Source: Patescibacteria group bacterium (lineage in GTDB: Bacteria; Patescibacteriota; Patescibacteriia; XYB2-FULL-38-15). Taken from it: DNA of 64,000 nt. Positions 1 through 64,000 of this stretch are shown here, piece by piece. Position 1 is the first letter of the stretch. The number at the start of each line of letters is the position of its first letter. The stretch is from assembly GCA_041653675.1 (NCBI GenBank), contig JBAZEY010000003.1:13284-77283 (forward strand). The letters run 5' to 3'. Under the pieces are notes generated by a model. The model was not told where the DNA came from. It ran no database searches and saw only the letters and a list, made by a program, of their open reading frames with translations. Both the position numbers and the translations under genes were made by a program.

Positions 1-650
1 TAATCACTCTTGTTTTTATATCTCTGGTCTCTTTATGGAGGGCGCCCATTAGTTTAGCCTTGATGAATTCTGAAAGCTATATTAATTGGATGGATTCCTT
101 AAATTTCGGGGGAGAAGAAACTTCTACCTCAACAAATTATAAATTTCAAGATACATTGGGGGAAATTGGAACAGGAAGAATTACAAGCACTAATTACGCC
201 GGATTGATAGGGTTTCGTCAAACTGAGTCAGACCCCAAAATGACTTTTACAATTTCTGGGAATACAATTGATTTTGGTACTTTAACCACAAGTGGTGTTT
301 CTTCTGACAGTATCACGATCACAACTACAACGAACGCAGTTGATGGTTACGTGACAACAATTTACGAAACGGAAAATTTAAAAACTTTGGGAAGTGCTGA
401 CATTGATGATGTGGCGGATGGAACCGTATCTGCCGGTTCAGAAGAATATGGAATTATAACTTCTGGTGCAGCCGGGCAGATGAATGGAGCTGACACAGCT
501 ATCACAACTTCGCCGCAGGCAGTAGCATTATATAGCAGCTGGGTGAACGGAAGCACGGTGACAATTACTTTTAAAGCGGCAATTTCATCAACGACAGGAG
601 CTGGTGCTTATTCACATGCCGTCACGTTGGTTTCCACTGGAAGATTTTAG
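1..650 (+). CDS. Secreted cell-surface protein, 5' end outside window (paralog of 681..1766)
   Basis: The frame stays open from nt 3, so the gene starts upstream of the window. The upstream translation ITLVFISLVSLWRAPISLA looks like a signal peptide. The C-terminal half aligns with 681..1766 (TFTISG...TTSTNAVGGY...AGSEE(Y/F)GI...STG(R/T)F end). It is Thr/Ser/Gly-rich. Confidence 0.6.
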   Translation, partial: ITLVFISLVSLWRAPISLALMNSESYINWMDSLNFGGEETSTSTNYKFQDTLGEIGTGRITSTNYAGLIGFRQTESDPKMTFTISGNTIDFGTLTTSGVSSDSITITTTTNAVDGYVTTIYETENLKTLGSADIDDVADGTVSAGSEEYGIITSGAAGQMNGADTAITTSPQAVALYSSWVNGSTVTITFKAAISSTTGAGAYSHAVTLVSTGRF

Positions 651-680
651 GATTACAATATATAAATAATTTTAAAAAAT

Positions 681-1766
681 ATGAAAAGGAAAATTTCAAA
701 CAAAAAAATTATTCAAATCACTGTCGTGAGTATGATTTTGTTTACGGTCTTTCCGCTTTTATCGGTTCATGCCGCGGCTTTGTCGAGCATCACGGACACG
801 CTAACTCGTTTAAAGGCCAGCACAGTTTCAAATCATACTATTAAGTTTGTCCAACTTACTGGCGTGGCTGCTGGACAAAAGGTAAAGGTAACTTTTCCGA
901 CGGGTTTTGCGATGGGTACAGTTGATTATACAGACGTTGATTTGGCTGAAGGCAGTACAAACAATTGTTCCTCGGCCGTCTTTACGGATAAAGTTTTAGC
1001 GGCAGCACCAACGGGCGCTACTTGGGGCGCGGTTGTTGCCGGACAAGTTTTAACTTTTACTTCTGATACGGACACAATTACTGCCGACAGGTGTGTTTTG
1101 GTTGAAGTGGGAACAAATGCGACGAGCGGCGGTGCAGGAGATCAACAGGTAACAAACTCTACTGCGGGAAATGATAAATTGATGGCCATAGCTACAACCA
1201 CGGCAGCTGACGCAGAGATTGATGCGGGCACTTTAGCTCTTTCAATTATTTCTGAAGATCAGGTAACGGTGACTGCCACTGTTAACGCGACTTTTACTTT
1301 TACTATTTCTTCAAGCTCTTGCGCTTTAGGGACGCTTTCAACTTCAAACGTCCAGACTTGTAGCGTAACCTTGACTACGAGTACTAATGCTGTCGGCGGC
1401 TATACCACTACAGTTGTGGGGACAGCTACTGGCGCTGAATTAGTGCACGCCAATTTAACGGACAATATTGATAATGCAACAGGAATTGAGGTTAATGCTG
1501 GGTCAGAAGAATTTGGAATAGGTACGAGTGATTCGGGGGTTGATATTGTAACGGAATCTGATTGCGCCGGAGCTGATGGGGGAGCTGCGGCTGATGCCGA
1601 ATCAATTGACACGGTTGGAGATAATACTGCCGCTTCAGTTGCCTCCGCGGCTGGTCCAGTTTCTGGTGATGCGACGACAGCTTGTTTTGCCGCTTCCATT
1701 GCCGGGTCAACCGTTGCCGGTTCTTACACCGCTACAACGACATTTATTTCTACTGGAACATTTTAA
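681..1766 (+). CDS. Secreted surface protein with an N-terminal SSITDTLTRLKAS domain shared with 2980..5247
   Basis: Signal peptide MKRKISNKKIIQITVVSMILFTVFPLLSVHAAA. The N-terminal domain is homologous to the N-terminus of 2980..5247, and the C-terminal half is homologous to 1..650. The C-terminus GSYTATTTFISTGTF may be WxL-like, which is speculative. Confidence 0.65.
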   Translation: MKRKISNKKIIQITVVSMILFTVFPLLSVHAAALSSITDTLTRLKASTVSNHTIKFVQLTGVAAGQKVKVTFPTGFAMGTVDYTDVDLAEGSTNNCSSAVFTDKVLAAAPTGATWGAVVAGQVLTFTSDTDTITADRCVLVEVGTNATSGGAGDQQVTNSTAGNDKLMAIATTTAADAEIDAGTLALSIISEDQVTVTATVNATFTFTISSSSCALGTLSTSNVQTCSVTLTTSTNAVGGYTTTVVGTATGAELVHANLTDNIDNATGIEVNAGSEEFGIGTSDSGVDIVTESDCAGADGGAAADAESIDTVGDNTAASVASAAGPVSGDATTACFAASIAGSTVAGSYTATTTFISTGTF

Positions 1767-1831
1767 TTTCTAAATTATTTTAAAATAACATACAGGCCGC
1801 GATATTTTTCACGACTTGTTAGGGGGAAGGT

Positions 1832-2821
1832 ATGAAAAATTTTTTTTTCGTGAGTACGCTCGCCGCTTTAATTTTTGCGCTAGCGCCGATTTCCGCATTT
1901 GCAATAACGGTTTCTCCGCCAATTATAGAATTTGATGCGCGGCCAGGAGACGTTATAGTGGATACTATAAAATTGTATAACGAAACAACAGAGGCCCAAA
2001 CTTTGAACGGGGCGGTGCAAACATTTAAAGCGTTAAATGAAACTGGCGCTCCCTCATTTCTTCCACCCGAGCAGTCGACTGATTTAGCGACTTGGCTAAA
2101 ACTCGATGAGTCCGCGGTTACCCTGAAGGCTGACGAGAGAAAAGATATTTTGTTTAGCATAAATGTTCCTGTTGATGCTGAACCGGGCGGCCATTATGCC
2201 GGAATTCTTTGGACGCCGGCTGGCACAACCACGCTTGAGGGCAGCGGGGTTGGTATCACCGTTAAAACTGGCACTTTGATTTTAGTCAGGGTCGCGGGTG
2301 ATATTACTGAAACAGGCCGGTTAATTAGTTTTACCGCCGACAAAACTTCTTACAATTATTTGCCCGCTAATTTTTCTGTCCGTTTTGAAAATTTAGGAAA
2401 CGTCCATTTGAAACCAGTTGGCACTATTGAAATCAGTAATTTATTGGGAAGAAAAGTTACCTCACTTCCGATCAACGGAGACCTGTCTAATGTCCTTCCA
2501 GATTCAATCAGAAAATTTGACGCGACTTGGCAAAAAACGGAAGAGCCTCTCGGCGCATCCGAATGGCAAAGAGAAAGAGAAAATTTTGCTTGGGGTAAAT
2601 ATACGGCGACTCTTAATTTAGATTACGGAGTGGAGGGGCAGAAAACTACGGCCTCACTTGTGTTTTGGGTTTTTCCGTGGCGCGTAACCCTTTTCTATCT
2701 CGCCATAGCTTTGGTCATAATTATTCTTATAATTATCGGTATCAAAAGTTACAATAAGTGGCTTATTAAAAAGTATAGCCAGGGAAATAGTCCGGTGGAT
2801 GATAAAAAGATTGAAGAATAG
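1832..2821 (+). CDS. Membrane-anchored cell-surface protein with DUF916/DUF3324-like architecture (N-terminal signal, C-terminal TM anchor)
   Basis: RBS GGGGGAAGG. Signal peptide, then ITVSPPIIEFDARPGD, and a C-terminal TM (FWVFPWRVTLFYLAIALVIIILIIIGI) followed by a basic tail. The size and topology match the CscA-type anchor proteins of WxL clusters. Family membership was not verified. Confidence 0.5.
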   Translation: MKNFFFVSTLAALIFALAPISAFAITVSPPIIEFDARPGDVIVDTIKLYNETTEAQTLNGAVQTFKALNETGAPSFLPPEQSTDLATWLKLDESAVTLKADERKDILFSINVPVDAEPGGHYAGILWTPAGTTTLEGSGVGITVKTGTLILVRVAGDITETGRLISFTADKTSYNYLPANFSVRFENLGNVHLKPVGTIEISNLLGRKVTSLPINGDLSNVLPDSIRKFDATWQKTEEPLGASEWQRERENFAWGKYTATLNLDYGVEGQKTTASLVFWVFPWRVTLFYLAIALVIIILIIIGIKSYNKWLIKKYSQGNSPVDDKKIEE

Positions 2822-2979
2822 TTCAATAATTTTATTGATGTCCTCTGATTTTTCGGAGGACAAAATAAGATCGTTGATGTTTCAAAAAACAAAAAACAAA
2901 AATCAAAAGTTATATTTTATTTTCTAGCTTCTCAAGCTTTTGACGTTTGTCTTTTGAGTTTTGAATTTATAGGAGGCGC

Positions 2980-5247
2980 ATGAAAAAATTAATCAAAAGA
3001 AAAGGCGTCGTAATCCTAATCGCGGTTTTTGTTTTGACTAGCCTTTTTACTATATATAATCAATCTGAAGCTAGTTCTCTTTCTTCGGTGAGTGATACTT
3101 TGAGCCGACAAAAGATTAGCGTGGCGGCTAATCACGAATTCGCTTTTACCTTGTCCTCGGGCACGACGGTCGTAGAAGATGAAACTATCACGGTAACATT
3201 TCCATCAACCTTTGCGTCGGGCCTGGATGGGATTGATTGCGGCGACATTGATTTATTAGAGGATTCTGTCCAAGAAAATTTAAATAATGAAGCCGGCGGT
3301 TGCGCGGCCACGGCGACGGAGTGGGGTGCGGCAGTCAGCGCGCGAATTTTGACTCTCACAGCGCCGTCTACGGCGGCAACCTATATGGATGCGAGTTCGG
3401 CCGTAATTATCCGGATTGGGGCAAACACTACGGAAGAAGGAGTGGGCGGAGAACAAATTATAAATCCTGCGAGTATTGGAAGCCACATAATTCATATAGG
3501 CGGAACATTTGGTGTTTCAAGTAATATTGCCATTGCCATTGTGACGGATGATCAAGTCGGTGTTGGCGCGAATATTAGCGCACCGACGGGCGGAGGCGCG
3601 CCTGGAACTGGTGTTACACCGCCGATTGTTTCAAATATAAGAGTTGAAAATATTCTTCAAACATCAGCAACTGTTCTTTGGGATACCAACGAACCCGCGA
3701 CTTCAGTTGTAAATTATGGCTTATCAAATAGTTATGGATCAAGCGCGACGGGTGATGTTGGCGGATTGGTAACGAGCCACAGAGTTGATTTGTCGGGGTT
3801 GACCGCCGATGCGATTTATCACTTTCAAATAGTAACAGCCGACGCGGGAGGAGCCGCGACAACCACGGGCGACGATGTCTTTGAAACTCTTTCCGGTCCG
3901 GATATAACTCCTCCGACGATTTCCGGTATTAGCGCGATCAATATAACACAAGTTGGAGCTACTGTTATTTGGACAACCAACGAACCAGCGAATTCAAAAG
4001 TAGAATACGGCTTAACTGACGCGTATGAGTTGGGAGAAGTAAGTGCCACAGATTTTGTCACGTCGCATAGTTTGGCGGTTTCAGGACTTTTGGAAAATAC
4101 AACTTATCATTTCCGCGTGACCTCGGCCGATGCTTCGGGCAATACGACGGTCTCGGGCGACAATACTTTTGTAACCTTGGCTCCGCCTGACGCGATTCCT
4201 CCGATTATTTCAAATATCAGAGTTATCAATATTACAGAAACATCGGCGACCGTAACTTGGGAAACAGATGAACGAACTACCTCCCGCGTGAGATTTGGGT
4301 TAACGGGTACTTATACCGCGGGTAATATTTTTTCCGCAGATTTGGTCACGACGCATAGCGTTAATTTAAGTTCCTTGACTCGGAGCACGCTCTATCATTT
4401 TGAAGTTTCTTCAGTTGATGGTTATGGCAATACTACGACTTCCGCGGATCAGATTTTTTCTACTTTACCCGACGCGATTCCTCCGGCCAACGTTACGGAT
4501 TTCACGGCAGTTCCAACGGCGGATTTAACAATACTTTTGAACTGGATAAATCCAGCCGATCCGGACTTCGCTGGGGTTTTGATAAAGAGAAGTTTTACGG
4601 ATTATCCGGCAAATCCCACAGAAGGCGAGATAGCCTTTGATGGCATGGCGACTTCATTTGAAGATACTAGTATTACACCCGCTAATTATAATCAGCCAAT
4701 TTATTACACAGCTTTTGCTTATGATGCGGCTGGAAATTTTGCTTCGGGCGCTATGGCAGAAGCGACAATCTCGGCTGAAATTACTTTGGAGGTTAAGGCT
4801 TGGCCAGAAAAAAGATGGCCGCGGAGCGGGAACTGGTCAACGGATGGTACGATTGAAATGCGGGAACCAGCAGATGGGACCGTTGTAGACGAGGGCACGG
4901 TTACAACTTCTGATCTTGGACAAGGCACGATTCGATTTGCTTCAACTCCCGTCGGAAACTATGATATCGGTTTTAAGGGTTTGTCTCATTTGCGAAAAAT
5001 TTTGCGCAATGTCCCGCTTGCGAGCGGCGTAAATTCTGTAGATTTTACTTTAGGAAATATTTTTTATCTTTTAGCCGGAGACGTGCATCGCTCGTCTGAC
5101 AATGTAGTAAACGCTTTGGATATTTCTACTTTGCTTGGTGCTCTTTCTACCAGTAATAATGTTGTTGACTTAAATAATGATACTGGGGTTAATTCTTTGG
5201 ATATAAATATCTTGTTGGCTAACCTAATGAAGGTTGGAGATAATTAA
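2980..5247 (+). CDS. Large secreted protein: shared N-terminal domain, four FN3/PKD-like repeats and a C-terminal dockerin-like module
   Basis: RBS AGGAGG. Signal/TM at the N-terminus. Four repeats of about 97 aa (PPI(V/I)SNIRV...T(V/A)xW(D/T)TNEP...YHF...) at nt 3616-4790. The C-terminus carries two Ca-binding-loop-like segments, DVHRSSDNVVNALDISTLL and a canonical DLNNDTGVNSLDINILL. Confidence 0.7.
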   Translation: MKKLIKRKGVVILIAVFVLTSLFTIYNQSEASSLSSVSDTLSRQKISVAANHEFAFTLSSGTTVVEDETITVTFPSTFASGLDGIDCGDIDLLEDSVQENLNNEAGGCAATATEWGAAVSARILTLTAPSTAATYMDASSAVIIRIGANTTEEGVGGEQIINPASIGSHIIHIGGTFGVSSNIAIAIVTDDQVGVGANISAPTGGGAPGTGVTPPIVSNIRVENILQTSATVLWDTNEPATSVVNYGLSNSYGSSATGDVGGLVTSHRVDLSGLTADAIYHFQIVTADAGGAATTTGDDVFETLSGPDITPPTISGISAINITQVGATVIWTTNEPANSKVEYGLTDAYELGEVSATDFVTSHSLAVSGLLENTTYHFRVTSADASGNTTVSGDNTFVTLAPPDAIPPIISNIRVINITETSATVTWETDERTTSRVRFGLTGTYTAGNIFSADLVTTHSVNLSSLTRSTLYHFEVSSVDGYGNTTTSADQIFSTLPDAIPPANVTDFTAVPTADLTILLNWINPADPDFAGVLIKRSFTDYPANPTEGEIAFDGMATSFEDTSITPANYNQPIYYTAFAYDAAGNFASGAMAEATISAEITLEVKAWPEKRWPRSGNWSTDGTIEMREPADGTVVDEGTVTTSDLGQGTIRFASTPVGNYDIGFKGLSHLRKILRNVPLASGVNSVDFTLGNIFYLLAGDVHRSSDNVVNALDISTLLGALSTSNNVVDLNNDTGVNSLDINILLANLMKVGDN
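3616..4790 (+). repeat. Four tandem FN3-like coding repeats (about 290 nt each)
   Basis: Near-identical nucleotide stretches (ccgccgattgtttcaaatataagagtt at about 3616 and cctccgattatttcaaatatcagagtt at about 4198) and the corresponding protein repeats. Confidence 0.7.
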
Positions 5248-5265
5248 TCATTAGATTTATATATT

Positions 5266-7905
5266 ATGAGGAGGATAATTTACACGATCGCCGCAGTTGG
5301 ATTTAGTTTTTTTCTTGGCCATGCCGTCTTGGCCGCTCGTTTTGAATTATCTCCGGCTACAACAGGATTTATTACTGGCTGTGATTCGGCAGTAAACATT
5401 GAAATTAATACCGAGGGAGAAACTTCTGATGCCGCAAATATTTTGATTCATTATAATCCCGCGCAAATTGAAATTGTTGATTCTAATCCCGCAGCGGGTG
5501 GAGTTCAAATAAGAAATGGCAATGCGTATGAAGCATATGCTGATAATATTGTTTTGCCGGCTGAAGGATTGATTCGCTTAACAGGATTTTCTTTTTTGGA
5601 ACAGCTTACCGGCCAGGCTACTTTGGGCACAATTATTTTCCGTCCGCGAGCGGGCGCGGCCGGTACGGACATCACGATAGAATATGTTGCTGGCAGCACG
5701 ACCGATAGTAATGTTGCTGAATATATAACAAGCGATGATCTTTTGACTGGCGTAACAAACGGTTCTTATACCTTCCGCGGCGGTTCTTGCGTGGCTGATG
5801 TCACGCCGCCGAATGTCACAAATCCCGATCCGACGCCAGATGAACATGATGTGCCGCTTGATTCAAATGTTACTTTTGACATTCACGACAGCCAATCAGG
5901 AGTTGATCTTGATACATTAACCATAAATGTTGACGGCGTCGTTTACACGCGAGACGGCGTAAATAGATTTTCTTTTGTCGGGACACCTGAATCGTATGCG
6001 GTAGCAATTAATCCAGATGCGGATTTTACTCCGGGTGCCACGGTTCTTGTAGAAATCAATGCAGCAGATTTATCAGGGAACGCGATGACGGCTTATCGTT
6101 ATATCTTTAATCAGCCGGCTGGACCTCCACTCATTCCGCCATCTTGTGAGGCTCTTGGTTGCGCCGCTCCCGCCGCTTGCACGGCCGAGCCGGTTCTTCC
6201 GGAAGACATTGCAGAGGAACCGACCGTTCCGGAATCACAAGCCCTAGATCTTGAAGATTTTTCTTTTTACGTGGCTGACGGCACCCTCAAAATTTATCCA
6301 ACAAGAAGCGGAGAACTTGTCACTTTATTAAATTCACCGCTTGTCTTTTCTATTTCTGAAAGTAAATTTCCACGTGAAGTAGAAAGGGTCGCTCTGACAA
6401 TGAACGGATTTTCTTACCTTTTGGGTTATAGTGATCAGGCTGACGCGCGGCAAACAACAATTCAAACGCCGCCCGGAGCTGGTCGCTTGGCATTTTCAAT
6501 TTTGATTGATTATATTGACGGAGCCCACGACAGAGTTGATGGGACGCTCAATCTTTTATCTAAAGGTTTTATTTGGCAAGGAACAACAGCCGGTAAATTA
6601 GCCGGAGCTAAAGTAACTCTTTATGAAGAGTACGCCAGCTTCCGCGTTTGGGATGCTGCTCCTTACCATCAAATCAATCCGCAAACAACTGATTCTTCTG
6701 GCCAATTTTCTTTCTTGGTTCCTCCTGGCCGTTATTATTTGCTTGTTCAAAAAGATGGATACCGCGATCAAGCTACTACGGTTTTTGAAATAGCCAACAA
6801 TGTTGTGAATCCTGGCGTGGAAATTCTTGTCGTTCCGCCGACGTTTGCCGAGGTCTGGGATCCGGCTGCGCCAGTCACGGAAAATATTCAGAATGTCGCC
6901 CAAAATATTGGTGAAAAAACAATTTATGCTACCGAAGTTATTCGTAAAGATGTTTTGGATAATCCCGAAGTAGAAAAAACAAATGAAAGCATTGCCGCGC
7001 CGGCCGTGGCCGCAGTGGCAATCGTAAGTTATGGGACAGCGATTTCTCTCGGTTCACTTTTGCCATTTTTACAATTACTTTTTACTCAACCCATCCTTCT
7101 CCTTTTTCCAAAAAGACGAAAAGGCTGGGGCATTGTTTTTCATTCTTTATCAAAAATGCCGGTGGATCTTGCGATTGTCCGGCTTTATGAAAAAGTTACC
7201 GGCCGACTCGTGCAGACTCGCGTTACCGACAAAGAAGGCCGCTTTGCTTTCTTTGTTCAGCCGGGCCAATATTTTATCAAAGTTGTTAAACCGAATTTTT
7301 CTTTCCCGACGGGATATTTAAAAAATAAAAAAGAGGATGTTAAATATTTAGATCTTTATCACGGCGAAGAGATTACAGTGACGGAAAAAAATACGCTTGT
7401 CACACCGAATATTCCGATTGATCCGGTGGAAGCGGAGCGCGGCAAACCGGATAGGAGAATTGTTCTCGCGCATTTTGGCAGAAAAGTTCAAAATGTTGCC
7501 GCCCTCTTGGGAGTTATCTTCGCTGCAATTTCAGTTTTAATTTCTCCAAAACTTTGGATGGTGGGAATTTTGATTGGCCATTGCTTGCTCTACATACTTT
7601 TCCGAAGGCTCGCTCGCAGCAGAAAACCAAAAAGCTGGGGCATTGTTTATGAAACGAAAACTAAAGCGCCGGTCGGCCTTACCGTGGCAAGAATTTTTGA
7701 AACCGAATATAACAAGTTGCTTGAAACTCAAGTTACCGATGGTCGAGGCCGTTACGCGTTCTTGGTTGGAAATAGTTCTTATTATGTGACTTTCAGCAAA
7801 CCGGGATTTTCGCCAAAACGGACGGAAACAATTGATCTCCGCGGAAGAAAAGAAGGAGCAGCAGTGGGATTGGACGTGGGGTTGGACTTAGAAAAAACAT
7901 CATAA
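5266..7905 (+). CDS. Membrane protein: N-terminal cohesin-like domain, Ig-like (Big) domain, three CarboxypepD_reg-like beta-sandwich domains and 2-3 TM segments
   Basis: Signal peptide. FELSPATTGFITGCDSAVNIEINTEGE...ILIHYNPAQIEIVDSNPAAGGVQIRNG follows the cohesin pattern (f.l.YDp..lE.v.v..G). The stretch VTPPNVTNPDPTPDEHDVPLD...TLTINVDG is Ig-like. CarboxypepD_reg-like domains are KVTLYEEYASFRVWD...SSGQFSFLVPPGRYYLLVQKDGY, and a duplicated unit KRRKGWGIVFHS...AIVRLYEKVTGRLVQTRVTDKEGRFAFFVQPGQYFIKVVKPNFSFP versus SRKPKSWGIVYET...TVARIFETEYNKLLETQVTDGRGRYAFLVGNSSYYVTFSKPGFSP. Each unit is preceded by a TM helix. Confidence 0.6.
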   Translation: MRRIIYTIAAVGFSFFLGHAVLAARFELSPATTGFITGCDSAVNIEINTEGETSDAANILIHYNPAQIEIVDSNPAAGGVQIRNGNAYEAYADNIVLPAEGLIRLTGFSFLEQLTGQATLGTIIFRPRAGAAGTDITIEYVAGSTTDSNVAEYITSDDLLTGVTNGSYTFRGGSCVADVTPPNVTNPDPTPDEHDVPLDSNVTFDIHDSQSGVDLDTLTINVDGVVYTRDGVNRFSFVGTPESYAVAINPDADFTPGATVLVEINAADLSGNAMTAYRYIFNQPAGPPLIPPSCEALGCAAPAACTAEPVLPEDIAEEPTVPESQALDLEDFSFYVADGTLKIYPTRSGELVTLLNSPLVFSISESKFPREVERVALTMNGFSYLLGYSDQADARQTTIQTPPGAGRLAFSILIDYIDGAHDRVDGTLNLLSKGFIWQGTTAGKLAGAKVTLYEEYASFRVWDAAPYHQINPQTTDSSGQFSFLVPPGRYYLLVQKDGYRDQATTVFEIANNVVNPGVEILVVPPTFAEVWDPAAPVTENIQNVAQNIGEKTIYATEVIRKDVLDNPEVEKTNESIAAPAVAAVAIVSYGTAISLGSLLPFLQLLFTQPILLLFPKRRKGWGIVFHSLSKMPVDLAIVRLYEKVTGRLVQTRVTDKEGRFAFFVQPGQYFIKVVKPNFSFPTGYLKNKKEDVKYLDLYHGEEITVTEKNTLVTPNIPIDPVEAERGKPDRRIVLAHFGRKVQNVAALLGVIFAAISVLISPKLWMVGILIGHCLLYILFRRLARSRKPKSWGIVYETKTKAPVGLTVARIFETEYNKLLETQVTDGRGRYAFLVGNSSYYVTFSKPGFSPKRTETIDLRGRKEGAAVGLDVGLDLEKTS

Positions 7906-7991
7906 AATTCAATACTTCATACAAAAAAATCAAAAAAGAAAAAATAAAAAAGTCGAAATAAAAAGCAAAAGCAAAAACAAAAAGTACCCAT

Positions 7992-10900
7992 ATGTTTAGT
8001 TCAGGAGGAGAAAAACCTAATATTAAATTACCATCCCAAAGCGGAACCAACTTAACTTTGTTGGTGTTTGCTTTGGGTATTTTGTCATTAGCAAGTATTG
8101 GAGTAATGACTCTTTCTGTTGTGAAACAACTTCGGCCGACAGCGTTCACGGCAATTAATAAACAGCTGAACTATCAAGGTAAATTACAAAACGCGGGAGG
8201 CATAACGCTCGCGGACGGAAATTACTCAATGAAGTTTTCCATTTACGACGATCCAACCGTCGGCTCGAGACTTTGGACAGAATGTGGCACAGTCGGTACG
8301 CCGACGGCTCGTACCGTCGCGGTTGCGAACGGGGTTTTCTCGGTGATGCTCGGAGATACAAATTCCAATTCTTGTCCCGGTGGAACGGATTCCAACGCCA
8401 TCACACTGGATTTTAATAGTGACAGTTATTATCTTGGTTTTACCGTGGAGTCCGATTCAGAAATGCTTCCGAGAAAACGATTGGGTGCTTCGGGTTACGC
8501 TTTCAACGCGGATTTATTAGACGGATTTAATACTTCAGCCGCCGGCGGTTCGGTCGCTTTCGTGCCGGTGACGGACGCAAGCGGACATTTAACTTTGACG
8601 CAAAATTTAATTTTGGGTGGAGTTTTAAAAAATGCAGACGGTACTGTCGGCGCGCCGAGCTATACCTTCACGAGCGACCTTGATACAGGACTTTATTATT
8701 CAGCGACACAAATAAATATTGGTGTCGGCGGAAGCACGGTGGCAAATGTAAGCGCTTCGGGTTTAGCCGTAGATACGGTCAAAACTTTAACCGCGACGAC
8801 TTTAACTTTAAAAGGCACGGTTGCCGACGGCGGAACAGCTGTTGGCGCGACGATTGGTTCCAACAGTACTCTTTCTACTACCGGCGCGAAACTTGCTTCC
8901 TTTGTAAACAACACTACTGAGAAAGCATATATAGATAAAGATGGTTATTGGAACGCCCCTAATGGTGCGGCTGGCACTCCTTCAATTACTTTTGCAAATG
9001 ATAAAGATAATGGATTTTTTTATTCTTCCGCTAATAATTGGCGGGCGGTTGCTAACGGAACTGCTATTTTAGAATTTGATGCAAGTGGCATTTATGTTGG
9101 TGGTTCAGGAAACATAGGGTCAGGTAATAATATTACTCTTACTCTTAAGAGTTTTCAGGTCGATGGTGCCGCAAATGTTGCAGTTGCTCAGGATACTTAT
9201 TATGCGTTTGTAACTGCTGGAGCTAAACTTTTTTCTTGGAAAAATCATCAAGTTGAAAAAGCATATGTTGATTATCTAGGCTCGTTCAACGCCGGAGCGG
9301 GGACAAATCTTTTACCAGCGTATTCGTTTGTTGGCGATCCAAATACTGGAATATATAATCCGAGTGCAGACCGTGTAGATTTAGTCGCAGGAGGAACCGT
9401 TCAACTCGCAATAACCTCTGGCACTATTTATTTTGATAATATGAGGGCTTTGAACTTGGTGAGTCTTGGATTAAGAGGGGCGATTGCCGACGGAGCAAGT
9501 GCGATCGGCACAAAAATGGGAAATGCTATAGCTCTTACCACTGCTGGAGCAAAGATTGTAAGTTTTTATAATGATGCTTGGGTAACTGAAAAAGCATATA
9601 TTGATAAAGACGGAAATTTTTATGGCCCCGGGGCAAATTTTTCCGGTCTCTCTGTCTCGTCGGCTGTTTATACCGACGCTTCAAAAAATTTAACTTCTAC
9701 AGCTCCGGCCACGGGCACGATTGGATATTGGTCCCGCGCCACGACAACTTTGTCTCCAGCTACAGCCAATGATATTGTCGCGGTCACCGGCAACTCCGGA
9801 GATCTTTTAACTTTAACTTCAACCGCAACCGGCGCTTCTAACAAAGCTTTAAGTATTGCCGCTTCCGGCGCAACAGTTGGCACAGATTACGGCGCATATA
9901 TTTCAAATACCGGCGCGGCCACAACAAATGTCGGTCTCTACACGACCGCCTCTGGCGCAACAAATAACTACGCTGCGATTTTTGACGCGGGGTATGTTGG
10001 TATTGGTAATACAACTCCAACAGCGTCTTTGACTTTAACTCAGGCTGCCGGCACGACTGGCACTCCCTCAGCTTTTATTATTACGGGGGGTGCTCACACC
10101 GGAATAACTGCGGCGACAGAAGATATTGGGGTGAATTTAAATTTTTCAGCGAATAAAACTTGGGCGGCCGGCGCCGGACCATTGGCCACTCAAAGGGAAG
10201 TCGTGGTTCAAGCCCCAACTTATATTGGTGATGTAGGCGGAGCATTGACCATGACTGATGCGGCGACATTCTATATCTCTGGTGCGCCTACGGCCGGGGC
10301 GAATATGACTATTAGTAATCCGTGGGCATTATGGATTGATGCCGGAAATGTTAGACTAGATGGAAATTTAAAAGTAGATTCACTTTCCGCTTCCTCCGCT
10401 GTTTATACTGACGCTTCCAAAAATTTAACTTCAACCCCGCCTGCTACGGGCGCGATCGGATATTGGTCTCGTACCGGCACGACTCTCTCTCCCGCGACGG
10501 CGAATGATGTGGTTAATGTCGATTCCAATACTGTGGGTGCAGCTATTAGTTCTACGGCGACGAATAGTGGCGCGGTTGCAAACTCTGGCGGTAATTTTTT
10601 GGCTGCCGGAACTAGCGGAGCAATGGGCGTTTATGGTGGCGCGAGCGGCGCTGGCACGGTTTACGGTGTTTATGGCCAAGCTTCTAATCCTGGGGCAGTA
10701 ACAAATTATGGTGTTTATGGAACGGCCGCCGGAGATACGGGCGTCGGTGTTTTTGGCTCTGCTACGGACACTGGCGCAGCTATAAACTACGGCGGTTACT
10801 TTACGGCCGCTGGAACGGGTGGCGCAGTTGGTATTTATAGTGAAGCGACTGGAACTGGCGGTGCGGCTGTTTCCGGTCTAGCTAGTGCTACTACCAGTGC

Positions 10901-13900
10901 TCTTAATTTTGGCGGATATTTTGAAGCAAGAGGTGACCATAGCTGGAGCTTCGGAGTTAAGGGATATCTTCCGAATAGTGTTGACGGTAAGGCAGTAGTC
11001 GGACATGCTGCGGAAACGACATCAACAAATTATGGCGGTTGGTTTCAATCAGATGGCGCAACGGGCATTGGAGTTTATGGTAAATCAACTTATACATCAA
11101 CGGCGACTGTTAATTATGGCGGTTGGTTTAGGGCAGACGGTCTGGCGGGTCGCGGCGTTTATGGCGAAACGACCACTGTGGGAGCAACCATTACTCACGG
11201 CGGCGATTTTTGGGCGGCGAGTACGGGGACAAGTACAAGTGGCGCGCGCGGCGTAGCAACTGGCGCTGGAACGGTTTATGGCGTTGAGGGTCTTGCTCAA
11301 AGTACCGGCGCGGTTACAAACTTCGGCGGCTATTTTACTGCTAGCGGTGAGACTGGCCGCGGCGTTTATGGCATGGCTGACAACACTGCCGTTGCGGCAA
11401 CCAACTATGGCGGTCACTTTACGGCCGCGGGTGCAGGTGCCAACACTACAGGCGTTTATGGTGAAGGCAGCAGCTCCGGCGCGGTTACAAATTATGGTGG
11501 TCGCTTTATCGCTGCAGGTGAAACAGGCATTGGCGCTTATGGCAATGCGACTTCAACTGGCGCGACAGTTAACTATGGCGGAAAATTTTATGCTGGAGGT
11601 TCGGGAGGAGCATACGGCGTCTATGGCGAAGCCAACAATGTTTCCGGAACAAACTATGGCGTCTATGGCAAGGTAACTTCTGGTTATGCTGTTTATGGTG
11701 ACCACGGAACAGTTTTTGGTTATTTGGCTGATAAAAATTATGGAGTTTATGGCCAATACAGCGCGACTCAGTTTGGCTATATAGGCGATTCAACTTATGG
11801 TGTTTATGCCCGTGGGACGATTGGCGTTTATGGAACAGACGGAACAAGATATGGACAATTGGGAACGGGAAGTAATGGTGTGTATGGTTATTATGACGCC
11901 ACGCATTATGGTTATATTGGCGGCGCAACCAATGGTGTGTATGGCACTGGCGGCACAGGCGAAGGCGTGCGCGGCGAAGCAACGACTGGTTATGGCGTTA
12001 TTGGTTTAGCTAGCGATACCGGCGCGGTCACAAATTATGGCGGATATTTTTCAGCGGCCGGCGATACTGGTCAAGGCGTTTATGGAACAGCTCCTGACGC
12101 TGGCGCGGTTATAAACTATGGCGGATATTTCTCTTCCGCCGGTACAGGCACCGGCGCGACCGGCGTCCTTGGCACAACTGCTGCCGCTGGTACGGTTTAT
12201 GGCGTTCAAGGAAAAGCGACGAACACGGGCGCTGTCACAAACTACGGCGGATATTTCTTGGCGTATGGCGACACGGGCCAAGGTATCTATGCCGGTGGCA
12301 TGGATACCGGCGCGGTCACAAATTATGGCGGTTATTTTGAAGCCGCTGGCACAACTGGCCGCGCGGTTTTTGGTGCGGCTCTGGCAACCGGAGCGTCAAC
12401 TGCGTATGGTGGATATTTTACATCGGCAAGTGATACTGGCCGCGGCGTTTATGGCGCAGCGACTGATACCGGCGCGGTTGTAAATTACGGCGGATATTTT
12501 TCTTCTGCCGGCACGGGCACTGGCGCAGCCGGCGTTTATGGCACAAGCGCTGCCACGGGAACGGTTTACGGAGTGCAAGGTTACGCTTCAAACACAGGCG
12601 CTTACGAAAATTATGGCGGTTATTTTGTCGCCAATGGCACAACTAGTCGCGGCGTTTATGGTCAGGCCAATACTTCTGGCGCGACTGTAAGTTACGGCGG
12701 TTATTTTTCATCTTCTAGTACTGGCGCAGGCACAGCTGGCGTTTACGGTATAGGCGCCGGCGCGGGTACGGTTTATGGCGTTACTGGTTTAGCTAGCAAT
12801 ACCGGCGCGGTTACAAATTATGGCGGCGTTTTTTCGGCCGCTGGCACAACTGGCCGCGCGGTGTATGGCGAAGCAAGTAGCTCGGGGGCGACAGCGAACT
12901 ATGGAGGTTACTTTACGGCAGCCGGAACAGGTGGCGCTCGAGGCGTCTTTGGTACTGCCAGCGGTGCGAGCGGCACCAATTACGGAATTTACGGCAGCGT
13001 AACTTCTGCAACAGGCTACGCAGGTTATTTCACCGGCGGTTACGGCGTCTACGCGAGTTTGGCGCATATTGCCGGAACCGGAGCGGGCGGAGAAGAGCTT
13101 GACGTGGAAGGACAAATCCAGTTTGATCTTGATGGTACAACCGATACATTAATTGGTGTTTGTAAAAGCGTGGCTGATGGGGCGGGCGTGGAAGCTGATG
13201 TAGAATTCCGTGATTGTACTTCAACGCCTTCCGATATTGCCGAATGGTATGATACAACTGGCACTGAGGCCGGGGATGTTGTTGCGGCAACCGACGACAC
13301 AGTTACTTTCCAAGGTGAAATGTATGATCCATTAACTGGCTTGCCGCTCGGCACACAAGAAACTATTACGGCAACAATTTTGACTCCCTCATCAGAGCCG
13401 TATCAAAAAACACTCCTTGGCGTAGTTTCTACAAACCCTTATGAATCTTTTGGTAAGGGCGTGATCGATGTTTCACATTTGCCAAATCCAATAGCTGTTG
13501 TTGGCCGTGTGCCAACTAAAGTTTCCACTGAAAACGGCGTCATCCGTCCGGGCGATCCGATTACTTCTTCATCAGTTACCGGCGTGGGCATGAAAGCAAC
13601 TAAACCAGGCATGATTATTGGTTACGCGGTTGATCACTATTCTGGCGCTGGCATTGGAACAGCTTTTGTTAACATTAATCCAGGCTGGCATTCTGGTTTT
13701 GCTATAAATACCGACGGAGTGATTTCTTTATTTGATGATGATTTTACTTTTAATACTTCCGGCATAGCTGATGGAATAATTCAGGGATATAATTCCAAAG
13801 GCTTGGCGTTCCGCGGATCTGGTTGGGACGGTGCCGCGGCGCAAAATATAGAAATGAAAATTGGTAACGTTGTTACGGACGCGTCAAATTATAAATTATC

Positions 13901-15230
13901 AGTTCTAAATAATGCGGGAACCGAAGTAGCTTATCTTGATCAGGCTGGAGCTCTTGGACTTTCTGGGAAATTTTATCCTGCCTCGCCGACTGGCGCGCAG
14001 ACCGACGCTTACATTTTTTATCGCAATAACCGCATTAGAACCAACGCCTCTGGGTGGGCGACCGGTTCATTTGATTTTGCGGAAATGTTTTTATCACGCG
14101 AATTATTAGAAGCCGGCGATGTTGTCATCTTGGATGAAACAACAAATGAGTATGTGAAAAAATCGACCGCGGCTTATGATAAGATGGCGCTCGGCATTGT
14201 TTCCACCGAACCAGGTTTTTTGGCCGGAACTAATGTTAATTTTGATGATCCTTCGGCAGATCAAGGTTATCCGATTGCTTTGGCTGGCCGTGTGCCGACA
14301 AAAGTTTCCGCGGAAAACGGACCAATCAGGCCTGGCGATTTTCTTACGACTTCAACTACTTCTGGCGCAGCCATGAAAGCTACGGAATCGGGCATAATCA
14401 TCGGCACGGCGCTTGAAAGTTTTGATGGCCCAGGAGTTGGTTTAATCAAAGTTTTTGTAAATCTTGCTTGGTACAACGTAACCGGAGACGTGACGCCGGT
14501 TAGTGAAATGTCACAGCTCACTCTTTCTGGTGATTTGAATATGAATGGTAATTACATTTTGAATGTTGGGAAAATTGTCGGACAAGATGAAAAATGGAGT
14601 ATTGATGAAAATGGAATTTTAAAAATTAAATTAATCGCGGAAGACGCGACAGAAAAAGAAATGTTTGGACTTTCTTCGGCCAAAGTGGAACTGACTTTGT
14701 CCGGAACCGACCGGCTGGAAAATGGGACCAAGATGATAGATCTCAGTTTAATTGATCCAGAATTTGTTAAAAATATTTCGGCCGAGACGCCGCTTAAAGT
14801 TGTGGTAACTTTAAACGAACAAGCTTATGGAGTCTACGTTGCTGAAAAAACTGCTTACAGTTTCCGCGTGGCGGAATTGAACGCCGGAACTTCCGACGCG
14901 GCTTTTGATTGGATTGTAATTGCGAGACGAAAAGGCTATGATGATCCGCCGCCGACCGAGGTTGCACCTCCAACCGAACCAGCTCCGGCTCCGAGTGAAC
15001 CGGCACCAGTAGAATCAACTCCGAGTGAGCCAGCGCCAAGCGAACCAGCACCGTCAGAGCCTGCACCTTCTGAACCAATTCCGACTGAACCAGCCCCCGC
15101 GCCAACCGAACCGGTACCAACTGAACCAGCCCCCGCCGAGCCGACTCCTGCGCCGACTGAACCAGCTCCAAGTGAACCCGCACCGGCGCCAACAGAACCT
15201 GCTCCAAGCGAACCGGCTCCGGCAATATAA
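7992..15230 (+). CDS. Giant (2412 aa) N-terminally anchored surface fiber-like protein
   Basis: N-terminal TM anchor (LTLLVFALGILSLASIGVMTL). A conserved domain (LNYQGKL...YYLGFTVESDSEMLPRKRLGASGYAFNADLLDG) is shared with 15415..17829. Two repeats of about 230 aa (SSAVYTDASKNLTST...GYVGIGNTTPTASLTL, tail-fibre-like motif). About 35 repeats of 20 aa (NYGGYF(T/S)AAGxTGxGVYG). A C-terminal module occurs twice (D(I/F)AE(W/M)...GDVV...LG(V/I)VST(N/E)P...AGRVPTKVSxENGxIRPGDxxTTS...AMKAT). Pro-rich PAPSE/PAPTE tail. Confidence 0.8.
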   Translation: MFSSGGEKPNIKLPSQSGTNLTLLVFALGILSLASIGVMTLSVVKQLRPTAFTAINKQLNYQGKLQNAGGITLADGNYSMKFSIYDDPTVGSRLWTECGTVGTPTARTVAVANGVFSVMLGDTNSNSCPGGTDSNAITLDFNSDSYYLGFTVESDSEMLPRKRLGASGYAFNADLLDGFNTSAAGGSVAFVPVTDASGHLTLTQNLILGGVLKNADGTVGAPSYTFTSDLDTGLYYSATQINIGVGGSTVANVSASGLAVDTVKTLTATTLTLKGTVADGGTAVGATIGSNSTLSTTGAKLASFVNNTTEKAYIDKDGYWNAPNGAAGTPSITFANDKDNGFFYSSANNWRAVANGTAILEFDASGIYVGGSGNIGSGNNITLTLKSFQVDGAANVAVAQDTYYAFVTAGAKLFSWKNHQVEKAYVDYLGSFNAGAGTNLLPAYSFVGDPNTGIYNPSADRVDLVAGGTVQLAITSGTIYFDNMRALNLVSLGLRGAIADGASAIGTKMGNAIALTTAGAKIVSFYNDAWVTEKAYIDKDGNFYGPGANFSGLSVSSAVYTDASKNLTSTAPATGTIGYWSRATTTLSPATANDIVAVTGNSGDLLTLTSTATGASNKALSIAASGATVGTDYGAYISNTGAATTNVGLYTTASGATNNYAAIFDAGYVGIGNTTPTASLTLTQAAGTTGTPSAFIITGGAHTGITAATEDIGVNLNFSANKTWAAGAGPLATQREVVVQAPTYIGDVGGALTMTDAATFYISGAPTAGANMTISNPWALWIDAGNVRLDGNLKVDSLSASSAVYTDASKNLTSTPPATGAIGYWSRTGTTLSPATANDVVNVDSNTVGAAISSTATNSGAVANSGGNFLAAGTSGAMGVYGGASGAGTVYGVYGQASNPGAVTNYGVYGTAAGDTGVGVFGSATDTGAAINYGGYFTAAGTGGAVGIYSEATGTGGAAVSGLASATTSALNFGGYFEARGDHSWSFGVKGYLPNSVDGKAVVGHAAETTSTNYGGWFQSDGATGIGVYGKSTYTSTATVNYGGWFRADGLAGRGVYGETTTVGATITHGGDFWAASTGTSTSGARGVATGAGTVYGVEGLAQSTGAVTNFGGYFTASGETGRGVYGMADNTAVAATNYGGHFTAAGAGANTTGVYGEGSSSGAVTNYGGRFIAAGETGIGAYGNATSTGATVNYGGKFYAGGSGGAYGVYGEANNVSGTNYGVYGKVTSGYAVYGDHGTVFGYLADKNYGVYGQYSATQFGYIGDSTYGVYARGTIGVYGTDGTRYGQLGTGSNGVYGYYDATHYGYIGGATNGVYGTGGTGEGVRGEATTGYGVIGLASDTGAVTNYGGYFSAAGDTGQGVYGTAPDAGAVINYGGYFSSAGTGTGATGVLGTTAAAGTVYGVQGKATNTGAVTNYGGYFLAYGDTGQGIYAGGMDTGAVTNYGGYFEAAGTTGRAVFGAALATGASTAYGGYFTSASDTGRGVYGAATDTGAVVNYGGYFSSAGTGTGAAGVYGTSAATGTVYGVQGYASNTGAYENYGGYFVANGTTSRGVYGQANTSGATVSYGGYFSSSSTGAGTAGVYGIGAGAGTVYGVTGLASNTGAVTNYGGVFSAAGTTGRAVYGEASSSGATANYGGYFTAAGTGGARGVFGTASGASGTNYGIYGSVTSATGYAGYFTGGYGVYASLAHIAGTGAGGEELDVEGQIQFDLDGTTDTLIGVCKSVADGAGVEADVEFRDCTSTPSDIAEWYDTTGTEAGDVVAATDDTVTFQGEMYDPLTGLPLGTQETITATILTPSSEPYQKTLLGVVSTNPYESFGKGVIDVSHLPNPIAVVGRVPTKVSTENGVIRPGDPITSSSVTGVGMKATKPGMIIGYAVDHYSGAGIGTAFVNINPGWHSGFAINTDGVISLFDDDFTFNTSGIADGIIQGYNSKGLAFRGSGWDGAAAQNIEMKIGNVVTDASNYKLSVLNNAGTEVAYLDQAGALGLSGKFYPASPTGAQTDAYIFYRNNRIRTNASGWATGSFDFAEMFLSRELLEAGDVVILDETTNEYVKKSTAAYDKMALGIVSTEPGFLAGTNVNFDDPSADQGYPIALAGRVPTKVSAENGPIRPGDFLTTSTTSGAAMKATESGIIIGTALESFDGPGVGLIKVFVNLAWYNVTGDVTPVSEMSQLTLSGDLNMNGNYILNVGKIVGQDEKWSIDENGILKIKLIAEDATEKEMFGLSSAKVELTLSGTDRLENGTKMIDLSLIDPEFVKNISAETPLKVVVTLNEQAYGVYVAEKTAYSFRVAELNAGTSDAAFDWIVIARRKGYDDPPPTEVAPPTEPAPAPSEPAPVESTPSEPAPSEPAPSEPAPSEPIPTEPAPAPTEPVPTEPAPAEPTPAPTEPAPSEPAPAPTEPAPSEPAPAI
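10590..13060 (+). repeat. About 35 tandem copies of a 60-nt / 20-aa Gly-Tyr repeat (NYGGYFxAAGxxGxGVYG) inside the giant gene
   Basis: Highly periodic nucleotide and protein repeat. It generates many spurious antisense ORFs in the six-frame track. Confidence 0.85.
14944..15227 (+). repeat. Pro-rich PAPSE/PAPTE low-complexity tandem repeat encoding the C-terminal tail
   Basis: gaaccagc(a/t)cc(g/a)(a/t)(g/c)(c/t)ga-type repeats encoding APSEPAPSEPAPTEPAPAP. Confidence 0.8.
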
Positions 15231-15282
15231 AAAGAATTGTAAGCGAGTTGTGCCTTCGGGTACGGGCCATAACTCGTATATA

Positions 15283-15316
15283 AGAGCAGCTCCCCACCGC
15301 AAGGTGAGGAGTTGTT
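15283..15316 (+). terminator. Rho-independent terminator after the giant gene
   Basis: Hairpin agctccccacc gcaa ggtgaggag followed by ttgttgtatt. Confidence 0.5.
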
Positions 15317-15401
15317 GTATTATGTTAGATAAAGGGGATCTCGGAAAAATTTAAAATTATATAGTGATACAAACTTGACTAAAGAATTTTTGAGTATTTT
15401 G

Positions 15402-15410
15402 TGGTATAAT
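15402..15410 (+). promoter_or_regulatory. Extended -10 element (TGgTATAAT) for the paralogous surface-protein gene
   Basis: tggtataat sits 4 nt before the track's GTG start at 15415. That start is therefore improbable, and the ATG at 15439 is more likely. Confidence 0.4.
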
Positions 15411-15438
15411 AAATGTGGATAATTTATTTAGTAATCTT

Positions 15439-17829
15439 CATATGTTTGATTACAAAGAAAAAAAGATTTCTCGGCAGCCAAAACGCAGAAAAACAAAATT
15501 GCGCCCTCTGGTTTTAATTTTAGGGATTTTTGCCGTGGCAAGTCTTGGTATTATTGCTATTGCCTTGTTGAAAAATTGGAGTTTTCCAGCTTCCGCAGCG
15601 CCAGGAATTTATAAGGTTTTAAATTACCAGGGAAAATTAGAAGATTCAGGCGGAGTTACGGTAGCTGATGGTGCATACAATATTAAATTTACAATTTACG
15701 ACGCAGCCGCGGCAGGAAATGTCCTTTGGTCTGCCCGAGAATCGGATGCTTGCGGCGCGGCTTTTAATCCTGCGGTAAAATCAGTCACAACTTCGCTTGG
15801 CGTATTCTCTACCCAACTTGGTGAGTCGGGTGATTGTCCGTTGAATTTAGATTTTAATAGTGATTCATATTATCTCGGCATAACCATTGGCGCTGATTCA
15901 GAAATGACTCCGAGAAAACGTATTGGCGCGGCCGGTTACGCTTTTAATGCGGATTTATTGGATGGTTTAACCACCTCTCTGGTCGGCGGCGCCTCTTCTT
16001 TTGTTCCCGCAACTGACGCTTCAGGAAATTTAGTTTTAACCGCCAATGTTACTTTTGACACACCCACTTTTTTTCTTGATTCTACTAATGATAATATTGG
16101 TATTGGTACCATTACACCAACCGCGACTCGTACCCTGGATTTAACGACGGCGAAAAAATATGGCATTTATGCCTCCTCAAGCGCGGCCATAAACCACATG
16201 GCGGTAATTTATGCCGAGGCAACGGACACAACAAACGTTGATCAGATGGGCGGATATTTTTCTTCAGCGAGTCCGAGCGGGAAGGGCGTTTATGGGGCAG
16301 CGGTTACAACGGGAAATCCGCTTGTCGCGAACCAGGGAGGATATTTTACCGCGGCTGGTGATTCGGGGCAGGGTGTTTATGGCGAAGGTTCAGCCTCTGG
16401 CGCTGTGACAAATTACGGGGGATATTTTGTGACACAAGGCGATACAGGATATGCAATTAGGGGCTTGGCTATGGCTACGGGTGGCGTAAACTATGGCGGA
16501 TATTTTAGAGCAAATGGTCCGGGCGGCTATGGAGTTTATGGCTACGCGGCGGATGCAAGTGCAGTGGCAAACTACGGCGGATATTTTACGGCAGCGGGTA
16601 CAGGCGCGGGAACAAGCGGTGTTTACGGTTTGGCATCGGGGGCTGGGGCAGTTTATGGTGTTAGAGGAGAAGTTTCAAACGCAACCGCAGTAACAAACTA
16701 TGGTGGATATTTTACCGCGGCTGGCAGTGGAGCTCTCGCGAGCGGTGTTTACGGAGAGGCTACTGCCGCCGGTTCAGTTATAGGTGTTAGGGGTTATGCG
16801 TCAGACCTTACTGCCGGAATTACAAATTATGGCGGATATTTTTCAGCTCAAGGCGGTACAGCCCGTGCCGTTTTTGGTGATGCCACCAATAATGGAGCAG
16901 AAATAAACTATGGAGGATATTTTACAGCGAGAGGAAGTGCTGTTGGCACCTCTGGAGTTTATGGGGAGGCGAGCGCGTCGGCTGCAGTCTACGGCGTTTA
17001 CGGAAAAGCTACTGACACTGGCGCGGTCGCGAATTATGGCGGATATTTTACTGCGGCTGGCGAGGACGGCGCTGCAGTTTATGGCGCAGCTACATCTGCG
17101 GCTGGCACGGCGAACAATGTAGGCGGATATTTTACGGCGGCGGGAGGTGGCGCAGATGCTTACGGCGTTTACGCTACTGTTACTGGGGGCGGCAACAACT
17201 TTGGTATTTATGCAAGTACGATATCAGCTACTGGCTGGGCTGGGTTTTTTAACGGTGGCAGGGGAATTTACGCTCTTCGTTTTTCAATTAATGACGGCAT
17301 CACCGTGGTTGATTATAATACCATTGGTCCGGCCCTTGCAGGTCACGTTGCGGCAGGAGAAATTACCGATCAGAACGATCTTTTCATTAATGGTAACTTG
17401 GAAGTTGACGGTGCCGTTTGGCTTGATGGTGGGCATACTGATTTGGCAGAAATGGTGGCGTATAGCGGAGAGGGTGAAGCCGGCGATGTTGTTGTGGTTG
17501 ATGAAAATAACGATAACTCGGCAAAGATTGCGGCCAAACCTTATGACCAAAGTATTCTTGGTATAATTTCTACCAAGCCGACATTGGTCATCACGGGTGA
17601 TATCACGGAAGGAAAATTAATGGCCGTAGCCGGCCGCGTCCCAACCAAGGTGACAAATATAAATGGAGCAATTCATCGTGGTGACCCGCTCACAACTTCT
17701 TCTTTGCCCGGTTACGCCATGAAGGCAACTGAAGCAGGGCCGATTGTTGGAAAATCTTTAGGTGAATGTGACCAACAAGAATGCGTCATTTGGGTTTTCT
17801 TAAATGTCAGTTGGTACGGAGGAATATAA
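15439..17829 (+). CDS. Paralogous anchored surface fiber-like protein (about 800 aa)
   Basis: N-terminal TM (LVLILGIFAVASLGIIAIALL). The same post-TM conserved domain (LNYQGKLEDSGG...YYLGITIGADSEMTPRKRIGAAGYAFNADLLDG), the NIGIGTITPTATRTLDL motif, about 15 NYGGYFTAAG repeats, and the shared C-terminal module (DLAEMV...LGIISTKP...AGRVPTKVTNINGAIHRGDPLTTS...AMKAT). Confidence 0.75.
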   Translation, partial: HMFDYKEKKISRQPKRRKTKLRPLVLILGIFAVASLGIIAIALLKNWSFPASAAPGIYKVLNYQGKLEDSGGVTVADGAYNIKFTIYDAAAAGNVLWSARESDACGAAFNPAVKSVTTSLGVFSTQLGESGDCPLNLDFNSDSYYLGITIGADSEMTPRKRIGAAGYAFNADLLDGLTTSLVGGASSFVPATDASGNLVLTANVTFDTPTFFLDSTNDNIGIGTITPTATRTLDLTTAKKYGIYASSSAAINHMAVIYAEATDTTNVDQMGGYFSSASPSGKGVYGAAVTTGNPLVANQGGYFTAAGDSGQGVYGEGSASGAVTNYGGYFVTQGDTGYAIRGLAMATGGVNYGGYFRANGPGGYGVYGYAADASAVANYGGYFTAAGTGAGTSGVYGLASGAGAVYGVRGEVSNATAVTNYGGYFTAAGSGALASGVYGEATAAGSVIGVRGYASDLTAGITNYGGYFSAQGGTARAVFGDATNNGAEINYGGYFTARGSAVGTSGVYGEASASAAVYGVYGKATDTGAVANYGGYFTAAGEDGAAVYGAATSAAGTANNVGGYFTAAGGGADAYGVYATVTGGGNNFGIYASTISATGWAGFFNGGRGIYALRFSINDGITVVDYNTIGPALAGHVAAGEITDQNDLFINGNLEVDGAVWLDGGHTDLAEMVAYSGEGEAGDVVVVDENNDNSAKIAAKPYDQSILGIISTKPTLVITGDITEGKLMAVAGRVPTKVTNINGAIHRGDPLTTSSLPGYAMKATEAGPIVGKSLGECDQQECVIWVFLNVSWYGGI
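16240..17260 (+). repeat. NYGGYF 20-aa tandem repeat region of the paralog
   Basis: Same period and consensus as 10590-13060. Confidence 0.8.
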
Positions 17830-17850
17830 AATTAAAAAATATTTTAGTAA

Positions 17851-17888
17851 AACTCCTCATCTTTTGGTGGGGAGTTTTTGTTTTTTGG
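17851..17888 (+). terminator. Rho-independent terminator
   Basis: aactcctcatcttttggtggggagtt followed by tttgtttttt. Confidence 0.55.
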
Positions 17889-17900
17889 TGTTTGACAAGG

Positions 17901-17929
17901 TTGACAAAATGTTAAAAATATGCTATTAT
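17901..17929 (+). promoter_or_regulatory. Sigma70-like promoter (TTGACA-17-TATTAT) upstream of the GC-rich lipoprotein gene
   Basis: ttgaca aaatgttaaaaatatgc tattat. An AT-rich host-type promoter that abuts the GC-rich gene. Confidence 0.5.
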
Positions 17930-18059
17930 TAATTGTAAAATTAGAGATGGAGATTAAGTGAAATTTGCTTTAAAATAAAGGATAAAGCCAATTTCAGGTG
18001 ACCTTCAACTTTTGGAGAACAACCGTTCCGCGAGAGGGCGGAACAAGGAGGATTTAGTG

Positions 18060-18665
18060 ATGAAGACGACGATGATCGCGATGGTGCTTGTTTCCGTGTT
18101 CGCGACTGGCTGCTGGGATAGCTACCAGAACTACGGCGAAGACACTTCGCCCCTCGCGACTTGCGAGGTCGAGGTGACGACGAACGTGGTCGAGGTGGTG
18201 ATCACGGTGGACGGCGTCGTGATCGGTGGCGTTGCGGAACTCGCGACGGGCATGCACACTTTCGCTGCTACGGCTCCCGGGTATTACCCGGCAAGCGTGG
18301 TTGCGGAAGTAACCGAAGCATGCGCTCCGGTCGAACTCCAGCTCTTCCCGGATCTCGCCGGTGACTACGATCTCGTGCTACACAATAGCATCTATGATCG
18401 GCTGCTGCTCCACCTCGACCAGGATGAGGAAGGCAACCTCGTCGGCTACGACTGGTACACTGATGATCCGGGACACAGCTTCCAGGATTTCACCGGCACT
18501 GTTTCGTTCGATGGAGAAGTTCATCTCCTCTCGGACGATTCGGTCCGGCTGAATCTCACTGGCCGCTGGACTCCTCCGGGAATTGGTGGCGTCAGCCGTA
18601 TCGTCGGCAACTGGACCTCCGCTGCGGGAGGCGACGGAGACTGGCTCGCCGAGTCGCGACCGTAG
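18060..18665 (+). CDS. GC-rich lipoprotein with a PEGA-like domain
   Basis: RBS AAGGAGG 10 nt upstream. Lipoprotein signal MKTTMIAMVLVSVFATGC. The segment VVITVDGVVIGGVAELATGMHTFAATAPGYYPAS fits the PEGA pattern. About 60% GC against a roughly 40% background. Confidence 0.6.
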   Translation: MKTTMIAMVLVSVFATGCWDSYQNYGEDTSPLATCEVEVTTNVVEVVITVDGVVIGGVAELATGMHTFAATAPGYYPASVVAEVTEACAPVELQLFPDLAGDYDLVLHNSIYDRLLLHLDQDEEGNLVGYDWYTDDPGHSFQDFTGTVSFDGEVHLLSDDSVRLNLTGRWTPPGIGGVSRIVGNWTSAAGGDGDWLAESRP

Positions 18666-18676
18666 GTTACGACTCG

Positions 18677-18736
18677 AACCGGCATCTGGCAGAAATCGTG
18701 AAGAACGATTCTGTCGGATGCCGGTGTTTTTATTTC
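18677..18736 (+). terminator. Long imperfect hairpin plus T-run; copy 1 of a duplicated 58-nt element
   Basis: ccggcatctggcagaaatcg tgaagaa cgattctgtcggatgccgg followed by tgtttttatttc. Near-identical to 20278-20336. Confidence 0.6.
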
Positions 18737-18834
18737 AGAAAATCTAAAGAAGCACGCCTTGACTTTTGAGACATAATATATATGATAACGGCATAGATGG
18801 TCGGCTAGAGGTAGCCGACACAAGGAGGAGAAAG

Positions 18835-20184
18835 ATGAAAAAGGGGAACGGAAGGATCAAGGGGCTCTTTTTGATCGTCATCGCGACGATCGCGATTCTC
18901 GCCTATGCCGCTTGTGGCGACGACGAGCAGTTGTGTCCCAGCGCAGGGGACTGCATGGGACGGGAGTGCGGGCCGGATCCGGTTTGCATGACATCGTGCG
19001 GTGCATGCTCAATCGGAGAAGCATGTTCGGCGGACGGGATATGTATGCCGGACTGCGTGTCCAACTGCGCCGGCCGCGAGTGCGGATGGGACCCGGTCTG
19101 CGGCAACATGTCTTGCGGGACATGCCCGGCGGATCGGCCCAACTGCAATGCCACTACGGGGACTTGTTCGACTGATGGCCCGGATTGTCCGGCAGACCGC
19201 GACTGCGCCGGCCGCGAGTGCGGCCTCGATCCAATCTGCAGCGTTTCCTGCGGGACGTGTTCGGGCGGTGAGACGTGCAGTTCATCAGGAAGATGTGTTT
19301 GCGCTCCCAACTGCTCCGGCCGCGAGTGTGGGCTTGACCCAGTTTGTAGCGTCTCCTGCGGGACGTGTTCAAGCCCAGAGACATGCACTCCATCTGGAAC
19401 GTGCAACTGTACCAGGAACTGCGCCGGCCGTGAATGTGGTCCCGATCCGATTTGTGGCGTTTCCTGCGGCTCGTGTTCAGCTGGCTCATGCACCACGACG
19501 GGCACGTGCACCACGTGTTCATCCGGCGCAACGGAGTCGTGCGCCAATCTTTGCGGTTCGGCTGGCACGCGGAGTTGTAGTGTTTCGGGCGAATGGGGGC
19601 GGTGTCAGGGTGGGACTGCTCTGGTTCCTGTGGCTCTTACGGATGACACCTACATCGACAACGACCCCCCAACTGTCAACCACGGAACCGAAGAATTCGT
19701 GATCATAGGAAAGGGCGTTGCCGCTGACCCACGTCGCCTAGCATTCTTCCGTTTTGATGCGGATTTGGATACGTGGCGGGCGGAGGGCGCCACGTCGATA
19801 ATTCAGGCCGACCTGAGCGTATACGTGAGTGACCGCTTAGGCAGTCAACTTGAACTCTATGGTCTCTCAAATACGACCGGTGGTACTTGCGTGTGGAATG
19901 AAGATACACTGACGTATTACACCCAAGTCACCGCAGGAAGCACGAACTGCTATCCGGACCCGCTTGGCTGGGTCTACCCCGACATTTCGATGATTGTGGA
20001 TTACTCGATGGGCTACGTGGATATCACGGCGTATGTCCAGTGGCTTTGGGACGGCGCGGAGAACGACGGCTTCATGTTGACGAACAATTCGGGGAGTTCC
20101 ACTCCGTTTGCACGGTTGATTATCAACAGCACCGAGAATTCCCGGGATCCACCGAGCGTTTTGGTGAGAGTATCCTGCGAATAG
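18835..20184 (+). CDS. GC-rich secreted/lipoprotein: about 7 Cys-rich repeats (C..GRECG.DP.C..SCG.CS) plus a C-terminal DNRLRE-like domain
   Basis: RBS AAGGAGGAG. Signal LFLIVIATIAILAYAAC. Repeats such as DCAGRECGLDPICSVSCGTCSGGETCSSSGRC. The C-terminal domain carries the DNRLRE-family landmarks (DDTYIDNDPPTVNHG..., RLAFFRFDADL, WNEDTLTYYT, VDITAYVQWLWDGAENDGFML, INSTENSRDPPSVLVRV). Confidence 0.6.
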   Translation: MKKGNGRIKGLFLIVIATIAILAYAACGDDEQLCPSAGDCMGRECGPDPVCMTSCGACSIGEACSADGICMPDCVSNCAGRECGWDPVCGNMSCGTCPADRPNCNATTGTCSTDGPDCPADRDCAGRECGLDPICSVSCGTCSGGETCSSSGRCVCAPNCSGRECGLDPVCSVSCGTCSSPETCTPSGTCNCTRNCAGRECGPDPICGVSCGSCSAGSCTTTGTCTTCSSGATESCANLCGSAGTRSCSVSGEWGRCQGGTALVPVALTDDTYIDNDPPTVNHGTEEFVIIGKGVAADPRRLAFFRFDADLDTWRAEGATSIIQADLSVYVSDRLGSQLELYGLSNTTGGTCVWNEDTLTYYTQVTAGSTNCYPDPLGWVYPDISMIVDYSMGYVDITAYVQWLWDGAENDGFMLTNNSGSSTPFARLIINSTENSRDPPSVLVRVSCE

Positions 20185-20277
20185 CAGGAGAGCGGGCCGT
20201 GGACGGATTGTCTTAGCCCTCAGTACATAGATCGACGGGTGGCTGAATCTGGGTAGCCGAGTCACGGACGTGACCTA

Positions 20278-20336
20278 AACCGGCATCTGGCAGAAATCGC
20301 GAAGAACGATTCTGTCAGGTGCCGGCATTTTTTATT
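20278..20336 (+). terminator. Copy 2 of the duplicated hairpin-terminator element
   Basis: ccggcatctggcagaaatcg cgaagaa cgattctgtcaggtgccgg followed by cattttttatt. Confidence 0.6.
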
Positions 20337-20435
20337 ATAGAATTTTTCTTGACTTGATTTTTATGCTATAATTACTTAATTAATTTAACCGCTTATCCCC
20401 TAAAGTGAGTCTTTTGGGGAAAGTAAAACTTAAAT

Positions 20436-22787
20436 ATGAACACAATCGCGAACATTTGTGACAAGCTAGTGAAAGTTTGCCTAGCTTTTTTAGTTTTTGT
20501 TTTGCCAGTATTTTTTCTGCCATGGACGTTTGAAACTCTGGATTTTAACAAACAAAATATGTTGATCATTCTTACTCTTTTGGCCGGTCTAGCCTGGCTT
20601 GGGAAGATGATCGCTTCAAGACAAGTAACCTTAAGGAGAAGTTTTTTAAATGTATTAATTTTGTTATACACTGCGATTTATACTTTAGCGACGATTTTTT
20701 CATTCGATAAAATAAGAAGCTTTATCGGCGCATCTGGGCTCGAAAAGGAAGGGCTTGTGACAGTTCTTTGTTTTGTTGTTTTATACTTTATTATTATTAA
20801 CAATTTCCGTGATATAAAGGCGATAAAAAATTTACTTTACGCCTACCTTCTAGGCGCGGGGCTTGTAACAATATGGACAACACTCGCTTTTTTTGGAGTG
20901 TTGCCATCAGTGTTAATTTCTAGCCAGGCTCTAAACACGGTCGGCACCCTTAACGCTTTAGGAATTTTTCTTGTAGCCGCGTTTGTTTTACTTTGCCCAC
21001 TATTTTTAGGAGCTGAAACGGAAAAGGGCAAGAGCAGTAAAAAAGATCTTATAATAAAAATTGTGATGGCTGTAGTCGCCGCTCTTATGCTTTTTATCTT
21101 GGCGACGATTGATAACTGGACCGTATGGGCAATTTTTGTCCCGGCTATCGCCTTGATTTTAGCTTTTGCCATTATCAGAGCCCATGAAATCAAAAATTTA
21201 GGATGGTTATCTTTGCCCATGGCAGCTTTTGTTATCGCAGTTCTTTTATTTTTTATTAATACTCCGATTCCTTCACGTTTGCCGGCGGAAATTATGCCCT
21301 CTTTTTCTGCGAGTAGCGGGATTGCGAGGCAGACCTTGAGGGAGTCGCCGCTTTTGGGTTCTGGGCCGAGCACATATGTTTTTGATTATGCCAAATACAA
21401 GCCAGAGGGAGTAAATGAAACGCAACTTTGGGATGTTAAATTTGATCGCTCCGCCTCACGAGTATTAACCATGCTTACGACCACCGGGCTTTTTGGGATT
21501 ATTTCATGGCTGTTTGTTGTAGTCTTTTTGGGAGTTTTGGTTATTATTAATTTGATCAAAGAAAAATCCGGAGCGCTGTGGCTCAACCAATTGGCTGTTG
21601 GCGGAGCTTGGTTTGCCTTGCTTCTCGCAAAATTTATCTATTCTTCAAATTTAACTTTGGAATTTTCTTTCTGGATTCTTACGGCAATTTTAGTGGTTAT
21701 GACCTCTCATAAATTTTGGGAAATTTCTTTGAGTGGCGCGCCACGCATTTCCTTGATTTTGTCTTTTGCTTTAGCCCTCGGGTTGATTTTAACAGTCTCG
21801 TCGTTTTATCTTGTCGGCGAGCGCTATGCGGCTGACGCGAAGTTTGTCCAGGCAATAACATCCTTTAATAAAGGAGAAGACTTAAGCAAGTCTACGGAAC
21901 TTTTGAATCAAGCTGCTTCATTAAACCAACACAACGATGTTTATCTCAGAAATTTAGCTCAAAGTTTGCAGGCTGAAATAAATCAGACGATGGCAGCCAA
22001 ACCTTCCGAGGATGTGGCTAAAAAAATTCAGGATTTGGTGGCGGCTGATGTCCAGGTGGCAAAGCGCGCAACCGAAATTTCTCCAAAAAATTCAGCTAAT
22101 TGGGCGACGCTAGCGTCAATTTATCAAACAATCATGTCTCTTATCTCTGGAGCCGATGAATGGGCAGTGAATTCTTGGCAGAAGGCGATTGAGCTTGAGC
22201 CGTCGAGCCCGTATCTTTACACAGAGTTGGGAAAAACTTACGCGGCAATGGCCGATATGCTCGCGCCAAGTCTTCAATCGAAAGACGATAAGGTAAAAGC
22301 TGACGCTGAGACTAAGGTCAAGGAATATTTAACTAAAGCCGAGGAACAACTTAATAAGGCGATTGAAATCAAGGCGGATTATGCGCCAGCACATTTTGAA
22401 TTGGCTTTAGTGTATGGCCGTCAGGGAAAAATAAATGAGGCAATTAGTAAATTGGAAACCATTCAAGATTCTTTGTCGAACGACGTCGGCGTTGCTTTTC
22501 AGCTCGGCTTACTCTATGCGCAAAATAAAGAACTGGACAAAGCTACAGCTGAATTGGAAAAGGCAGTTGAACTTGCGCCAAGCTTTGCTAACGCGCGGTG
22601 GTATTTAGCGGCAATTTATGAGGAGCAGGGCAAAAAAGATTTAGCGTTGGCGCAGCTGGAAGAAATTTTAAAGACCAATCCGGATAATGAGACTGTTAAG
22701 CAGAAGATCGAGTCTTTAAAAAATCCAGCAGCCGAAGAAACCACGCCTTTACCAAATCCAATCCCCGAAACGGTTCCGGCACAATAG
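20436..22787 (+). CDS. Polytopic membrane protein (O-antigen ligase/Wzy_C-like) fused to a C-terminal TPR domain
   Basis: About 12 TM helices, then RESPLLGSGPSTYVF (ligase-like loop), then 4-5 TPR units (e.g. ARWYLAAIYEEQGKKDLALAQLEEILKTNPDNE). Confidence 0.5.
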   Translation: MNTIANICDKLVKVCLAFLVFVLPVFFLPWTFETLDFNKQNMLIILTLLAGLAWLGKMIASRQVTLRRSFLNVLILLYTAIYTLATIFSFDKIRSFIGASGLEKEGLVTVLCFVVLYFIIINNFRDIKAIKNLLYAYLLGAGLVTIWTTLAFFGVLPSVLISSQALNTVGTLNALGIFLVAAFVLLCPLFLGAETEKGKSSKKDLIIKIVMAVVAALMLFILATIDNWTVWAIFVPAIALILAFAIIRAHEIKNLGWLSLPMAAFVIAVLLFFINTPIPSRLPAEIMPSFSASSGIARQTLRESPLLGSGPSTYVFDYAKYKPEGVNETQLWDVKFDRSASRVLTMLTTTGLFGIISWLFVVVFLGVLVIINLIKEKSGALWLNQLAVGGAWFALLLAKFIYSSNLTLEFSFWILTAILVVMTSHKFWEISLSGAPRISLILSFALALGLILTVSSFYLVGERYAADAKFVQAITSFNKGEDLSKSTELLNQAASLNQHNDVYLRNLAQSLQAEINQTMAAKPSEDVAKKIQDLVAADVQVAKRATEISPKNSANWATLASIYQTIMSLISGADEWAVNSWQKAIELEPSSPYLYTELGKTYAAMADMLAPSLQSKDDKVKADAETKVKEYLTKAEEQLNKAIEIKADYAPAHFELALVYGRQGKINEAISKLETIQDSLSNDVGVAFQLGLLYAQNKELDKATAELEKAVELAPSFANARWYLAAIYEEQGKKDLALAQLEEILKTNPDNETVKQKIESLKNPAAEETTPLPNPIPETVPAQ

Positions 22788-22852
22788 AAATTATTGACAA
22801 AATTATAACTTGTTGTAATCTAGGATAATCTCCCGCTCAGATTTTTGGACTT

Positions 22853-22926
22853 GGGCCTATAGTATAGTAGTAAAACGCCTCCATGGCATGGAGGAGTCGA
22901 GGGTGCGATTCCCTCTAGGTCCACCA
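22853..22926 (+). tRNA. tRNA-Ala (anticodon GGC), encoded CCA, atypical D-arm
   Basis: Acceptor GGGCCTA/TAGGTCC with G3:U70. Anticodon stem CCTCC/GGAGG with loop ATGGCAT. T-arm GAGGG TGCGATT CCCTC. Discriminator A plus CCA. The D-arm pairs poorly (GTAT...AAAC, and the loop has no GG). Confidence 0.55.
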
Positions 22927-22979
22927 GAAACTTGAGCGGGAGGTTTTGTCTAAAAATTTAAGAGGTAGATTATTAAATT

Positions 22980-24074
22980 ATGTCCTTCAAAGTCGGAATT
23001 GTTGGCCTGCCAAACGTTGGTAAATCAACCCTTTTTAAAGCGTTGACCAGAAAGCAAGTAGACATCGCCAACTATCCTTTTTGTACTATTGAACCAAATG
23101 TTGGTACGGTTGCCGTGCCCGATTTTCGACTGCAAAAATTGGCCGATTTATATAATTCCGCGAAAATTGTTCCGACTGTAATTGAATTTGTTGATATAGC
23201 CGGATTGGTAAAGGGTGCGCATGAAGGTCAGGGCTTGGGCAATAAATTTTTATCGCACATCAGAGAAGTTGATGCCATTTGCCAGGTAATCCGGGCGTTC
23301 GAAGATCCAAATGTTATTCACGTTGACGGAAAAATTAATCCAATTTCCGATTTAGAAGTTATAAATTTAGAATTAATTTTTGCCGACCAGGATTCAGTGA
23401 AAAAACGTTTGTCGAGTTTAGCCAGTGAGCTCAAAGGCTCGAAGGAAAAAATGCTGGTTAAAACAAATGAGACGGTTTTGAAAATTAAAGAAGGGCTGGA
23501 AAAAGGAATTATGGCCTCGAAGCTCGGCCTTAGTGAAGAAGAAAAATTTTTAGTTAAAGAATTGAATTTATTGACTCTGAAGCCGGCACTTTATGCCTTA
23601 AACGTGGCTGAGGCAGACACCAAGGCCGAGAAAAAGGAAATTTTAGAAAAATTTAAGTTGGCGCTCGATCCGGAAAAAGTGATTTTGGTTTCAGCAAAAA
23701 TTGAGTCAGAGGTAGCGGAATTGCCGCCCGAAGAAGCAAAAAATTATTTGAAAGAATTAGGGGTAGAGGAATCGGGTTTAGATAAATTAATTCGGGTGAG
23801 TTATCATGAATTAAATTTAATTACCTTTTTTACGGCTGGGCCGAAAGAAGCGCACGCTTGGACGATTATTCGGGAAACTTTGGCGCCGCAGGCTGCCGGA
23901 AAAATTCATTCTGACTTTGAGCGCGGTTTTATCGCGGCAGAAATAATTAATTGGAAAGATTTGCTGGACGTCGGAGGCGATGTGAAAGCCAAAGAAAAAG
24001 GATTGATTCGCCTGGAGGGTAAAGAATACGTGATGCAAGATGGCGATGTGGTTGAGTTTAGGTTTAGCGTATAA
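22980..24074 (+). CDS. ychF: Ribosome-binding ATPase YchF (Obg-family GTPase)
   Basis: GIVGLPNVGKSTLF P-loop, and a TGS-like C-terminus (VMQDGDVVEFRF). Confidence 0.9.
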   Translation: MSFKVGIVGLPNVGKSTLFKALTRKQVDIANYPFCTIEPNVGTVAVPDFRLQKLADLYNSAKIVPTVIEFVDIAGLVKGAHEGQGLGNKFLSHIREVDAICQVIRAFEDPNVIHVDGKINPISDLEVINLELIFADQDSVKKRLSSLASELKGSKEKMLVKTNETVLKIKEGLEKGIMASKLGLSEEEKFLVKELNLLTLKPALYALNVAEADTKAEKKEILEKFKLALDPEKVILVSAKIESEVAELPPEEAKNYLKELGVEESGLDKLIRVSYHELNLITFFTAGPKEAHAWTIIRETLAPQAAGKIHSDFERGFIAAEIINWKDLLDVGGDVKAKEKGLIRLEGKEYVMQDGDVVEFRFSV

Positions 24075-24079
24075 TAAAA

Positions 24080-24110
24080 AAATTCCTCGCTGTCTTGCGA
24101 GGAATTTTTA
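24080..24110. terminator. Bidirectional hairpin terminator between ychF and the methyltransferase gene
   Basis: attcctcgctgtcttgcgaggaat followed by ttttat. Confidence 0.5.
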
Positions 24111-24116
24111 TAATGA

Positions 24117-25358
24117 CTAGCCAGGGATAAAAAGTAAGATTTCTCGCCGAACGAACTGGTCTGGGCGGAAGTAGAGGATGGAGTTACGAGGCGTGGTTTT
24201 TAAAAATGAATATTTTCTTAATTCTTTTGGCAGAGGATCGGCAACAGTAAAGCCGATTTTTTTTATTTCATCTAAAATTGGTAAAAAGAAATCTTGTTTT
24301 TCTGTATGAAAAACAGGGAAGATAATAGAAATTTTTCCCTCTGGCCTTATAATTTTTTTGAATTCTTGAAAAGCAGCTAAATACAAATCGGAAAGCTCTT
24401 TCATAGTTTCTTTTATTTTTTCCAGCGGTTCATCTCCTTTAAGCGGCGGTCCGAGATATGGTTCGCTAATAATCGCGTCGATTGATTGAGGGGGAAATTT
24501 ATTGGAGAGGTGGTGTACATCGCACTCCAGTAATTGATAATCGGCAGTTGGCAGTTGATAATTTTTTTTCAGCCACTCCAAGTTTTCTCTTGCTCCTGAT
24601 AGAGTTTCGGTGTTGACGTCCGAGCCAATCAAATTTTTATATCCCCAAAGCAACGCCTCTTCCAAAATTGTTCCAAAACCGCAGAAAGGATCGAGGATTG
24701 TCTCGTCTTTTTCAACCTTCGCGAAGTTTATCATGGTTTTAGCGAGTTTCGGCGGCATGAGCCCAACCTTCATACTGCGAGCCGGCCGGCCGTAATCGCG
24801 AAAACTTAAGTCCTCAAATTCTTGGACAGCCAAAGTTTTGCCAAGATAAGTTTTTTCTTTACCTATCAAAAAAATTAATTCGGCACCGGCTTCAGTCAAT
24901 AATTTATTTTTCTTAACCACAACAGAACTTAAATTATTCTCTTTTGAGGTTACCCACCTAGCTTGGATTTTTACGTCTTTAAGCAAATCTTTAATCGCCA
25001 TAGCCAGATTTTTTATTTTCTGACTTTCTTTTTTAAGGCGCGCAGTGGAAACATCTTCTTCTAATTTATAGAAACTAAAGCCGAAATAAATTTTTTTTGC
25101 TGAATAATTTTTTAATATTTCAGCAATGTCTTCGGCGGCTAATTCATCCGGCATTTCAAGAATTTTTCCGAATTTAACCGTACCGCCAAGACGCGGCATA
25201 ACGTCGTTTGCGGAAAGTTCACCCTGAATGTCAACCAAAATAGCCTCGTCCGAGAGAGAAGAAAAGGTCGCTCGTTTGCCAAAAATAGCAGCGATTTCAG
25301 CGCTTGACAAAGCTGGATTTCTGCCTAAAATAAAAAAGTATTGCATATTGGTGGACAT
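24117..25358 (-). CDS. Putative RNA (guanine-N2) methyltransferase, THUMP/UPF0020 family
   Basis: SAM-binding motif ILDPFCGFGTILEEA, and RPARSMKVGLMPPKLAKTMINFA typical of Trm11/RlmL-type enzymes. Confidence 0.55.
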   Translation of the reverse strand: MSTNMQYFFILGRNPALSSAEIAAIFGKRATFSSLSDEAILVDIQGELSANDVMPRLGGTVKFGKILEMPDELAAEDIAEILKNYSAKKIYFGFSFYKLEEDVSTARLKKESQKIKNLAMAIKDLLKDVKIQARWVTSKENNLSSVVVKKNKLLTEAGAELIFLIGKEKTYLGKTLAVQEFEDLSFRDYGRPARSMKVGLMPPKLAKTMINFAKVEKDETILDPFCGFGTILEEALLWGYKNLIGSDVNTETLSGARENLEWLKKNYQLPTADYQLLECDVHHLSNKFPPQSIDAIISEPYLGPPLKGDEPLEKIKETMKELSDLYLAAFQEFKKIIRPEGKISIIFPVFHTEKQDFFLPILDEIKKIGFTVADPLPKELRKYSFLKTTPRNSILYFRPDQFVRREILLFIPG

Positions 25359-25445
25359 TGCCTTGGTTTGGCTTTATTATACCACATCTTGCGCAAATTT
25401 TAGTCCTGTGCTAAACTTTTAGAAACTTTAAATTTAAATAGTTTT

Positions 25446-25886
25446 ATGAAACACTACGAATTATTGTACATCATTCCGGGTAAATACACCGAGGAAGAGA
25501 TGGACGGGATCAGCGGAAAAATCAACGAGATTGTCAAAAAACATGGCGGAGAGATAACCTCGACCGACAATTTAGGTTCCAAAAAATTGGCCTACCCCAT
25601 TGCGAATACGCAGGTTGGAAATTATCTTGTGATTGAGTTTAACAGTGAACCGGAAAAAATTAAAGAGCTTGGGGGAGAATTAAAATTGACTCCTGAAATT
25701 TTGAGATTTGGTATCACTATTAAGAAACTTAAAACTCAGGCAGAGATAGACGCCGCAAAAGTCAGAAAAGAAAAAATGGCCCAAAAACAAAAAGCAGAAG
25801 AGGTAAAAGCTGAACCGGCGCCGAAAGTCAGCCTTGAAGAACTGGATAAAAAGCTTGGAGAAATTCTTGAAGGGGATATTATTTAA
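25446..25886 (+). CDS. rpsF: 30S ribosomal protein S6
   Basis: MKHYELLYII...LAYPI pattern, and position upstream of ssb-rpsR. Confidence 0.85.
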   Translation: MKHYELLYIIPGKYTEEEMDGISGKINEIVKKHGGEITSTDNLGSKKLAYPIANTQVGNYLVIEFNSEPEKIKELGGELKLTPEILRFGITIKKLKTQAEIDAAKVRKEKMAQKQKAEEVKAEPAPKVSLEELDKKLGEILEGDII

Positions 25887-25912
25887 AAATATAATCTCTA
25901 AATAGAAAATTT

Positions 25913-26356
25913 ATGAATCTGAATAAGGCAATGATTATTGGCAACGTGACCCGCGACCCAGAGGTAAAAACTACTCCTTCAGGGCAAAGCGTCACTTCTT
26001 TTTCCGTAGCGACAAACCGCGTTTGGACAAACGCGCAGGGGCAAAAACAAGAAGCAGTAGAATATCACAATATTGTTGCCTGGGGAAAGTTAGCGGAAAT
26101 TTGCGGCCAGTATTTGAATAAAGGGAAAAAGATTTATGTTGAAGGGAGACTCCAGACAAGAGATTGGCAAGGACAAGATGGTATAAAAAGATATAAAACA
26201 GAAATTGTCGCGGAAAATATGATTATGTTGGATCGGGGCGGCGCGCCGGGCGGCAGTTCGGGCAGAGAACCAGCGGCAAACCCACCGATGGAAGAACAGG
26301 CTCCTGCCGAAGAGCCGCAAGAAGAAGAAATTAAAGTCGAAAATATTCCTTTTTAA
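25913..26356 (+). CDS. ssb: Single-stranded DNA-binding protein
   Basis: OB-fold region (IIGNVTRDPEV...HNIVAWGKLAE), a Gly/Pro-rich linker and an acidic tail ending IPF. Confidence 0.9.
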   Translation: MNLNKAMIIGNVTRDPEVKTTPSGQSVTSFSVATNRVWTNAQGQKQEAVEYHNIVAWGKLAEICGQYLNKGKKIYVEGRLQTRDWQGQDGIKRYKTEIVAENMIMLDRGGAPGGSSGREPAANPPMEEQAPAEEPQEEEIKVENIPF

Positions 26357-26359
26357 ACT

Positions 26360-26599
26360 ATGATGAGACAACAAAATTCTAGCACAACAAGCACCGGGAA
26401 AAAGACCTGTTATTTCTGCGCTGACAACGTCAGAGAAATTGATTTTAAGGATGAAACAGTTCTCCGAAAATTTATTTCTTCTTACGGAAAAATTGTTCCA
26501 CGCCGAAGAAGTGGTGTTTGTTCAAAACATCAACGTAAATTGGCGTTGGCAATAAAGCGAGCGAGAATTGCCGGGATTTTACCCTTCACAAATAAGTAA
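26360..26599 (+). CDS. rpsR: 30S ribosomal protein S18
   Basis: CYFCADNVREIDFKD...KHQRKLALAIKRARIAGILPF. Confidence 0.9.
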   Translation: MMRQQNSSTTSTGKKTCYFCADNVREIDFKDETVLRKFISSYGKIVPRRRSGVCSKHQRKLALAIKRARIAGILPFTNK

Positions 26600-26676
26600 A
26601 CATGGCGATGTGATAAAATCCACTCTTTAAAATGAGTGGATTTTGTAATAAGAAGTATATCTAAAAGCGGAGTTCT

Positions 26677-27723
26677 ATGGTGCCCAAAAAGATGAGTTTA
26701 AAAAAAGAAAAAGGCAGACAAGAAAAATTTTTATTGAGGGCGAAAATTATTTCATTGATTAGAGATTTTTTTTGTAAAGAAAATTTTTTAGAGGTGGAGA
26801 CCCCGAGTCTTGTAAAATTTCCGGGGATGGAGCCGCACCTTGATCCTGTCAAAGTATCCTTGCCGATTTTGGACGGCCGGTGTGAAGTGTATCTTATAAC
26901 TTCGCCCGAGTACGCTATGAAGAAAATTTTAGCGGCGGGGTTTCGTAATATTTTTCAAATATGTAAAAGTTTTCGCGGGGGAGAGGCAATGGACGAGCTG
27001 CATAATCCGGAGTTCACTATTTTGGAGTGGTATAGAGCGCACGCCGACTACAAAGATATAATGAAGGACGTGGAACGGTTGATGGTCTATATTGCCCGTA
27101 ATTTGCAAAAAAAGACCGGGGATAATTTAAAATTGAAAATTGAATATCAAAACCAGGAAATCGATTTGACGCCGCCGTGGGAGAAATTAACAGTGAGGGA
27201 GGCTTTTCGAAAGTATGCTAAAATAGACTTAGATAAGGTATTGTCTCGGGAAACAATGGCGGCCGCGGCAGAGAAAAAGGGATACGTGATTTCAAAAGAT
27301 GATAGTTTTGACGATATATTTTTTAAAATATTTTTAAGCGAGATTGAGGCCCATCTGGGCAGAAAAAAGCCAACAATCCTTTATGATTGGCCGGCACAGA
27401 TGGCGGCATTATCTCGACTTAAGAGGACCGATCCGCGATATGCCGAAAGATTTGAAGTTTATGTTGGTGGATTGGAACTCGGCAATGCATTTTCGGAATT
27501 AGTTGATTCGGCCGAGCAGAGAAAGAGACTTGTCGCGGAAAGAAAATTAAGAAAAAAATTAGGTAAGGTAATTTATGGTCTTGATGAAGAGTTTTTAGAA
27601 GCACTCCGAGAAATGCCGCCGTCCGGAGGAATCGCTATGGGGATAGATAGAATTGTGATGCTTTTCACCGGTGCCAAAAGTATTAACGAAGTTTTATTTT
27701 TTCCAGCTAGTAAAATTTTTTAA
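26677..27723 (+). CDS. epmA: EF-P lysine ligase EpmA (class II aaRS-like, GenX/PoxA)
   Basis: About 330 aa catalytic-domain-only LysRS paralog (FRNIFQICKSFRGGE, ELGNAFSEL, GGIAMGIDRIVML). It lies directly upstream of efp. Confidence 0.7.
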   Translation: MVPKKMSLKKEKGRQEKFLLRAKIISLIRDFFCKENFLEVETPSLVKFPGMEPHLDPVKVSLPILDGRCEVYLITSPEYAMKKILAAGFRNIFQICKSFRGGEAMDELHNPEFTILEWYRAHADYKDIMKDVERLMVYIARNLQKKTGDNLKLKIEYQNQEIDLTPPWEKLTVREAFRKYAKIDLDKVLSRETMAAAAEKKGYVISKDDSFDDIFFKIFLSEIEAHLGRKKPTILYDWPAQMAALSRLKRTDPRYAERFEVYVGGLELGNAFSELVDSAEQRKRLVAERKLRKKLGKVIYGLDEEFLEALREMPPSGGIAMGIDRIVMLFTGAKSINEVLFFPASKIF

Positions 27724-27755
27724 TTATAATTTTATAAATTCTAACTTTTTAAATT

Positions 27756-28322
27756 ATGGCTTCAACGCAAGACATTAAAAGAGGTGTGGTAATTTCATGG
27801 AAAAATGATCCGCATCTCGTGACGGAATTTGAACATATTATGCCGGGCAAGGGTTCAGCTTTTGTACGTACAAAATTAAAAAACTTAAAGACGGGAAAAG
27901 TTTTAGAAAATACTTTTAAGGTTGGAGAAAAAATAGATTTGGTGGATTTAGAAAAAAGGAAAGTCCAGTATCTTTATGCAAGCGGTGATAAATTTGCGTT
28001 TATGGACAATGGCACTTATGAACAATTTGAATTAGGCGTTGAGGTTTTGGCGGGATTTGAAAAGTATTTGAAGGAAGGGTTGGAAGTAGTGTTGCTTTTT
28101 TCGGATGGAACCCCCATCACCGTAGAATTCCCCAAAAAAGTTTCTTACAAAGTTACAGAAGCTGAGCCGGGCGTAAAAGGAGATACTGCTTCTGGCCGGG
28201 TGACAAAAGAAGTTACCGCGGAAAATGGTTTAAAAATTCGTGCACCGCTTTTTATCAAAGAAGGGGATACAATTGTCGTTAATACGGAAACTGGAGAATA
28301 TGCAGAGAGAGCGGCAGAATAA
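27756..28322 (+). CDS. efp: Elongation factor P
   Basis: Loop PGKGSAFVRTKLKNLKTGK carries the conserved modified Lys. Three OB/KOW domains. Confidence 0.9.
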   Translation: MASTQDIKRGVVISWKNDPHLVTEFEHIMPGKGSAFVRTKLKNLKTGKVLENTFKVGEKIDLVDLEKRKVQYLYASGDKFAFMDNGTYEQFELGVEVLAGFEKYLKEGLEVVLLFSDGTPITVEFPKKVSYKVTEAEPGVKGDTASGRVTKEVTAENGLKIRAPLFIKEGDTIVVNTETGEYAERAAE

Positions 28323-28339
28323 TATTTTCAGGAAAAATT

Positions 28340-28376
28340 AAACCCCGCCTCTCACGAGAGGCGGGGTTATTTTATC
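28340..28376. terminator. Bidirectional terminator between efp and recA
   Basis: aaccccgcctctcacgagaggcggggtt followed by attttat. Confidence 0.7.
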
Positions 28377-28391
28377 TTCTATTTTATTCTT

Positions 28392-29435
28392 CTATTCCTC
28401 AGCAGGACCGTTTTCGGTATTTTCTGCGGCGGCCTCTGATGATTTTATGACTTTTGTTCTAATTTCCGCCATAAGTTTTGGATTTTCTTTCAAAAATCTT
28501 TTTGCCGTTTCCCGGCCAACACCGAGTTTCGTCTCGCCGTAATTGTAGGAGTTTCCACTTTTATTTATGACTTTAAAAACAACCGCGGTATCAAGAAGAT
28601 CTCCCGAGAGAGAAATTCCTTCATTGTACATGATATCAAATTCGCAAAATCTGAAAGGTGGAGCAACCTTATTTTTCACAATTTTTGCTTTGACGCGGTT
28701 ACCAATAATCTGATCGCCTTGTTTGATTTGGGCGGCTCGGCGCACCTCGATACGGACCGAGGAATAAAATTTTAGAGCCATTCCGCCAGTTGTCGTTTCC
28801 GGGTTCCCGAAAACAATGCCAATTTTATGTCTGATCTGGTTGATGAAAATGAGGGCAGTTTTGGTTTTAGAAATAACACCAGTCAGTTTGCGAAGAGCTT
28901 GAGACATCAATCTTGCCTGAAGGCCCATGTGTTGATCTCCCATTTCTCCCTCTATTTCTGCTTTTGGTACAAGCGCGGCGACCGAGTCCACGACTATGAC
29001 GTCAACGCCGCCCGAGCGAACTAATGTTTCTACAATTTCGAGCGCTTGCTCTCCTGTGTCTGGTTGAGAAATTAAGAGTTCCTCTATATTGACACCAATT
29101 TTTGAAGCGTATTCCGGGTCGAGCGCGTGCTCGGCATCAACAAAGGCCGCGATGCCGCCAGCTTTTTGGATTTCCGCCACAACATGCTGGGCTAAAGTTG
29201 TTTTACCGCTTGCTTCCGGGCCAAAAATTTCAATAATTCTTCCGCGAGGCATGCCGCCGATACCTAAAGCTAAATCCAAAGACAAACAACCAGAAGGAAT
29301 AGATTCAACTTCCATTCTCTTTGCCTCGCCGAGTTTCATAATTGAACCATCGCCGAATCTTTCTTTGATTTGATTAATTGCTTCCTCGGCCGCTTTGAAT
29401 TTTTCTGAGATTTTTTCTTTATTTTCTTTGGTCAT
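28392..29435 (-). CDS. recA: Recombinase RecA
   Basis: [11 protein letters not shown] Walker A. L1/L2 regions. Confidence 0.95.
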
Positions 29436-29444
29436 ATTTTTAAA

Positions 29445-30104
29445 TTATTTTAAAATAACTTGTCGATAAATAATATTTTCCCGGCTGCGTTTTTTGGCCG
29501 CAGAAACTTTAATTATATTTAAGCCGGTTTTGAGACTAAGAGTTTCACTAAAATTTCCCAGGGCGTCGATTTGAATTATCTGGTCGTTTATTTTAACATT
29601 AACTTCTTTTTCTGCATAGCCCGCCACGGTAATAGTTGGATTTTCGGTTGTTAGATTATCGTTTGGGCTTGTGAGAAAAAGATCGGGGGGTGAAAAAATA
29701 TTGTTTATTTCAAATCCGAGATAGGTAAGAAGGAGGATAATAAAAATAGCGGCAATGGAAAGTTCAATTAGACGAGGAGTAACGATAAAGTTTTTTGGAG
29801 AAATTTTTTGGAGAAAAGCCCCTCGTGGCGTCTTTCTTGTAGCCAAGCTTTCTTTTTCAAATTTTTTTTTCAAGCCCTCGAGATCTAAATTTAAAAAATT
29901 AGCGTAGGTTTCCAAAATTTTTTCAGAATAAACTCCGCCGGGCAGGTTTTCATAGTCTCCGGCCTCGAGGGCGATAAGGTGGTTCAGTCTCAAGTTAGTT
30001 TCTTCCACTACATCCTCGAGGGAAAGATTTTGTTCCCGGCGGGTTTCAGAAAGAATTTCACCAACAGTTTTATTTTTTATTTGGGTAACGGAAAATTTAT
30101 ACAT
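29445..30104 (-). CDS. RodZ-like cytoskeleton protein (HTH-XRE, TM, C-terminal domain)
   Basis: Probable start at MYKFSV. HTH (LSLEDVVEETNLRLNHLIALE), one TM segment, and a C-terminal beta-rich domain. Confidence 0.55.
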   Translation of the reverse strand: MYKFSVTQIKNKTVGEILSETRREQNLSLEDVVEETNLRLNHLIALEAGDYENLPGGVYSEKILETYANFLNLDLEGLKKKFEKESLATRKTPRGAFLQKISPKNFIVTPRLIELSIAAIFIILLLTYLGFEINNIFSPPDLFLTSPNDNLTTENPTITVAGYAEKEVNVKINDQIIQIDALGNFSETLSLKTGLNIIKVSAAKKRSRENIIYRQVILK

Positions 30105-32316
30105 TTTCTTCGGAGTTTTCTTCCTCCTCCAGAAGATTATCACTTTCAATTTCTCTAGGAGCGGCTACGGCGCCGGCGATCAAGAGATCACGCGGTTTGG
30201 CACCATCCGCTGGTCCGATTATACCCTGTTCTTCCATGAGATCAAGAAGTCGAGCAGCTCTGGCATAACCAACTTTAAGCCGCCGCTGAAGAAGCGAGGC
30301 AGAAGCTTTGCCAGCCTGGACTATAACTTCTTTAGCATCGGAAAGCAATTCATCGTCAGAATCATTTCCTAAATCTAAACCAGGAACAGAAATGCCGAAA
30401 GCGGGTTTTTGCGTAACCTCTTCTAAATAATCCGGTTCGTCTTCGTTTTTTAAATAATCAATAACTTTTTTAATTTCATGATCTCGGACGAGCGCTCCTT
30501 GCAAACGTTTTGGTTTGCCAAGATCTGAACAAGTGTAAAGCATATCGCCGCGTCCCAAAAGTTTTTCCGCGCCGGAAGTGTCCAAAATTGTTCGCGAGTC
30601 TGTACTAGAAGCTACGGCAAAAGCAATGCGCGTCGTGATGTTGGCTTTGATTAAACCAGTGATAATATTAACTGATGGTCTTTGTGTCGCCAAAATTAAA
30701 TGAATGCCGACGGCGCGAGCCATTTGAGCTAAACGAATAATGGCTGCTTCAACTTCTGCCGCGGCCACGGCCATTAAATCCGCTAACTCATCAATAATCA
30801 AAACAAGATAAGGCATTTTTTCGCCACTTTCTCGGTTGAAAGCGCCAATATCGCGCTTGCCGTGTTTGGAAAGCAATTCAAAACGTCGATCCATTTCTCC
30901 AATTACCCACTTTAGAGCATTTACTGTCTTTACCGTATCCGTGATGACCGGAGTTAAAAGATGGGGAATACCATTATAAACCGTAAATTCCACGCGTTTC
31001 GGATCGACCATAATTAAACGCAAATCATCTGGACTATTTTGATAAAGTAAACTTACAATCACAGTATTTAGGCAGACGCTTTTACCGGAGCCAGTCGAGC
31101 CGGCGACAAGCAAGTGCGGCATTTTTCCTAAATCCGCAACCCAAACTTTTCCCGAAACATCTTTGCCAAGAGCGACCGTAAGATTTGTTTTTCTTTGTTT
31201 AAATTCTTGCGCCCGTAAAATTTCTTTTAAATTTACCGCAGCAACTTTTTGGTTTGGAACTTCAATTCCGACAAGTGATTTTCCGGGGATTGGCGCTTCA
31301 ATTCTGATTGGGTGGGCCGCGAGAGCCAGAGCTAAATCATTGTGTAGGCTTGTAATTTTGGCGAGCTTTACGCCGTCGGCCGGTTTTAAAGTATATTGAG
31401 TCACTGTCGGTCCAACTGAGATATCACCCATTTCCACAACAATGCCAAAATTTTCCAAAGTTTTTTGGATGATATTCATTTGGGTTTTTATGTCGCCGCT
31501 AGTTGGTTTTTCTGATTGATCGTCTAAAAGATCAAGGGGTATGTCAATTTTTTTTCTTTCAGTCTTAACAACGATTGGACTTATTTCGGCGGGAGTAGCC
31601 TGGATTTCTGCTCCGGCCGGTATATCTTTTGTTTCAAAAGAGGGAGCACCCGCCGGTGTTGCCTCAGCTGGTTCCCGTTGGGGCTCATTTTCTTCAGTAA
31701 TTGTTTCTTTTCCGTTGCTGCTAAATTTCATGCCCAAAAATAAAAGTTTGATATTTTGATAAATTTTTTTCCAAAAATTTCCTTTTTCTGCGATGGTGTG
31801 GAGTGAAGTGTTGAACGTCAAAAGGATAGAAGAAATGAAAACGGCGAAAATAATTAAAACAGTTGCCACCTGCCCCAACGAAATTAAAAGAGGATAAGAA
31901 AGAATGAGTCCAAGATAACCACCACCGCTCGCGAGGCCAGTGAAAGAAAATGGATCGTCATAAGAAAATCCGAGGTGCAGGAGACTTTCAATTGAAAGAA
32001 CTAAAAAGAAAAGGCCAACATAATTTGAGGCCCCAAGTTCGTATTTTTCTCCATTTAAAATAATGTACCCCAATCCCAAAAGAACAATGGGGATAACGAA
32101 ACGGCCTAAACCAAAAAAAGAAGCGAGAGCGTTTTCTATGTGTTGTCCCGCCGTACCAGCTAAATTAAAAAGGCTCAGAATACTAATTCCAGCTAGTGCA
32201 AAAAGAAAAATAATAACAATGCCTCTTTTTGTGTCAGGATTAATTCGTCCGGCACTTCGGCGACCGCTTTTTCGACCTTCATTTTTTTCCTCTTTTGAAT
32301 ATTTGATTTTAGGCAT
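30097..32316 (-). CDS. ftsK: DNA translocase FtsK/SpoIIIE
   Basis: N-terminal TM helices, Walker A LVAGSTGSGKSVCLN, and a gamma-like C-terminus. Confidence 0.9.
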   Translation of the reverse strand: MPKIKYSKEEKNEGRKSGRRSAGRINPDTKRGIVIIFLFALAGISILSLFNLAGTAGQHIENALASFFGLGRFVIPIVLLGLGYIILNGEKYELGASNYVGLFFLVLSIESLLHLGFSYDDPFSFTGLASGGGYLGLILSYPLLISLGQVATVLIIFAVFISSILLTFNTSLHTIAEKGNFWKKIYQNIKLLFLGMKFSSNGKETITEENEPQREPAEATPAGAPSFETKDIPAGAEIQATPAEISPIVVKTERKKIDIPLDLLDDQSEKPTSGDIKTQMNIIQKTLENFGIVVEMGDISVGPTVTQYTLKPADGVKLAKITSLHNDLALALAAHPIRIEAPIPGKSLVGIEVPNQKVAAVNLKEILRAQEFKQRKTNLTVALGKDVSGKVWVADLGKMPHLLVAGSTGSGKSVCLNTVIVSLLYQNSPDDLRLIMVDPKRVEFTVYNGIPHLLTPVITDTVKTVNALKWVIGEMDRRFELLSKHGKRDIGAFNRESGEKMPYLVLIIDELADLMAVAAAEVEAAIIRLAQMARAVGIHLILATQRPSVNIITGLIKANITTRIAFAVASSTDSRTILDTSGAEKLLGRGDMLYTCSDLGKPKRLQGALVRDHEIKKVIDYLKNEDEPDYLEEVTQKPAFGISVPGLDLGNDSDDELLSDAKEVIVQAGKASASLLQRRLKVGYARAARLLDLMEEQGIIGPADGAKPRDLLIAGAVAAPREIESDNLLEEEENSEENV

Positions 32317-32699
32317 AAGCTGTTAATAGATGACATTTTATTTCTAAATTATACTATAATTATAGCTAAAAGTAAATATGGGATTATGGGTAAATTTCGT
32401 ACTATTGACAACAGCGGTTATTTTATTTTAATATAACAAAAACCCGCACTCAGAACGAAAATGCGGGACAAGATAGCAGAGAAAGAACTGGAGGCAGTGA
32501 GCATGACTTAGTCCCATCATTCGACGAGACGCCATGTTCGGGATTGGTTAAAGTGAAAAATTGAGTGTGCACCCGATTTTTACTATTCCAATCCTTTCCG
32601 ACCCCCATTTCTTCTTCTGCTATTTTGTTTAAGATTAGCGCTTTTTAGACACTAACAATAAAGTATATCATAAATTTGAAATTTTGTCAATAGTTATTG

Positions 32700-32730
32700 A
32701 CAAAACCGCCCAAAGAGGCGGTTTTAAGTT
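32700..32730. terminator. Bidirectional hairpin terminator
   Basis: aaaaccgcccaaagaggcggtttt. Confidence 0.5.
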
Positions 32731-32753
32731 TATATTCGATTTTTTATAAATTA

Positions 32754-34379
32754 TTACTTTTTCACTTTGTAGATCGATATTTCTTCGTTTTGATAAACAT
32801 TTTCTAAGTAGCTATCTCTATCAGGATTGAAATTACTCATTTTTTGTTCAGTTGGCCCGTAAAAGAGATAGTCAATTTTATTGATTTTCAAAAAAGCAGC
32901 TCGGGTCCTATCGCCGTATTTCTGAAAAAATAACTCCACTTGTTCGGTTTTTTTCCCGCTTAGAGCGGTGTTGCCATTTGAGCCGAGAAAAACCGGCTTC
33001 ACACCAAAGGCAGGAATGACATTTCCGCTATCATAACTCGAAAAGATAACACTTTCTTGAGGAGTATTATTTTTTAGCCAAACCATCGCGTCGACCATTT
33101 CTTTTTTTAAAAAAATAAAAGAATCGTGATCTAGGTATAATTTTATGTCGCGTACCAGAATATAGTAACTTGAAAAGAAAAACAATGATGAAAGTAACAA
33201 AATAATTGATAGCAATATTTTAGGGTGAGAGAAGGAAATCAGTTTTTTTCTTTCCAGGAAATTTTTTAAAAAATATAACCCCATAATAGCCATAAGTACC
33301 ATTACAAAATGTAGGCCTTCGATCATTTTACGCTGAAAATTTAAGAACGGCAGAAAGGGTAAAATTATTTGAGTGGGAAACCATGTTAGTAAAAAAAATT
33401 CTTTATCCAATTTTTCTTTTTTTAGGAGAAGAACAAAAAAACCAAGAATACCAAAGATAAAAAGAAAACCATAACTCAGTAAGAAGTTATAGAAGGGCGG
33501 AGTTGGCAGATTATTTTGCAGGGCAAATTGCTGTCTTGTCCAAAAAACATTCAGGGTCCAGAGGTGGTAGACGATGGCCGGAGAAGAAACGGCAATTAAA
33601 ATTATATAGTGTTTTATGAGATCCCACCTGATTGATGATTTTTTTATGCTTTGGATAATAATGTAAAGGCCGATTACGCCGAAAATAGTCGGCACATGAT
33701 ATGGATGGAAGAAAAAAAGAAATAGGGCGACTAAGCCGGCTAAAAAACTAAGGAGATAACTTTTTTTTTCGAAAGATCGTAGGGTAAGTAAAAAAATCAG
33801 TATGGTACAAAAAAGTGAGGCGATGAAGTGGGGTGAATGGTAAAGAGTATAAAAAGTTGAAGATTCTATACTCCACAAATCCAGTGGGGGCGGCCAAAAG
33901 TTGGAGGCGCCGATTTCTACAAGCGGCCACAGCAAGCCGCTTATCCCCGAAGAAAAAATAAGAAGAATAAAACAAAATTTTCTTGTCTTTGTCTCTTTAA
34001 AAAAATAAGAGATAAAAATATAGGCAATGGCTAGAAAAACGGGGATAAGGAATACCCTGGCGAGTTGATAGGCGGCAAAACCAGAAAGGGAAAACATTTT
34101 GGCGAAAAGGCCGACGCCGAGCCAAAAGGGATCAAAAATAAAACGAGGTTCTGTCTCGGAAGTATACAAATTTTTGAAAAGGAGATGGCCGTCTTTGGCT
34201 TGTTCAATCCAGGAATAATAAACGGGAGTGTCTCGAGAATTTGTTGTTTGCAAGCCCCAAAAGATGGTGTCTCTGGGGGCAGCAAAAATTCCTACCATGT
34301 TTGGCAAGAAAGTTATGATAATAATAAGTGCGCCCAGTATCGCGACAAATTTCCATTCCTTTGTACTAATTTCGGGCAT
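32754..34379 (-). CDS. Polytopic membrane glycosyltransferase-like protein (GT-C fold, ArnT/PMT-like)
   Basis: More than 10 TM helices in the N-terminal two-thirds, and a soluble C-terminal domain. Adjacent to a GT2 polyprenyl-phosphate sugar synthase. Confidence 0.45.
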   Translation of the reverse strand: MPEISTKEWKFVAILGALIIIITFLPNMVGIFAAPRDTIFWGLQTTNSRDTPVYYSWIEQAKDGHLLFKNLYTSETEPRFIFDPFWLGVGLFAKMFSLSGFAAYQLARVFLIPVFLAIAYIFISYFFKETKTRKFCFILLIFSSGISGLLWPLVEIGASNFWPPPLDLWSIESSTFYTLYHSPHFIASLFCTILIFLLTLRSFEKKSYLLSFLAGLVALFLFFFHPYHVPTIFGVIGLYIIIQSIKKSSIRWDLIKHYIILIAVSSPAIVYHLWTLNVFWTRQQFALQNNLPTPPFYNFLLSYGFLFIFGILGFFVLLLKKEKLDKEFFLLTWFPTQIILPFLPFLNFQRKMIEGLHFVMVLMAIMGLYFLKNFLERKKLISFSHPKILLSIILLLSSLFFFSSYYILVRDIKLYLDHDSFIFLKKEMVDAMVWLKNNTPQESVIFSSYDSGNVIPAFGVKPVFLGSNGNTALSGKKTEQVELFFQKYGDRTRAAFLKINKIDYLFYGPTEQKMSNFNPDRDSYLENVYQNEEISIYKVKK

Positions 34380-35085
34380 GGGTTTTTTTTAATCGCCAGA
34401 TTTCTTTTAAATATCCGAGAGAAACTTTTATAAAGCTTACCCGACTTTTACGGCCGATTTTTTTGTGTTCAGTCCAGACGACCGGTACTTCTTTGATGCG
34501 ATAATTATTTTTCTCTGCCAGAACTACCATCTCTGTATCAAAAAACCATTCATTATTTTTTATTTGCGGTAAAATGCTTTGAACAACGCGACGGTTTACA
34601 GCTTTAAAACCGCAAGGGGCATCTTTTATTTTCAGACCAAGTGCGAAATGGAGGGCAAGGCGGTAAACTCGAGAAATAAATTTTCTAAGCAGCGATCTAT
34701 TAACTCTAGAATTTTTATGAAAACGCGCGCCGGCAGCGAGATCAAAATTTTCCTGGCCAATCGCGGCGATTAGCGCGGGTAGGGAAGAAAGGTTGGTTGC
34801 TAAATCCGCGTCCATAAAAATATAGACATCAGCATCGTTCGTTTCCCAGGCGGCGCGGATGGCCCGGCCTTTTCCTTTTTTCGGGATATTTAAATATTTT
34901 ATTTTTTCTAGATTTTTCTCTAAGTTTTTTCCGACTTCGCTAGTTCGGTCACCTGAATTATTGTCAGCAATAATAACTTGCCATTCTTCGGCGATATTGT
35001 TTTTTAAAAAATCATAAATTTTTTTGACGTTTTCTGCCAAAATAGATTCTTCGTTATAGGCTGGAACAGCAATTAAAATTTTCAT
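34366..35085 (-). CDS. GT2 glycosyltransferase (dolichyl/polyprenyl-phosphate hexose synthase-like)
   Basis: VPAYNEE, IIADNNSGD and FMDADLA motifs of DPM1-like GT2. Confidence 0.8.
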   Translation of the reverse strand: MKILIAVPAYNEESILAENVKKIYDFLKNNIAEEWQVIIADNNSGDRTSEVGKNLEKNLEKIKYLNIPKKGKGRAIRAAWETNDADVYIFMDADLATNLSSLPALIAAIGQENFDLAAGARFHKNSRVNRSLLRKFISRVYRLALHFALGLKIKDAPCGFKAVNRRVVQSILPQIKNNEWFFDTEMVVLAEKNNYRIKEVPVVWTEHKKIGRKSRVSFIKVSLGYLKEIWRLKKTHARN

Positions 35086-36683
35086 TAGTATTTCCGAATC
35101 AATTTATAAATTTTTCCCTCATCATCTTTGTAAGCCATTTCAAAATTGCCATTACTTTTTAGATTATTTTCTAGGGCGATGTGGTCTTTATCCACAAAAA
35201 CATATTCGGAATGAAAATCATTTTTAACAATTTCGGAAATGTTTGGCCGTCGGCCGGTCGTAATATCAACCCAAACTTTGTGTAGGTCTTTATTATAATC
35301 ATACATAAAGGTTGGATCAAGGCCGGCGATATAATAATTATGAGTATTATAATAAAAAAGAGCAGGAAAATCGTCCCAATCATTATGGAAAACAATTGCC
35401 CCGGCGGGAGTATTATTTTTTAACCATTCGGCGACGTCCTGATATTTATAAATTGATCCGCCGGAAAGATAGAGCTGTTTTATTGACCAAATATTTCGTC
35501 CGGCGGTAAACGGCACCATAATTAAAATATAAAGAATAACTAGGCTTGAAAAAACTTTTCTCTTCTGCCGCCAAGCATTAATCGCGGGCAGATATTTTTT
35601 TATTAAAGAAAGGGGTTGATTTAAAACAAAAGCAGAGGCGAGCGTGGCGAAGGGAATGAAATATTCAACGTTGCGGCGGGAACGCAGAGTCAGCGCCAAG
35701 AAAAAAAGCGCAAGAAAAGTAAGAGTAATAATTCGAGTTTTATTTTTTGAATCTATTTTGGCAGGTTTTTCTTTACCAGCGAAATTTTTAAGAAAATTTA
35801 TAAAAAATACGGCAAAAGAGAGGATCAATAAAATAAAAATAAATGAAGAGTTGGCAATAAGATCTCCTAAACCATAAGGATACCACTCTGCTCCGACGCC
35901 GATTTTGTCCTGATAATTGATAACGGCGATTTTTATAATTTGTTGCCAATAAAAAAATAAATTTTTAGGAAAAAACGGGTTTAGTACAACGCCAGCGACG
36001 AGCCCCCCGAAGCAAGCTAAAAATAATTTAAAGTTTTCTTTAGAAAAAATATTTTTAAAGAAATTTTTTATCAGCAATCTTATATTCTGAAAGGAATGAG
36101 CGGTGTTTACGATAGCCTCGGCAAAAATATAAAATAATGTCAGAACTAAAATTAACGGCCAGCCGCCGTAAGTCCAGACATAAATAAATGATAGGACGAA
36201 AAGCGGCCAGAGTTTTCGATGAAAAATAAAATAAAGTCCAAAGAGCAAAATTATGAGTGAAAAAGACGACGCCTTGGCTAAATTAATTCTAAAAATAAAA
36301 GGACTAGAAGCTAAAAGAATCAAACAATAAAAAATCGCGCCCTTGATTTGAAATTTTTTTAAAAACCAATAAAAAATTAAAATCAAAAGCGCGGCAAAAA
36401 ATGCGGTGGCAAGTTTTATGCCGACCAGCGGATCTAAAAAGGTGACAAAAGGGACAAGTGCAACATGATATAAAAAATGGTGGTCGATGTAGTAATCTTT
36501 TAAAACAGTGAATTGCAGCCAAGGAAAGTCGGCGACAATTCCCTGGTCGCGGGTTAAAACCGCCATTTTGGCGTGGTAAAAAGAATCTGGATCGGGAAAG
36601 GTCGGAGAAATTTGAAAGTACGAAAAAAGAGAAAACGAAACGACGAAAAGTAAAAGGAATTTTAAGAGTTCGTTTTTTTTCAT
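35085..36683 (-). CDS. Second GT-C-type polytopic membrane glycosyltransferase-like protein
   Basis: N-terminal loop FPDPDSFYH, many TM helices, and a soluble C-terminal domain. It forms a GT-C / GT2 / GT-C operon. Confidence 0.45.
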   Translation of the reverse strand: MKKNELLKFLLLFVVSFSLFSYFQISPTFPDPDSFYHAKMAVLTRDQGIVADFPWLQFTVLKDYYIDHHFLYHVALVPFVTFLDPLVGIKLATAFFAALLILIFYWFLKKFQIKGAIFYCLILLASSPFIFRINLAKASSFSLIILLFGLYFIFHRKLWPLFVLSFIYVWTYGGWPLILVLTLFYIFAEAIVNTAHSFQNIRLLIKNFFKNIFSKENFKLFLACFGGLVAGVVLNPFFPKNLFFYWQQIIKIAVINYQDKIGVGAEWYPYGLGDLIANSSFIFILLILSFAVFFINFLKNFAGKEKPAKIDSKNKTRIITLTFLALFFLALTLRSRRNVEYFIPFATLASAFVLNQPLSLIKKYLPAINAWRQKRKVFSSLVILYILIMVPFTAGRNIWSIKQLYLSGGSIYKYQDVAEWLKNNTPAGAIVFHNDWDDFPALFYYNTHNYYIAGLDPTFMYDYNKDLHKVWVDITTGRRPNISEIVKNDFHSEYVFVDKDHIALENNLKSNGNFEMAYKDDEGKIYKLIRKY

Positions 36684-36716
36684 CGAGTAGCTTCCTCCTT
36701 TAAAATTTTTTGATAT

Positions 36717-37742
36717 TTAGCCAAGTTGTTTTTTGAAAAAATCAACCCAAGGAACGGGAGAGGGGTCAATATTGTAAATCATTGCGAGATAAAAACTTAA
36801 ATAGCTGCCGAGGGAAAGGATTTCGAAAGTTTGGAGAAGTTTATTTTTTTCCACCGGACGGTATTCAATAAAATTTATTTTATTTTTAGTGAGAACGGTT
36901 TTTAATATTTTATATCTTTTTTGATTTCGTGGGAGATAGAGGCCGGAATTTATAAGAATGAATTTTAGATTTTGTTTATTAGCCGCCGGATTTTTCAGCC
37001 CTTCCATCAAATGATGGTTTAATTCCGGTAGTTCAAAATAGGTAGCAAAATTTTTGGCATTCTCATTAATCTGATTTGCCATTATGTGGCCGTTGCCAGA
37101 TAAAAATTCTGAAGCAACAATAATTGGGATTTTATTTTTAAGTGCCGATGAGATTTTTTCTACCTGGCGAGGTTTGTGGTCGAGCACCGAAACAACGGTT
37201 TTTATTTCTTGGTCGCTAATTTTAAGTAAACTACACTTAGCAAGAAGCCCAAGCTGGCCTATGATCGAATATCCAAGTCCCATGCGCGGTTGGTTTGAGG
37301 GATTGGAAGTTGGTTTAAAAATATAGGCCGGGTAATTGTTGGCGCGTAAAAAGTTTGCCAATTTTCCGCCAGTCGCGAGACCCAAGATTTTTGCTTTTCT
37401 ATTTTTACCTTCGTGAGCTGCGGCTAAAGTTTCTTCAGTATTGCCAGAGTAGCTGGAAAGAATTAAAAGAGTTTTTGGGCCGACGTAAGCGGGGAGAGTA
37501 TAACCGCGGACGATTTCAATCGGCGTTTTTAATTTGTCGGCAAAAAGCGATTGAATCAAATGCCCTCCAAGCGCCGAGCCGCCCATTCCCGATATAACAA
37601 TATTTTCTACACTGCGATAGCTGGTTGGGATTTTTATTTCTTTAATATCCCGCCAGGCTTCAGCGCACTGTTTACCTAATAATTTAATAGATCCGAACAA
37701 GTTTGATTTGTCCAATTTTTTGATTTGTTGTGAGGTAATCAT
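36717..37742 (-). CDS. SIS-domain bifunctional phosphoglucose/phosphomannose isomerase-like
   Basis: Two SIS-like halves, and GMGGSALGG. Confidence 0.5.
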   Translation of the reverse strand: MITSQQIKKLDKSNLFGSIKLLGKQCAEAWRDIKEIKIPTSYRSVENIVISGMGGSALGGHLIQSLFADKLKTPIEIVRGYTLPAYVGPKTLLILSSYSGNTEETLAAAHEGKNRKAKILGLATGGKLANFLRANNYPAYIFKPTSNPSNQPRMGLGYSIIGQLGLLAKCSLLKISDQEIKTVVSVLDHKPRQVEKISSALKNKIPIIVASEFLSGNGHIMANQINENAKNFATYFELPELNHHLMEGLKNPAANKQNLKFILINSGLYLPRNQKRYKILKTVLTKNKINFIEYRPVEKNKLLQTFEILSLGSYLSFYLAMIYNIDPSPVPWVDFFKKQLG

Positions 37743-37836
37743 GATTATAATATCATTATTTTTATTTCTTTATTCTATCAAATTTACGATAAATAAAAAA
37801 GCCCGGCTCTCGGCCGGGTAAAAACGCGTAATTTTA

Positions 37837-39087
37837 TCATTTATTCAATAATTTTTTTCGGCGGAGAAGTTTATGGTAGCCAATGGCAAAACGGTGGGCT
37901 TCGTCTCGAATTTGGAGCAAAATATCTTTGTGCAGCTCGGCGACACGGACGAGTTCTAAATTTTTAGGGTCGGCGATTAGTCGGTCTTGTTTGCGGTCAA
38001 AGCCTTTGGCGATACCCAAGACTGGAATTTTAATTTTTTGTTCAGATAAAATTTCTCGAACCGCGTTTATTTGTCCCCAGCCGCCGTCAACTAAAATTAA
38101 ATTTGGCTGCGGCCACTCTTTGTGTGCCAGCCGCCGCGTCATTACTTCTCTTATCATACCAACATCATTTGGCGTATCTAATGTTTTTATTTTGAATTTC
38201 CGGTATTCATTTTTGTTTGGTTTTCCATCTTCAAAAATAACCATACTACCCGTGGCCGAAGTGCCGCTGATGTTTGAAATATCGTAACCTTCAATCCGGC
38301 CGAAAATATTGATGCCAGATTCCCGATTTTTAAATTTTGATTCTTCTTTGATAACAGCCACGTCCTGGATATGTTCTAGGGAAAAAATTTGATTACGAAG
38401 TCGCGCCGCTTTTTCAAAATCTTCTTCGCGGCTTGCGAGGGTCATTTCTTTATTTAAATTTTTTATAATTTTTTCTTTTTTACCTTCAAAAAATAAAATC
38501 AGATGGCGGATAAGGCGGCGATAATCTTTCGCGGAAATAAGATCGGCGCAGGGAGCTGGGCATTGTTTCAAATGGTAATGAAGGCAGGGGCGTTTTGGCA
38601 GAGTGGCACAATCGCGGAAGGGAAAAATTCGCCGGCGCAAAATGCCCAGCGCGGCACGGAGCGAGGAGGCGCTTGTGTATGGTCCAAAAAGTTTGGAAAT
38701 TTGTTTTTTTTCGCGCGGGGTCATCCGTTCCAATTCTAAACCTCGTAGTAAGATGATCCTTGGAAATTTTTCTTTGGTAAAAGCCACGTATAAAAATGAT
38801 CTATCGTCTTTTTCTTTAACATTATATTTTGGCAAATATTTTTTTATCAAATTAGCTTCTAGGATTAGAGCCTCAATCACGGTGGGCGTTTTTTTAAAAT
38901 TAATATCCGCGATTTCCCCAACTAATTTTTCAATCCTAATATCATGAGGCCGGTCAAAATAACTTCTGACGCGGTCATGGATAGAAGTAGCTTTCCCAAC
39001 ATAAATAATCTTGCCCGCGGCGTTTTTCATTAAGTATACGCCCGGAGTTTTGGGAAATTTTTGTATTTTATTTTTTAAGTCGCGCAT
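37837..39087 (-). CDS. uvrC: Short UvrC: GIY-YIG, UvrB-interacting and RNase H-like endonuclease domains, no C-terminal HhH
   Basis: GVYLMKNAAGKIIYVGKATSIHDRVRSYF (GIY-YIG), and IRDEAHRFAIGYHKLLRRKK at the C-terminus. At 416 aa it is far shorter than canonical UvrC (about 600). Confidence 0.7.
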   Translation of the reverse strand: MRDLKNKIQKFPKTPGVYLMKNAAGKIIYVGKATSIHDRVRSYFDRPHDIRIEKLVGEIADINFKKTPTVIEALILEANLIKKYLPKYNVKEKDDRSFLYVAFTKEKFPRIILLRGLELERMTPREKKQISKLFGPYTSASSLRAALGILRRRIFPFRDCATLPKRPCLHYHLKQCPAPCADLISAKDYRRLIRHLILFFEGKKEKIIKNLNKEMTLASREEDFEKAARLRNQIFSLEHIQDVAVIKEESKFKNRESGINIFGRIEGYDISNISGTSATGSMVIFEDGKPNKNEYRKFKIKTLDTPNDVGMIREVMTRRLAHKEWPQPNLILVDGGWGQINAVREILSEQKIKIPVLGIAKGFDRKQDRLIADPKNLELVRVAELHKDILLQIRDEAHRFAIGYHKLLRRKKLLNK

Positions 39088-39270
39088 GGAGGTTGCCCCG
39101 TTAGAAGTCCTTGGAAAAAATTTTAATTAAAATTTTTTCGGAAGCAACGAGGTGAAATAAAATTCTCGCCATCTATTTAAGTAAAGCGTCTCTTAAATAG
39201 AGACAGACTTCTAACGGGGTTGACTTTTTTATTTTTTTGTTTCAAGATAAAGTCGCGAAAGGAGGACGCA

Positions 39271-39543
39271 ATGATGATCGGTCACCTCAAGGAGGAACTG
39301 AACGGCCCCGGGAGATATGTCTTTGGAATCTGGGATGGCACTGCCGGTTGTTACATCGGCGGAGCCGAGTGGATTGCTATCGTAACAGACGATCGTCAAA
39401 AGATGGCTGTGCGGCTTCAGGGAACGATTGACTTTTTTTCGTCGCAGGGATGTGACGGCGTGTCGAGTGACGTGCAGCGGATTATGACGCGCTACGGCGT
39501 CTCTCTATCGGAGAAGCTGAAGGTCTATCGGACCGCGAAGTGA
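39271..39543 (+). CDS. GC-rich orphan small protein (90 aa), unknown function
   Basis: RBS AAAGGAGGAcgcaATG. Composition is about 58% GC, in the spacer between uvrC and uvrA. Followed by a hairpin terminator. Confidence 0.5.
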   Translation: MMIGHLKEELNGPGRYVFGIWDGTAGCYIGGAEWIAIVTDDRQKMAVRLQGTIDFFSSQGCDGVSSDVQRIMTRYGVSLSEKLKVYRTAK

Positions 39544-39572
39544 GCCTTGGCAAACTTGCCCAGGCTCTTTTT
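39541..39572. terminator. Bidirectional terminator (serves the GC-rich gene on + and uvrA on -)
   Basis: agccttggcaaacttgcccaggct followed by ctttttttatttttt. Confidence 0.6.
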
Positions 39573-42167
39573 TTATTTTTTACTCAAGACTTTTTTCAAA
39601 TATTGTCCGGTGTATGATTTTGGATTTTTTGCCAATTCTTCCGGCGTGCCGACTGCGATAAGTTGTCCGCCGGCGTCGCCGCCATCAGGCCCTAAATCAA
39701 TAACCCAATCTGCTGTTTTAATAAAATCCAAATTGTGCTCGATAACGATAACTGTATTGCCCAAACTAACCAAGCGATGTAAAACTTCCAGCAATTTTTC
39801 CACGTCAGCATAATGCAAGCCAACAGTCGGTTCATCCAAAATATAAATTGTTCGGCCGGTAGAACGCCGGGCGAGTTCAGCGCCAAGTTTAATTCTCTGA
39901 GCTTCGCCGCCGGATAAAGTCGTCGCGGCTTGTCCAAGCGTTAAATATTGCAAACCAACTTCGCGGAGAATTTTTAGCCGATCATAAACCGGAGGGATAT
40001 TTCGGAAAAATCCTTCAGCCTCTTCAATTGTCATTTGCAAAATGTCGTGGATATTTTTTTCTTTATATTTTATGGCTAAAGTTTCCCGATCAAAACGAGT
40101 TCCCTTGCAAACTGGACAGGTAACATAAACTGCCGGCAGAAAATGCATTTCAATTTTAATTAAACCGGCGCCTTCGCAATTTTCGCAGCGTCCGCCCGGC
40201 ACGTTAAAACTAAATCGTCCCGGTTGGTAGCCGCGGGCGCGGGATTCGGGCAATGCGGTGAAAAGTTCACGAATGTGCGTCCAGGCACCGGTATAAGTTA
40301 CCGGGTTGGAGCGCGGCGTGCGGCCGATAGGAGATTGATCAATCACAATAACTTTATCTAAATAATCTAATCCTTCAATCCGGGCATGTTTTCCGATTTT
40401 CCAATTGGTATGATTTAGTTTATTGGAAAGCTCTTTATAAAGAATGTCATTTACGAGTGTGCTTTTTCCAGAGCCAGAAACGCCCGTCACGCAAACAAAT
40501 CTTTTGAGCGGAATTCTAACATCAATATTTTTTAAATTATTTTCCGTCGCCCCGACAATTTTTAATTGGCCGGAAGAAAAATATTTATTTTTTTCGTCAA
40601 CGTGTCGGCGTTTTTCCGGAATTTTTATAAATTTATCACCGCGCAAATACGCCGCGGTCAGAGAATTTTTGTCTTGTAAAACATCGGGCATCGGGCCAGC
40701 AGCGACAATTTCTCCGCCGTGCGTTCCGGCGCCGGGGCCGAGGTCAACTAAATAATCAGCCATCCAAATTGTTTCCGGATCGTGTTCCACGACAATCACC
40801 GTATTACCGATGTCGCGCAAATTCGCGAGGGTCGCCAATAATTTTTCATTATCTTTGGGATGGAGACCAATGGTCGGTTCGTCCAAAATATAGAGCGCGC
40901 CAACTAAGCGCGAGCCAACTTGCGAAGCGAGACGAATGCGTTGGGCTTCACCGCCGGAAAGAGTGCCGGCCGTGCGGCCAAGCGTTAAATATCCCAAGCC
41001 AACATTTAACATAAATTCCAGCCGGTTCATTATTTCTTTTAAAACAGTTTCCGCAATTTCAAGCTCGGTGTCATTTAATTTTTGCGTGGCCGTTTTTGAT
41101 TTTTCTTTGCCAGCCAAGGCGGTAAAAAAATCGCGCGCCTCTTCAATAGACATTTTTGTCACTTCAACAATATTTTTTTTGCCAACCAAAACATGCAAAC
41201 TTTCTTTTCTTAGTCTGTCTCCGCCGCAATCAGGACAGGGTTTTTCTGAAAATAAAGATTCAATACCAAGCCCATGGCATGTTGGGCAGGCGCCATAAGG
41301 ACTGTTGAACGAAAAAAGTCGCGGTTCAATTTCCGGAAAAGAAAAACCATCATCCGGACAAGAATATTTGGAAGACATTACAATTTCGTCGCCATTATCT
41401 AAAATAACTGTCGCGACTCCCTCCCCATGCTTTAAGGCTGTTTCCATGGCTTCGGCCAAACGCGCGCGCAGACCTTTATTATTTTCGAGCGGCCAGCCGA
41501 GCGTGATTTTGTCCACGACTAAATCAATGTTGTGCTGCTTGTAGCGGGCAAGAACAATTTTATTTCTAAGTTCTCTAAATTTTCCATTGACGCGCACTTC
41601 AGAAAATCCATCGTTATATAGATTGTATAGCAATTGATAATATTCGCCCTTTCGGCCGCGAACAACCGGCGCAAGAATCGTAAGGTGGTCGCTAAATTTT
41701 GTCGTAGGATTTTTATCCTGTTCATGAATTTCCGAAGTTTTTTTCAAAATCAAATCAACCATTTCCTCAACAGTCATTTTTTTAATTTCTTTTCCGCAGA
41801 CTGGACAATATGGTTTGCCGACGCGCGCGAAAAGCACGCGGAGGTAATCGTAAATTTCCGTGATGGTCGCGACCGTGGAGCGGGGATTGGCGCTGTGGGC
41901 TTTTTGGTCAATAGAAATGGCCGGCGACAATCCTTCAATTTCATCAACATCGGGTTTATCCATCTGACCCAAAAATTGCCGGGCGTAAGCCGAGAGTGAT
42001 TCCACATAACGCCGTTGGCCTTCGGCAAAAATGGTATCAAAAGCCAGGCTGGATTTTCCTGAACCGGAAAGTCCGGTGAAGACCGTTAATTTGTTTCGCG
42101 GAATTTCGAGAGAAACATTTTTTAGGTTATGTTCTCGCGCGCCTTTTATAATTATTTTATCTTGCAT
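39573..42167 (-). CDS. uvrA: Excinuclease ABC subunit A
   Basis: Two ABC ATPase modules ([29 protein letters not shown]), Zn fingers and LSGGE signatures. Confidence 0.95.
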
Positions 42168-42173
42168 ATATTG

Positions 42174-42202
42174 TTGACATTTTTTAATTTATTTGGAATA
42201 AT
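42174..42202 (+). promoter_or_regulatory. Sigma70-like promoter (TTGACA-17-AATAAT) driving the GC-rich element between uvrA and uvrB
   Basis: ttgaca ttttttaatttatttgg aataat. Confidence 0.45.
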
Positions 42203-42475
42203 TTTGTTATACGGTTTTGGTTTGCCACTTCGGCGAACCACCGTCCGAGGAAAGAAGGAGGTGGGAAGAACGGAGATGGAGAAGCGGTTCTCGCGGTTCG
42301 GCCTGCTGGACAAGGGCCAAGCGACGGCGCAGTCGGCGTGATGCGGTGATCCCGCTGGAGGTGAATGTCGGGGCACCCCTGACACGGGACGGAATTTCGT
42401 CGGTCAGCGGCTAACGGCCGCAACAGAAATGTGAGCCGGCGGGAAATTCTGGCAGCTCCGCAAGTCAAACCTTTC

Positions 42476-44500
42476 CTATGGCCCCGGGACGTGCTTCGGC
42501 GCGTTTCGGGGTTTTTTTAATTCTTTAATTTCATCCCGTAGTAATGCCGCCAGTTCGAATTCAAGCGCTTGCGCCGCGGCCTTCATTTGTCCTTCCTTCT
42601 CTTTTATAATTTCTTCAATATTTTTTCCTTTTTCGCCGATAACATCCAGATCCAAAATATTTTTAACTTTTTCTTTTGAAATTTCTTCGCCGACAATATC
42701 TTTTATTTTCTTTTGGATCGTCTTCGGAGTGATGCCGTGTTTTTTGTTATATTCCGTTTGTCTTTTTCTTCGGCGTTCGGTTTCGTTGATGGCGCGTTCC
42801 ATTGAGCCAGTCATTTGATCGGCATAAAGGATAACTTGGCCGCGAACATTGCGGGCTGCTCGCCCGATTGTCTGGATGAGTGAAGTTTCACTTCGCAAAA
42901 ATCCTTCTTTATCCGCGTCTAAAATTGCGACAAGCGTCACTTCCGGTAAATCCAGTCCTTCGCGCAATAAATTCACACCAACTAAAATATCAAATTTTCC
43001 TCGGCGGAATTCAGTCAAAATTTTTATCCGGTCCAATGTTTGCACTTCGCTATGAATATAATTAACTTTGAATTTTTTCTCCGCGAGATATTCGCTTAAA
43101 TCCTCGGCCATTTTTTTGGTTAGAGTTGTGACAAGGACGCGTTCGTTTCGTTTCACGCGATCGGCGATTCGTTCCATCAAATCATCAACCTGGGATTTTT
43201 CATCTTTGTTTTTTGGTGTGATAGGTTTAACAATAATTTCCGGGTCAATAAGGCCGGTTGGCCGGATTATTTGCTCAACGATTTGTCCACTTTTAGTTAA
43301 TTCATAATCAGCCGGCGTGGCTGAAGTATAAATTGTCTGTGGCACTCTTTTTTCAAATTCACTAAATTTCAGCGGCCGGTTGTCGGCGGCGGAAGGCAGG
43401 CGAAAACCAAAATCAACCAACGCCCGTTTCCGCGAAGCATCGCCTTCGTACATTCCGGAAAGCTGCGGCACGGTGACGTGTGATTCATCAATTACCATTA
43501 ACCAATCCTTATTTTTTCCAAAATAATCGAGCAAAGTTTCTGGCGGTTCGCCCGCGGCGCGGCCAGAAAGATGCCGTGAGTAATTTTCAATTCCGTGGCA
43601 GTAGCCGACCTCTTTAATCATTTCCAAATCATAATTTGTCCGACGTTCCAATCTTTCCGCTTCAAGCAATTTTCCATTTTTATTAAAATATTCCAAGCGG
43701 TCTTTTAATTCCGCTTTGATAGTTTTGAAAGCTCGTTCGCGTTCCGGGCCGAGGGTGACAAAATGTTTGGCTGGAAAAATCCAGACGTCGGTCGGTTCAT
43801 CTTTTATTTTTCTTGTCACCGGATCAATAGCAAAAATTTTCACGATTTTTTGTGCGCTTGATTCCACTCGATAAATAATTTCTTGGTTCACGGGCATTAT
43901 TTCTAAAGTTTCGCCACGCAAACGAAACTCGCCACGCTTTAAATCGGAATTTGTCCGATTGAATTGCATGGTGATGAGTTGGCTTAACAAATCAGTGCGG
44001 GTGATAACTTGATCTTTGGCCAAATGTAAAACTATTTTTTGATAAGTTTCCGGAGCACCCAAGCCGTAAATGCAAGAAACCGAAGCGACAATAATCACGT
44101 CGCGTCGTGTTAAAAGCGCCTGGGTCGCGGCGTGGCGGAGGCGATCGATCTCATCATTGATCATCGCTTCTTTTTCAATATAAGTGTCGGTCCGCGGCAA
44201 GTATGCTTCGGGCTGGTAGTAATCATAATAAGAAACAAAATATTCCACGGCATTGTCCGGAAAAAATTCGCGGAATTCATTGCAAAGTTGCGCCGCCAAA
44301 GTTTTGTTGTGAGCAATAACGAGCGTGGGTTTATTGATTTTCGCGATAACATTCGCCACGGTAAAAGTTTTTCCTGAACCAGTGACACCCAAAAGTGTTT
44401 GATGGGCGTGATTTTTTTTCAAACCATTAACAAGTTCGGCGATTGCTTTGGGCTGATCGCCGGCGGGTTTAAATTTTGATTTTAATTTGAATTTGTCCAT
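42476..44500 (-). CDS. uvrB: Excinuclease ABC subunit B
   Basis: Helicase motifs (GVTGSGKT, DESH), beta-hairpin and a C-terminal UVR domain. Confidence 0.95.
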   Translation of the reverse strand: MDKFKLKSKFKPAGDQPKAIAELVNGLKKNHAHQTLLGVTGSGKTFTVANVIAKINKPTLVIAHNKTLAAQLCNEFREFFPDNAVEYFVSYYDYYQPEAYLPRTDTYIEKEAMINDEIDRLRHAATQALLTRRDVIIVASVSCIYGLGAPETYQKIVLHLAKDQVITRTDLLSQLITMQFNRTNSDLKRGEFRLRGETLEIMPVNQEIIYRVESSAQKIVKIFAIDPVTRKIKDEPTDVWIFPAKHFVTLGPERERAFKTIKAELKDRLEYFNKNGKLLEAERLERRTNYDLEMIKEVGYCHGIENYSRHLSGRAAGEPPETLLDYFGKNKDWLMVIDESHVTVPQLSGMYEGDASRKRALVDFGFRLPSAADNRPLKFSEFEKRVPQTIYTSATPADYELTKSGQIVEQIIRPTGLIDPEIIVKPITPKNKDEKSQVDDLMERIADRVKRNERVLVTTLTKKMAEDLSEYLAEKKFKVNYIHSEVQTLDRIKILTEFRRGKFDILVGVNLLREGLDLPEVTLVAILDADKEGFLRSETSLIQTIGRAARNVRGQVILYADQMTGSMERAINETERRRKRQTEYNKKHGITPKTIQKKIKDIVGEEISKEKVKNILDLDVIGEKGKNIEEIIKEKEGQMKAAAQALEFELAALLRDEIKELKKPRNAPKHVPGP
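42482..42518 (+). terminator. Rho-independent terminator ending the GC-rich transcript (overlaps the last uvrB codons on the opposite strand)
   Basis: ccccgggacgtgcttcggcgcgtttcgggg followed by ttttttt. Confidence 0.55.
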
Positions 44501-44630
44501 ATACGCAAAAAATCCCCCAAGATTCCTCCTCGCTGGGAGGAGTGGGGCGCGTCTGTAAAGAAACGGCTGTCTAGCCGTTTGTTATTGTGAAGCCATCATA
44601 ACATGGACTGAGCCTATTGTCAACTCGTAC

Positions 44631-44659
44631 TTGACAAATGATATTTTCTGGCCTAAGAT
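44631..44659 (+). promoter_or_regulatory. Promoter (TTGACA-17-TAAGAT) for the GC-rich cNMP-binding gene
   Basis: ttgaca aatgatattttctggcc taagat. Confidence 0.45.
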
Positions 44660-44700
44660 GGGTAATCACGAACAAAAAGGGAGGGAAGGGAGGACTGATC

Positions 44701-45555
44701 GTGAGTGAAGAAACGAATGGTTGCCAGGGTAGTGAGCCCGTGGTCGAGGACAGATCTGAAAATTGCGTCCCTGGCGTCGAAGAAGACGGGGGAAGCAGCG
44801 AAAGGCAGTGCGATACTCTTGAGGGTTTGACGCAGTCGAAGGCGCTTGCCGCTTTTCTCGGGCAGCTCAAGATTGTGGAGATCCCTCCGGGCGGACGCCT
44901 TTACCAAGAAGGCGACCTCATCTCGCAAGTCTGCTACATCGTGAGCGGCAGGGTCGAAGTCAAGGCGACCGGTGAATTGATCGCCACAGTAGAAAAGGGC
45001 GAGCTGCTTGGGCTGGAAGAATTTCGTTACCGCAAGGAGAGCCCGAAATATACCCAAGAAGCGGTAGCTGTTCTGCCAACCTCGGTTGTCTGGCTGGATA
45101 ACGAAGGCCTAAGGACAGTCTTGGACTTGAACGCGGATTGTTTGGCGGCCTACGTTCGGCTACAGGCCAGAGTGAAGAGGGCGATCGAAAAGAAGCTCGG
45201 CCAGCTCAAGATAGACAAGAGCAAGCTGGAGGTTAGGGTTGCCCGACTGGGGGTAGCTTTGGGAGCAACCCAGGAGCAGCTCGTCAAGCTGCAAAAGCCG
45301 CCGCAGCCGCCTCCACCGCCGCGCAAACCTCTTCCATCAACAGCACTTCTTGGAAAGTTGGATGAAGCGCGTCGGGTTATTCGCGAGATGGGCCAGCTTT
45401 TCGTCGCGAGGGCCACAAACCTCAAGAAACTGCTCGTGGCTTTGCACGAGTTCGCCACGAAACATCCAGACTGGGCCAAACAGGAGGATTTCGTCGCGTT
45501 CAAGAAGAGCTTCGAAGGGCTTGTAGAACGTGATTCTCAATTCAAGGTGCCGTGA
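44701..45555 (+). CDS. GC-rich cyclic-nucleotide-binding domain protein with coiled-coil and Pro-rich segment
   Basis: GTG start with RBS AGGGAGGA. cNMP-binding fold (YQEGDLISQVCYIVSGRVEVKATGELIATVEKGELLGLEEF...). PPQPPPPPRKP linker. Confidence 0.6.
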   Translation: MSEETNGCQGSEPVVEDRSENCVPGVEEDGGSSERQCDTLEGLTQSKALAAFLGQLKIVEIPPGGRLYQEGDLISQVCYIVSGRVEVKATGELIATVEKGELLGLEEFRYRKESPKYTQEAVAVLPTSVVWLDNEGLRTVLDLNADCLAAYVRLQARVKRAIEKKLGQLKIDKSKLEVRVARLGVALGATQEQLVKLQKPPQPPPPPRKPLPSTALLGKLDEARRVIREMGQLFVARATNLKKLLVALHEFATKHPDWAKQEDFVAFKKSFEGLVERDSQFKVP

Positions 45556-45600
45556 AGCGGCACGAGCCGGACACTTTCAAGAGGTGTCCGGCATTTTATT
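45548..45600. terminator. Double hairpin bidirectional terminator
   Basis: gtgccgtgaagcggcac plus gccggacactttcaagaggtgtccggc followed by attttatttt. Confidence 0.6.
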
Positions 45601-45693
45601 TTATAACTTAATTATTAAATTTTTATAAAAAAATTCTGCCGCGGCTTGTGGCTTTGGCAGAATGGTGAAAACGATGGCGGCTGCTCGAGTTCG

Positions 45694-46449
45694 TTACCCG
45701 CAGCCGATTGGCGGGCACTTCACGGCAGTCCAGATTCCGAGGTTGTCGCCACTTGGCGAAACGATCGCTTCGCCCGTGACGTGCGTCTCGTCCGTAAAAT
45801 GGCCGACGTAACTTGTGCTGCCCGACGAGAAATTGATTTGCCGGCCATGGATCGTTGGCTCGTAGTAACTCGAGATGGCAGTAATGTCTCGGCCAGTTTG
45901 GCTGGCGTAGACGGCGACCGGAAAGGGGAAAGTTGCCCCGCTTAGTTCCCAGGCGCCTTCAGCGTTGATGACACTTTTCACGATGTGCGGCGCACTGCAG
46001 ACTTCCGGTTGGCAATCAACACAGCCTGCATCAATCGCCTCGCAGTCGTTCGTCACGCAAGCTGTGACAGTAGCCTCTGGTTCTGTATCACCGCCGAGGT
46101 CAAGAATGTCAGCCGTGGTTTGGACGAGCGTCATGGCTTCTCGCCGCGTTTCGATTGACGCTTCAATGGGTGCGAGACTCACAAGCGACGAATCGGAAAC
46201 GCGCCACTCCACGTCCTTGATCAGGATTCCATCGGAATTGTAGACGTAGGCGTGGAGTTTGTAGGCGTCGGCGTTCGTGGTGTCGCCGGTTGGCACGGGA
46301 GAAACGTTGGCTTCCGTGCTCGGAGTGCAATCCGAGACGATCGCCACAGCCATGGCGACACTCGAGTCGTTGGGACAGCGTTCGATGAACTCGTTCCGGC
46401 AGCCGAGCGCCATCACGAAAAGAACCGCAATCATCATCTTCGTTTTCAT
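45694..46449 (-). CDS. GC-rich lipoprotein, possibly Ig-like (Big_2-like) fold
   Basis: RBS TAAGGAGGA with promoter TTGAAA-16-TAAAAT on the minus strand. Lipoprotein signal MKTKMMIAVLFVMALGC. Multiple Cys pairs. Confidence 0.5.
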   Translation of the reverse strand: MKTKMMIAVLFVMALGCRNEFIERCPNDSSVAMAVAIVSDCTPSTEANVSPVPTGDTTNADAYKLHAYVYNSDGILIKDVEWRVSDSSLVSLAPIEASIETRREAMTLVQTTADILDLGGDTEPEATVTACVTNDCEAIDAGCVDCQPEVCSAPHIVKSVINAEGAWELSGATFPFPVAVYASQTGRDITAISSYYEPTIHGRQINFSSGSTSYVGHFTDETHVTGEAIVSPSGDNLGIWTAVKCPPIGCG

Positions 46450-46516
46450 CTGTATCCTCCTTACTGATTTTATTTTAACAAACTAAAAATAAATTTCAAA
46501 ATTTATAAAATAAAAA

Positions 46517-46560
46517 AAGGGGCTTCCGCGCGGCGTTACGAAACACCTTGCGGAAGCCCT
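46517..46560 (-). terminator. Strong Rho-independent terminator (minus strand)
   Basis: gggcttccgcaaggtgtttcgtaacgccgcgcggaagcccc followed by tttttttatttt on the minus strand. Confidence 0.7.
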
Positions 46561-47140
46561 TGGTCCCTTGGGAGTTATCCTCCAGATTTCTCCTTTGAAT
46601 CTCTCCCGGGAGTCCTTGGTCAGGCGCCCTTGCCCAACCTCATCGGGGAGTTAACCCCGTCTGGTAGCCCGTTTTTTCCCATCGGGCTCGGGGCGGCATT
46701 TTTAGACCGGAGTGACTGACATGCTAGCCAGCACGCGATCTTAACGAGGTAACCGCCGCTTTTCACTGCGTTTACGGCGCCGCGCTTGTGACGGCGATTG
46801 CAGCACCCCGACGGGTCTGCTGATTCTGGTCTTGGGGCGCATTCCATTTTGTCCCCAAAACTCTGGTTGCCCGTCCACCAGGGATCAGACGATTTATATT
46901 GCCGCGCCGTCTGCCAGGGCGCTTTAACCCTCCGCTCTGATCTCCTTCCCTTGGTAGCGAAGATGTGGAGCCGCCGGTTATCTACCTCAATCGAAGCACG
47001 GCTCCGATCGCGCCGTTTTGCGGGCACTGGTTATCTCCGAGCTCAAACCAATCCCGCCCCCGGGTAGACGAATTTATGTCCGCGCCAGCCTACCTTTGGC
47101 GCTCTGCCGATACATCCCCGTGCCACCACCTCCTTCTGTG
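46561..47140 (-). other. About 600-nt GC-rich non-coding block ending at the terminator
   Basis: No ORF with protein-like composition in any frame (only Arg-rich artefactual ORFs). Many local hairpins. It is contiguous with the GC-rich island and could be a structured RNA or a decayed coding remnant. Confidence 0.3.
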
Positions 47141-47473
47141 AAGAAAAACAAATTATTTATTTATCTTCATAGAAGGAAATAGGCGCAGAGAATTTTTAAG
47201 GTTAGTATAGATCTATTTTTTTGTCAAGAGTTTCGGAAAAAACAAAGAAAGGCCACTTGGCCCTCCTTGTTAATATATTTTAATATTAACTTTAAGAACA
47301 GCAGGAACAGCCTTTTAATCTCTTCGTGTGCTTCCGCAATTCTTTGCCCTTTTTGGTATTTTTAAGAGCGTGTTTTGTTCTGGCTTTCGCCGCGCTATTT
47401 TGTCCCATATTATTTAACTATTAATGATTTAATGAATTAATTTTGTCATATTGTCGGTAAGTCGTCAACTCCA

Positions 47474-47502
47474 TTGATTTTTTACGCTAAATTTTGTATA
47501 AT
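47474..47502 (+). promoter_or_regulatory. Promoter TTGATT-17-TGtTATAAT for the SPFH gene
   Basis: ttgatt ttttacgctaaattttg tataat. Confidence 0.5.
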
Positions 47503-47532
47503 TAAAGACAAACTAATTAATAAATTTAAACT

Positions 47533-48297
47533 ATGGAAAACGCTTTAATTACGATAGGCATAATCGTGGTGGCGATTATTTTAGCTTCCATCCGCCAGGT
47601 CAACCAATACCAGCGGGGAGTGAAGTTCACGATGGGGCGATATTCTGGAATTATGGCGCCGGGTTGGCGTTTGGTGATTCCCGTTTTTCAAACCGCTAGA
47701 AAAGTTGATATGAGAATCAAAGCGGTTGATGTTCCGGATCAAGAAGCGATTACTAAAGACAACATTTCTGTTCGCGTGAACGCCGTGATTTATTACAAAG
47801 TCCGCGACGCGAATCAAGTAATTATTGAAGTAGAAGATTTTGGTTATGCCACTTCTCAACTTGCCCAGACGACGATGAGAAACGTGGTCGGCGAAGTAAA
47901 TCTCGATGAGTTACTTTCAAGCCGCGAAGCCATTGCCGAGAAAATTAGAGAAATTGTTGATAAGGCCACAGACGCCTGGGGTATCGAAGTTCATTCCGTG
48001 GAATTGAAAGACGTGACTTTGCCGGAAGAAATGAAACGGGTCATTGGCAAACAGGCCGAGGCAGAAAGAGAAAAGAGATCAGTAATTATTAAGGCTGAAG
48101 GCGAAGTAATTGCCGCGGAAAATTTGGCCAAAGCCGCGAATACTCTAGCAACTTCCGACGGTGCGTTGCATCTTCGAACCTTAAGCACGATCAATGATGT
48201 AAGTTCTGACCAATCCAACACAATTGTTTTTGCTATACCGCTTGAAATTTTGAGAGCGTTTGAGAGGATAGGAAAAAAAGATAAAGATCAGGCGTAA
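47533..48297 (+). CDS. SPFH/band-7 (stomatin/prohibitin-like) membrane protein
   Basis: N-terminal TM, SPFH core (YQRGVKFTMGRYSGIMAPGWRLVIPVF...) and a coiled-coil C-terminus. Confidence 0.85.
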   Translation: MENALITIGIIVVAIILASIRQVNQYQRGVKFTMGRYSGIMAPGWRLVIPVFQTARKVDMRIKAVDVPDQEAITKDNISVRVNAVIYYKVRDANQVIIEVEDFGYATSQLAQTTMRNVVGEVNLDELLSSREAIAEKIREIVDKATDAWGIEVHSVELKDVTLPEEMKRVIGKQAEAEREKRSVIIKAEGEVIAAENLAKAANTLATSDGALHLRTLSTINDVSSDQSNTIVFAIPLEILRAFERIGKKDKDQA

Positions 48298-48390
48298 AAA
48301 TTTTTAGAAATAAAAGGTAGCCCCACGAAGGCTGCTTTTTATTTTGCAAAAGATATTGACAAAAAGAGTCGGAGGTGTTAAAACAAAAAC

Positions 48391-48550
48391 GGTGAGGCGA
48401 CTGTGTCCTTGGCTTACTACGTAAGACCGGGGCGGTCGAGGACCAAGCCGCGCGCGGCTAACTCACGAGGGCGGATCGGATGTGGTCCCGCGACTCCTCC
48501 ACGACGGGGTGTGCAGTTCTAGACAACCTGCCCCCCGTCACTTTTTTTTA
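48391..48550 (+). ncRNA. Candidate small RNA (about 160 nt, GC-rich) with its own promoter and terminator; class unknown
   Basis: Promoter TTGACA(48356)-17-TAAAAC. Nested hairpins. Terminator gacggggtgtgcag...ctgccccccgtc plus T8. No plausible ORF or RBS. Confidence 0.35.
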
Positions 48551-48595
48551 TCAAAAAAACGCTCCGATCACCTCGGGGCGTTTTTGTTTAAAAAT

Positions 48596-49039
48596 TTATT
48601 TTATTCCGCGTTCGTTAAAAAAATCAGTGTAGTGTTTGTCTAGAGAAATGACGTGGCGCAAAAGCCAGTCTATGGCAAAATCGGAAAGATCGTGGGCGAT
48701 TTTTTTTACGTCCGCGTTCGGACTTTGCGCTTTGGCTAAAAATTCTTTTATTGTTTCACGATAGCGATTATGTTCGGCAACGTGAAGTTCTTGCTCGGGA
48801 AATTTATATGCTTCAAAATAAGTTTCTTCAGAGGAAAAGTGGAGTGAGGCGTAATTGCTAAACTCAATTAAGCTCATTAAGATTTTTTCCTGACTGACCC
48901 CGTCCTGAATAGAGAGGACATCAATCTGATTTGCGAGATCGATATAACGTTTGTGTTGGTCGTCAAAAGTTTTTACGCCGACGCTGTAATTTTCGTTCCA
49001 AATAAAAGGCATATTTTTAAAATAAAGTTTTATTATCAA
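48596..49039 (-). CDS. Bacteriohemerythrin-like protein
   Basis: FxWxxxYSVGxxxFDDQHKRYI, HFSSEE, HxxxH and a C-terminal HV motif consistent with hemerythrin metal ligands. Confidence 0.65.
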   Translation of the reverse strand: MIIKLYFKNMPFIWNENYSVGVKTFDDQHKRYIDLANQIDVLSIQDGVSQEKILMSLIEFSNYASLHFSSEETYFEAYKFPEQELHVAEHNRYRETIKEFLAKAQSPNADVKKIAHDLSDFAIDWLLRHVISLDKHYTDFFNERGIK

Positions 49040-49109
49040 GCGAGCGATGATAACATGAAGTATTGATTAAAATTTATCACTTTATATATTTTTTGTAAAT
49101 AAAAAAACC

Positions 49110-49138
49110 TTGACAAATTTTTAGAAAAATATTATTGT
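49110..49138 (+). promoter_or_regulatory. Canonical promoter TTGACA-17-TATTGT
   Basis: ttgaca aatttttagaaaaatat tattgt. Confidence 0.5.
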
Positions 49139-49192
49139 TTATAGTCCGAATTGGTTTTGGCACGCAACCCATTCCTGGAGAAGGAGGAGAGG

Positions 49193-49465
49193 ATGGACAA
49201 GAGGTTCACGGATCTGACGCGCGAGGGAAGGATTCGACTGAGGGACTTCCTCCTGGCGCACGCCGAGAAGGGCGAGGAGGTCGTCGCGATCAAGGAGGTA
49301 CCGGTCGAAGGGAGGGCGCGTGTGGCCTTCGAGGAAGGCGAGCTCATCTGCGTTTCCCCCGTCTTCGTGGTCGAGGCGACCAAGAAGGAGATCTGGGTGT
49401 GCCACGCGTGGGACACCGAAGGGATTGTCCTCTGCCCCGATTACCCCTGCATCGTGCGGGTGTAG
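49193..49465 (+). CDS. GC-rich orphan small protein (90 aa), unknown function
   Basis: RBS GGAGAAGGAGGAGAGG then ATG. About 62% GC. Terminator ggccacctgaaacatggtggcc plus T-run at 49478-49515. Confidence 0.5.
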   Translation: MDKRFTDLTREGRIRLRDFLLAHAEKGEEVVAIKEVPVEGRARVAFEEGELICVSPVFVVEATKKEIWVCHAWDTEGIVLCPDYPCIVRV

Positions 49466-49534
49466 CGCCCGCGAACAGCACAACCAATCTGGCTCCTGGC
49501 CACCTGAAACATGGTGGCCTTATTTTTTTATAAT

Positions 49535-49729
49535 TTATTTATCAAACGAAAACAGGTCGTCAATTTTAACGCGCAGAACTTTCGCTACGTCGTGAGCCAA
49601 GCCGAGCGAGGGATTGTATTTTCCTTGTTCCAAAAAGACGATCGTTTCTCGCCGGACGCCAACTAATTTCGCGAGATCTTCCTGCGTGAGGTTGTGTTTT
49701 ATTCTTAATTCTTTAATTTTATTTTGCAC
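49535..49729 (-). CDS. XRE-family HTH transcriptional regulator
   Basis: [29 protein letters not shown]. Confidence 0.85.
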
Positions 49730-50096
49730 GTTGGTAATACTTAAAAATAAAACTATAAAGAAGCATCAAGCCGCAAACGGCATAAGCCAGAGTTGAACCA
49801 ACCAGTTCAAAATCGGGCCTGTCTTTTTTTAGAGCGAACAAAACTAAAATTATTACGCAGGAAATGGCGGAGAAAATAGTCATCGCGTATCTCGCGGCGT
49901 TTCCGGCAATTTTATAATCTCTCTCATCGGCCAAGACTTCGTTAACTTTTTTCCGCATAAGTAGGAGAAAAATTAGGGCCGTGATTACGGCCGCGATTGG
50001 CACGAGGTAATTGCCGGCCGCGACAAAAGAAGAAACTACGCCGGCCAGCAGCATAACTACTATCAGGCGATAAACCAGGAATTTTTTTGCAGTCAT
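49719..50096 (-). CDS. Small 4-TM membrane protein (DUF2178-like partner of the XRE regulator)
   Basis: Four hydrophobic helices. Translationally coupled with the downstream HTH gene. Confidence 0.5.
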
Positions 50097-50274
50097 AAGT
50101 TTTATTTAATATTTAACCTCTAATTCTATGTTACATATTTCTAACATACTTGTCAAGTGGATAAAATTTATTATAACCATTTTAAAATAAAACAAAAACG
50201 CCTCCGATTTACTGGAGACATTTCAAATTATTTTTTTAGCCAGCGTTTTACATTTAACAATTAAAATTCAACAG

Positions 50275-51024
50275 TTAGTAAATAACCACGGCTTTTTTAT
50301 CAAGCAGCTCCCAGTTTTTTAAAAAATCTTTTACCGTTAATCTTATCTCGCCGTAAATAGGATCTAAAAGGATCATTAATTTTGGATTGTCCGAGTTGCC
50401 GGTAAAACCAATTAATGTCCGAGCATGTTCATCCAGCTGGGCATTAATAATTTTTCCTTCGGGAGTTGTCCAAGATATATCTTTGGTTCTGCCAACTATT
50501 TTTCCCCAAACTACGATCGGATTATTATTTGTTAATTCTGTTATCAAATCATTCAGCGTTCCGTTGGCAATAATTTTTGCCGATCGGTATTTTGAAGCTA
50601 GATCATAAATCGGTTGTTCGTAAACGCCATAGCCGGTATTTGGCATTGCACCGTCGATGTTGCCGACAAAACCTAAATTAGGATCGCCCCAGATATTATT
50701 TTGATGGCGCGGCTCCGGATCGGAAATAGGCAACTGCTGAATTAATTCGCTTTCCGTAACTTTTATTCCTTTGTAGTTTAAGGCCATCAGCAAGGAAGCA
50801 ATTTCACAAGAGAGCGCATGTTCCTGGCGGTGGTAGGGGACAGCTAGATCAACCGCCGGTTTAATTGGTATAATAACGCGTTCAATCTGGTAGTAAATTT
50901 TTTTGACAACACTTACTTTCCCCTTAACACTATCTATCGTCAGCTCAAACACCAACCAGGCAATCAATAAAACAACTATCACCAGTAATAGCAAAAGACG
51001 TATTTTTTTTATTTTTTTAAACAT
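50275..51024 (-). CDS. Secreted peptidase C39-like (papain-fold) domain protein
   Basis: Signal anchor. YHRQEHALSCEIASLLMALNY matches the C39-like catalytic Cys context. Confidence 0.45.
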   Translation of the reverse strand: MFKKIKKIRLLLLLVIVVLLIAWLVFELTIDSVKGKVSVVKKIYYQIERVIIPIKPAVDLAVPYHRQEHALSCEIASLLMALNYKGIKVTESELIQQLPISDPEPRHQNNIWGDPNLGFVGNIDGAMPNTGYGVYEQPIYDLASKYRSAKIIANGTLNDLITELTNNNPIVVWGKIVGRTKDISWTTPEGKIINAQLDEHARTLIGFTGNSDNPKLMILLDPIYGEIRLTVKDFLKNWELLDKKAVVIY

Positions 51025-51029
51025 AGTGG

Positions 51030-51521
51030 TTAGATGTTATAAAAATCAAAATCTTGAGGTACAGATAAGGCGTCCATGTTCATTTTATTGTTTTTCTCAA
51101 AATTACATTCCATTATGATATTACAGGCTTTTCTAAAATCATCATATAAATCTTCAGCCACCAGTATAAGTTGGCCATTAACTATTTTGAGGTGATAATT
51201 GCCGTATCTTTTTGCTTCTTCTCTGTGTGTTAGACCGATATTGTGTTTGGGTAATAATGCATGGGTCATGCCATTTCGAAGAGAGTCACATAGATTAAAT
51301 TGGCTATTAAACGGAATGTATTTTGGCATGAGCTCATTTATGGCCATGTTGAAGTGAATTGCGGAAAAGCCGCTCTGCTGCCAAGATCTATTTTCGTCTA
51401 AACATTTACCGAGAAATTCTATTCCGATTCCAATTAAAACAAAAGACAAATAAGGATATTTATAAGAAATTTGTCTGTATTGTTCTAGAAAAGTGATTCT
51501 GATAAATTCTTTTGGCAACAT
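51030..51521 (-). CDS. Hypothetical protein
   Basis: ORF only. Confidence 0.3.
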   Translation of the reverse strand: MLPKEFIRITFLEQYRQISYKYPYLSFVLIGIGIEFLGKCLDENRSWQQSGFSAIHFNMAINELMPKYIPFNSQFNLCDSLRNGMTHALLPKHNIGLTHREEAKRYGNYHLKIVNGQLILVAEDLYDDFRKACNIIMECNFEKNNKMNMDALSVPQDFDFYNI

Positions 51522-51585
51522 AAGATTTTTTTATAATTTCGTCTGGCTGGTTTATTATACGAACTAGTATATTTTAATTATACTC

Positions 51586-51650
51586 TATTTCCCAAAACCA
51601 AAACACCTCCAGCAAAGGAGATGTTTTAGTGGGGTCGCGTAGTGGAGGTT
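51586..51650 (-). terminator. Copy 1 of a duplicated terminator element (conserved flanks, compensatory stem changes)
   Basis: tatttcccaaaaccaaaacacctcc...tagtggggt is shared with 52087-52133. The stem is acatctcctttgctggaggtgt here versus acacctctctaaaaggaggtgt in copy 2. Confidence 0.5.
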
Positions 51651-51781
51651 GTTAGAACTTTTTTCGGGGATAAGCAATTTTCCATTCCTTGCTTGGAGGA
51701 ATATCTTGACAGAAAAATTTTTGTATGTTAATTTAACCTGTCCATCCGAAATTAAGGTCGGTTGAGGATAAGGAGGGCAAC

Positions 51782-52036
51782 ATGAGGCTCCGTGAAGTGC
51801 GAATCGGGATGCGGGTGAAAGTGACGCGGCTCGGAAGCACGGAAGGCATGGCCGTTAAGCCAAAATATCTGCAGGCACGCCGACTTGGCGCTCGCGGCAA
51901 GATCATGAACTACATCGCCGGCCACGGTGGCGATTGTTGGTGGATCCGGCATGACGACGGAACGATCGGCGGCTACGGCTACATGGAATTCCAGCGCGTC
52001 CGGTCAAAGCGTCGGACCGGGGAGCGGACCAAGTAG
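51782..52036 (+). CDS. GC-rich small protein (84 aa), SH3/KOW-like and possibly DUF1918-like
   Basis: RBS TAAGGAGGG. Motifs IGMRVKVTRLG...GKIMNYIAGHGGDCWWIRHDDGTIGGY. About 62% GC. Terminator at 52055-52090. Confidence 0.5.
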   Translation: MRLREVRIGMRVKVTRLGSTEGMAVKPKYLQARRLGARGKIMNYIAGHGGDCWWIRHDDGTIGGYGYMEFQRVRSKRRTGERTK

Positions 52037-52129
52037 CCGCATACTTCACGCAGTTAGACCTCTGCAGAACAAAAGGTCTTTTTTTTATTTCCCAAAACCA
52101 AAACACCTCCTTTTAGAGAGGTGTTCTAG

Positions 52130-52204
52130 TGGGGTGGCTACTGGGAGTTGAACCCAGGCTAGCGGGACCACAACCCGCTGTTCTACCGTTAAACTATAGC
52201 CACC
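52130..52204 (-). tRNA. tRNA-His (GTG) with encoded G-1 and CCA
   Basis: G-1 pairs with C73. Acceptor GTGGCTA/TAGCCAC. Anticodon loop TTGTGGT. T-arm CTGGG TTCAACT CCCAG. Confidence 0.85.
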
Positions 52205-52213
52205 ATTAAATTC

Positions 52214-52288
52214 TGGTGACCCCAGCAGGAATCGAACCTACATCTTCACCTTAGAAGGGTGTTGCTCTGTCCATTGAGCTATGGGGCC
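52214..52288 (-). tRNA. tRNA-Arg (TCT) with encoded CCA
   Basis: Acceptor GGCCCCA/TGGGGTC. D-loop with GG. Anticodon loop CTTCTAA. T-loop TTCGATT. Confidence 0.8.
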
Positions 52289-52346
52289 GTAATGCGAAAA
52301 AAGTATTTTTTATTTTAACAGAAATTTTTGCCGCTGTCAAGAATCT

Positions 52347-53264
52347 TTATTTGCCGCGTTGGCGGCCGTGAAAACTTTTATGGACGTCACGGAGTTGTTG
52401 ATTTGTAATATGCGTATAAATTTGAGTTGTTGTAATAGATGAATGGCCGAGCATGGCTTGGACCGAACGGATGTCGGCGCCATTCATTAATAGATCAGTG
52501 GCATAAGAATGACGCATAGTGTGCGGCGTAACTTTTTTTGTGATGCCGGCAATCTTGGAATATTTTTTCACAAGCCGTTCCACGCTCCGGGGAGTGAGAG
52601 CTCCTTCACTCTCGTGCGCTCGGTCATGGGAAACAAACAAAAATGGTGAAACATCTTGGCGTCCCTCTAAATATTGTTTGATCCAGAATTTCGCCTGGTT
52701 TGATAAAAAGACTATGCGCGGTTTGTCGCCCTTGCCGCGAACCGTGAATTCTTCTTTTTTCAAATTGACTTGTTCCTTTTTTAAATTTGCCAACTCGGAA
52801 ACGCGGAGTCCCGTAGAAAAAAGCATTTCCACAATGGCCTTATCTCTTTTTTTGATAATTTCTGGCGACTCGGTCAAGGTCGGCGCTTCAAGAATTCGTT
52901 CCAAATCAGATCCTTCCAAAAAATCCACCACACGTTCGGGCATTTTTCCCAATTCAATTTTTTCCGCCGACATTGTTTTGATGTCGCGCTTGGCCAGATA
53001 TTTCAGAAAAGCTCGGAGAGCGATCAGATGGTAATTTTGAGTATTTTTTTTCAGGGTGCGGCCGTGCTCGTCGGCAAAACGATTTAGCCAAAGCCGGTAT
53101 TGCCGGACTTTTTCCTGGGTAATGCCGGAAGGGGAAGTGTCTCCCGCCCATTCGTTAAATCTTTTCAAATAAAAATCATAATTCCGCACAGTTTTGGATG
53201 AACGGTTTTTTTCTATTTCCAGATATTCAAGAAATTGGGTTATTAGATTGTTGAGGTTGGCCAT
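52347..53264 (-). CDS. Tyrosine recombinase XerC/XerD family
   Basis: N-terminal SAM-like core-binding domain. Catalytic HTMRHSYATDLL...LGHSSITTTQIYTH. Confidence 0.85.
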   Translation of the reverse strand: MANLNNLITQFLEYLEIEKNRSSKTVRNYDFYLKRFNEWAGDTSPSGITQEKVRQYRLWLNRFADEHGRTLKKNTQNYHLIALRAFLKYLAKRDIKTMSAEKIELGKMPERVVDFLEGSDLERILEAPTLTESPEIIKKRDKAIVEMLFSTGLRVSELANLKKEQVNLKKEEFTVRGKGDKPRIVFLSNQAKFWIKQYLEGRQDVSPFLFVSHDRAHESEGALTPRSVERLVKKYSKIAGITKKVTPHTMRHSYATDLLMNGADIRSVQAMLGHSSITTTQIYTHITNQQLRDVHKSFHGRQRGK

Positions 53265-53401
53265 AACGGATTTTAGTGTCGTACAATCTTATTATAGCGC
53301 AGCCTTGCCAAATAAAAAAGGCTATGATAATATGATTAAGTAAATTATTAATGACGGTTCGCTGGGCCAGGGATGGGTGGACTCGGCAACCCGTGACAAA
53401 A

Positions 53402-53662
53402 ATGTTAGAAAAAAAAGCAAAAGACAAAATTATTGAAAAGTTTCGGATCCACGAAACTGACACAGGTTCTCCGCAGGTGCAAGTCGCCATTTTGACATCA
53501 GAGATTAAGGAATTGGTGGAGCACTTGAAAGAGCACAAAAAAGATTTCTCTTCCCGCCGCGGCCTTTTAAAGAAAGTCGGTGAACGGCGCAGGCTCTTGA
53601 AATATTTAGAAAGGGAAGACACAAAAGGCCACGCTGAATTGATGGAGAAATTAAAATTATAA
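53402..53662 (+). CDS. rpsO: 30S ribosomal protein S15
   Basis: [49 protein letters not shown]. Confidence 0.9.
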
Positions 53663-53717
53663 AAAATTTTTAGACCCCTCCTTTATCGGAGGGGTTTTAC
53701 ACTTAAGGAGGAAAATT

Positions 53718-54239
53718 ATGGTAACTTATAAAGAACAGCGCGTCGGAGTTTTTATCGACGTGCAGAACATGTATTATTCGGCGAAGAATCTTTACAATGC
53801 GAAAGTTAATTTTGGCAATATTTTAGAAACAGCGGTAGGAAATAGAAAATTAATCCGCGCCATTGCTTATGTTGTAAAAACAAAAACCGGCGAGGAAAAA
53901 GTATTTTTTGAAGCGTTAGAAAAATTGGGTCTTGAAACTCGTGAGAAAGAATTGATGGTTTATGACGGCGCGAAAAAAGCCGATTGGGACGTCGGAATTT
54001 GTATTGACTCAATCGCTTTGGCTGATCGGCTGGACGTGATCGTTGTGGTTTCCGGCGACGGAGATTTTATCCCGCTCGTGCAATATTTAAAAATGAATAA
54101 AGGTTGTCGGGTGGAGTCAATTGCTTTCCGGGAAACAACTTCCACAAAACTCGTGGAGACAGTTGACAATTTTGTAGATTTGAGCCAAGATAAAAGGCGC
54201 TACTTAATTAGCGGTCGGACAAAAAGAACGATAATTTAA
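53718..54239 (+). CDS. NYN-domain (LabA/DUF88-like, PIN-fold) ribonuclease-like protein
   Basis: VGVFIDVQNMYYS...VVVSGDGDFIPLV acidic signature. RBS AAGGAGG. Confidence 0.75.
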   Translation: MVTYKEQRVGVFIDVQNMYYSAKNLYNAKVNFGNILETAVGNRKLIRAIAYVVKTKTGEEKVFFEALEKLGLETREKELMVYDGAKKADWDVGICIDSIALADRLDVIVVVSGDGDFIPLVQYLKMNKGCRVESIAFRETTSTKLVETVDNFVDLSQDKRRYLISGRTKRTII

Positions 54240-54340
54240 TTAAAAAAATAATAATTAAGAATTAATTTTTTGATCGCCAGACAAGTAGGCTTCTTCTGGA
54301 TAACCAGAAGTCTAAAGTTTGGCGGTCAAACGAGAATTTT

Positions 54341-56518
54341 ATGGTAAAAAAGTTTGAGTTGGAGTGGGGAGGGAAGAATCTAATTATTGAAACTGGAAAA
54401 TTCGCCGGACAAGCAAACGGCAGCTGCACGGTGCGTTACGGCGATACGTTAGTTTTGGCCACGGCGGTAATATCGGGAAATCAAAGAGAAGGCATTGATT
54501 ATTTCCCGCTCATGGTTGAGTACGAAGAAAAACTTTACGCGGCTGGAAAAATTAAGGGCTCACGTTTTATAAAACGCGAAGGCCGCCCGACTGACGAAGC
54601 AATTTTAACATCGCGGCTGGTTGATCGTGCAATCAGGCCGTTTTTTGATGACCGAATGAGAAACGATATTCAGGTTGTTGCTTCAACCTTGTCTTGGGAT
54701 CAGGAAAATGATTCCGATATCCCGGCATTAATCGGCGCTTCAATTGCCCTTTCCATTTCCGATATTCCTTGGAACGGGCCGATTGCCGCGGTACGCGTTG
54801 GCCGGGTAAACGGAGAATGGGTTTTGAACCCAACTTACGAAGCGCGGAGCAAAAGCGCCATTGATATTGTTGTCGCCGGTACGGAAGAAAAAGTTTGCAT
54901 GCTTGAAGCCGGAGCCAGTGAAGTTTTAGAAACAGATGTTTTAGAAGGAATAAAATTCGGCCAAAAGCATTTGAAAAAAGTTATTGAATTGATTGAAAAT
55001 ATCCGCGAAGAAATTGGCAAAACAAAAATTTCAATTGTGGAAGAAGATTTGGAAGCGGCTTCGGAAAAAGAAGGATTAAAAAATAAAGTTAAAGAGTTTG
55101 TCCATAAGGAATTAGCCGCTAAATTTTTTGACAGCAAAAAAGAGAATAAGGCTTCGCGCCAGGAAGTTTTGAACAAATTAGAAAACGACCTTGGAGAATA
55201 TCTAAAGACAGAGGGAATCGGTAAGGATAAAAGAAAAGACGCGATGGGTTTTTTCTATGTTTGTATTGAAGAAGAAGTTAGCCGGGCGATTTTGGAAAGA
55301 GATGCGCGCGTGGATGGGCGGGCCCTGACTGAAATCAGGCCGCTTGCTTCCGAGATTGCGCTCTTGCCTCGCACTCATGGTTCGGGATATTTTACTCGCG
55401 GCGATACGCATGTTTTATCCGCAGTGACTTTGGGTTCGCCTGCTGAAGAGCAGACTTTAGACGGCATGGAGGTTTCCGGCAAAAAAAGATTTATGCATCA
55501 TTATAATTTTCCTCCATTTTCAGTTGGAGAGGCTTCGCCTATGCGCGGACCCGGCCGGCGGGAAATTGGCCATGGTGCTTTAGCTGAACGCGCTCTTCTT
55601 CCGGTTTTGCCGAAGACGGAAATCTTTCCTTATACCATTCGCGTTGTCTCTGAAGTTTTGAGTTCTAATGGTTCATCTTCCATGGCTTCAACTTGCGCCT
55701 CAACCTTGGCTTTGATGGACGCTGGCGTACCGATTAAATCTCCTGTCGCGGGCATTGCCATGGGTCTCGCATCGGACGAAAAAGGAAATTTTAAAATTTT
55801 AACTGACCTTCAAGATTTAGAAGATAGCAAGGGCGGTATGGATTTTAAAATCGCGGGGACGAGAACGGGTGTGACCGCTATTCAGATGGATACAAAAACT
55901 TTGGGGTTAACGATGGAAATGGTGGAGAAAACTTTGACGCAGGGCCGGGAAGCAAGAATGGAAATTTTGGATGTAATAGAGAGCGCGATTGCCGCGCCGC
56001 GTCCGGAGCTTTCCCAATATGCTCCGAGAATTATCACCTTTAAAATCAATCCGGATAGAATCCGCGATGTTATTGGTCCGGGCGGAAAGATTATTAATGA
56101 AATTATTGACGCGACCGGCGTATCAATTGATATTGAAAATGATGGGACGGTAGTTGTCTGTTCATCTCAACCGCCAGCGCTTGATAAAGCCGTGGCTTGG
56201 GTGAAAAGTTTGACGCAGGAAGCTGAGGTTGGAGAAATTTATCAAGGTCCGGTGACGCGCATTTTGGACTTCGGCGCGTTTGTGGAAATTTTTCCGCATA
56301 AAGACGGGCTAGTCCATATTTCTGAACTTGCGCCATATCGCGTAGATAAAGTTACCGACATTGTAAAAATCGGCGATGTTGTCCGCGTAAAAGTTATAAA
56401 AGTTGATGAACAGGGGAGAGTTGATCTCTCCATCAAACGGCTGCAGGAAAATGGAGATAAAAATGGCGGACGCGACCAAGACAATACGCGACCGAGAAAC
56501 GATCGTCCGAGAAGGTAA
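54341..56518 (+). CDS. pnp: Polynucleotide phosphorylase
   Basis: Two RNase PH domains, KH and S1. Confidence 0.95.
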
Positions 56519-56537
56519 TAAATTGGGAGGCATAATA

Positions 56538-57659
56538 ATGTTTTTTGAATTCTTCAAAAAATTTAAAACAAAAACCTTGCTATTTGCGGCAGGGTTTTTG
56601 GTTCTCGCGGGACTAATCAGCCTTTCACTTTGGTTTTATTTTAGTTTTTTAAAAAGTGATGGGTTGTTTTTAGAAGTTGTCCCGGCCAAATCATCAGTCT
56701 ATTGGCAAAGCGATTTTAGCAGGGGAGCTGACGATGTTTGGCTTTGGGCAACCACAAGAGCGATTCTCCCGGGGGAAGCGGCAAATCAGGCGAGGTTTTT
56801 GGAAGAATCTATTGCGCCAGAGGCAAGCAAGATTGGTTTTGCTATTTTGCCAGATTCCACAGATTTTATTTTCTTCGCCAAAATCGACGCCGGGGAATTT
56901 AATTTACAAAAAAGCAAGCTTGAAGAATTAAATTACCATTATATTTTTGAAGAAAATAATAGACTAATAATTTCAAACAGCAGGTCTGGTCTTGAAGCGG
57001 CGGTTGCGGTCTTAAGCCAAGAAGAAAAATCTTTTGCCGACGATAAAATGAAATTAATTTCTTTTAATGGGGCGAAACGACATTCTTCGGCACAAATTTA
57101 TTTTGAAAAAAACTTTAAAGTAGATACTTTTCTCCCCCTACCGTGGTCTTCTGATTTTTGGTCAAGCAATAAGTTGATCATAGCGATGAAAAGAGGAGTA
57201 AAAGATGAATACAATATCGCCGATTTTTATTTTTTGGCCGTTTCGGATGACAAATATCTTAAAAATAATATGGAGAATGTTTTAAAAGATGATTTGGCTG
57301 TTCTTCTTCCCGAAATCAGAGAGAAGATTTTACCCGATAATACGGTAGTTAAAGAACTTTTGGCCAATCCTGACGCTTTTAAATTCCAAGAGAAGAAAAT
57401 CGGCGGCTTTCCGGCCAGTTATCTTCCCGTGCCTGCCTTGAACCAAGAATTTTTTCTCGGGAAAGAGCGGCAAAAGACGATATTTGGAAATTCAGAAGAA
57501 ATGATTCTTGATTTTTGGGCCAATTCGGGGCACAAACCAGATTATTACGGTAAAAATTTGATAGAAGCACTTTTAGACGGACTAAAATGGCTGACAGCTG
57601 ATTTCGGAGGGGTTATTTTTGAGGTAAATGCGAGCAACGTACAAAATAAAGGTGATTGA
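56538..57659 (+). CDS. Membrane-anchored hypothetical protein
   Basis: RBS GGGAGG. N-terminal TM (LLFAAGFLVLAGLISLSLWFYF). The start was chosen downstream of the pnp stop. Confidence 0.5.
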   Translation: MFFEFFKKFKTKTLLFAAGFLVLAGLISLSLWFYFSFLKSDGLFLEVVPAKSSVYWQSDFSRGADDVWLWATTRAILPGEAANQARFLEESIAPEASKIGFAILPDSTDFIFFAKIDAGEFNLQKSKLEELNYHYIFEENNRLIISNSRSGLEAAVAVLSQEEKSFADDKMKLISFNGAKRHSSAQIYFEKNFKVDTFLPLPWSSDFWSSNKLIIAMKRGVKDEYNIADFYFLAVSDDKYLKNNMENVLKDDLAVLLPEIREKILPDNTVVKELLANPDAFKFQEKKIGGFPASYLPVPALNQEFFLGKERQKTIFGNSEEMILDFWANSGHKPDYYGKNLIEALLDGLKWLTADFGGVIFEVNASNVQNKGD

Positions 57660-57834
57660 TGTGATGAATGGCCAAAAATATTTTATGGCATTGCTCTGCT
57701 GGGTATGCCAACGAGCTTAAATTTTGTATGTTGTGGATAACTTGTGAACAAGAATCTTGTTCTCTTGGGGATAAGTAGCTTCTTATTTTGGGCTTAGAAA
57801 TGTTTTTTGTTTTAAATAAGCCAAAGTTTGAGGA

Positions 57835-57864
57835 TTGACAAGAACGCTATTTTCGTGGTATAAT
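57835..57864 (+). promoter_or_regulatory. Strong promoter TTGACA-18-TGgTATAAT
   Basis: ttgaca agaacgctattttcgtgg tataat. Confidence 0.55.
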
Positions 57865-57871
57865 ATTTATA

Positions 57872-58190
57872 GAACATTAAAACCAGAGACGTTTGGCTGA
57901 GAGTCAGCCACATTTCTCTCTTCTCTACTCTTCGTCAGAGGTCTTCTGCTGGCAAGACCTGACCCTAAAACAAAAACAAAAATTACTTTTTTGGTGAGTT
58001 CCCCTCTGGAGTTCACCACAAGAATGGTAGAGGAGTTTCTCGCTTTGAAGTCAGCAAAAAGCGTTCCTTCCCCCAAGACCGGTATCTCTTTAATCCTCTC
58101 CGGAGGACAAAAGGGTGTGTCGAGGGGGCAACAAGGGCGCAACGGCCAATTATTAATTATATTATTAAGGGCGCAGTTGCGCCCTTTTAA
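57872..58190 (+). ncRNA. Candidate structured RNA of about 310 nt (promoter, hairpins, terminator, no credible ORF); class unknown
   Basis: Hairpins ggctgagagtcagcc, gtcagaggtctt...aagacctgac and cctctccggagg. Terminator aagggcgcagttgcgccctt plus T. The 76-aa ORF inside has no RBS. Confidence 0.35.
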
Positions 58191-58276
58191 AGTTGAAATG
58201 CTAAGTAGGATTAATACTTGAAAAAAATAACCTCTTCATATATACTTAATTTAAATAAGATAATATTAAAAAATTA

Positions 58277-58681
58277 GTGTCGCTAATCTCCAAATTTATG
58301 GCAGTACAAAATAATCTTGATAAGGAATTTTTAAAGAAAATCGAAGATCAACTTTTGGCGGAAAAAGCTCGTTTGGAAAAGGAGCTATCCCAATTCACTC
58401 AAAAGAACCCACACAACGCGTCTGATTACGACGCTGATTTTCCAACAATTGGCGATGCGGAAGATGAAAATGCCGCCGAAGTTGCGGTTTATGGCGATAA
58501 CTTGACCTTGGAGAGAACACTAGAGTCGGCTTTGCGCGACGTAAATGGCGCCTTAAAGCGGATTGAAGATGGAACTTATGGAGTTTGTCGTTATTGTGGC
58601 AAGCCAATTGATCCAAAAAGATTAGAGGCCCGTCCGGCGTCATCTGCCTGTATGGAATGTAAATCAAAGTTTAGTAAATAA
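58277..58681 (+). CDS. DksA/TraR-family C4 zinc-finger protein
   Basis: N-terminal coiled-coil, and CRYCGKPIDPKRLEARPASSACMEC. Confidence 0.8.
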   Translation: MSLISKFMAVQNNLDKEFLKKIEDQLLAEKARLEKELSQFTQKNPHNASDYDADFPTIGDAEDENAAEVAVYGDNLTLERTLESALRDVNGALKRIEDGTYGVCRYCGKPIDPKRLEARPASSACMECKSKFSK

Positions 58682-58691
58682 GGTTTTTAGA

Positions 58692-59159
58692 ATGCCATTT
58701 TTTCGTAAAATAATGCTTATCAATTTTTTGGTAAGCATTTTGTTTTTTCTTGATCGTTTGACTAAGTGGTTTGCCTTGAAGATTCCCGAGGGGGGAGTTT
58801 TTTTGTTTTCGAAAAAGTTTATAGGATTTAATTTATACAAAAATTTTAATTTAATTTTTAATATTGTTCTTCCGGAATGGCTGATGTATAGCCTGATAGT
58901 TTTGATTTTAGCAGCTCTCGTTTGGCTTTTATTTAAAAATTACGCGCGGCAAAATATTTTCTTAATTTTTTCTTTGAGCTTAATTGTTGCCGGTGCGATG
59001 AGCAATTTGTTAGATCGGCTGTATTTTGGATTTGTGGTAGATTTCTTAAGTTTTTTTGATTATTCCATTTTTAATTTATCAGATGTTTATATTTTTAGCG
59101 GTGTTGGTTTAATTTTTATTGCAGAGTTTATTTTAAAGAGAGAAAAGATTAATAGTTGA
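58692..59159 (+). CDS. lspA: Lipoprotein signal peptidase II
   Basis: Four TM helices. SNLLDRL and FNLSDVYI motifs. Confidence 0.8.
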   Translation: MPFFRKIMLINFLVSILFFLDRLTKWFALKIPEGGVFLFSKKFIGFNLYKNFNLIFNIVLPEWLMYSLIVLILAALVWLLFKNYARQNIFLIFSLSLIVAGAMSNLLDRLYFGFVVDFLSFFDYSIFNLSDVYIFSGVGLIFIAEFILKREKINS

Positions 59160-59173
59160 AAAAATAAGGAGGT

Positions 59174-60214
59174 ATGTCTTCAAAAATTTTATCTGCGGCG
59201 ATTGTTGGATTAGACGCGGAACTTGTGGAGGTGGAGGCCGACATTTCGCCGGGACTTAGTCATTTTACGATAGTTGGTTTGCCGGATATGGCCGTGCAGG
59301 AGTCGCGTGAGCGGGTAAGGGCGGCTATTAAAAATAGTGAATTGCCGTTTCCCCGGACGCGCGTCACGGTTAATTTGGCTCCGGCCGATTTAAAAAAGGA
59401 AGGGCCGTCTTATGATTTGCCCATTGCCATTGCCATTCTTCTGGCTTCGAAATTTTTAAGATTACCGGCGGCGGCGAGTGCAAGAGAAACAGCCGGGGAA
59501 AATCTTGAACTTTTGCCGAGCACGAAAGCTGTGGCAAATCTCTTTTGTCCCCAATCTCTTTTTGTTGGCGAGTTGGCGCTGGATGGAATTTTGCGGCCGG
59601 TGAATGGAATACTGGCCATTGCTTCCGCCGCTCGGGCGAGGGGAATTAAAACTTTGTATGTTCCGGAAACTAACGCCCGAGAAGCAAGTTTGATCGAAAA
59701 TTTGGAAATTTTTTCCGTAAAAAACATTTTTCAGTTGGTAGAACATTTGGCGGGAAAAAATTTAATTGCGCCGTTTTCTCGTGAGGAACCTTTTAATTTT
59801 AACGAGCCAGTCGGAAGTGATGAAGAAAATTTTGATATGGCATATGTGCGCGGACAAGAGTATGCAAAGCGAGCTCTGGAAATTGTCGCCGCCGGTGGCC
59901 ACAACCTCCTGATGTCCGGGCCGCCTGGTTCCGGGAAAACACTGCTTTCAAAAACATTGCCGTCAATTTTGCCGGCGCTTACGATTGATGAGGCGCTTGA
60001 AGTAACAAGAATCTATTCCGTCGCCGGACTTTTACCGCCGGATTTGCCACTTATGACGCGACGGCCGTTTAGAAATCCGCATCACACGGCATCAAATGTC
60101 TCGCTCGTGGGCGGTGGAACTTGGCCGCGGCCGGGAGAAGTAAGTTTGTCTCATCGCGGAGTTTTATTTTTAAGAATCGTCCCGCAATTTATGCAAACAG
60201 TAGTATACTCATAA
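59174..60214 (+). pseudogene. comM: comM/yifB (Mg-chelatase-like AAA+ ATPase) truncated after the sensor-1 region by an insertion
   Basis: Lon-like N-domain plus AAA+ (LLMSGPPGSGKTLL). It reads GVLFL and then diverges (RIVPQFMQTVVYS stop) where LDELPEF and about 170 more residues are expected. Confidence 0.7.
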
Positions 60215-60306
60215 AACTACCAATACTCTCTGAAACCGATAGGAGACGGGAGGTTTTGGCCGTAAATCTGGGAATGCACGGCGCAAAAAGGACTTAGTGA
60301 AATTCT

Positions 60307-60348
60307 ACAAAATTCGACAAAATTCGACAAAATCCGACAAAATCCGAC
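60307..60348. repeat. Four tandem copies of ACAAAATYCG
   Basis: acaaaattcg acaaaattcg acaaaatccg acaaaatccg. Confidence 0.8.
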
Positions 60349-60388
60349 TAATTAGGGTAAAATATTTTGGGTTTTAGGAACTAAAATC

Positions 60389-60414
60389 AGACAAAAGCAG
60401 ACAAAAGCAGACAC
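60389..60414. repeat. About 2.6 tandem copies of CAGACAAAAG
   Basis: cagacaaaag cagacaaaag cagaca. Confidence 0.8.
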
Positions 60415-60504
60415 TTTTAGGGATAAATGTTGGGAATTTTACAAGTTTAGTATGGGACAGAACGTAACACCTTTATTAAAATCTAATTTTGCGGTAAAGT
60501 TAAA

Positions 60505-62190
60505 TTGATTTTAAGAACAACTATGGCTCGCAAAATAAACTATGACAACTGGTCAAAGGAAGAATTAGCCAAAGAATTACGCCGTATTAAGGAAACAAAA
60601 TACGGGCTTGTTTGGCATAGGGATTTGCCGGAAGAAAAAATTGACACGCTCATCAATCCTGACGCGCGCACGCCGAACGAAATGTTTCCGAATGAAATGG
60701 CCGGCAGGCCGTTTCCGATTTTGAAAGAAACCAAAGGCAAAGAGATAAACGGCGATAAAGGCAAGCCAGTAAATTTGCTTATTGAGGGCGACAATTATCA
60801 CTCGCTAGCGGTTTTAAATTTCACGCACCAAGAAGCGATTGATTTGATATATATCGATCCGCCCTATAACACAGGAGAAAATGACTTTATATACAATGAT
60901 AAAATGGTTGATAAGGAAGACCCCTTTAGACACAGCAAGTGGCTCTCTTTTATGGAAAAAAGATTAAAACTTGCTAAAAACCTTCTTAAATCTGACGGAG
61001 TACTTTTTGTGAGTATAGATGATAACGAACAAGCACCACTCAAATTATTATGCGATGAGATTTTTGACGACGGTCACTTTCTTGGAACTTTAACCTGGAT
61101 TAATAAAACGAAACCAGTTAATTCGGGTAAGGCGAAATATCAAATACAGCAGAATACGGAATATATTTTTGCCTATTCAAAAACAAAAAGAGAAGATTTT
61201 CTCGGCTTTGATTTAACAAAACAAGGGGAAAGAAAGTATGCTCTCTCGGACCAAGGAGGCGACTACAGACTAATAGACATCGAGGATTCTGATCGCGGGA
61301 GAAAAAAACGGGACACAATGAAATTTGAAATTTTGGGAATTAAGCCGGGAACCGGCAAGCGTTGGAAAATTGGACAATTGGAAATAAACAACCTGATAAA
61401 GACGGGTAGAATTGTTAAAGTAGAAGGAAAAATAAAAAGGAAGATATATAGTTATGAGGAATCAGGATTTGTTGAAAATCCTTTTTGGTCACATCTTGAA
61501 GCCGTTGGTACTGCCGAAGATGGCAAAAAAGAGCTCTCGGATATTATTGGGCAGGATCATGGCTTTGATACTGTAAAGCCCGTAAATTTGATAGAAAGTT
61601 TACTGCAGCATTTTACGAAAAATGTATGCGTCCTTGATTTTTTTGCTGGTTCGGGGTCGACAGGTCAAGCAGTTCTTGATTTGAATAAAGAAGGGGGCAA
61701 TCGGCGATTTATTCTTTGCACTAACAACGATAACAATATCTGCTTGGATGTCTGCTACCCTCGCTTAAAAAAAGTCATCAAGGGCTATAAAAATACCAAG
61801 GGCGAAAATATCGCCGGACTTGGCGGTAATTTAAAATATTATACTTGCGATTTTGTTGAGGCCGAACCGACTGACCAAAACAAACGAAAACTTGTGAGCG
61901 AATCAACGGAAATGCTTTGCATCCGCGAAAACGCTTTCGATCTAGTACAAGACGAAAGCGATTTTAAGATTTTTAAGAACGAAAAAAAATATCTTGGAAT
62001 TGTTTTTTACGAAGAAGCGATTGGCGATTTTAAAAAAGCGATTAAAAAGATTAAAGGTCATTTTAACACGTACGTTTTCTCGCTCGGCGACGAGCCGCAC
62101 GAAAAACAGTTTACTGATGTAAAAAGAAAAGTCACGCTCTGCGCCATCCCGGAAGTGATTTTGAAAGTTTATAGGGAGATTTTTAAATAA
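60505..62190 (+). CDS. Beta-class N6-adenine DNA methyltransferase (type III Mod-like), no Res partner
   Basis: Motif IV IYIDPPYNTGENDFIYND lies before motif I VLDFFAGSGSTGQAV. Also WLSFMEKRLKLAKNLLKSDGVLFVSIDDNE and TEYIFAYSK. Confidence 0.8.
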   Translation: MILRTTMARKINYDNWSKEELAKELRRIKETKYGLVWHRDLPEEKIDTLINPDARTPNEMFPNEMAGRPFPILKETKGKEINGDKGKPVNLLIEGDNYHSLAVLNFTHQEAIDLIYIDPPYNTGENDFIYNDKMVDKEDPFRHSKWLSFMEKRLKLAKNLLKSDGVLFVSIDDNEQAPLKLLCDEIFDDGHFLGTLTWINKTKPVNSGKAKYQIQQNTEYIFAYSKTKREDFLGFDLTKQGERKYALSDQGGDYRLIDIEDSDRGRKKRDTMKFEILGIKPGTGKRWKIGQLEINNLIKTGRIVKVEGKIKRKIYSYEESGFVENPFWSHLEAVGTAEDGKKELSDIIGQDHGFDTVKPVNLIESLLQHFTKNVCVLDFFAGSGSTGQAVLDLNKEGGNRRFILCTNNDNNICLDVCYPRLKKVIKGYKNTKGENIAGLGGNLKYYTCDFVEAEPTDQNKRKLVSESTEMLCIRENAFDLVQDESDFKIFKNEKKYLGIVFYEEAIGDFKKAIKKIKGHFNTYVFSLGDEPHEKQFTDVKRKVTLCAIPEVILKVYREIFK

Positions 62191-62202
62191 AAAATCGAAA
62201 AT

Positions 62203-62388
62203 ATGAGCAGACAACAAACAAATTCTGGACAAATAAGGAAAAAAAGAGAGGACACCCTAATCAAGAATATCGAGAAAAAGTATAATGTTGATTTTGGTGT
62301 ACGCGATGATATGAAATTAGGCACTTACTTAAGGGAAAAAGGACTGCCGTCGCTTTCCAAAGCTATAGAAAAGGTAACAAAGGAATGA
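62203..62388 (+). CDS. Small hypothetical protein (61 aa)
   Basis: ORF only. Basic N-terminus. Confidence 0.3.
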   Translation: MSRQQTNSGQIRKKREDTLIKNIEKKYNVDFGVRDDMKLGTYLREKGLPSLSKAIEKVTKE

Positions 62389-62391
62389 TAT

Positions 62392-62904
62392 ATGATATCA
62401 GAAGCTTTTAAGAGAAATGTTTTATGGAATCTTGAACAAGTTGCTGTTCAGGTTGGCCATGCCGAAAAAGTTAGGACTAGAGCTAGAAGCGGATATTATA
62501 AAGCTGCTATAATTTTAGCCGCTGCTATCGTCGAAGCACTTGTGTATAAAATTTTAGAACAAAATAATACCCTGAAGATGCCGCTGGAAGATTGGCGATG
62601 TATTCGTTCAAATTTTTTGTCTCAGCGGTATAAAAGCGACAAAGGAGAGAGACTAAGTGTCTGTGAAAGAATAAGACCACAGTTTGAATTAAATAAACAA
62701 ACGGATTTTAAAAAAGTTAATGAAGTATGTCTTGCTTTAAAGATATTTCCAAAAAAAATTTTTAAGAAAATAGAAAAAATTAGAACATTGAGAAATAAAA
62801 TCCATATTCAGGGGCTAGATAATATAGATAGGAGTTATACAAAACATGAGCTGGAATTTATTTCGTCCGTAATGGATGAGTTACTTAGTAAAATAAAAGC
62901 ATAG
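62392..62904 (+). CDS. Hypothetical protein, possible HEPN-like (C-terminal R-x6-H)
   Basis: RTLRNKIH near the C-terminus, in an alpha-helical context. Weak. Confidence 0.3.
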   Translation: MISEAFKRNVLWNLEQVAVQVGHAEKVRTRARSGYYKAAIILAAAIVEALVYKILEQNNTLKMPLEDWRCIRSNFLSQRYKSDKGERLSVCERIRPQFELNKQTDFKKVNEVCLALKIFPKKIFKKIEKIRTLRNKIHIQGLDNIDRSYTKHELEFISSVMDELLSKIKA

Positions 62905-62981
62905 GCATTTAACATGAGGCATGGAAAAAACAATTAAACTATGTTGATTTAATTTAAAGATTATTTTTAAAAATAGCTTAT

Positions 62982-63950
62982 ATGAAAGAACCAATAAAAG
63001 AATTAGCTAATGTAGAGAATATAAAAGAAGATTTGATTAAAGAATTTGAGCGATCGTTAAATGAATTTAAGAAAAAAGTTGATTGTTTTATTTACCCGCT
63101 AATTATCCCGCCGCTTAATAGCATAGACGAAGATGTACTTTTCGAAGTTTTTCCTGATTTGAAGAAAATAGGAAAACAAAAACGTTTACACGTGCTTTTG
63201 TATTCATATGGAGGTGATGCCCACACAGCATTTCATATAGGTCGCCTTTTGCAAGATTATGCTACAGAGGAGTTATATATTTATATTCTGAGAGAAGCTA
63301 AGAGTGCAGCAACACTGTTAGCGAGTTCAGCTGACAAGATTATTTTTTCTGAAATTTCAGAATTGGGGCCGATGGATCCTCAGATTAAAGATTCCGAGGG
63401 AGGAGAAAGATTTAGTCCGCTTGCCATAAAACATGTTATGGATTTTTTGTCCGATGAAAGCAGAAAAGGACATTCAGAGCTAGTCAAGACACTGGCCGCG
63501 AAGTTACCAACGACGCTTCAATTAGGAGAACATTTGAAATCCCTAGAAACTGGAAAAGATTATCTTTTCAAACTTCTTAAGACTAGAATGTTTAAAGAAG
63601 ATAGCGATGAAATTGTGCAAAAAATTGCAGAAAAGTTAGTGACGGGATACCCGGATCACGGTTATTGTATTGATTTTAAAGAAGCGTTAGAGATTGGCTT
63701 AAAAGTTGAAAAAGTTGATCCAAAAATAGAAAATGAACTTTTTTCGGTTATGGAGAATTATAAAAAAGTTTGGGATACATTTGAAAAATTGATACGAGAC
63801 GCAAAAAATAGAGATGATCAAAAAATTAAGGATGCAATGAAATTATTGAAAGGGATTAGAACCGTTGCGACTAATATTATAGAAGGTGAAATTAAAGAAA
63901 ATCTGGAACCAAAAAATCAAGGCAGCACTGAGTTAATAGAACAAAGATAA
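62982..63950 (+). CDS. ClpP/crotonase-fold serine-protease-like protein
   Basis: LHVLLYSYGGDAHTAFHIGRLLQDY...KSAATLLASSADKIIFSEISELGPMDPQI follows the ClpP/SppA fold pattern. Confidence 0.5.
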   Translation: MKEPIKELANVENIKEDLIKEFERSLNEFKKKVDCFIYPLIIPPLNSIDEDVLFEVFPDLKKIGKQKRLHVLLYSYGGDAHTAFHIGRLLQDYATEELYIYILREAKSAATLLASSADKIIFSEISELGPMDPQIKDSEGGERFSPLAIKHVMDFLSDESRKGHSELVKTLAAKLPTTLQLGEHLKSLETGKDYLFKLLKTRMFKEDSDEIVQKIAEKLVTGYPDHGYCIDFKEALEIGLKVEKVDPKIENELFSVMENYKKVWDTFEKLIRDAKNRDDQKIKDAMKLLKGIRTVATNIIEGEIKENLEPKNQGSTELIEQR

Positions 63951-64000
63951 ATTTATGTGGGTTGAATTTAAAGATTATCAAGAAAAAGCCATTGTAAAGT

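Follow-up and report, generated by a model that had tools for sequence, protein, structure and literature searches.

A candidate structured RNA gene with a conserved short reading frame at the uvrB/uvrA junction of a patescibacterium

The uvrB/uvrA junction and its transcription signals

The window analysed here, a 64-kb stretch of DNA with a GC content of 0.43, comes from an uncultured, ultra-small bacterium of the CPR/Patescibacteria. A predicted RNA unit lies between its DNA-repair genes uvrB and uvrA and runs in the opposite orientation. The uvrB gene (42476..44500, − strand) encodes 674 aa and ends in a TAG stop codon at 42478-42476, and its last 13 codons form the antisense of the terminator of the unit. 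The uvrA gene (39573..42167, − strand; 864 aa) has neither an SD sequence nor a recognisable promoter of its own. Core genes of the host genome mostly lack SD sequences, and numerous GC-rich patches of the window are probably foreign; where GC-rich protein genes of the window are SD-led, the spacing between SD and start is 5-6 nt.

The promoter TTGACA-17-AATAAT that had been read here by an earlier, unaided inspection of the sequence is real and near-consensus. It is of the sigma-70 type and lies on the + strand at 42174..42202, with TTGACA at 42174-42179, a spacer of 17 nt and AATAAT at 42197-42202, preceded by the TG of an extended −10 element (TGg). Its score of 11/12 is reached by only one other site in the 6 kb scanned, and it is kept in 8/8 relatives. 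The transcript predicted from it is ~310 nt long (42209..42520, + strand; start placed from the −10 box, end from the T-run) and shows full-length homology in the relatives. GC content is 0.595-0.64 across 42200-42499 compared to 0.43 for the window, so that the stretch of about 300 nt and 60% GC noticed earlier measures 60-64% over ~310 nt. The + strand folds better than all of 100 shuffled sequences (z = −3.25).

The transcript would end at an intrinsic terminator (42480..42520, + strand), which consists of a hairpin at 42480-42513 and a U-tract at 42514-42520. Its 15-bp stem with 9 GC pairs, followed by T7, makes it by far the strongest terminator of the region. Hairpin and T-run fall within the last 13 codons of uvrB, which agrees with the earlier placement inside the 3' coding end, and a comparison of UvrB C-termini reveals that Lys codons close to the 3' end of the gene supply, on the opposite strand, the U-tract. 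Across the relatives the stem shows compensatory C-G to U-A changes and 32 G-U pairs. Judged from its sequence, the unit thus appears to possess both the promoter and the terminator of an independent transcription unit.

The position of the unit relative to the uvr genes is close. A gap of 7 nt separates its promoter from the ATG of uvrA on the other strand, and the predicted 5' end of the RNA is ~42 nt upstream of that ATG, which leaves the ribosome-binding region of uvrA uncovered. At the other end, the last 45 nt of the predicted RNA overlap the coding end of uvrB in cis-antisense orientation. Transcripts of uvrB should read through the terminator hairpin, since on the − strand no U-tract stands behind it. 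By position, the unit would be antisense to any uvrB-uvrA read-through transcript, an overlap that we infer from the gene arrangement. The uvrB read-through is also the sole conceivable antisense partner transcript of the unit.

It had further been proposed that both spacers of the uvr cluster carry such GC-rich inserts on the + strand. The second insert, between uvrA and uvrC (39220..39572, + strand), does exist and has its own promoter, SD and terminator, but it is an ordinary protein gene with a 90-aa ORF at 39271-39543. The encoded protein evolves fast (19-26% identity among relatives), had no match in Pfam and returned only itself in a word-based search; its AlphaFold model was unusable (pLDDT 44). 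Elsewhere in the window, another GC-rich RNA on the − strand at ~47.2-46.5 kb begins with the same GAAGGAGGUGG-N11-AUG module as the unit, and a GC-rich cassette encoding 84 aa, with 53-nt direct repeats on its flanks, is located at a tRNA-His gene. A Falkowbacteria relative carries two unrelated GC-rich units with mini-ORFs at the same uvrB/uvrA junction and on the same opposite strand. Rfam and ARAGORN returned nothing for the foreign units in L090.

Architecture of the predicted RNA

At its 5' end the RNA would form the terminal hairpin P1 (42211..42244, + strand), of the form ACGG-UUU-UGGUUUGCC ... GGCGAACCA-CCGU, whose pairs over the eight sequences comprise 87 Watson-Crick, 15 G-U and 1 A-C. 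Within P1, CGAAC-N4-GTCCG resembles by eye a Cheo-box-like LexA site but was rejected as such: it is imperfect, its palindrome is lost in L087, and there is no such box upstream of uvrB. The hairpin is followed by SD1, AAGGAGGUG (42255..42263, + strand), a box of 9 nt that is complementary to the 16S anti-SD and occupies invariant alignment columns, as does the AUG that follows it. This AUG opens the mini-ORF MEKRFSRFGLLDKGQATAQSA (42276..42341, + strand) of 21 codons and UGA. Both elements, the 21-aa ORF MEKRFSRFGLLDKGQATAQSA at 42276-42341 and the ribosome-binding site AAGGAGGTG at 42255-42263, had been recognised before. The box itself stood up to comparison, but in 7/8 members of the family 13-14 nt separate its GGAGG core from the AUG (10 nt in L086). 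In view of this spacing, compared to 5-6 nt in real SD-led genes, SD1 may bind the 30S subunit without starting translation.

The mini-ORF is found in 8/8 sequences, with 16-24 codons and always a UGA stop, and all its indels are of 3, 6 or 9 nt and keep the frame; by our estimate the chance that a GC-rich stretch stays open for at least 16 codons is ~60%. While the frame persists, the peptide drifts and substitutions show no third-position bias; between L087 and L097 seven codons differ nonsynonymously and one synonymously. The eight peptides are hydrophilic and basic (GRAVY −0.19 to −1.23; net charge +2 to +5), with the subgroup motifs FSRFG...TAQ and FFVRS...RGPP..SS. The parts of the unit outside the mini-ORF are far better conserved. 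The mini-ORF is probably translated. At 15-21 nt past its stop codon lies SD2, GGAGGUGA (42357..42364, + strand), another SD-like box that the family has kept. Downstream of it the relatives share neither a start codon nor an ORF; the terminator comes instead.

The 3' domain begins with the hairpin Pa (42367..42383, + strand; GUCGGGG-CA-CCCCUGAC), which shows a G-C to A-U compensation in L086 and for which an alternative pairing is possible, of its GGGG with GCUCC/GCCCU after the junction and of CCC with GGG. It is followed by a three-way junction (42390..42451, + strand), in which a Pd/Pe stem encloses Pb (42407-42421) and Pc (42423-42432), the latter a hairpin with a GAAA tetraloop of the GNRA type. 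This architecture is kept in L084 and L097 despite largely different sequence. Both sides change in 12 of the 29 pairs of the domain, and 87.6% of cells are paired compared to 36-47% with slid partners, and none of 500 shuffles reached the observed score; the counts come from eight sequences and an alignment that was fitted to the structure model. G-U pairs outnumber A-C pairs by 30:5 in this domain and by 15:1 in P1, and the minimum free energy (MFE) of the + strand is 16-46 kcal/mol below that of the − strand. Both observations place the fold on the + strand. By these counts the unit shows the conserved folding beyond the ORF that one would expect of a dual-function sRNA.

Between the junction and the terminator lies the pyrimidine tract CCUUUCCU (42470..42477, + strand), which adjoins the 5' side of the terminator, overlaps the stop codon of uvrB and is the predicted partner of the SD1 region. 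SD1 pairs with it in 7/8 MFE folds, but the duplex energy is no better than with shuffled tracts and the register is not conserved. A specific SD-to-tract complementarity was therefore discarded; since shuffled tracts perform equally well, base composition alone accounts for it.

Distribution and searches for a known identity

The unit occupies the same uvrB/uvrA site, from promoter through terminator, in eight distinct relatives whose UvrB proteins are 86-95% identical; the copy in L086 is carried by the complete genome OZ246416.1. In L094 and L096, with UvrB identities of 85% and 75%, the site is empty and uvrB and uvrA abut. The empty site in these more distant relatives indicates a lineage-specific insertion, and absence at 85% UvrB identity shows that the RNA is dispensable. 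An absent or unconserved spacer had been named in the earlier note as evidence that would speak against the unit; the outcome is mixed, as the spacer is conserved in the eight close relatives but absent at 85% and 75% UvrB identity. The insertion point is exact: the last Lys codons of uvrB precede it and the uvrA ATG follows. Flanking direct repeats or target-site duplications were sought around the unit and gave AT-rich chance matches only. The sequence of the unit evolves far faster than UvrB, and its middle part is poorly conserved.

Beyond this clade few traces were found. No homologue was present beside uvrB among 80 GTDB species representatives, collections of phages, plasmids and IMG/VR gave no match, and a single metagenome pattern scan returned three contigs only, one of them already known. 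The unit is single copy. Covariance models of the 5' module and the junction domain detected no further copies in the window and all fetched loci, except for weak matches to another SD+AUG module at 47109-47149.

The Rfam covariance search, proposed earlier as a check, matched the unit to no catalogued family. With Rfam 15 at gathering thresholds the whole window yielded three tRNAs only, and for 42100-42600 at E up to 10 the matches were at chance level (best E = 1.1, 17 bits compared to a cut-off of 65 bits). ARAGORN found no tmRNA. By eye, GAGGAAAG and ACAGAA recall conserved regions of RNase P, but the complementarity needed for P4 is missing and no covariance model matched; the readings as RNase P, SRP, 6S and tmRNA were all discarded. 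The relatives hold no conserved long ORF on either strand of the unit. A protein encoded on the uvr strand was rejected as well. In the window, the spacer is spanned by a − strand ORF of 94 aa, yet L082, L086 and L091 break this frame, which has the appearance of antisense noise.

Possible functions of the unit

Earlier, the unit had been proposed to encode either a structured sRNA or a small peptide, or to do both at once. Overall the proposal is supported, for the RNA part well, by conservation and covariation, and for the small-ORF part moderately on sequence grounds. We tentatively favour, at somewhat less than even confidence, an autonomous structured RNA gene of one small Patescibacteria clade that combines a translated or ribosome-bound mini-ORF, a trans activity borne by the junction and damping of uvrA. 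Translation or ribosome binding itself, rather than the peptide, would be what matters. The molecule could be closed by its purine-rich SD boxes together with the pyrimidine tract at the 3' end, so that access of ribosomes would be gated, while the 5' hairpin together with a bound 30S subunit or ribosome would stabilise the RNA. The trans activity would reside in the conserved three-way junction, as a docking site for a protein or a second RNA. The RNA would also be fully complementary to any transcript that reads through from uvrB to uvrA, and its promoter is situated at the start of uvrA, a gene without SD or promoter of its own; the unit should therefore uncouple and dampen uvrA expression.

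Known systems offer partial parallels. Dual-function sRNAs such as RNAIII/hld of S. aureus, SgrS/SgrT of E. coli and SR1/SR1P of B. subtilis are likewise stand-alone promoter-to-terminator RNAs of a few hundred nt; they contain a short ORF equipped with an SD, and their conserved secondary structure lies elsewhere. The unit shares no sequence or structure homology with them and its peptide drifts freely, in contrast to the conserved SgrT, SR1P and delta-haemolysin. Translation-attenuation leaders of the ermC and cat type resemble it in the succession of SD1, a leader ORF of ~20 codons and a second SD beside a hairpin. However, nothing regulated follows SD2 in the unit; its transcript would terminate and then face the convergent uvrB. 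Gram-positive 5' stabilisers, namely the cryIIIA STAB-SD and the 5' stem-loops of the aprE and ermC leaders, appear to share with it a terminal 5' hairpin and strong SD-like boxes that are misplaced (SD1) or unplaced (SD2) for initiation, but those boxes sit in the mRNA leaders that precede long genes.

Several other explanations must be weighed. The unit could be purely a cis-antisense and transcription-interference device that sets uvrA levels through a strong convergent promoter and a 300-bp duplex with the intercistronic RNA, the mini-ORF and the structure being secondary features that serve stability or kissing loops. It always stands opposite the uvr strand at the uvrB/uvrA junction, its promoter is 7 nt from the ATG of a uvrA that has neither SD nor promoter, the − strand hairpin lets read-through from uvrB be expected, and in the Falkowbacteria relative two unrelated GC-rich units share strand and junction. 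Cis-antisense RNAs and convergent units of the 'excludon' type similarly run against an operon, and the unit overlaps the uvrB 3' end and the whole uvrB-uvrA intercistronic region. For antisense action alone, however, an SD and AUG that never vary, an ORF kept in frame and a covarying junction would be superfluous. These are the conserved structure and ribosome-binding signals that set the unit apart from such systems, and an RNA whose 5' end lies ~42 nt upstream of the uvrA ATG leaves the ribosome-binding region uncovered. We consider this explanation rather unlikely.

If the unit were a small-protein gene, the basic peptide of 16-24 aa would be the product and the remainder a structured 3' UTR that controls both stability and translation. 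The strong SD, the invariant AUG, an ORF kept in 8/8 sequences with in-frame indels and UGA throughout, and the recognisable subgroup motifs of the peptides are what such a gene should show. Yet purifying selection on the peptide is lacking (7:1 between L087 and L097, no third-position bias), conservation is much higher outside the ORF and the SD spacing is poor, which together make this unlikely.

A wider proposal, which we regard as quite improbable, combines two claims. The unit would belong to an unrecognised class of GC-rich cassettes that have spread into intergenic junctions of CPR genomes rich in AT, each bringing along a promoter, an SD and a terminator. It would also be a self-gated, 30S-engaging RNA, a ribosome-binding regulator or sponge, acting through two invariant boxes of 9-10 nt complementary to the anti-SD and an internal pyrimidine 'anti-SD' tract. 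The SD-AUG RNA at ~47 kb, the Falkowbacteria mini-ORF units and the 84-aa cassette at tRNA-His are in line with it.

A selfish module akin to type I toxin-antitoxin systems is very unlikely. Here the mRNA of a toxic mini-peptide, lodged in an operon junction, would be silenced by 5'-3' sequestration of its SD as in hok and aapA1. Long-distance SD sequestration is known from hok/Sok, aapA1/IsoA1 of H. pylori and the SOS-linked tisB/IstR-1 and dinQ/agrB. The unit resembles these in a short ORF within a highly structured mRNA, in the predicted pairing of the SD with a distant pyrimidine-rich segment near the 3' end, in an intergenic insertion that only part of the relatives possess, and in its fast evolution. 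Against this, all eight peptides are hydrophilic and basic and lack a hydrophobic membrane helix. No − strand promoter for an antitoxin was found inside the transcribed part, the only nearby − strand site (42180-42151) entering uvrA coding sequence. The family is single copy, and nothing similar was seen in plasmids or phages.

Decay is a highly improbable origin of these features. Many GC-rich patches of the window are likely foreign and conservation is low in the middle of the unit, as one would expect of a non-functional remnant or decayed gene caught between promoter-like and terminator-like sequences, but the promoter, P1, SD1, AUG, SD2, the compensated helices and the terminator are all kept where the neighbouring 90-aa protein retains 19-26% identity. 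A very divergent 6S, RNase P, SRP or tmRNA missed by Rfam models in CPR is scarcely credible: the constitutive-looking strong promoter, the high structure, the length of ~300 nt and the detection of only tRNAs in the 64-kb window would suit it, but there is no Rfam match at E = 10 and no ARAGORN tmRNA, the architecture of SD, ORF and three-way junction fits none of these RNAs, the locus is empty in relatives at 75-85% UvrB identity and the sequence changes far faster than UvrB.

The autonomous structured RNA gene thus remains our preferred, if tentative, reading. Hardly any regulatory RNA has been characterised in the CPR/Patescibacteria with their tiny genomes, and the unit adds a concrete candidate outside Rfam. 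It also bears on how such genes arise, by precise insertion at a translationally coupled junction, where Lys codons of uvrB double as the U-tract of the terminator and UvrB is made longer by 13 residues. If it is only an antisense brake on uvrA, it would represent an ordinary but neat rewiring of an operon by insertion. If the mini-ORF and both SD boxes engage ribosomes, it would offer a small, naturally occurring case of an RNA gated by ribosomes, and this in an organism that mostly dispenses with SD sequences in its core genes.

Promoter, terminator and distribution of the uvrB-uvrA unit

The earlier note had proposed a TTGACA-17-AATAAT promoter, a stretch of about 60% GC with a 21-aa ORF and its ribosome-binding site, and an intrinsic terminator within the 3′ coding end of uvrB, and all of these elements were recovered. 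TTGACA is located at 42174-42179 and AATAAT at 42197-42202, with a TG ahead; of promoter-like sites with this score (11/12) just two occur in the 6 kb scanned, this one included. The GC content is 0.595-0.64 over 42200-42499 compared with 0.43 for the window, and the ORF (42276-42341) is preceded by AAGGAGGTG at 42255-42263. The terminator is the strongest terminator-like site in the scanned 6 kb and consists of a 15-bp hairpin with 9 GC pairs (42480-42513) followed by T7. The TAG stop of uvrB, which runs on the - strand from 44500 to 42476, lies at 42478-42476, so that the hairpin and T-run are antisense to the final 13 uvrB codons. The + strand MFE of -137 kcal/mol is below that of all 100 dinucleotide shuffles (z = -3.25). 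A protein gene on the uvr strand was rejected since the 94-aa ORF filling the spacer is interrupted in several relatives, and among relatives no conserved long ORF was found in any frame of the spacer.

The - strand gene order is uvrB, uvrA, uvrC. UvrB is nearest to Patescibacteria, with Magasanikbacteria and Uhrbacteria as top species representatives (66-67% identity), and an identical database protein bears the label 'Patescibacteria group bacterium'. Contigs of relatives, retrieved via close UvrB homologues, carry the unit at the same site and in the same orientation, giving eight distinct versions with UvrB 86-95% identical (the window and loci L082/83/93, L084, L085/92, L086, L087/88, L091 and L097). 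The earlier note had made its proposal depend on conservation of the spacer in relatives; it is conserved in these eight versions and absent from L094 (UvrB 85%) and L096 (75%), where the site is empty and uvrB directly adjoins or overlaps uvrA (…ELKRKK* TCGT ATG…). In L095 (80%) a 100-nt spacer is unrelated to the unit. The Falkowbacteria loci L089/L090 (UvrB 78%) have a 1.18-kb spacer (5604-6784) with two tandem GC-rich units opposite uvr, each with its own promoter, 5′ hairpin, purine-rich box, 16-17-codon ORF and terminator. Their promoters are nearly identical (TTGACA[G/A]CTTTTTAATATATATAT...), and the units neither match Rfam nor resemble the focal RNA. The occurrence of occupied and empty sites among relatives indicates that the focal unit is a lineage-specific insertion, and we file it as a structured, lineage-specific RNA that harbors a mini-ORF.

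On its right the insertion is bordered by the terminal Lys codons of uvrB, a run from which the terminator U-tract derives. Carriers have UvrB tails of 7-25 residues, such as KKPRNAPKHVPGP and KKPRNAPNGTPRGLEERAKKFTT (window 42476-42520; homologues P0001-P0028), which are the antisense translation of the terminator and 3′ region of the RNA. The insert may be missing where UvrB homologues end in KKKK or KKKR, as confirmed for L094 alone (tail KRKK). In L087/L088 an additional AT-rich ORF of 98 aa in the uvr orientation (5853-6149, locus + strand) lies between the RNA-gene promoter and uvrA, terminating 4 nt ahead of the uvrA start; because of this intervening ORF, it is to the uvrB end and not to the uvrA start that the focal gene stays joined. 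No repeats flanking the unit were found. Profile and covariance-model searches of the window and some 100 fetched loci gave no further copies, and a metagenome pattern scan yielded no more than three contigs.

Architecture of the RNA

The + strand RNA starts with the hairpin P1 (42211-42244), the invariant Shine-Dalgarno-like box SD1, AAGGAGGUG (42255-42263), and an invariant AUG at 42276. A variable region with an ORF of 16-24 codons follows, always closed by UGA 15-21 nt ahead of the second box, SD2, GGAGGUGA (42357-42364). Downstream are hairpin Pa (42367-42383), an invariant UGACA, and a three-way junction (42390-42451) in which stem Pd/Pe surrounds hairpins Pb and Pc, the latter with a GAAA tetraloop. 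A pyrimidine-rich tract (42470-42477) precedes the terminator.

A covariance model was made over SD2, Pa and the junction, and the eight sequences were realigned to it. In this model-fitted alignment of eight related sequences, 87.6% of the cells are paired, against 36-47% with partners slid by 1-3 columns, both-side changes occur in 12 of the 29 pairs, and the observed covariation was reached by none of 500 column shuffles. Pd occurs as CGGAG/CUCCG, CGGAA/UUCUG, UGAAG/CUUCA and CUGAAG/CUUCAG, and L084 and L097 retain the same junction despite largely different sequence. For Pa, an alternative in which GGGG pairs with the post-junction GCCCU/GCUCC and CCC with GGG fits the few observed changes equally well. 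The ratio of G-U to A-C cells is 30:5 in the junction domain and 15:1 in P1, the family terminators contain 32 G-U pairs, and in every member the + strand MFE is 16-46 kcal/mol below that of the - strand. The G-U excess and the lower MFE assign the structure to the + strand.

In the MFE folds of seven of the eight members SD1 is paired with the 3′ pyrimidine tract, and SD2 finds a similar partner in folds of the isolated 3′ half. The support for the SD1-tract pairing is compositional, since its register varies among members and shuffled tracts give duplexes at least as good. The SD strand is purine-rich and invariant and the facing strand pyrimidine-rich and free to vary, an asymmetry that fits a constraint on the SD strand from outside the helix, with 16S rRNA as the simplest candidate.

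Other GC-rich units in the window

The claim that both uvr spacers carry such inserts holds in so far as both contain + strand GC-rich sequence, but the uvrA-uvrC insert (39220-39572) is a plain gene for a 90-aa protein (39271-39543, +) opposite to the operon, with a promoter and terminator of its own and a well-placed SD. Relatives have an 87-93-aa gene at this position with 19-26% identity where UvrB is about 90% identical; the 90-aa protein has no Pfam match and its AlphaFold model is unusable (pLDDT 44). The window holds two gene classes, an AT-rich core mostly without SD and GC-rich units with strong promoters, SDs and terminators, and the genome is a compositional mosaic. The core includes uvrA, and the only GGAGG of uvrB is 24 nt upstream of its start. 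In the GC-rich genes at 39271, 45694-46449 and 51782 this motif is 5-6 nt from the start, and larger genes at 18012-20184, 44638-45555 and 45694-46449 have 55-60% GC.

A candidate second RNA-like region outside Rfam extends on the - strand from 47226 to about 46450, with a TTGACA...TATACT promoter and an AT-rich leader. It opens with the focal RNA's GAAGGAGGUGG-N11-AUG module, its box AGAAGGAGGTGG being hidden by a CU-rich strand upstream, with which it forms a long hairpin, and the AUG of a 13-14-codon ORF (MYRQSAKGRLART) lying 11 nt past the box; R1, a search model from the focal RNA family, matches the module weakly (E = 0.004). The L087 counterpart is shifted in frame and retains the conserved hairpin GCGCCA...UGGCGC. 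The region continues for >500 nt of GC-rich sequence toward a conserved 251-aa gene (45694-46449) whose product has no Pfam match; gene calls in relatives do not include the 135-aa 'ORF' at 46620-47027. The segment 48350-48560 (+) could be a small RNA gene: behind a TTGACA promoter come some 170 GC-rich nt whose GC content reaches 69%, then the terminator GACGGGG...CCCCCGTCAC with a T8 run. It has no Rfam match at gathering thresholds and its fold is not clearly beyond shuffles (z = -1.29). An 84-aa gene of 61% GC (51782-52036, +; unit 51586-52138), with its own promoter, well-placed SD and terminator, lies between 53-nt direct repeats, 83% identical and 500 nt apart, the second overlapping the 3′ end of tRNA-His (52130-52203, -). 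The repeats resemble the attachment sites of a small integrated cassette. A broader cassette-like class, with which the two gene classes, the 47226-46450 region and this repeat-flanked gene would be compatible, is rather improbable.

Possible functions of the RNA

The comparisons show, at the level of sequence, that the insertion at the uvrB/uvrA junction is a conserved gene of its own for a structured + strand RNA. We tentatively favor a mechanism in which this RNA would engage ribosomes through its 5′ module, its 5′ hairpin and ribosome-binding boxes would stabilise it, by analogy with Gram-positive 5′ stabilisers, the junction domain would bear a putative trans function, and uvrA expression would be dampened. 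On the - strand no U's follow the terminator hairpin, and neither an SD nor a recognisable promoter was found for uvrA, which argues that uvrA is read from uvrB transcripts. From their position, transcripts reaching uvrA would pass through the antisense of the focal gene and run against its strong convergent promoter, which is 7 nt from the uvrA ATG. Besides any other role, the unit should thus dampen uvrA expression and uncouple it. The same arrangement would suit a pure antisense device, which is unlikely in view of the covarying + strand junction.

A small-protein gene is somewhat less likely still. In favor of translation, neither the SD box nor the AUG varies, the ORF is present in all eight sequences, and length differences between recognisable blocks are all multiples of three (12 versus 15 nt; 18, 24 and 27 nt; a 9-nt indel between the window and L085), for which we estimate odds of roughly 1-4% without frame constraint. 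Subgroup peptide motifs are also kept (FSRFG…TAQ and FFVRS…RGPP.SS). Against it, there is no third-position bias, L087 and L097 differ by seven non-synonymous and one synonymous codons, and by our estimate sequence this GC-rich would be open for 16 codons by chance in about 60% of cases. Furthermore, the GGAGG core is 13-14 nt from the AUG in most members, compared with 5-6 nt in the SD-led genes of the window, including those for 90, 84 and 251 aa. The frame is probably translated, and our reading is that selection would act on translation or ribosome binding itself and not on the peptide.

The RNA would work most like a dual-function sRNA. It shares some traits with long-distance SD-sequestered toxin mRNAs, but has neither the hydrophobic peptide nor the antitoxin promoter that define these, and with ermC-type SD1-leader-SD2 leaders, but has no gene after SD2. 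With GRAVY values of -0.19 to -1.23 and charges of +2 to +5, the peptides are hydrophilic and basic and thus not like type I toxins; with no antitoxin promoter found, a type I-like module is improbable. A divergent housekeeping RNA can practically be dismissed: the Rfam search suggested in the earlier note gave only chance-level matches for 42100-42600 at E values up to 10 (Rfam 15), the whole window gave three tRNAs and nothing else, and ARAGORN did not find tmRNA. The RNA is outside every Rfam family, and phage, plasmid and IMG/VR collections contained nothing similar. It is narrowly distributed and dispensable in close relatives. A non-functional remnant is very improbable beside the invariant boxes and both-side changes. 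The support for a novel RNA is good, and its phylum has hardly any known regulatory RNAs.

Follow-up and report, generated by a model that had tools for sequence, protein, structure and literature searches.

A GC-rich, hypervariable locus beside uvrB in a Patescibacteria clade holds a cNMP-fold gene, a lipoprotein gene and a predicted large structured RNA

CPR/Patescibacteria account for a large share of bacterial diversity and are mostly uncultured. To our knowledge, almost nothing has been established about the non-coding RNAs of these bacteria, or about which of their genes underlie the symbiotic way of life. Hypervariable replacement loci situated between conserved genes are familiar from O-antigen loci, capsule loci and phage-receptor genes. 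Small H-type pseudoknot aptamers, single or in tandem, occur in the preQ1-II, SAM-II and guanidine-III riboswitches. Structured bacterial RNAs that reach several hundred nucleotides and have no assigned function are, as far as we know, no more than a handful, and each of them prompted substantial follow-up. The large, "ornate" bacterial RNAs of unknown function include OLE, ROOL, GOLLD and raiA (PMC12286853, PMC10861870). Such RNAs have been found as long GC-rich intergenic regions in AT-rich genomes (PMC6429828, PMC8723152), and the same route led to the RNA described here.

Within the window, i.e., the entire 64,000-nt stretch of DNA that was analyzed, positions 44650-47140 were 55-59% GC as compared to ~42% in the surroundings, in agreement with the ~2.5-kb GC-rich stretch of the original prediction. 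When GC was calculated in steps of 300 nt, values of 0.50-0.59 were obtained over 44500-47200 and of 0.39-0.47 on both sides. AT-rich spacers at ~45595-45640 and ~46455-46515 divide the stretch into three GC-rich blocks rather than one. Scans and reading of the sequence also confirmed a convergent pair of genes, both equipped with a promoter, a ribosome-binding site and a terminator of their own, encoding a cNMP-fold protein (plus strand) and a lipoprotein (minus strand). Third-position GC (GC3) was 0.64 and 0.67 in these two genes, respectively, versus 0.41 in uvrB and 0.44 in the SPFH gene, and the corresponding overall GC was 0.56-0.57 versus 0.43-0.44, an atypical base composition of the kind by which genomic islands are recognized. 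An assembly chimera, a possibility raised with the original prediction, was ruled out because an independent ENA contig (L001) spans both junctions with 99.9% identity over 15.4 kb and 11 further assemblies have the same gene order. The GC-rich stretch holds three independent predicted transcription units, namely the cNMP-fold gene, the lipoprotein gene and a minus-strand RNA gene. A basic, conserved 38-aa ORF ending in CSCCS (47292..47408, minus strand), with its terminator at 47268-47245 (minus strand), forms the left border of the variable slot.

The third unit had originally been described as a long non-coding tail. No conserved ORF was found in it. It is not a tail, and we predict that the minus strand at ~47190-46510 (~680 nt) is a separate, previously undescribed structured RNA gene belonging to neither protein gene. 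It lies upstream of the lipoprotein gene on the same (minus) strand. Its promoter-like site (TTGACA-17-TAACCT; 47199..47227, minus strand), read from the sequence, has a perfect -35 and a weak -10 element and scores below the threshold of the promoter scan; the sites in the relatives L008 and L023 read TTGACA-17-TATTTT and TTGACA-17-TATTCT, respectively. The intrinsic terminator (46510..46560, minus strand) is formed by GGGCUUCCGC...GCGGAAGCCC and a U-run, and the pairing of its stem is kept in L008 via five compensatory pairs. The minus-strand fold had a z-score of -4.5 with the terminator at its 3′ end, and independently computed MFE folds of the window and L008 RNAs had ~11 helices in common. 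A 5′ domain (46884..47191, minus strand; nhmmer E = 5.8e-50) comprises helices P1, PK-A, P3, P5, P6 and PK-B, which were checked one base pair at a time, and its ~300 nt are common to the window, L008 and L023/L024. The 3′ domain (46561..46883, minus strand) occurred in the window and L008 only and is missing from a short form of the RNA in L023/L024.

Two modules of ~40 nt with H-type pseudoknot topology were recognized in the 5′ domain. In PK-A (47063..47102, minus strand), stem S1 (GCGCC/GGCGC) is interleaved with S2 (GGUAGGC/GUCUACC); PK-B (46886..46922, minus strand) is a second copy of the motif, with CAGAC/GUCUG as its S2 (CAGGC/GCCUG in L023). In each module, one stem of 5 bp is interleaved with another of 5-7 bp, and the third loop is A-rich and contains AUAA(A/G)U. 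Because MAFFT failed to align the two modules in register, pairs were checked by script. S2 varied consistently (U-A to U.G and G.U to G-C, and A-U to G-C in PK-B), whereas S1 was invariant across all six copies, and the pseudoknot therefore remains a candidate. The motif search, which we consider better evidence for two modules than local self-alignment, found the pattern twice per RNA, with a possible degenerate third copy in the 3′ domain of L008; outside the RNA it matched once in the window and eight other loci, within an L007 coding sequence. Self-alignment scored 24, whereas shuffles averaged 17.2 (sd 2.4) and reached 29 at most, so that this score is not significant by itself. In both the window and L023, an ORF of 13/14 codons following a perfect Shine-Dalgarno sequence was kept in the RNA, and a dual-function RNA is therefore possible.

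The RNA was seen in only three lineages (the window, L008 and L023/L024), the third homolog having come from walking lipoprotein homologs. Between the window and L008 it is 85% identical, including stretches of 51 and 44 nt without a single difference, as compared to 61% at third codon positions of neighboring genes; between the window and L023 identity was 81% over 175 columns, as compared to 51-65%. As expected of a non-coding RNA, conservation (81-85%) thus lies far above the level of third codon positions (51-65%) in a segment that keeps no reading frame, and the indels separating the window from L008 (1, 2, 7, 10, and 22 nt) are not multiples of three. Pairing was kept despite changes on both sides in P1, P3b, P5, S2 of PK-B and the terminator. 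Across the three sequences, 98% of cells were paired versus 40-52% when the partners were slid; changes on both sides occurred in only 2 of 34 pairs, and the observed score was reached by 85 of 500 shuffles. The alignment consists of three diverged sequences (two for the 3′ domain), and since the RNA is present in only three lineages, we regard the covariation as suggestive rather than decisive. At the gathering threshold, none of the 4227 models of Rfam 15, among them OLE, ROOL, GOLLD, HEARO, raiA, RNase P, tmRNA, group I/II introns and riboswitches, matched in the window; at E ≤ 5-10, only chance matches of the hairpin type appeared, and these differed between the window, L008 and L023. A twister-P5 candidate in the window was rejected, as it fell below threshold (22.8 vs. 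37.6 bits) and was not reproduced in L008. ARAGORN detected no tmRNA in the window. Scans with exact and degenerate patterns of the RNA produced zero or chance matches in viral sequences, chance matches in (high-GC) genomes and none in metagenomes. Taken as a whole, these data suggest a stand-alone structured RNA with a tandem pair of pseudoknot-like modules at its core, in a slot that is filled differently in different lineages. Judging from its fold, the RNA may act in trans by binding a ligand or a protein.

Alternatively, the GC-rich non-coding stretch could serve the lipoprotein gene as a long leader acting in cis, with the tandem pseudoknot modules as aptamers and the terminator as expression platform. 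The RNA does lie directly upstream of the lipoprotein gene and co-oriented with it in all three lineages that have it, its strong terminator precedes the lipoprotein ribosome-binding site by ~60-80 nt, and tandem small pseudoknots are reminiscent of tandem riboswitch aptamers. However, the lipoprotein gene has a promoter-like site of its own beyond the terminator, also in loci without the RNA; ~260 nt of conserved, structured sequence separate the modules from the terminator in the window and L008; and no competing antiterminator pairing was recognized. One insertion in an ancestor may be enough to explain the fixed position. We therefore consider a cis-acting leader unlikely, although it is the rival that fares best, and retain the separate RNA gene as the preferred reading.

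The cNMP-fold gene (44701..45555, plus strand) starts at a GTG at 44701, downstream of GGGAGGGAAGGGAGG, and is preceded by a sigma-70-like, promoter-like site detected by promoter scan (TTGACA-17-TAAGAT; 44631..44659, plus strand) and followed by an intrinsic terminator, also found by scan (45566..45592, plus strand). The 284-aa product agrees with an independent gene call, and a 305-aa ORF covering it is not the product. As predicted, the protein has a CAP/Crp-type cNMP fold, a long helix and a poly-Pro linker but no helix-turn-helix, according to Pfam, an AF2 model and PDB profiles. The Pfam check that had been proposed gave a PF00027 match of 31.6 bits, above the 27.5-bit cut-off, at aa 80-163 of the 305-aa ORF, and orthologs in all loci carry PF00027, some of them weakly. 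An acidic N-terminal tail leads into a cNMP-binding-homology β-barrel (~aa 45-145), followed by the long helix (aa 145-197; low-confidence AF2 secondary structure), the Pro-rich linker (aa 198-212) and a helical C-terminal domain without known relatives (aa 213-279). No helix-turn-helix family was matched in Pfam at E ≤ 1. A search for an effector domain, likewise proposed at the outset, returned PDB profile matches to the barrel only, ending near profile position 170; the last 90 residues had no match in the PDB profile search, and the helical domain (~70 aa) had none in Pfam or the PDB. Because the AF2 model is poor (pLDDT 58), we assign the coiled coil and the C-terminal fold only tentatively. 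Among 1.84 billion representatives, the protein has only 18 relatives, seven of which are full-length.

The best solved relatives of the barrel in PDB profiles were the KCNH CNBHD and DNR (E = 2e-8 to 8e-8), neither of which is known to bind cNMP. In a canonical phosphate-binding cassette, Gly-Glu and Arg-Ser/Thr contact the ribose and phosphate (E72/R82 in CAP; E200/R209 in PKA). Alignments of the family showed that Gly104 is conserved but is followed by L, V, A or M instead of Glu, and that the position of the Arg is occupied by Pro115 or, with a one-residue shift, by K, T or I at 116. With both the Glu and the Arg absent from an otherwise recognizable fold, cyclic-nucleotide signaling is doubtful. 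The protein is probably cytoplasmic and has lost the canonical cyclic-nucleotide contacts; its long helix probably dimerizes, and the small helical domain after the Pro-rich linker would serve as output. Judging from the modeled domains, it may sense another ligand, or none, and signal via protein-protein contact instead of DNA binding.

The lipoprotein gene (45694..46449, minus strand) encodes 251 aa. Its sigma-70-like, promoter-like site, found by scan (TTGAAA-16-TAAAAT with TG; 46472..46499, minus strand), is kept in loci both with and without the RNA. Its intrinsic terminator (45622..45661, minus strand), a TCTGCC...GGCAGA hairpin at 45661-45635 with a T-run, was read from the sequence, the scan having missed it because the hairpin loop is too long. 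The Cys-containing lipoprotein of the original prediction was upheld, with a signal peptide, an LGC lipobox and 10 Cys. The N-terminus, MKTKMMIAVLFVMALGC, is a signal peptide ending in a lipobox of the form [LVI][ASTG][GA]C, with predicted lipidation at Cys17. In 32 homologs (~250 aa), Cys17 was invariant and Gly16 nearly so, and Cys131/136/146/151 and Cys245/250 were conserved. The AF2 model (pLDDT 87) consisted of an Ig/BIG2-like N-domain and a small β-barrel C-domain. Foldseek returned weak matches to SbsC, fHbp, hemophilin, NHBA and a phage BIG2 protein, all with query-length-normalized TM-scores ≤ 0.36 and 8-16% sequence identity. No Pfam or NCBIfam family was matched. A phage origin was considered and rejected, as tblastn/blastn of the lipoprotein and the RNA against 50,697 phage records produced no match. 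The model suggests a lipoprotein anchored at the surface, in which disulfides would hold the Ig-like domain and the small β-barrel, and which may bind something at the cell surface, be it in host, nutrient or phage contact.

A lipoprotein gene facing a cNMP-fold gene that adjoins uvrB was found at the same site in all 12 related lineages examined, among which UvrB is 87-95% identical, so that the absence from relatives that marks an island was not seen. The pair is flanked by uvrB and the SPFH/Band_7 gene, with YibE_F instead of the latter in one lineage. Mobility genes, an integrase, a tRNA junction and flanking direct repeats were looked for at the locus, and only AT-rich, low-complexity repeats were found. 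The nearest tRNAs and a Xer-type recombinase lie 5-6 kb away, the recombinase itself being syntenic in L002 and L004. No donor lineage for the pair was found among protein representatives and phage records. Across lineages, the flanking DNA is 83-92% identical, while the lipoprotein and the cNMP protein share only 44-80% and 20-66% identity, respectively. When the window was compared with L005, uvrB and Band_7 were 83-92% identical in DNA, the lipoprotein gene 47-75% and the cNMP gene 30-47%, and identity dropped at sharp borders near 44600 and 47430; the corresponding protein identities were 95% (UvrB), 94% (Band_7), 56% (lipoprotein) and 29% (cNMP protein). The first 16 aa of the cNMP protein are near-identical in these two lineages and the remainder is ~29% identical. 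The lipoproteins of the window, L008, L007 and L014 are 76-80% identical, while their cNMP proteins share just 22-38%, and the best cNMP partners were L014 with L002 (59%) and L008 with L009 (66%), in keeping with a cNMP tree that disagrees with that of the lipoprotein. The content of the slot also differs by lineage, with the RNA in some and a 72-78-aa ORF in L004/L005. A 90-aa, GC-rich ORF at 49193, considered as a relative of the latter, was unrelated. These comparisons suggest that the locus is a hypervariable replacement locus. Diversifying selection would favor its variability, with alleles being replaced when the conserved flanks recombine.

Raised GC3 was also a general feature, with 0.60-0.76 in the two genes versus 0.38-0.55 in the flanks across 11 lineages, and 0.42-0.48 versus 0.22-0.27 in L026, a genome of 36% GC. 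The excess of both genes over their neighbors was ~0.15-0.3. As L026 keeps the offset at lower absolute values, it tracks the genome. Synonymous divergence of the flanks was only ~0.7-0.8 per site (Jukes-Cantor estimate from four-fold-site identities), and an old transfer with slow amelioration would therefore be conceivable on rates alone, but the offset following the genome in L026 argues against slow amelioration. The common ancestor of these lineages may itself have received the genes by an ancient transfer. The raised GC would belong to the locus itself, through either selection or GC-biased gene conversion at a recombination hot spot, rather than to a recent import; biased gene conversion as its source is offered as an idea. 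A compositional island, then, need not mean recent horizontal transfer when the offset persists at one site across lineages. Our preferred interpretation, which we hold to be probable, is a fixed, fast-evolving, three-unit accessory locus in a narrow, Falkowbacteria-like CPR clade, between conserved uvrB and the small-ORF/SPFH block.

The original prediction suggested that the two genes may be an acquired signaling module; on this reading, they came by horizontal transfer and a cyclic-nucleotide sensor would work with the lipoprotein. Atypical GC3 in both genes (0.64-0.67 vs. 0.41-0.44), the signals that each gene has of its own, their adjacency in all lineages and the status of both proteins as clade-restricted orphans are compatible with such a module. 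The close homologs in related low-GC genomes, which by its own terms would speak against acquisition, were nevertheless found, with position and orientation unchanged in 12 lineages. Neither mobility genes nor flanking repeats nor a donor were found, and the GC offset shifts with the composition of the host genome. As for a joint module, the genes are convergent and transcribed separately, their trees are incongruent and their rates very different, the cNMP contact residues are lost, and no cyclase was present among the called genes of any locus. An acquired signaling module is thus improbable.

A still less probable alternative is that the cNMP-fold protein serves as effector in an anti-phage system sensing a nucleotide second messenger (Pycsar/CBASS-like), which would explain the hypervariability. 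PADLOC models for PycC, PycTIR and a TIR effector did match (E = 1e-7 to 3e-4), and extreme divergence and allele switching of the cNMP gene are in its favor, but only the cNMP-binding fold (aa 47-181) is matched, the residues that would contact the nucleotide are not conserved, and no cyclase, TIR, transmembrane or nuclease domain was found in the protein or its called neighbors in 12 lineages. Finally, it is barely credible that the non-coding stretch is protein-coding or a GC-rich gene that is decaying as a pseudogene: its 135-aa ORF (46620-47027) is reported by gene callers and has a 99%-identical counterpart in a JGI contig, and long ORFs arise in GC-rich DNA, but the ORF has no Pfam match and no homolog beyond the same strain among 5.8 billion proteins, L008 has only pieces of 57, 68 and 93 aa in different frames, the indels (1, 2, 7, 10, and 22 nt) break the frame, and perfect 44-51-nt blocks beside variable helices are unlike decay.

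We tentatively propose, as an idea whose parts together are somewhat more doubtful than the fixed three-unit locus, that the minus strand at 47190-46510 founds a new CPR class of large structured RNA. Its 5′ domain would carry a tandem pair of pseudoknot modules that bind a ligand or a protein, its 3′ domain would be optional, and it would reside in a hypervariable locus for interaction with host or phage, where recombination-driven biased gene conversion keeps GC high. A new RNA whose module is simple and repeated, and which also exists in a natural short form, would lend itself to structure and ligand studies. For work on GC-biased gene conversion or locus-specific selection in bacteria, the locus itself is a candidate test case, and within the clade it could serve as a marker of variation in surface or host interaction.

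Compared with known systems, the cNMP protein resembles CRP/FNR, DNR and the KCNH CNBHD in its eight-stranded N-terminal β-barrel and the long helix that follows, which in CRP is dimerizing. In place of the winged-helix DNA-binding domain of CRP/FNR, however, it has the Pro-rich linker and ~70-aa helical domain, and its family is tiny, very fast-evolving and without the cassette Glu and Arg. Pycsar effectors have a similar sensor fold, but the protein here has neither a TIR/transmembrane effector nor an adjoining cyclase and occupies a fixed site beside uvrB instead of a defense island. The lipobox, Ig-like N-domain and small antiparallel barrel of the lipoprotein recall fHbp, NHBA, hemophilin and BIG2/Ig-like adhesin or S-layer domains; CPR bacteria are taken to lack an outer membrane, which sets its host apart from the case of fHbp, NHBA and hemophilin. 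Like O-antigen and capsule loci, the locus has flanks >83% identical, sharp borders and a barely alignable interior, with allele types that depart from the flanking phylogeny and a slot with alternative contents; unlike them, it holds a sensor-like protein, a lipoprotein and an RNA instead of a biosynthetic cluster, and GC is raised in all alleles.

The two ~40-nt modules of the RNA, with their interleaved stems and A-rich third loop, are similar to H-type pseudoknot aptamers. S1 shows no covariation, however, so that the knot is a candidate, and in contrast to riboswitch aptamers the modules sit in a far larger RNA that has no Rfam riboswitch match and no evident expression platform. As a whole, the RNA is closest in character to OLE, ROOL, GOLLD and raiA, being several hundred nucleotides long, GC-rich relative to its genome and patchily distributed, with many helices, a predicted promoter and terminator of its own and highly conserved unpaired stretches. 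It matches none of these four in sequence or structure, has been seen in only three lineages of one CPR clade, and differs from them further in its modular 5′/3′ construction, with a natural short form that lacks the 3′ domain.

The mean GC content of the window is ~42% and rises to 0.50-0.59 (300-nt windows) between ~44650 and 47140, where two AT-rich spacers interrupt the GC-rich stretch. The first 1.8 kb consists of two convergent genes, each with signals of its own, and GC profile, promoter-like sites and terminators here bear out the original prediction. On the plus strand, a gene with a GTG start at 44701, just downstream of GGGAGGGAAGGGAGG, encodes a 284-aa protein with a cyclic-nucleotide-binding (cNMP) fold; gene calling done independently on a contig that is nearly identical gave the same product. 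The lipoprotein gene lies on the minus strand (45694-46449) and encodes 251 aa, with an N-terminus (MKTKMMIAVLFVMALGC) that forms a signal peptide with a lipobox. A consensus scan placed promoter-like sites at 44631-44659 (plus) for the cNMP-fold gene and at 46499-46472 (minus) for the lipoprotein gene, as well as a terminator at 45566-45592; the one that ends the lipoprotein gene (45661-45635, minus, with a T-run) was seen by reading the sequence. The neighbors are uvrB (42476-44500, minus) on the left and, beyond a 38-aa ORF, an SPFH/Band_7 gene (47533-48297) on the right. An ENA contig from the same strain (L001) is 99.9% identical to the window across 15.4 kb, both junctions included, and gene order is the same in eleven further assemblies, so that the stretch is not an assembly artefact or chimera. 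Eight of the 12 mismatches between L001 and the window fall within 16 nt (48893-48908) inside a hemerythrin-like gene. In the uvrB leader (44520-44545), a minus-strand hairpin (CTCCTCCCAGCGAGGAGGA) would pair uvrB's own GGAGG ribosome-binding site and could be a translational control element.

A search for lipoprotein homologs returned 32 proteins, all of ~250 aa and one of them attributed by name to a Candidatus Falkowbacteria genome, and their contigs were fetched for locus comparison (L002/L003, L004, L005/L006, L007, L008, L009, L014/L015, L016, L023/L024, L025, and L026). In every lineage examined, the lipoprotein gene converges on the cNMP-fold gene, which is followed by uvrB; a small ORF and Band_7 usually lie upstream of the pair. 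The borders of the GC-rich stretch showed no integrase, no tRNA and no flanking repeat of note. HMMER, run exhaustively with the cNMP-fold protein against 1.84 billion representatives, recovered only seven full-length relatives and no donor lineage, and neither the lipoprotein nor the RNA described below matched any phage record. The proposal that the pair is an acquired signaling module was thus not supported: close homologs in related low-GC genomes, which the original prediction had itself named as refuting evidence, are syntenic in all lineages examined, and no donor emerged. A recent genomic island was likewise rejected, given the same site in related lineages and the lack of border mobility features or a donor. 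Beyond adjacency within a narrow clade, nothing functionally ties the two proteins. The stretch is a hypervariable, persistently GC-rich locus at a conserved position, made up of three separate units.

Comparison of the window with L005 showed DNA identities of 83-92% in the flanks, 47-75% in the lipoprotein gene and 30-47% in the cNMP-fold gene, with sharp borders near 44600 and 47430. The respective protein identities were 95% for UvrB, 94% for Band_7, 56% for the lipoprotein and 29% for the cNMP-fold protein. Trees of the two proteins conflict; in four lineages the lipoproteins are 76-80% identical and the cNMP-fold proteins just 22-38%, with the best partners of the latter in other lineages. 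At least three allele types of the cNMP-fold protein are recognizable. Its first 16 residues are almost the same in the window and L005 and the remainder belongs to different types, an arrangement that looks like a mosaic. The simplest reading would be that the conserved flanks recombine and alleles are replaced under diversifying selection, as at surface-antigen loci.

The composition of the locus is similarly distinctive. Across 11 lineages, GC3 of the lipoprotein and cNMP-fold genes was 0.60-0.76 vs. 0.38-0.55 for uvrB and Band_7. In L026, from a genome of 36% GC with flank GC3 of 0.22-0.27, the two genes stand at 0.42-0.48, retaining the offset. That the offset shifts with the host genome is unexpected of merely un-ameliorated foreign DNA, and we take this as evidence of a locus-specific cause behind a compositional anomaly that is genuine and old. 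Higher GC3 tends to mark recombining bacterial genes (PMC4450053), and GC-biased gene conversion at a recombination hot spot would, hypothetically, connect raised GC with divergence. A second GC-rich protein-coding island (18012-20184, plus; GC3 0.72 and 0.64) contains two lipoprotein-like genes, of which the second has a CBM96/DNRLRE domain and Cys-rich repeats of the type CxxRECGxDPxCxxSCGxC; secreted, GC-rich genes specific to the clade therefore occur repeatedly in this genome.

Pfam assigned the cNMP-fold protein to PF00027 (31.6 bits; cut-off 27.5) and detected no DNA-binding family in it. The original identifications of this gene and of the lipoprotein gene were correct. A profile built from 11 type-A members and run against solved structures matched only in the β-barrel, best to the cyclic-nucleotide-binding homology domain of KCNH channels and to DNR, a heme/NO sensor, followed by PKA/PKG, PycTIR and CRP. 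The phosphate-binding cassette retains Gly104 and Ala121; Gly104 is followed by a hydrophobic residue rather than Glu, and the Arg position is occupied by Pro115, or by K/T/I at 116 on a one-residue shift. The reference contacts are E72/R82 in CAP and E200/R209 in PKA. As both the Glu and the Arg are missing from these positions, canonical cAMP or cGMP binding is unlikely. The AF2 model, made from two input sequences, was poor (pLDDT 58), with clear secondary structure: the barrel leads into a helix of 50 residues, which a Pro-rich break (PPQPPPPPRKP) separates from a helical hairpin of higher confidence (69-89). The last 90 residues had no match in Pfam, NCBIfam, PADLOC or PDB. From its architecture, the protein might be a dimeric sensor in which the long helix would relay a signal to a protein-contact domain. 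The lipoprotein gave a good AF2 model (pLDDT 87), consisting of an Ig/BIG2-like sandwich and a small antiparallel barrel, and its conserved cysteines suggest disulfides. All of its fold matches were weak (SbsC S-layer domains, fHbp, hemophilin, NHBA, FABP and a phage BIG2 protein); it is probably a surface binding protein.

Additional GC-rich units and small ORFs were observed nearby. The uvrA-uvrB spacer (42168-42520, plus) holds a GC-rich unit of ~300 nt resembling an RNA gene; a TTGACA lies near 42174, and the terminator, near 42478-42515, overlaps the stop codon of uvrB. The unit has 85% column identity to L004:9964-10300, is missing where uvrB and uvrA abut (L002), and matched nothing in Rfam even at E ≤ 1. 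Its GAGGAAAG and ACAGAAA strings resemble RNase P CR-I and CR-V, and on that basis a divergent RNase P RNA is possible. Another intergenic unit rich in GC, the third (48298-48600, plus; ~180 nt), has a TTGACA near 48357 and ends in a terminator near 48520-48550; it is ~70% identical to L005/L006 3640-3876 and hit no Rfam family at the gathering threshold. The 38-aa ORF (47292-47408, minus; MGQNSAAKARTKHALKNTKKGKELRKHTKRLKGCSCCS) is very basic, has its own promoter-like site and terminator, and retains 80-87% DNA identity in every related locus covering the site; its Cys-rich C-terminus is missing in L008 and L016, and it has no Pfam family. A 90-aa ORF of ~62% GC (49193-49465, plus), equipped with a TTGACA promoter, a strong RBS and a terminator of its own, likewise has no Pfam family; among the other loci only L001 has a counterpart, and the ORF bears no relation to the 72-78-aa ORF of L004 and L005.

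The remainder of the GC-rich stretch had been described as a long non-coding tail. It does lack a conserved ORF, but it appears to be a separate minus-strand gene with its own signals. Reading toward the lipoprotein gene, the terminator of the 38-aa ORF (47268-47245) is followed by a promoter-like TTGACA-17-TAACCT (47227-47199), an RNA body of ~680 nt with 58% GC, a strong terminator hairpin with a U-run (46560-46510), and then the lipoprotein promoter. Folding against shuffled sequences gave z = -4.5 for the minus strand and -3.6 for the plus strand. The homolog in L008 has an overall identity of 85% and includes two perfectly matching blocks (51 and 44 nt), indels of 1, 2, 7, 10 and 22 nt, and a terminator stem retained via five compensatory pairs. 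Between the same two genomes, the neighboring lipoprotein and Band_7 genes are just 61% identical at third codon positions, so the RNA is under purifying selection. A 135-aa ORF predicted here by gene callers was rejected as a real gene, since it is split into three frames in L008 and had no homologs among 5.8 billion proteins except in the same strain. A more distant copy in L023/L024 aligns by nhmmer (E = 5.8e-50) with the first ~315 columns shared by the window and L008 RNAs and then stops at its own terminator, a natural short form of ~370 nt; over 175 well-aligned columns it is 81% identical to the window RNA, compared with 51-65% at third codon positions. Within the RNA (~47127-47086, minus), a 13/14-codon ORF (MYRQSAKGRLART; MNRQSAKGRLARQT in L023) begins 13 nt after a perfect AAGGAGGUG. 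It has an in-frame 3-nt insertion in L023 and is shortened to three codons in L008 while its nucleotides stay identical, and we therefore treat it as incidental.

When folded independently at minimum energy, the window and L008 RNAs have about eleven helices in common at homologous positions, and all single-base differences inside them keep pairing (U.G/C-G or A-U/G.U). Nine helices were checked by script across the window, L008 and L023. In the 5′ domain, helix P1 shows U-A to C-G and P3b shows G-C to C-G and U.G to C-G; P5 reads GGAGCCG/CGGCUCC in the window, GGAGCC/GGUUCC in L008 and GGAGUUGUC/GACAACUCC in L023, and P6 pairs in each of three different sequences. Two similar modules of ~40 nt (A and B) each contain a GCGCC...GGCGC stem (S1) interleaved with a 5-7-bp stem (S2), with AUAA(A/G)U in the third loop, the topology of a putative H-type pseudoknot. 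S2 changes from GUCUACC to GCCUGCC opposite a constant GGUAGGC in module A and from CAGAC/GUCUG to CAGGC/GCCUG in module B; S1 is invariant, and the pseudoknot itself therefore stays a candidate. The pattern occurs twice per RNA, with a possible third, degenerate copy in the 3′ domain of L008, and in the 64-kb window and eight other loci it was otherwise found as one chance match in a coding region. A formal count on the three-sequence alignment calls for caution: 98% of cells are paired vs. 40-52% with partners slid, but both-side changes affect just two of 34 pairs, and 85 of 500 shuffles reach the same score. The case for a functional RNA is mainly conservation without a reading frame, helices preserved despite sequence change, and the unit's own signals.

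The distribution of the RNA is patchy. In L016:749-857 only its terminator hairpin is left, joined directly to the truncated 38-aa ORF by an apparent deletion between short CAAGAG-like repeats, and the element is absent from L007, L015, and L026. The slot holds a GC-rich 72-78-aa ORF without a Pfam family (MRREGKVEKTKLKRGDTLEF...) on the opposite strand in L004:5601-5837, L005:5601-5819 and L025:3629-3856 (minus strand of these loci), and a YfbR-like gene in L002. Presence in some lineages and other contents elsewhere mark the RNA as an accessory gene in a variable slot. Where present it always lies upstream of the lipoprotein gene in the same orientation, as would a long leader carrying tandem aptamers; the independent, conserved promoter of the lipoprotein gene and the long structured spacer ahead of the RNA terminator make such a leader improbable. 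We infer instead that the minus-strand unit (~47190-46510) is probably a functional structured RNA of a kind not yet described, with two pseudoknot-like modules in tandem. The RNA merits follow-up, as does the link between composition and divergence, but copies of the RNA come from just three lineages. None of the three copies matched a family in Rfam 15 at gathering or permissive thresholds, and ARAGORN detected no tmRNA. Long GC-rich intergenic regions in AT-rich genomes are how large "ornate" RNAs were found (PMC6429828, PMC8723152, PMC12286853); the present RNA is like these in kind but is a member of none.

Follow-up and report, generated by a model that had tools for sequence, protein, structure and literature searches.

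Locus and gene neighborhood

The window (the whole 64,000-nt stretch of Patescibacteria DNA that was analyzed) contains a GC-rich block between a gene for a short basic peptide and a gene for a lipoprotein. The G+C fraction of this block is 0.55 to 0.605 over positions 46500 to 47100, compared with 0.29 to 0.37 in the flanking spacers and 0.432 in the window as a whole. The original prediction of a GC-rich block at 46517 to 47140 describes a real feature (55 to 60% G+C between spacers of 29 to 37% G+C), but its limits needed adjusting: position 47140 cuts through a 5′ hairpin (P1, 47181-47127), and the predicted 3′ end is the U-run that finishes at 46512, not 46517. A putative promoter at 47227-47199 places the RNA start near 47194. 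The resulting unit (46512 to ~47194, minus strand) has a G+C fraction of 0.57 versus 0.43 for the window, and searches with profiles of both of its domains matched exactly the span 46512 to 47194, at one site in the window. The features of the locus, in the direction of transcription, are as follows.

47292-47408, minus strand: upstream neighbor, a gene for a very basic 38-aa peptide with a Cys-rich tail (MGQNSAAKARTK...CSCCS); terminator at 47268-47245

47199-47227, minus strand: predicted promoter of the RNA gene (-35 box TTGACA at 47227-47222, 17-nt spacer, -10 box TAACCT at 47204-47199)

46512-47194, minus strand: predicted RNA transcription unit of ~680 nt, composed of a 5′ domain (D1, 47194-46882) and a 3′ domain (D2, 46881-46512)

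46512-46559, minus strand: intrinsic terminator of the RNA, a two-tier hairpin followed by U7 (helix 14 of the structural model below, with 11 of 17 pairs changed on both sides)

46472-46499, minus strand: predicted promoter of the downstream lipoprotein gene, outside the RNA (extended -10 box TGnTAAAAT)

45694-46449, minus strand: downstream neighbor, a gene for a 251-aa Cys-rich lipoprotein, modeled as a two-domain, all-beta surface protein (AlphaFold pLDDT, 87)

The best fold match of the lipoprotein model was the Ig-like domain pair of an S-layer protein, and an exact look-up of the 38-aa peptide found it nowhere on record. The genes on either side mark the genome as one of Patescibacteria (CPR). 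Beyond the peptide gene lies a Band7/SPFH gene on the plus strand; beyond the lipoprotein gene lie a gene for a cNMP-binding protein and then uvrB, uvrA, and uvrC. The SPFH protein, the basic Cys-tailed peptide, and the lipoprotein offer no mechanistic link to the RNA, and they persist without it.

Homologues and history

Six diverged homologues (62 to 80% identity) were found on Patescibacteria contigs, all in the same gap, with the 38-aa peptide gene on one side and the lipoprotein gene on the other. One of them, L002, was the sole find when metagenome contigs were scanned with the longest open reading frame (ORF) of the block as a degenerate DNA probe; it is 69% identical over its 5′ 430 nt and again precedes a lipoprotein homologue. 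The lipoprotein family itself is tiny (32 clusters among 5.8 billion proteins, one of them annotated as Candidatus Falkowbacteria), and a genome scan returned no loci with the lipoprotein alone and two with the family alignment. DNA around 13 family members yielded 14 distinct loci, a count that includes L002 and the window (together with its near-identical sister contig, L001).

Gene order was the same at all 14 loci, and the peptide gene was kept at every locus whose contig extends that far; the RNA was present at seven and absent from seven. A long form of 660 to 780 nt occurs in the window, L013, L014, L004, and L002, while L006 (identical to L007) and L010 carry a short form of ~375 nt, consisting of the 5′ domain alone and a new terminator. 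The gap is empty in L003 and L005. L008, L009, L011, L012, and L015 have a small gene on the reverse strand there, belonging to a single family (72 to 93 aa), and L002 has such a gene in addition to the RNA.

In the lipoprotein tree, carriers and noncarriers of the RNA are interleaved across three clades. The more the adjacent lipoprotein genes have diverged, the more the RNAs have too, which points to vertical inheritance. The simplest history, judging from these sequences, would be an ancestral element with repeated loss and one truncation to the 5′ domain. The RNA gene is accessory, being dispensable in sister genomes with the same synteny, and as far as we searched, the family is limited to one clade of Patescibacteria (Falkowbacteria-like Candidate Phyla Radiation [CPR] bacteria). 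Profiles of both domains (nhmmer), run against the window and 134 loci (1.34 Mb), matched orthologous sites only, so the RNA is single copy in the DNA searched. Neither the scan with the 135-aa ORF nor two exact conserved motifs found it among IMG/VR viral contigs, and BLAST found no match among GenBank phages or PLSDB plasmids. A degenerate pattern for the pseudoknot stems had at least 120 matches in GC-rich phage contigs (median G+C fraction, 0.65); these lacked further similarity and were dismissed as chance.

Promoter and terminator

All seven copies of the RNA gene are preceded by TTGACA, a 17-nt spacer, and a -10 box, which reads TAACCT in the window and TGnTATTAT, TATTCT, or TATTTT in the relatives, at the same spacing. 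The minus-strand terminator, which the original prediction had singled out as strong, bears that description out. It is a hairpin with an 11-bp, G+C-rich stem (GGGCUUCCGC..GCGGAAGCCC) and an inner 6-bp stem at 46559-46520, followed by U7 at 46518-46512. Every one of the seven copies ends in a G+C-rich hairpin and a U-run, and the hairpin covaries strongly among homologues, the stem sequences being entirely different while pairing is kept. A simple terminator scan missed this hairpin because the two-tier stem exceeds the scan's loop limit. Taken together, a conserved, predicted sigma-70-type promoter and a strong terminator of its own mark the RNA gene, at the sequence level, as an independent transcription unit.

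Coding potential

The statement that the block holds no credible ORF stands. Its longest ORF (46620-47027, minus strand, GTG start) would encode 135 aa of an arginine-rich product of low plausibility; this product has no Pfam match, and a full HMMER scan of 1.84 billion representative proteins returned its own cluster only. Across seven pairwise comparisons, mismatches in the block were spread evenly by position modulo 3 (e.g., 43/41/44; P = 0.13 to 0.95), whereas the adjacent lipoprotein coding sequence (CDS), compared as a control between the same pairs of loci, showed an excess at third positions (e.g., 33/31/98; P = 1.6e-3 to 3.6e-16). Likewise, 67 to 100% of the indels in the RNA (10/15 to 13/13) were not multiples of 3, while all those in the CDS were. 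The homologues have their longest ORFs in different frames and on the opposite strand. We also considered whether the block descends from the small reverse-strand gene seen in this slot at other loci and rejected the idea, as tblastn found no similarity between those genes and the RNA block.

Despite this lack of a reading frame, the block is conserved at least as well as its neighboring CDS, with nucleotide identities of 80, 71, and 70% compared with 78, 61, and 60% for the lipoprotein CDS. What purifying selection maintains here is RNA structure, not a reading frame.

Folding and covariation

The minus strand of the block (46505-47195) folds at -287.6 kcal/mol, compared with -247.5 ± 8.6 kcal/mol for dinucleotide shuffles (z = -4.66; 0 of 20 shuffles as good). 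The plus strand folds stably as well (z = -4.23), so the strand had to be assigned on other grounds. If the RNA were on the opposite strand, 60 G-U cells of the alignment would become A-C mismatches and pairing would drop from 92.9% to 83.7%; together with the promoter and the terminator, these G-U cells place the RNA on the minus strand.

RNAalifold predicted 112 pairs from the alignment of all seven sequences, 27 of them with compensatory change. We also assembled a 107-pair model, pseudoknots included, and counted its pairs on the same alignment. In this model 92.9% of cells were paired, compared with 40.7 to 47.2% when the 3′ partners were slid by 1 to 3 columns. A total of 26 pairs had changes on both sides, compared with 12.7 ± 2.3 in column shuffles (0 of 500 as high; a control that ignores kinship, the alignment comprising seven distinct sequences from one syntenic position that are related by descent) and 5 to 10 in slid versions. 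The covariation score was 0.212, compared with 0.141 ± 0.009 in the shuffles. Within D2, RNAalifold on the four long forms alone gave 104 pairs, 19 of them compensatory.

Not all parts of the model draw equally on these changes. Stem S1 is invariant in both pseudoknots described below, so covariation neither supports nor refutes it. G+C-rich motifs (CCCG/CGGG) permit alternative pairings, which makes P5, and PK-C versus the CCCGAUGGG helix, provisional in the model. A crude all-against-all helix scan was too noisy and added no long-range pairs. With compensatory changes beyond both the shuffled and the slid controls, the block is very probably a genuine structured noncoding RNA gene, and the main reading of the original prediction, a large structured RNA on the minus strand that ends in an intrinsic terminator, is supported.

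Architecture of the RNA

The RNA is modular, with a core 5′ domain of ~310 nt and an optional 3′ domain of ~370 nt. From 5′ to 3′, its parts upstream of the terminator are as follows.

47127-47181, minus strand: P1, the 5′ terminal hairpin, 21 pairs (helix 1; 95.9% paired, 6 pairs changed on both sides)

47063-47102, minus strand: pseudoknot module A (helices 2 to 4; 97 to 100% paired)

47020-47057, minus strand: hairpin P3, GCGGGAUUGG..CCAGUGCCCGC (helix 5; 98.4% paired)

46967-47005, minus strand: hairpin P4, GGAGCCG..CGGCUCC (helix 6), whose variable loop has a conserved UAAAUUGG-like motif at its end

46882-46922, minus strand: pseudoknot module B, with S1 GCGCC/GGCGC, from a pattern match and direct reading of the sequence

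46810-46881, minus strand: best-conserved stretch, with H7, H8, and the proposed third pseudoknot (helices 9 to 11)

46560-46809, minus strand: rest of D2, from RNAalifold on the four long forms (helices 12 and 13)

The 3′ strand of P1 contains an invariant GAAGGAGG (47136-47129), a perfect Shine-Dalgarno-like sequence, while the 5′ strand drifts between C and U. An invariant AUG lies 13 nt downstream of this element and opens no conserved frame; a small ORF starting there was rejected, as its length varies from 2 to >60 codons across homologues. A conserved joiner, GGCACGGGAAUGAAUAGG, connects P1 to module A. In module A, S1 (GCGCC/GGCGC) encloses a loop, GGUAGGC, that pairs with GUCUACC (47069-47063) across an A-rich linker, GGACAUAAAUUC. 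One of its pairs is U-A, C-G, or U-G, and another is G-C, A-U, or G-U, depending on the homologue. The L002 copy has a GCAA-capped hairpin inserted in the linker, with the pairing retained. Exchanges also occur in P3, where pair 167-187 is G-C, C-G, or A-U depending on the sequence, and in P4, where pair 216-249 is U-A in four sequences and C-G in three and pair 217-248 is C-G, U-A, or U-G. The region 3′ of P4 is variable and forms an extra covarying hairpin of 5 to 7 bp in four homologues.

Module B repeats the design of module A. Its loop GGCAGAC pairs with GUCUG(A)UC (46890-46882) in the long forms, and its second stem reads GCAGGC/GCCUGU in the short forms, an exchange of A-U for G-C. The window contains exactly two matches to the pattern GCGCC-N1-4-SGYAGRC-N0-2-GGCGC (0 expected). 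Each carrier locus also has two, except L002, where the pattern matches module A only, S1 of module B having an extra A. The two modules, compared by hand, are diverged and ~180 nt apart, and module A of L004 is B-like (BLAST self-hit). The shared design and this B-like copy indicate that modules A and B are paralogues.

The 3′ domain opens with the best-conserved stretch of the RNA (~92% identity to L002 over ~100 nt). Here, H7 (CUGGU..ACCAG, 46881-46863) is followed by H8 (UUGGGG..CCCCAA, 46858-46832), and the H7 loop GACGGG probably forms a third pseudoknot with CCCGUC (46815-46810). The corresponding segments in L014 are GAUGGG and CCCAUC, with pair 400-461 being C-G in four sequences and U-A in L014. 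The rest of D2 comprises at least five hairpins (e.g., AGAUCG..CGGUCU, GCCCG..CGGGC, GGGG..CCCC, GGUUGGGC..GCCUGACC, and GGGAG..CUCCC) and the conserved single-stranded motifs ACCUCGUUAAG and GGAUAACUCCCAAG. L002 matches the 3′-domain profile over its first 142 positions only.

Proposed mode of action

The best overall explanation of the block, to which we assign a probability of roughly 0.7, is a stand-alone gene for a structured noncoding RNA of ~680 nt that founds a new family in a clade of Patescibacteria and is proposed to form a folded particle. How such an RNA might work can be put forward only tentatively. It would act as a stable folded particle, as other large ornate bacterial RNAs do, and not as an mRNA, an antisense regulator of a neighbor, or a leader of the lipoprotein gene. 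The twin pseudoknot core could serve as a platform that binds a protein, a small ligand, or a second copy of the RNA; the duplicated modules, with their invariant stems and A-rich linkers, are the obvious candidates for a binding surface. P1, with its invariant GAAGGAGG, would most likely protect the 5′ end, as a stem-loop and/or as a STAB-SD-type block to 5′-3′ exonuclease. The STAB-SD-like role is a guess by analogy, and burial of the Shine-Dalgarno-like element in P1 argues against simple 30S binding.

A bolder version of the proposal, which we regard as doubtful, would have the RNA found a large ornate class specific to CPR bacteria whose duplicated core does more than act as a passive scaffold, performing RNA-only multimer assembly, catalysis, or ribosome engagement. 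The last of these would proceed through the invariant Shine-Dalgarno mimic. Multimers have recently been found for OLE, ROOL, and GOLLD.

Alternative explanations

A different explanation would make the block a very large cis-regulatory leader for the lipoprotein gene, in which the pseudoknots sense a signal and the terminator is a switchable expression platform. The arrangement of the locus invites this idea, as at all seven loci the RNA directly precedes the lipoprotein gene, in the same orientation and 54 to 119 nt from the start codon, and ends in a terminator; moreover, paired pseudoknot aptamers are a known riboswitch design. However, a TGnTAAAAT box and a strong ribosome-binding site lie 3′ of the terminator at every locus, with or without the RNA. 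With this conserved promoter of its own between the terminator and the ribosome-binding site, kept also at the seven loci that lack the RNA, the lipoprotein gene can dispense with the block as a leader. No conserved anti-terminator pairing was seen in the alignment, and the sequence upstream of the terminator is entirely different in the short and long forms. At 680 nt, the RNA is also far above the size of any leader that we know of. The fixed orientation to the lipoprotein gene can be explained by descent from a single insertion, and we consider a leader unlikely.

Alternatively, the RNA could belong to a cassette that is mobile or selfish, or to a defense or toxin-antitoxin-like module, with its protein partner elsewhere or lost; a structured antitoxin or a guide RNA would be an example. 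Its patchy presence in a hypervariable intergenic slot that may instead hold a small reverse-strand gene, and its self-contained layout of promoter, RNA, and terminator, would suit such an element. Type III toxin-antitoxin loci consist of tandem direct repeats, a terminator, and a ToxN-like endoribonuclease gene, which the repeated pseudoknot modules, terminator, and downstream gene superficially recall. Yet there are only two modules, and these are diverged, and the downstream protein is an all-beta, secreted lipoprotein with Ig-like folds rather than an RNase, and it is also present where the RNA is missing. The surrounding sequence has neither terminal repeats nor target duplications, and no gene for a transposase, integrase, reverse transcriptase, or nuclease was found nearby. 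The RNA occurs once per locus and per 64-kb window, is absent from the viral contigs, phages, and plasmids searched, and bears the mark of vertical inheritance described above, all of which leaves a cassette quite unlikely.

It is very unlikely that the RNA is a divergent member of a described large family (OLE, ROOL, GOLLD, RNase P, tmRNA, or group I or II introns), even though its ~680-nt length, its many hairpins and pseudoknots, and its GC-richness in an AT-rich genome would fit one. Comparison with Rfam by cmscan, suggested with the original prediction, assigned no family to the block in the window or in five homologues. At gathering thresholds, Rfam 15 found three tRNAs only in the 64 kb. 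At a permissive E of ≤10 over 46300 to 47400, it found only chance microRNA and small RNA matches on two terminal hairpins, along with Twister-P5, which was discarded (22.8 bits against a gathering score of 37.6, and not reproduced in the homologues). At an E of ≤1, the five homologues gave nothing plausible. ARAGORN likewise reported three tRNAs and no tmRNA, in line with the absence of RNase P and tmRNA hallmarks that had been noted from the sequence.

None of these searches matched the OLE, ROOL, or GOLLD covariance models, so the suggestion of an OLE/GOLLD/ROOL-like RNA holds for the kind of molecule, large and ornate, but not for membership in any of those families. A group II intron fragment, another of the early suggestions, has to be given up, there being no Rfam match to domain V/VI even at an E of ≤10 and no reverse transcriptase-like ORF. 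A group I intron has no Rfam match either, and a TIGR array (PMC12045711) was set aside for want of a tandem array and of a Tas or Nop-domain gene. Literature searches found no large noncoding RNA described in CPR bacteria or Patescibacteria. The RNA is a new family, outside Rfam 15, of large, ornate, accessory noncoding RNA, a kind that is already known.

Finally, a pseudogenized GC-rich CDS, also among the early suggestions and one for which one could cite the 135-aa ORF (annotated as a gene on the sister contig) and the GC-richness of neighboring genes, is extremely improbable, given that this ORF has no relative except itself, that codon periodicity is missing and indels break the frame at CDS-level conservation, that the ORFs of homologues differ in strand and frame, that no small gene of the slot resembles the block, and that helices carry compensatory changes.

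Significance

Very few bacterial noncoding RNAs combine a length of more than ~400 nt with dense conserved structure, and the known large classes are all biochemically unusual, being ribozymes, membrane ribonucleoprotein particles, or RNA cages. To our knowledge, no such class has been described as specific to the CPR. The genomes of these bacteria are tiny and have little room for dispensable sequence; here an RNA of ~680 nt has been retained, with nucleotide conservation above that of the neighboring CDS. A new RNA of >600 nt with three pseudoknots (the third probable) in CPR bacteria is directly testable, and a natural minimal version of ~375 nt, along with natural knockouts in sister genomes, makes it a well-defined target for structural and comparative work. 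The practical limits are a narrow known distribution (seven sequences from one synteny block) and hosts that are not in culture.

Comparison with known systems

The 5′ hairpin invites comparison with STAB-SD in the cry3A mRNA of Bacillus thuringiensis, which binds 30S subunits and blocks RNase J1 (PMC4113751). Both have a perfect Shine-Dalgarno-like sequence near the 5′ end of the transcript that opens no conserved frame. In the present RNA, however, the element is base-paired within P1, ~60 nt from the predicted start.

The pseudoknot modules share their design with known H-type pseudoknots, namely, a 5-bp G+C stem, a stem of 5 to 7 bp between its loop and a downstream segment, and an A-rich linker of 9 to 20 nt that would lie alongside the first stem. 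Pseudoknots of this type whose third loop is A-rich occur in the SAM-II and preQ1-II riboswitches, in telomerase RNA, and in viral frameshift signals. The modules differ in that they match no riboswitch model, sit inside a far larger RNA, and are followed by no expression platform, and their context implies no ligand.

As a whole, the RNA is closest in kind to OLE, ROOL, and GOLLD, the large ornate bacterial noncoding RNAs for which cryo-electron microscopy structures are available (PMC12286853). OLE is encoded next to oapA, oapB, and oapC in Firmicutes that are extremophiles or anaerobes (see also PMC9723947). Like these RNAs, the new one is a predicted stand-alone noncoding transcript within the range of 400 to 800 nt and an orphan in function, has many conserved helices and pseudoknots amid invariant single-stranded motifs, is GC-rich relative to its genome, and is lineage restricted and partly accessory. 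It differs in that neither its sequence nor its structure matches their covariance models. Its host belongs to the Patescibacteria, whereas theirs are Firmicutes, Fusobacteria, or phages, and with Band7/SPFH, peptide, lipoprotein, cNMP-binding, and UvrB genes as neighbors, the setting is not that of OLE; oap genes and a phage or tRNA neighborhood are absent. The RNA also has features of its own, in that a pseudoknot module is duplicated internally and the 3′ domain is optional.

Genes in and beside the variable slot

The gap between the 38-aa basic peptide gene and the lipoprotein gene, which holds the RNA in seven loci, is occupied in RNA-less relatives by a family of small GC-rich proteins of 72 to 93 aa. 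In L002, a related locus with the long-form RNA, the small-protein gene and the RNA lie side by side. The proteins had no family match and are unrelated to the RNA sequence.

Small-protein genes (locus coordinates)
L008, 2101-2319, minus strand
L009, 2129-2356, minus strand
L011, 2076-2357, minus strand
L012, 2101-2337, minus strand
L015, 2126-2389, minus strand
L002, 114-332, minus strand

Directly upstream of the slot, every locus carries a conserved, extremely basic peptide.

Window 47292-47408, minus strand, 38-aa basic peptide

The tail of this peptide is Cys-rich and variable (CSCCS, CCCCQ, CCKCCK, and CTCCS), and it is truncated in locus L013. The peptide had no match in Pfam or NCBIfam, and an exact look-up of its sequence did not find it recorded as a called gene.

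Within the RNA itself, the Twister-P5 ribozyme model matched window positions 46779-46821 (minus strand) at 22.8 bits, below the gathering score of 37.6 (E = 0.033 on 1.1 kb); homologues of the RNA had no Twister-P5 match at E ≤ 1. This match most likely arose by chance.

Other GC-rich stretches

In this 43% G+C genome, GC-rich islets are formed by several short ORFs along with the genes for the RNA, the lipoprotein, and the cNMP-binding protein. The short ORFs (84 to 104 aa) have good ribosome-binding sites and are scattered amid AT-rich core genes, and the remaining GC-rich stretches of the window are explained by two very large ORFs.

Window 39272-39543, plus strand, short GC-rich ORF
Window 49151-49465, plus strand, short GC-rich ORF
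Window 51782-52036, plus strand, short GC-rich ORF
Window 7992-15230, plus strand, very large ORF (2412 aa)
Window 15415-17829, plus strand, very large ORF (804 aa)

A second GC-rich noncoding cassette is flanked by the convergent Band7 and hemerythrin genes.

Window 48340-48570, plus strand, TTGACA promoter-like box, GC-rich stretch of ~170 nt, T8 run

The Band7-hemerythrin gap is just 54 to 59 nt in the RNA-less loci L009, L011, and L015. The cassette had no Rfam match, and its fold z-score was only -1.6.

The uvrB-uvrA spacer and the L004 record

The uvrB-uvrA spacer (window 42168-42475), within a minus-strand operon, is 300 nt long with 57% G+C. It had no supported ORF, no Rfam match, and a fold z-score of -0.6. 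Inside it, CCACCUCCUUC is an 11-nt complement of GAAGGAGGUGG, which is invariant in the RNA. No counterpart of the spacer was present in the empty-slot locus L003; the distantly related, RNA-bearing locus L004 has one (72% conserved over 340 nt, at L004 7882-8216).

The L004 record, OZ246416.1, is an 886,192-bp chromosome titled 'uncultured Gammaproteobacteria bacterium'. This record is probably mislabelled, since the genome is CPR-sized and its gene order is of the Patescibacteria type, the same as that of the window.
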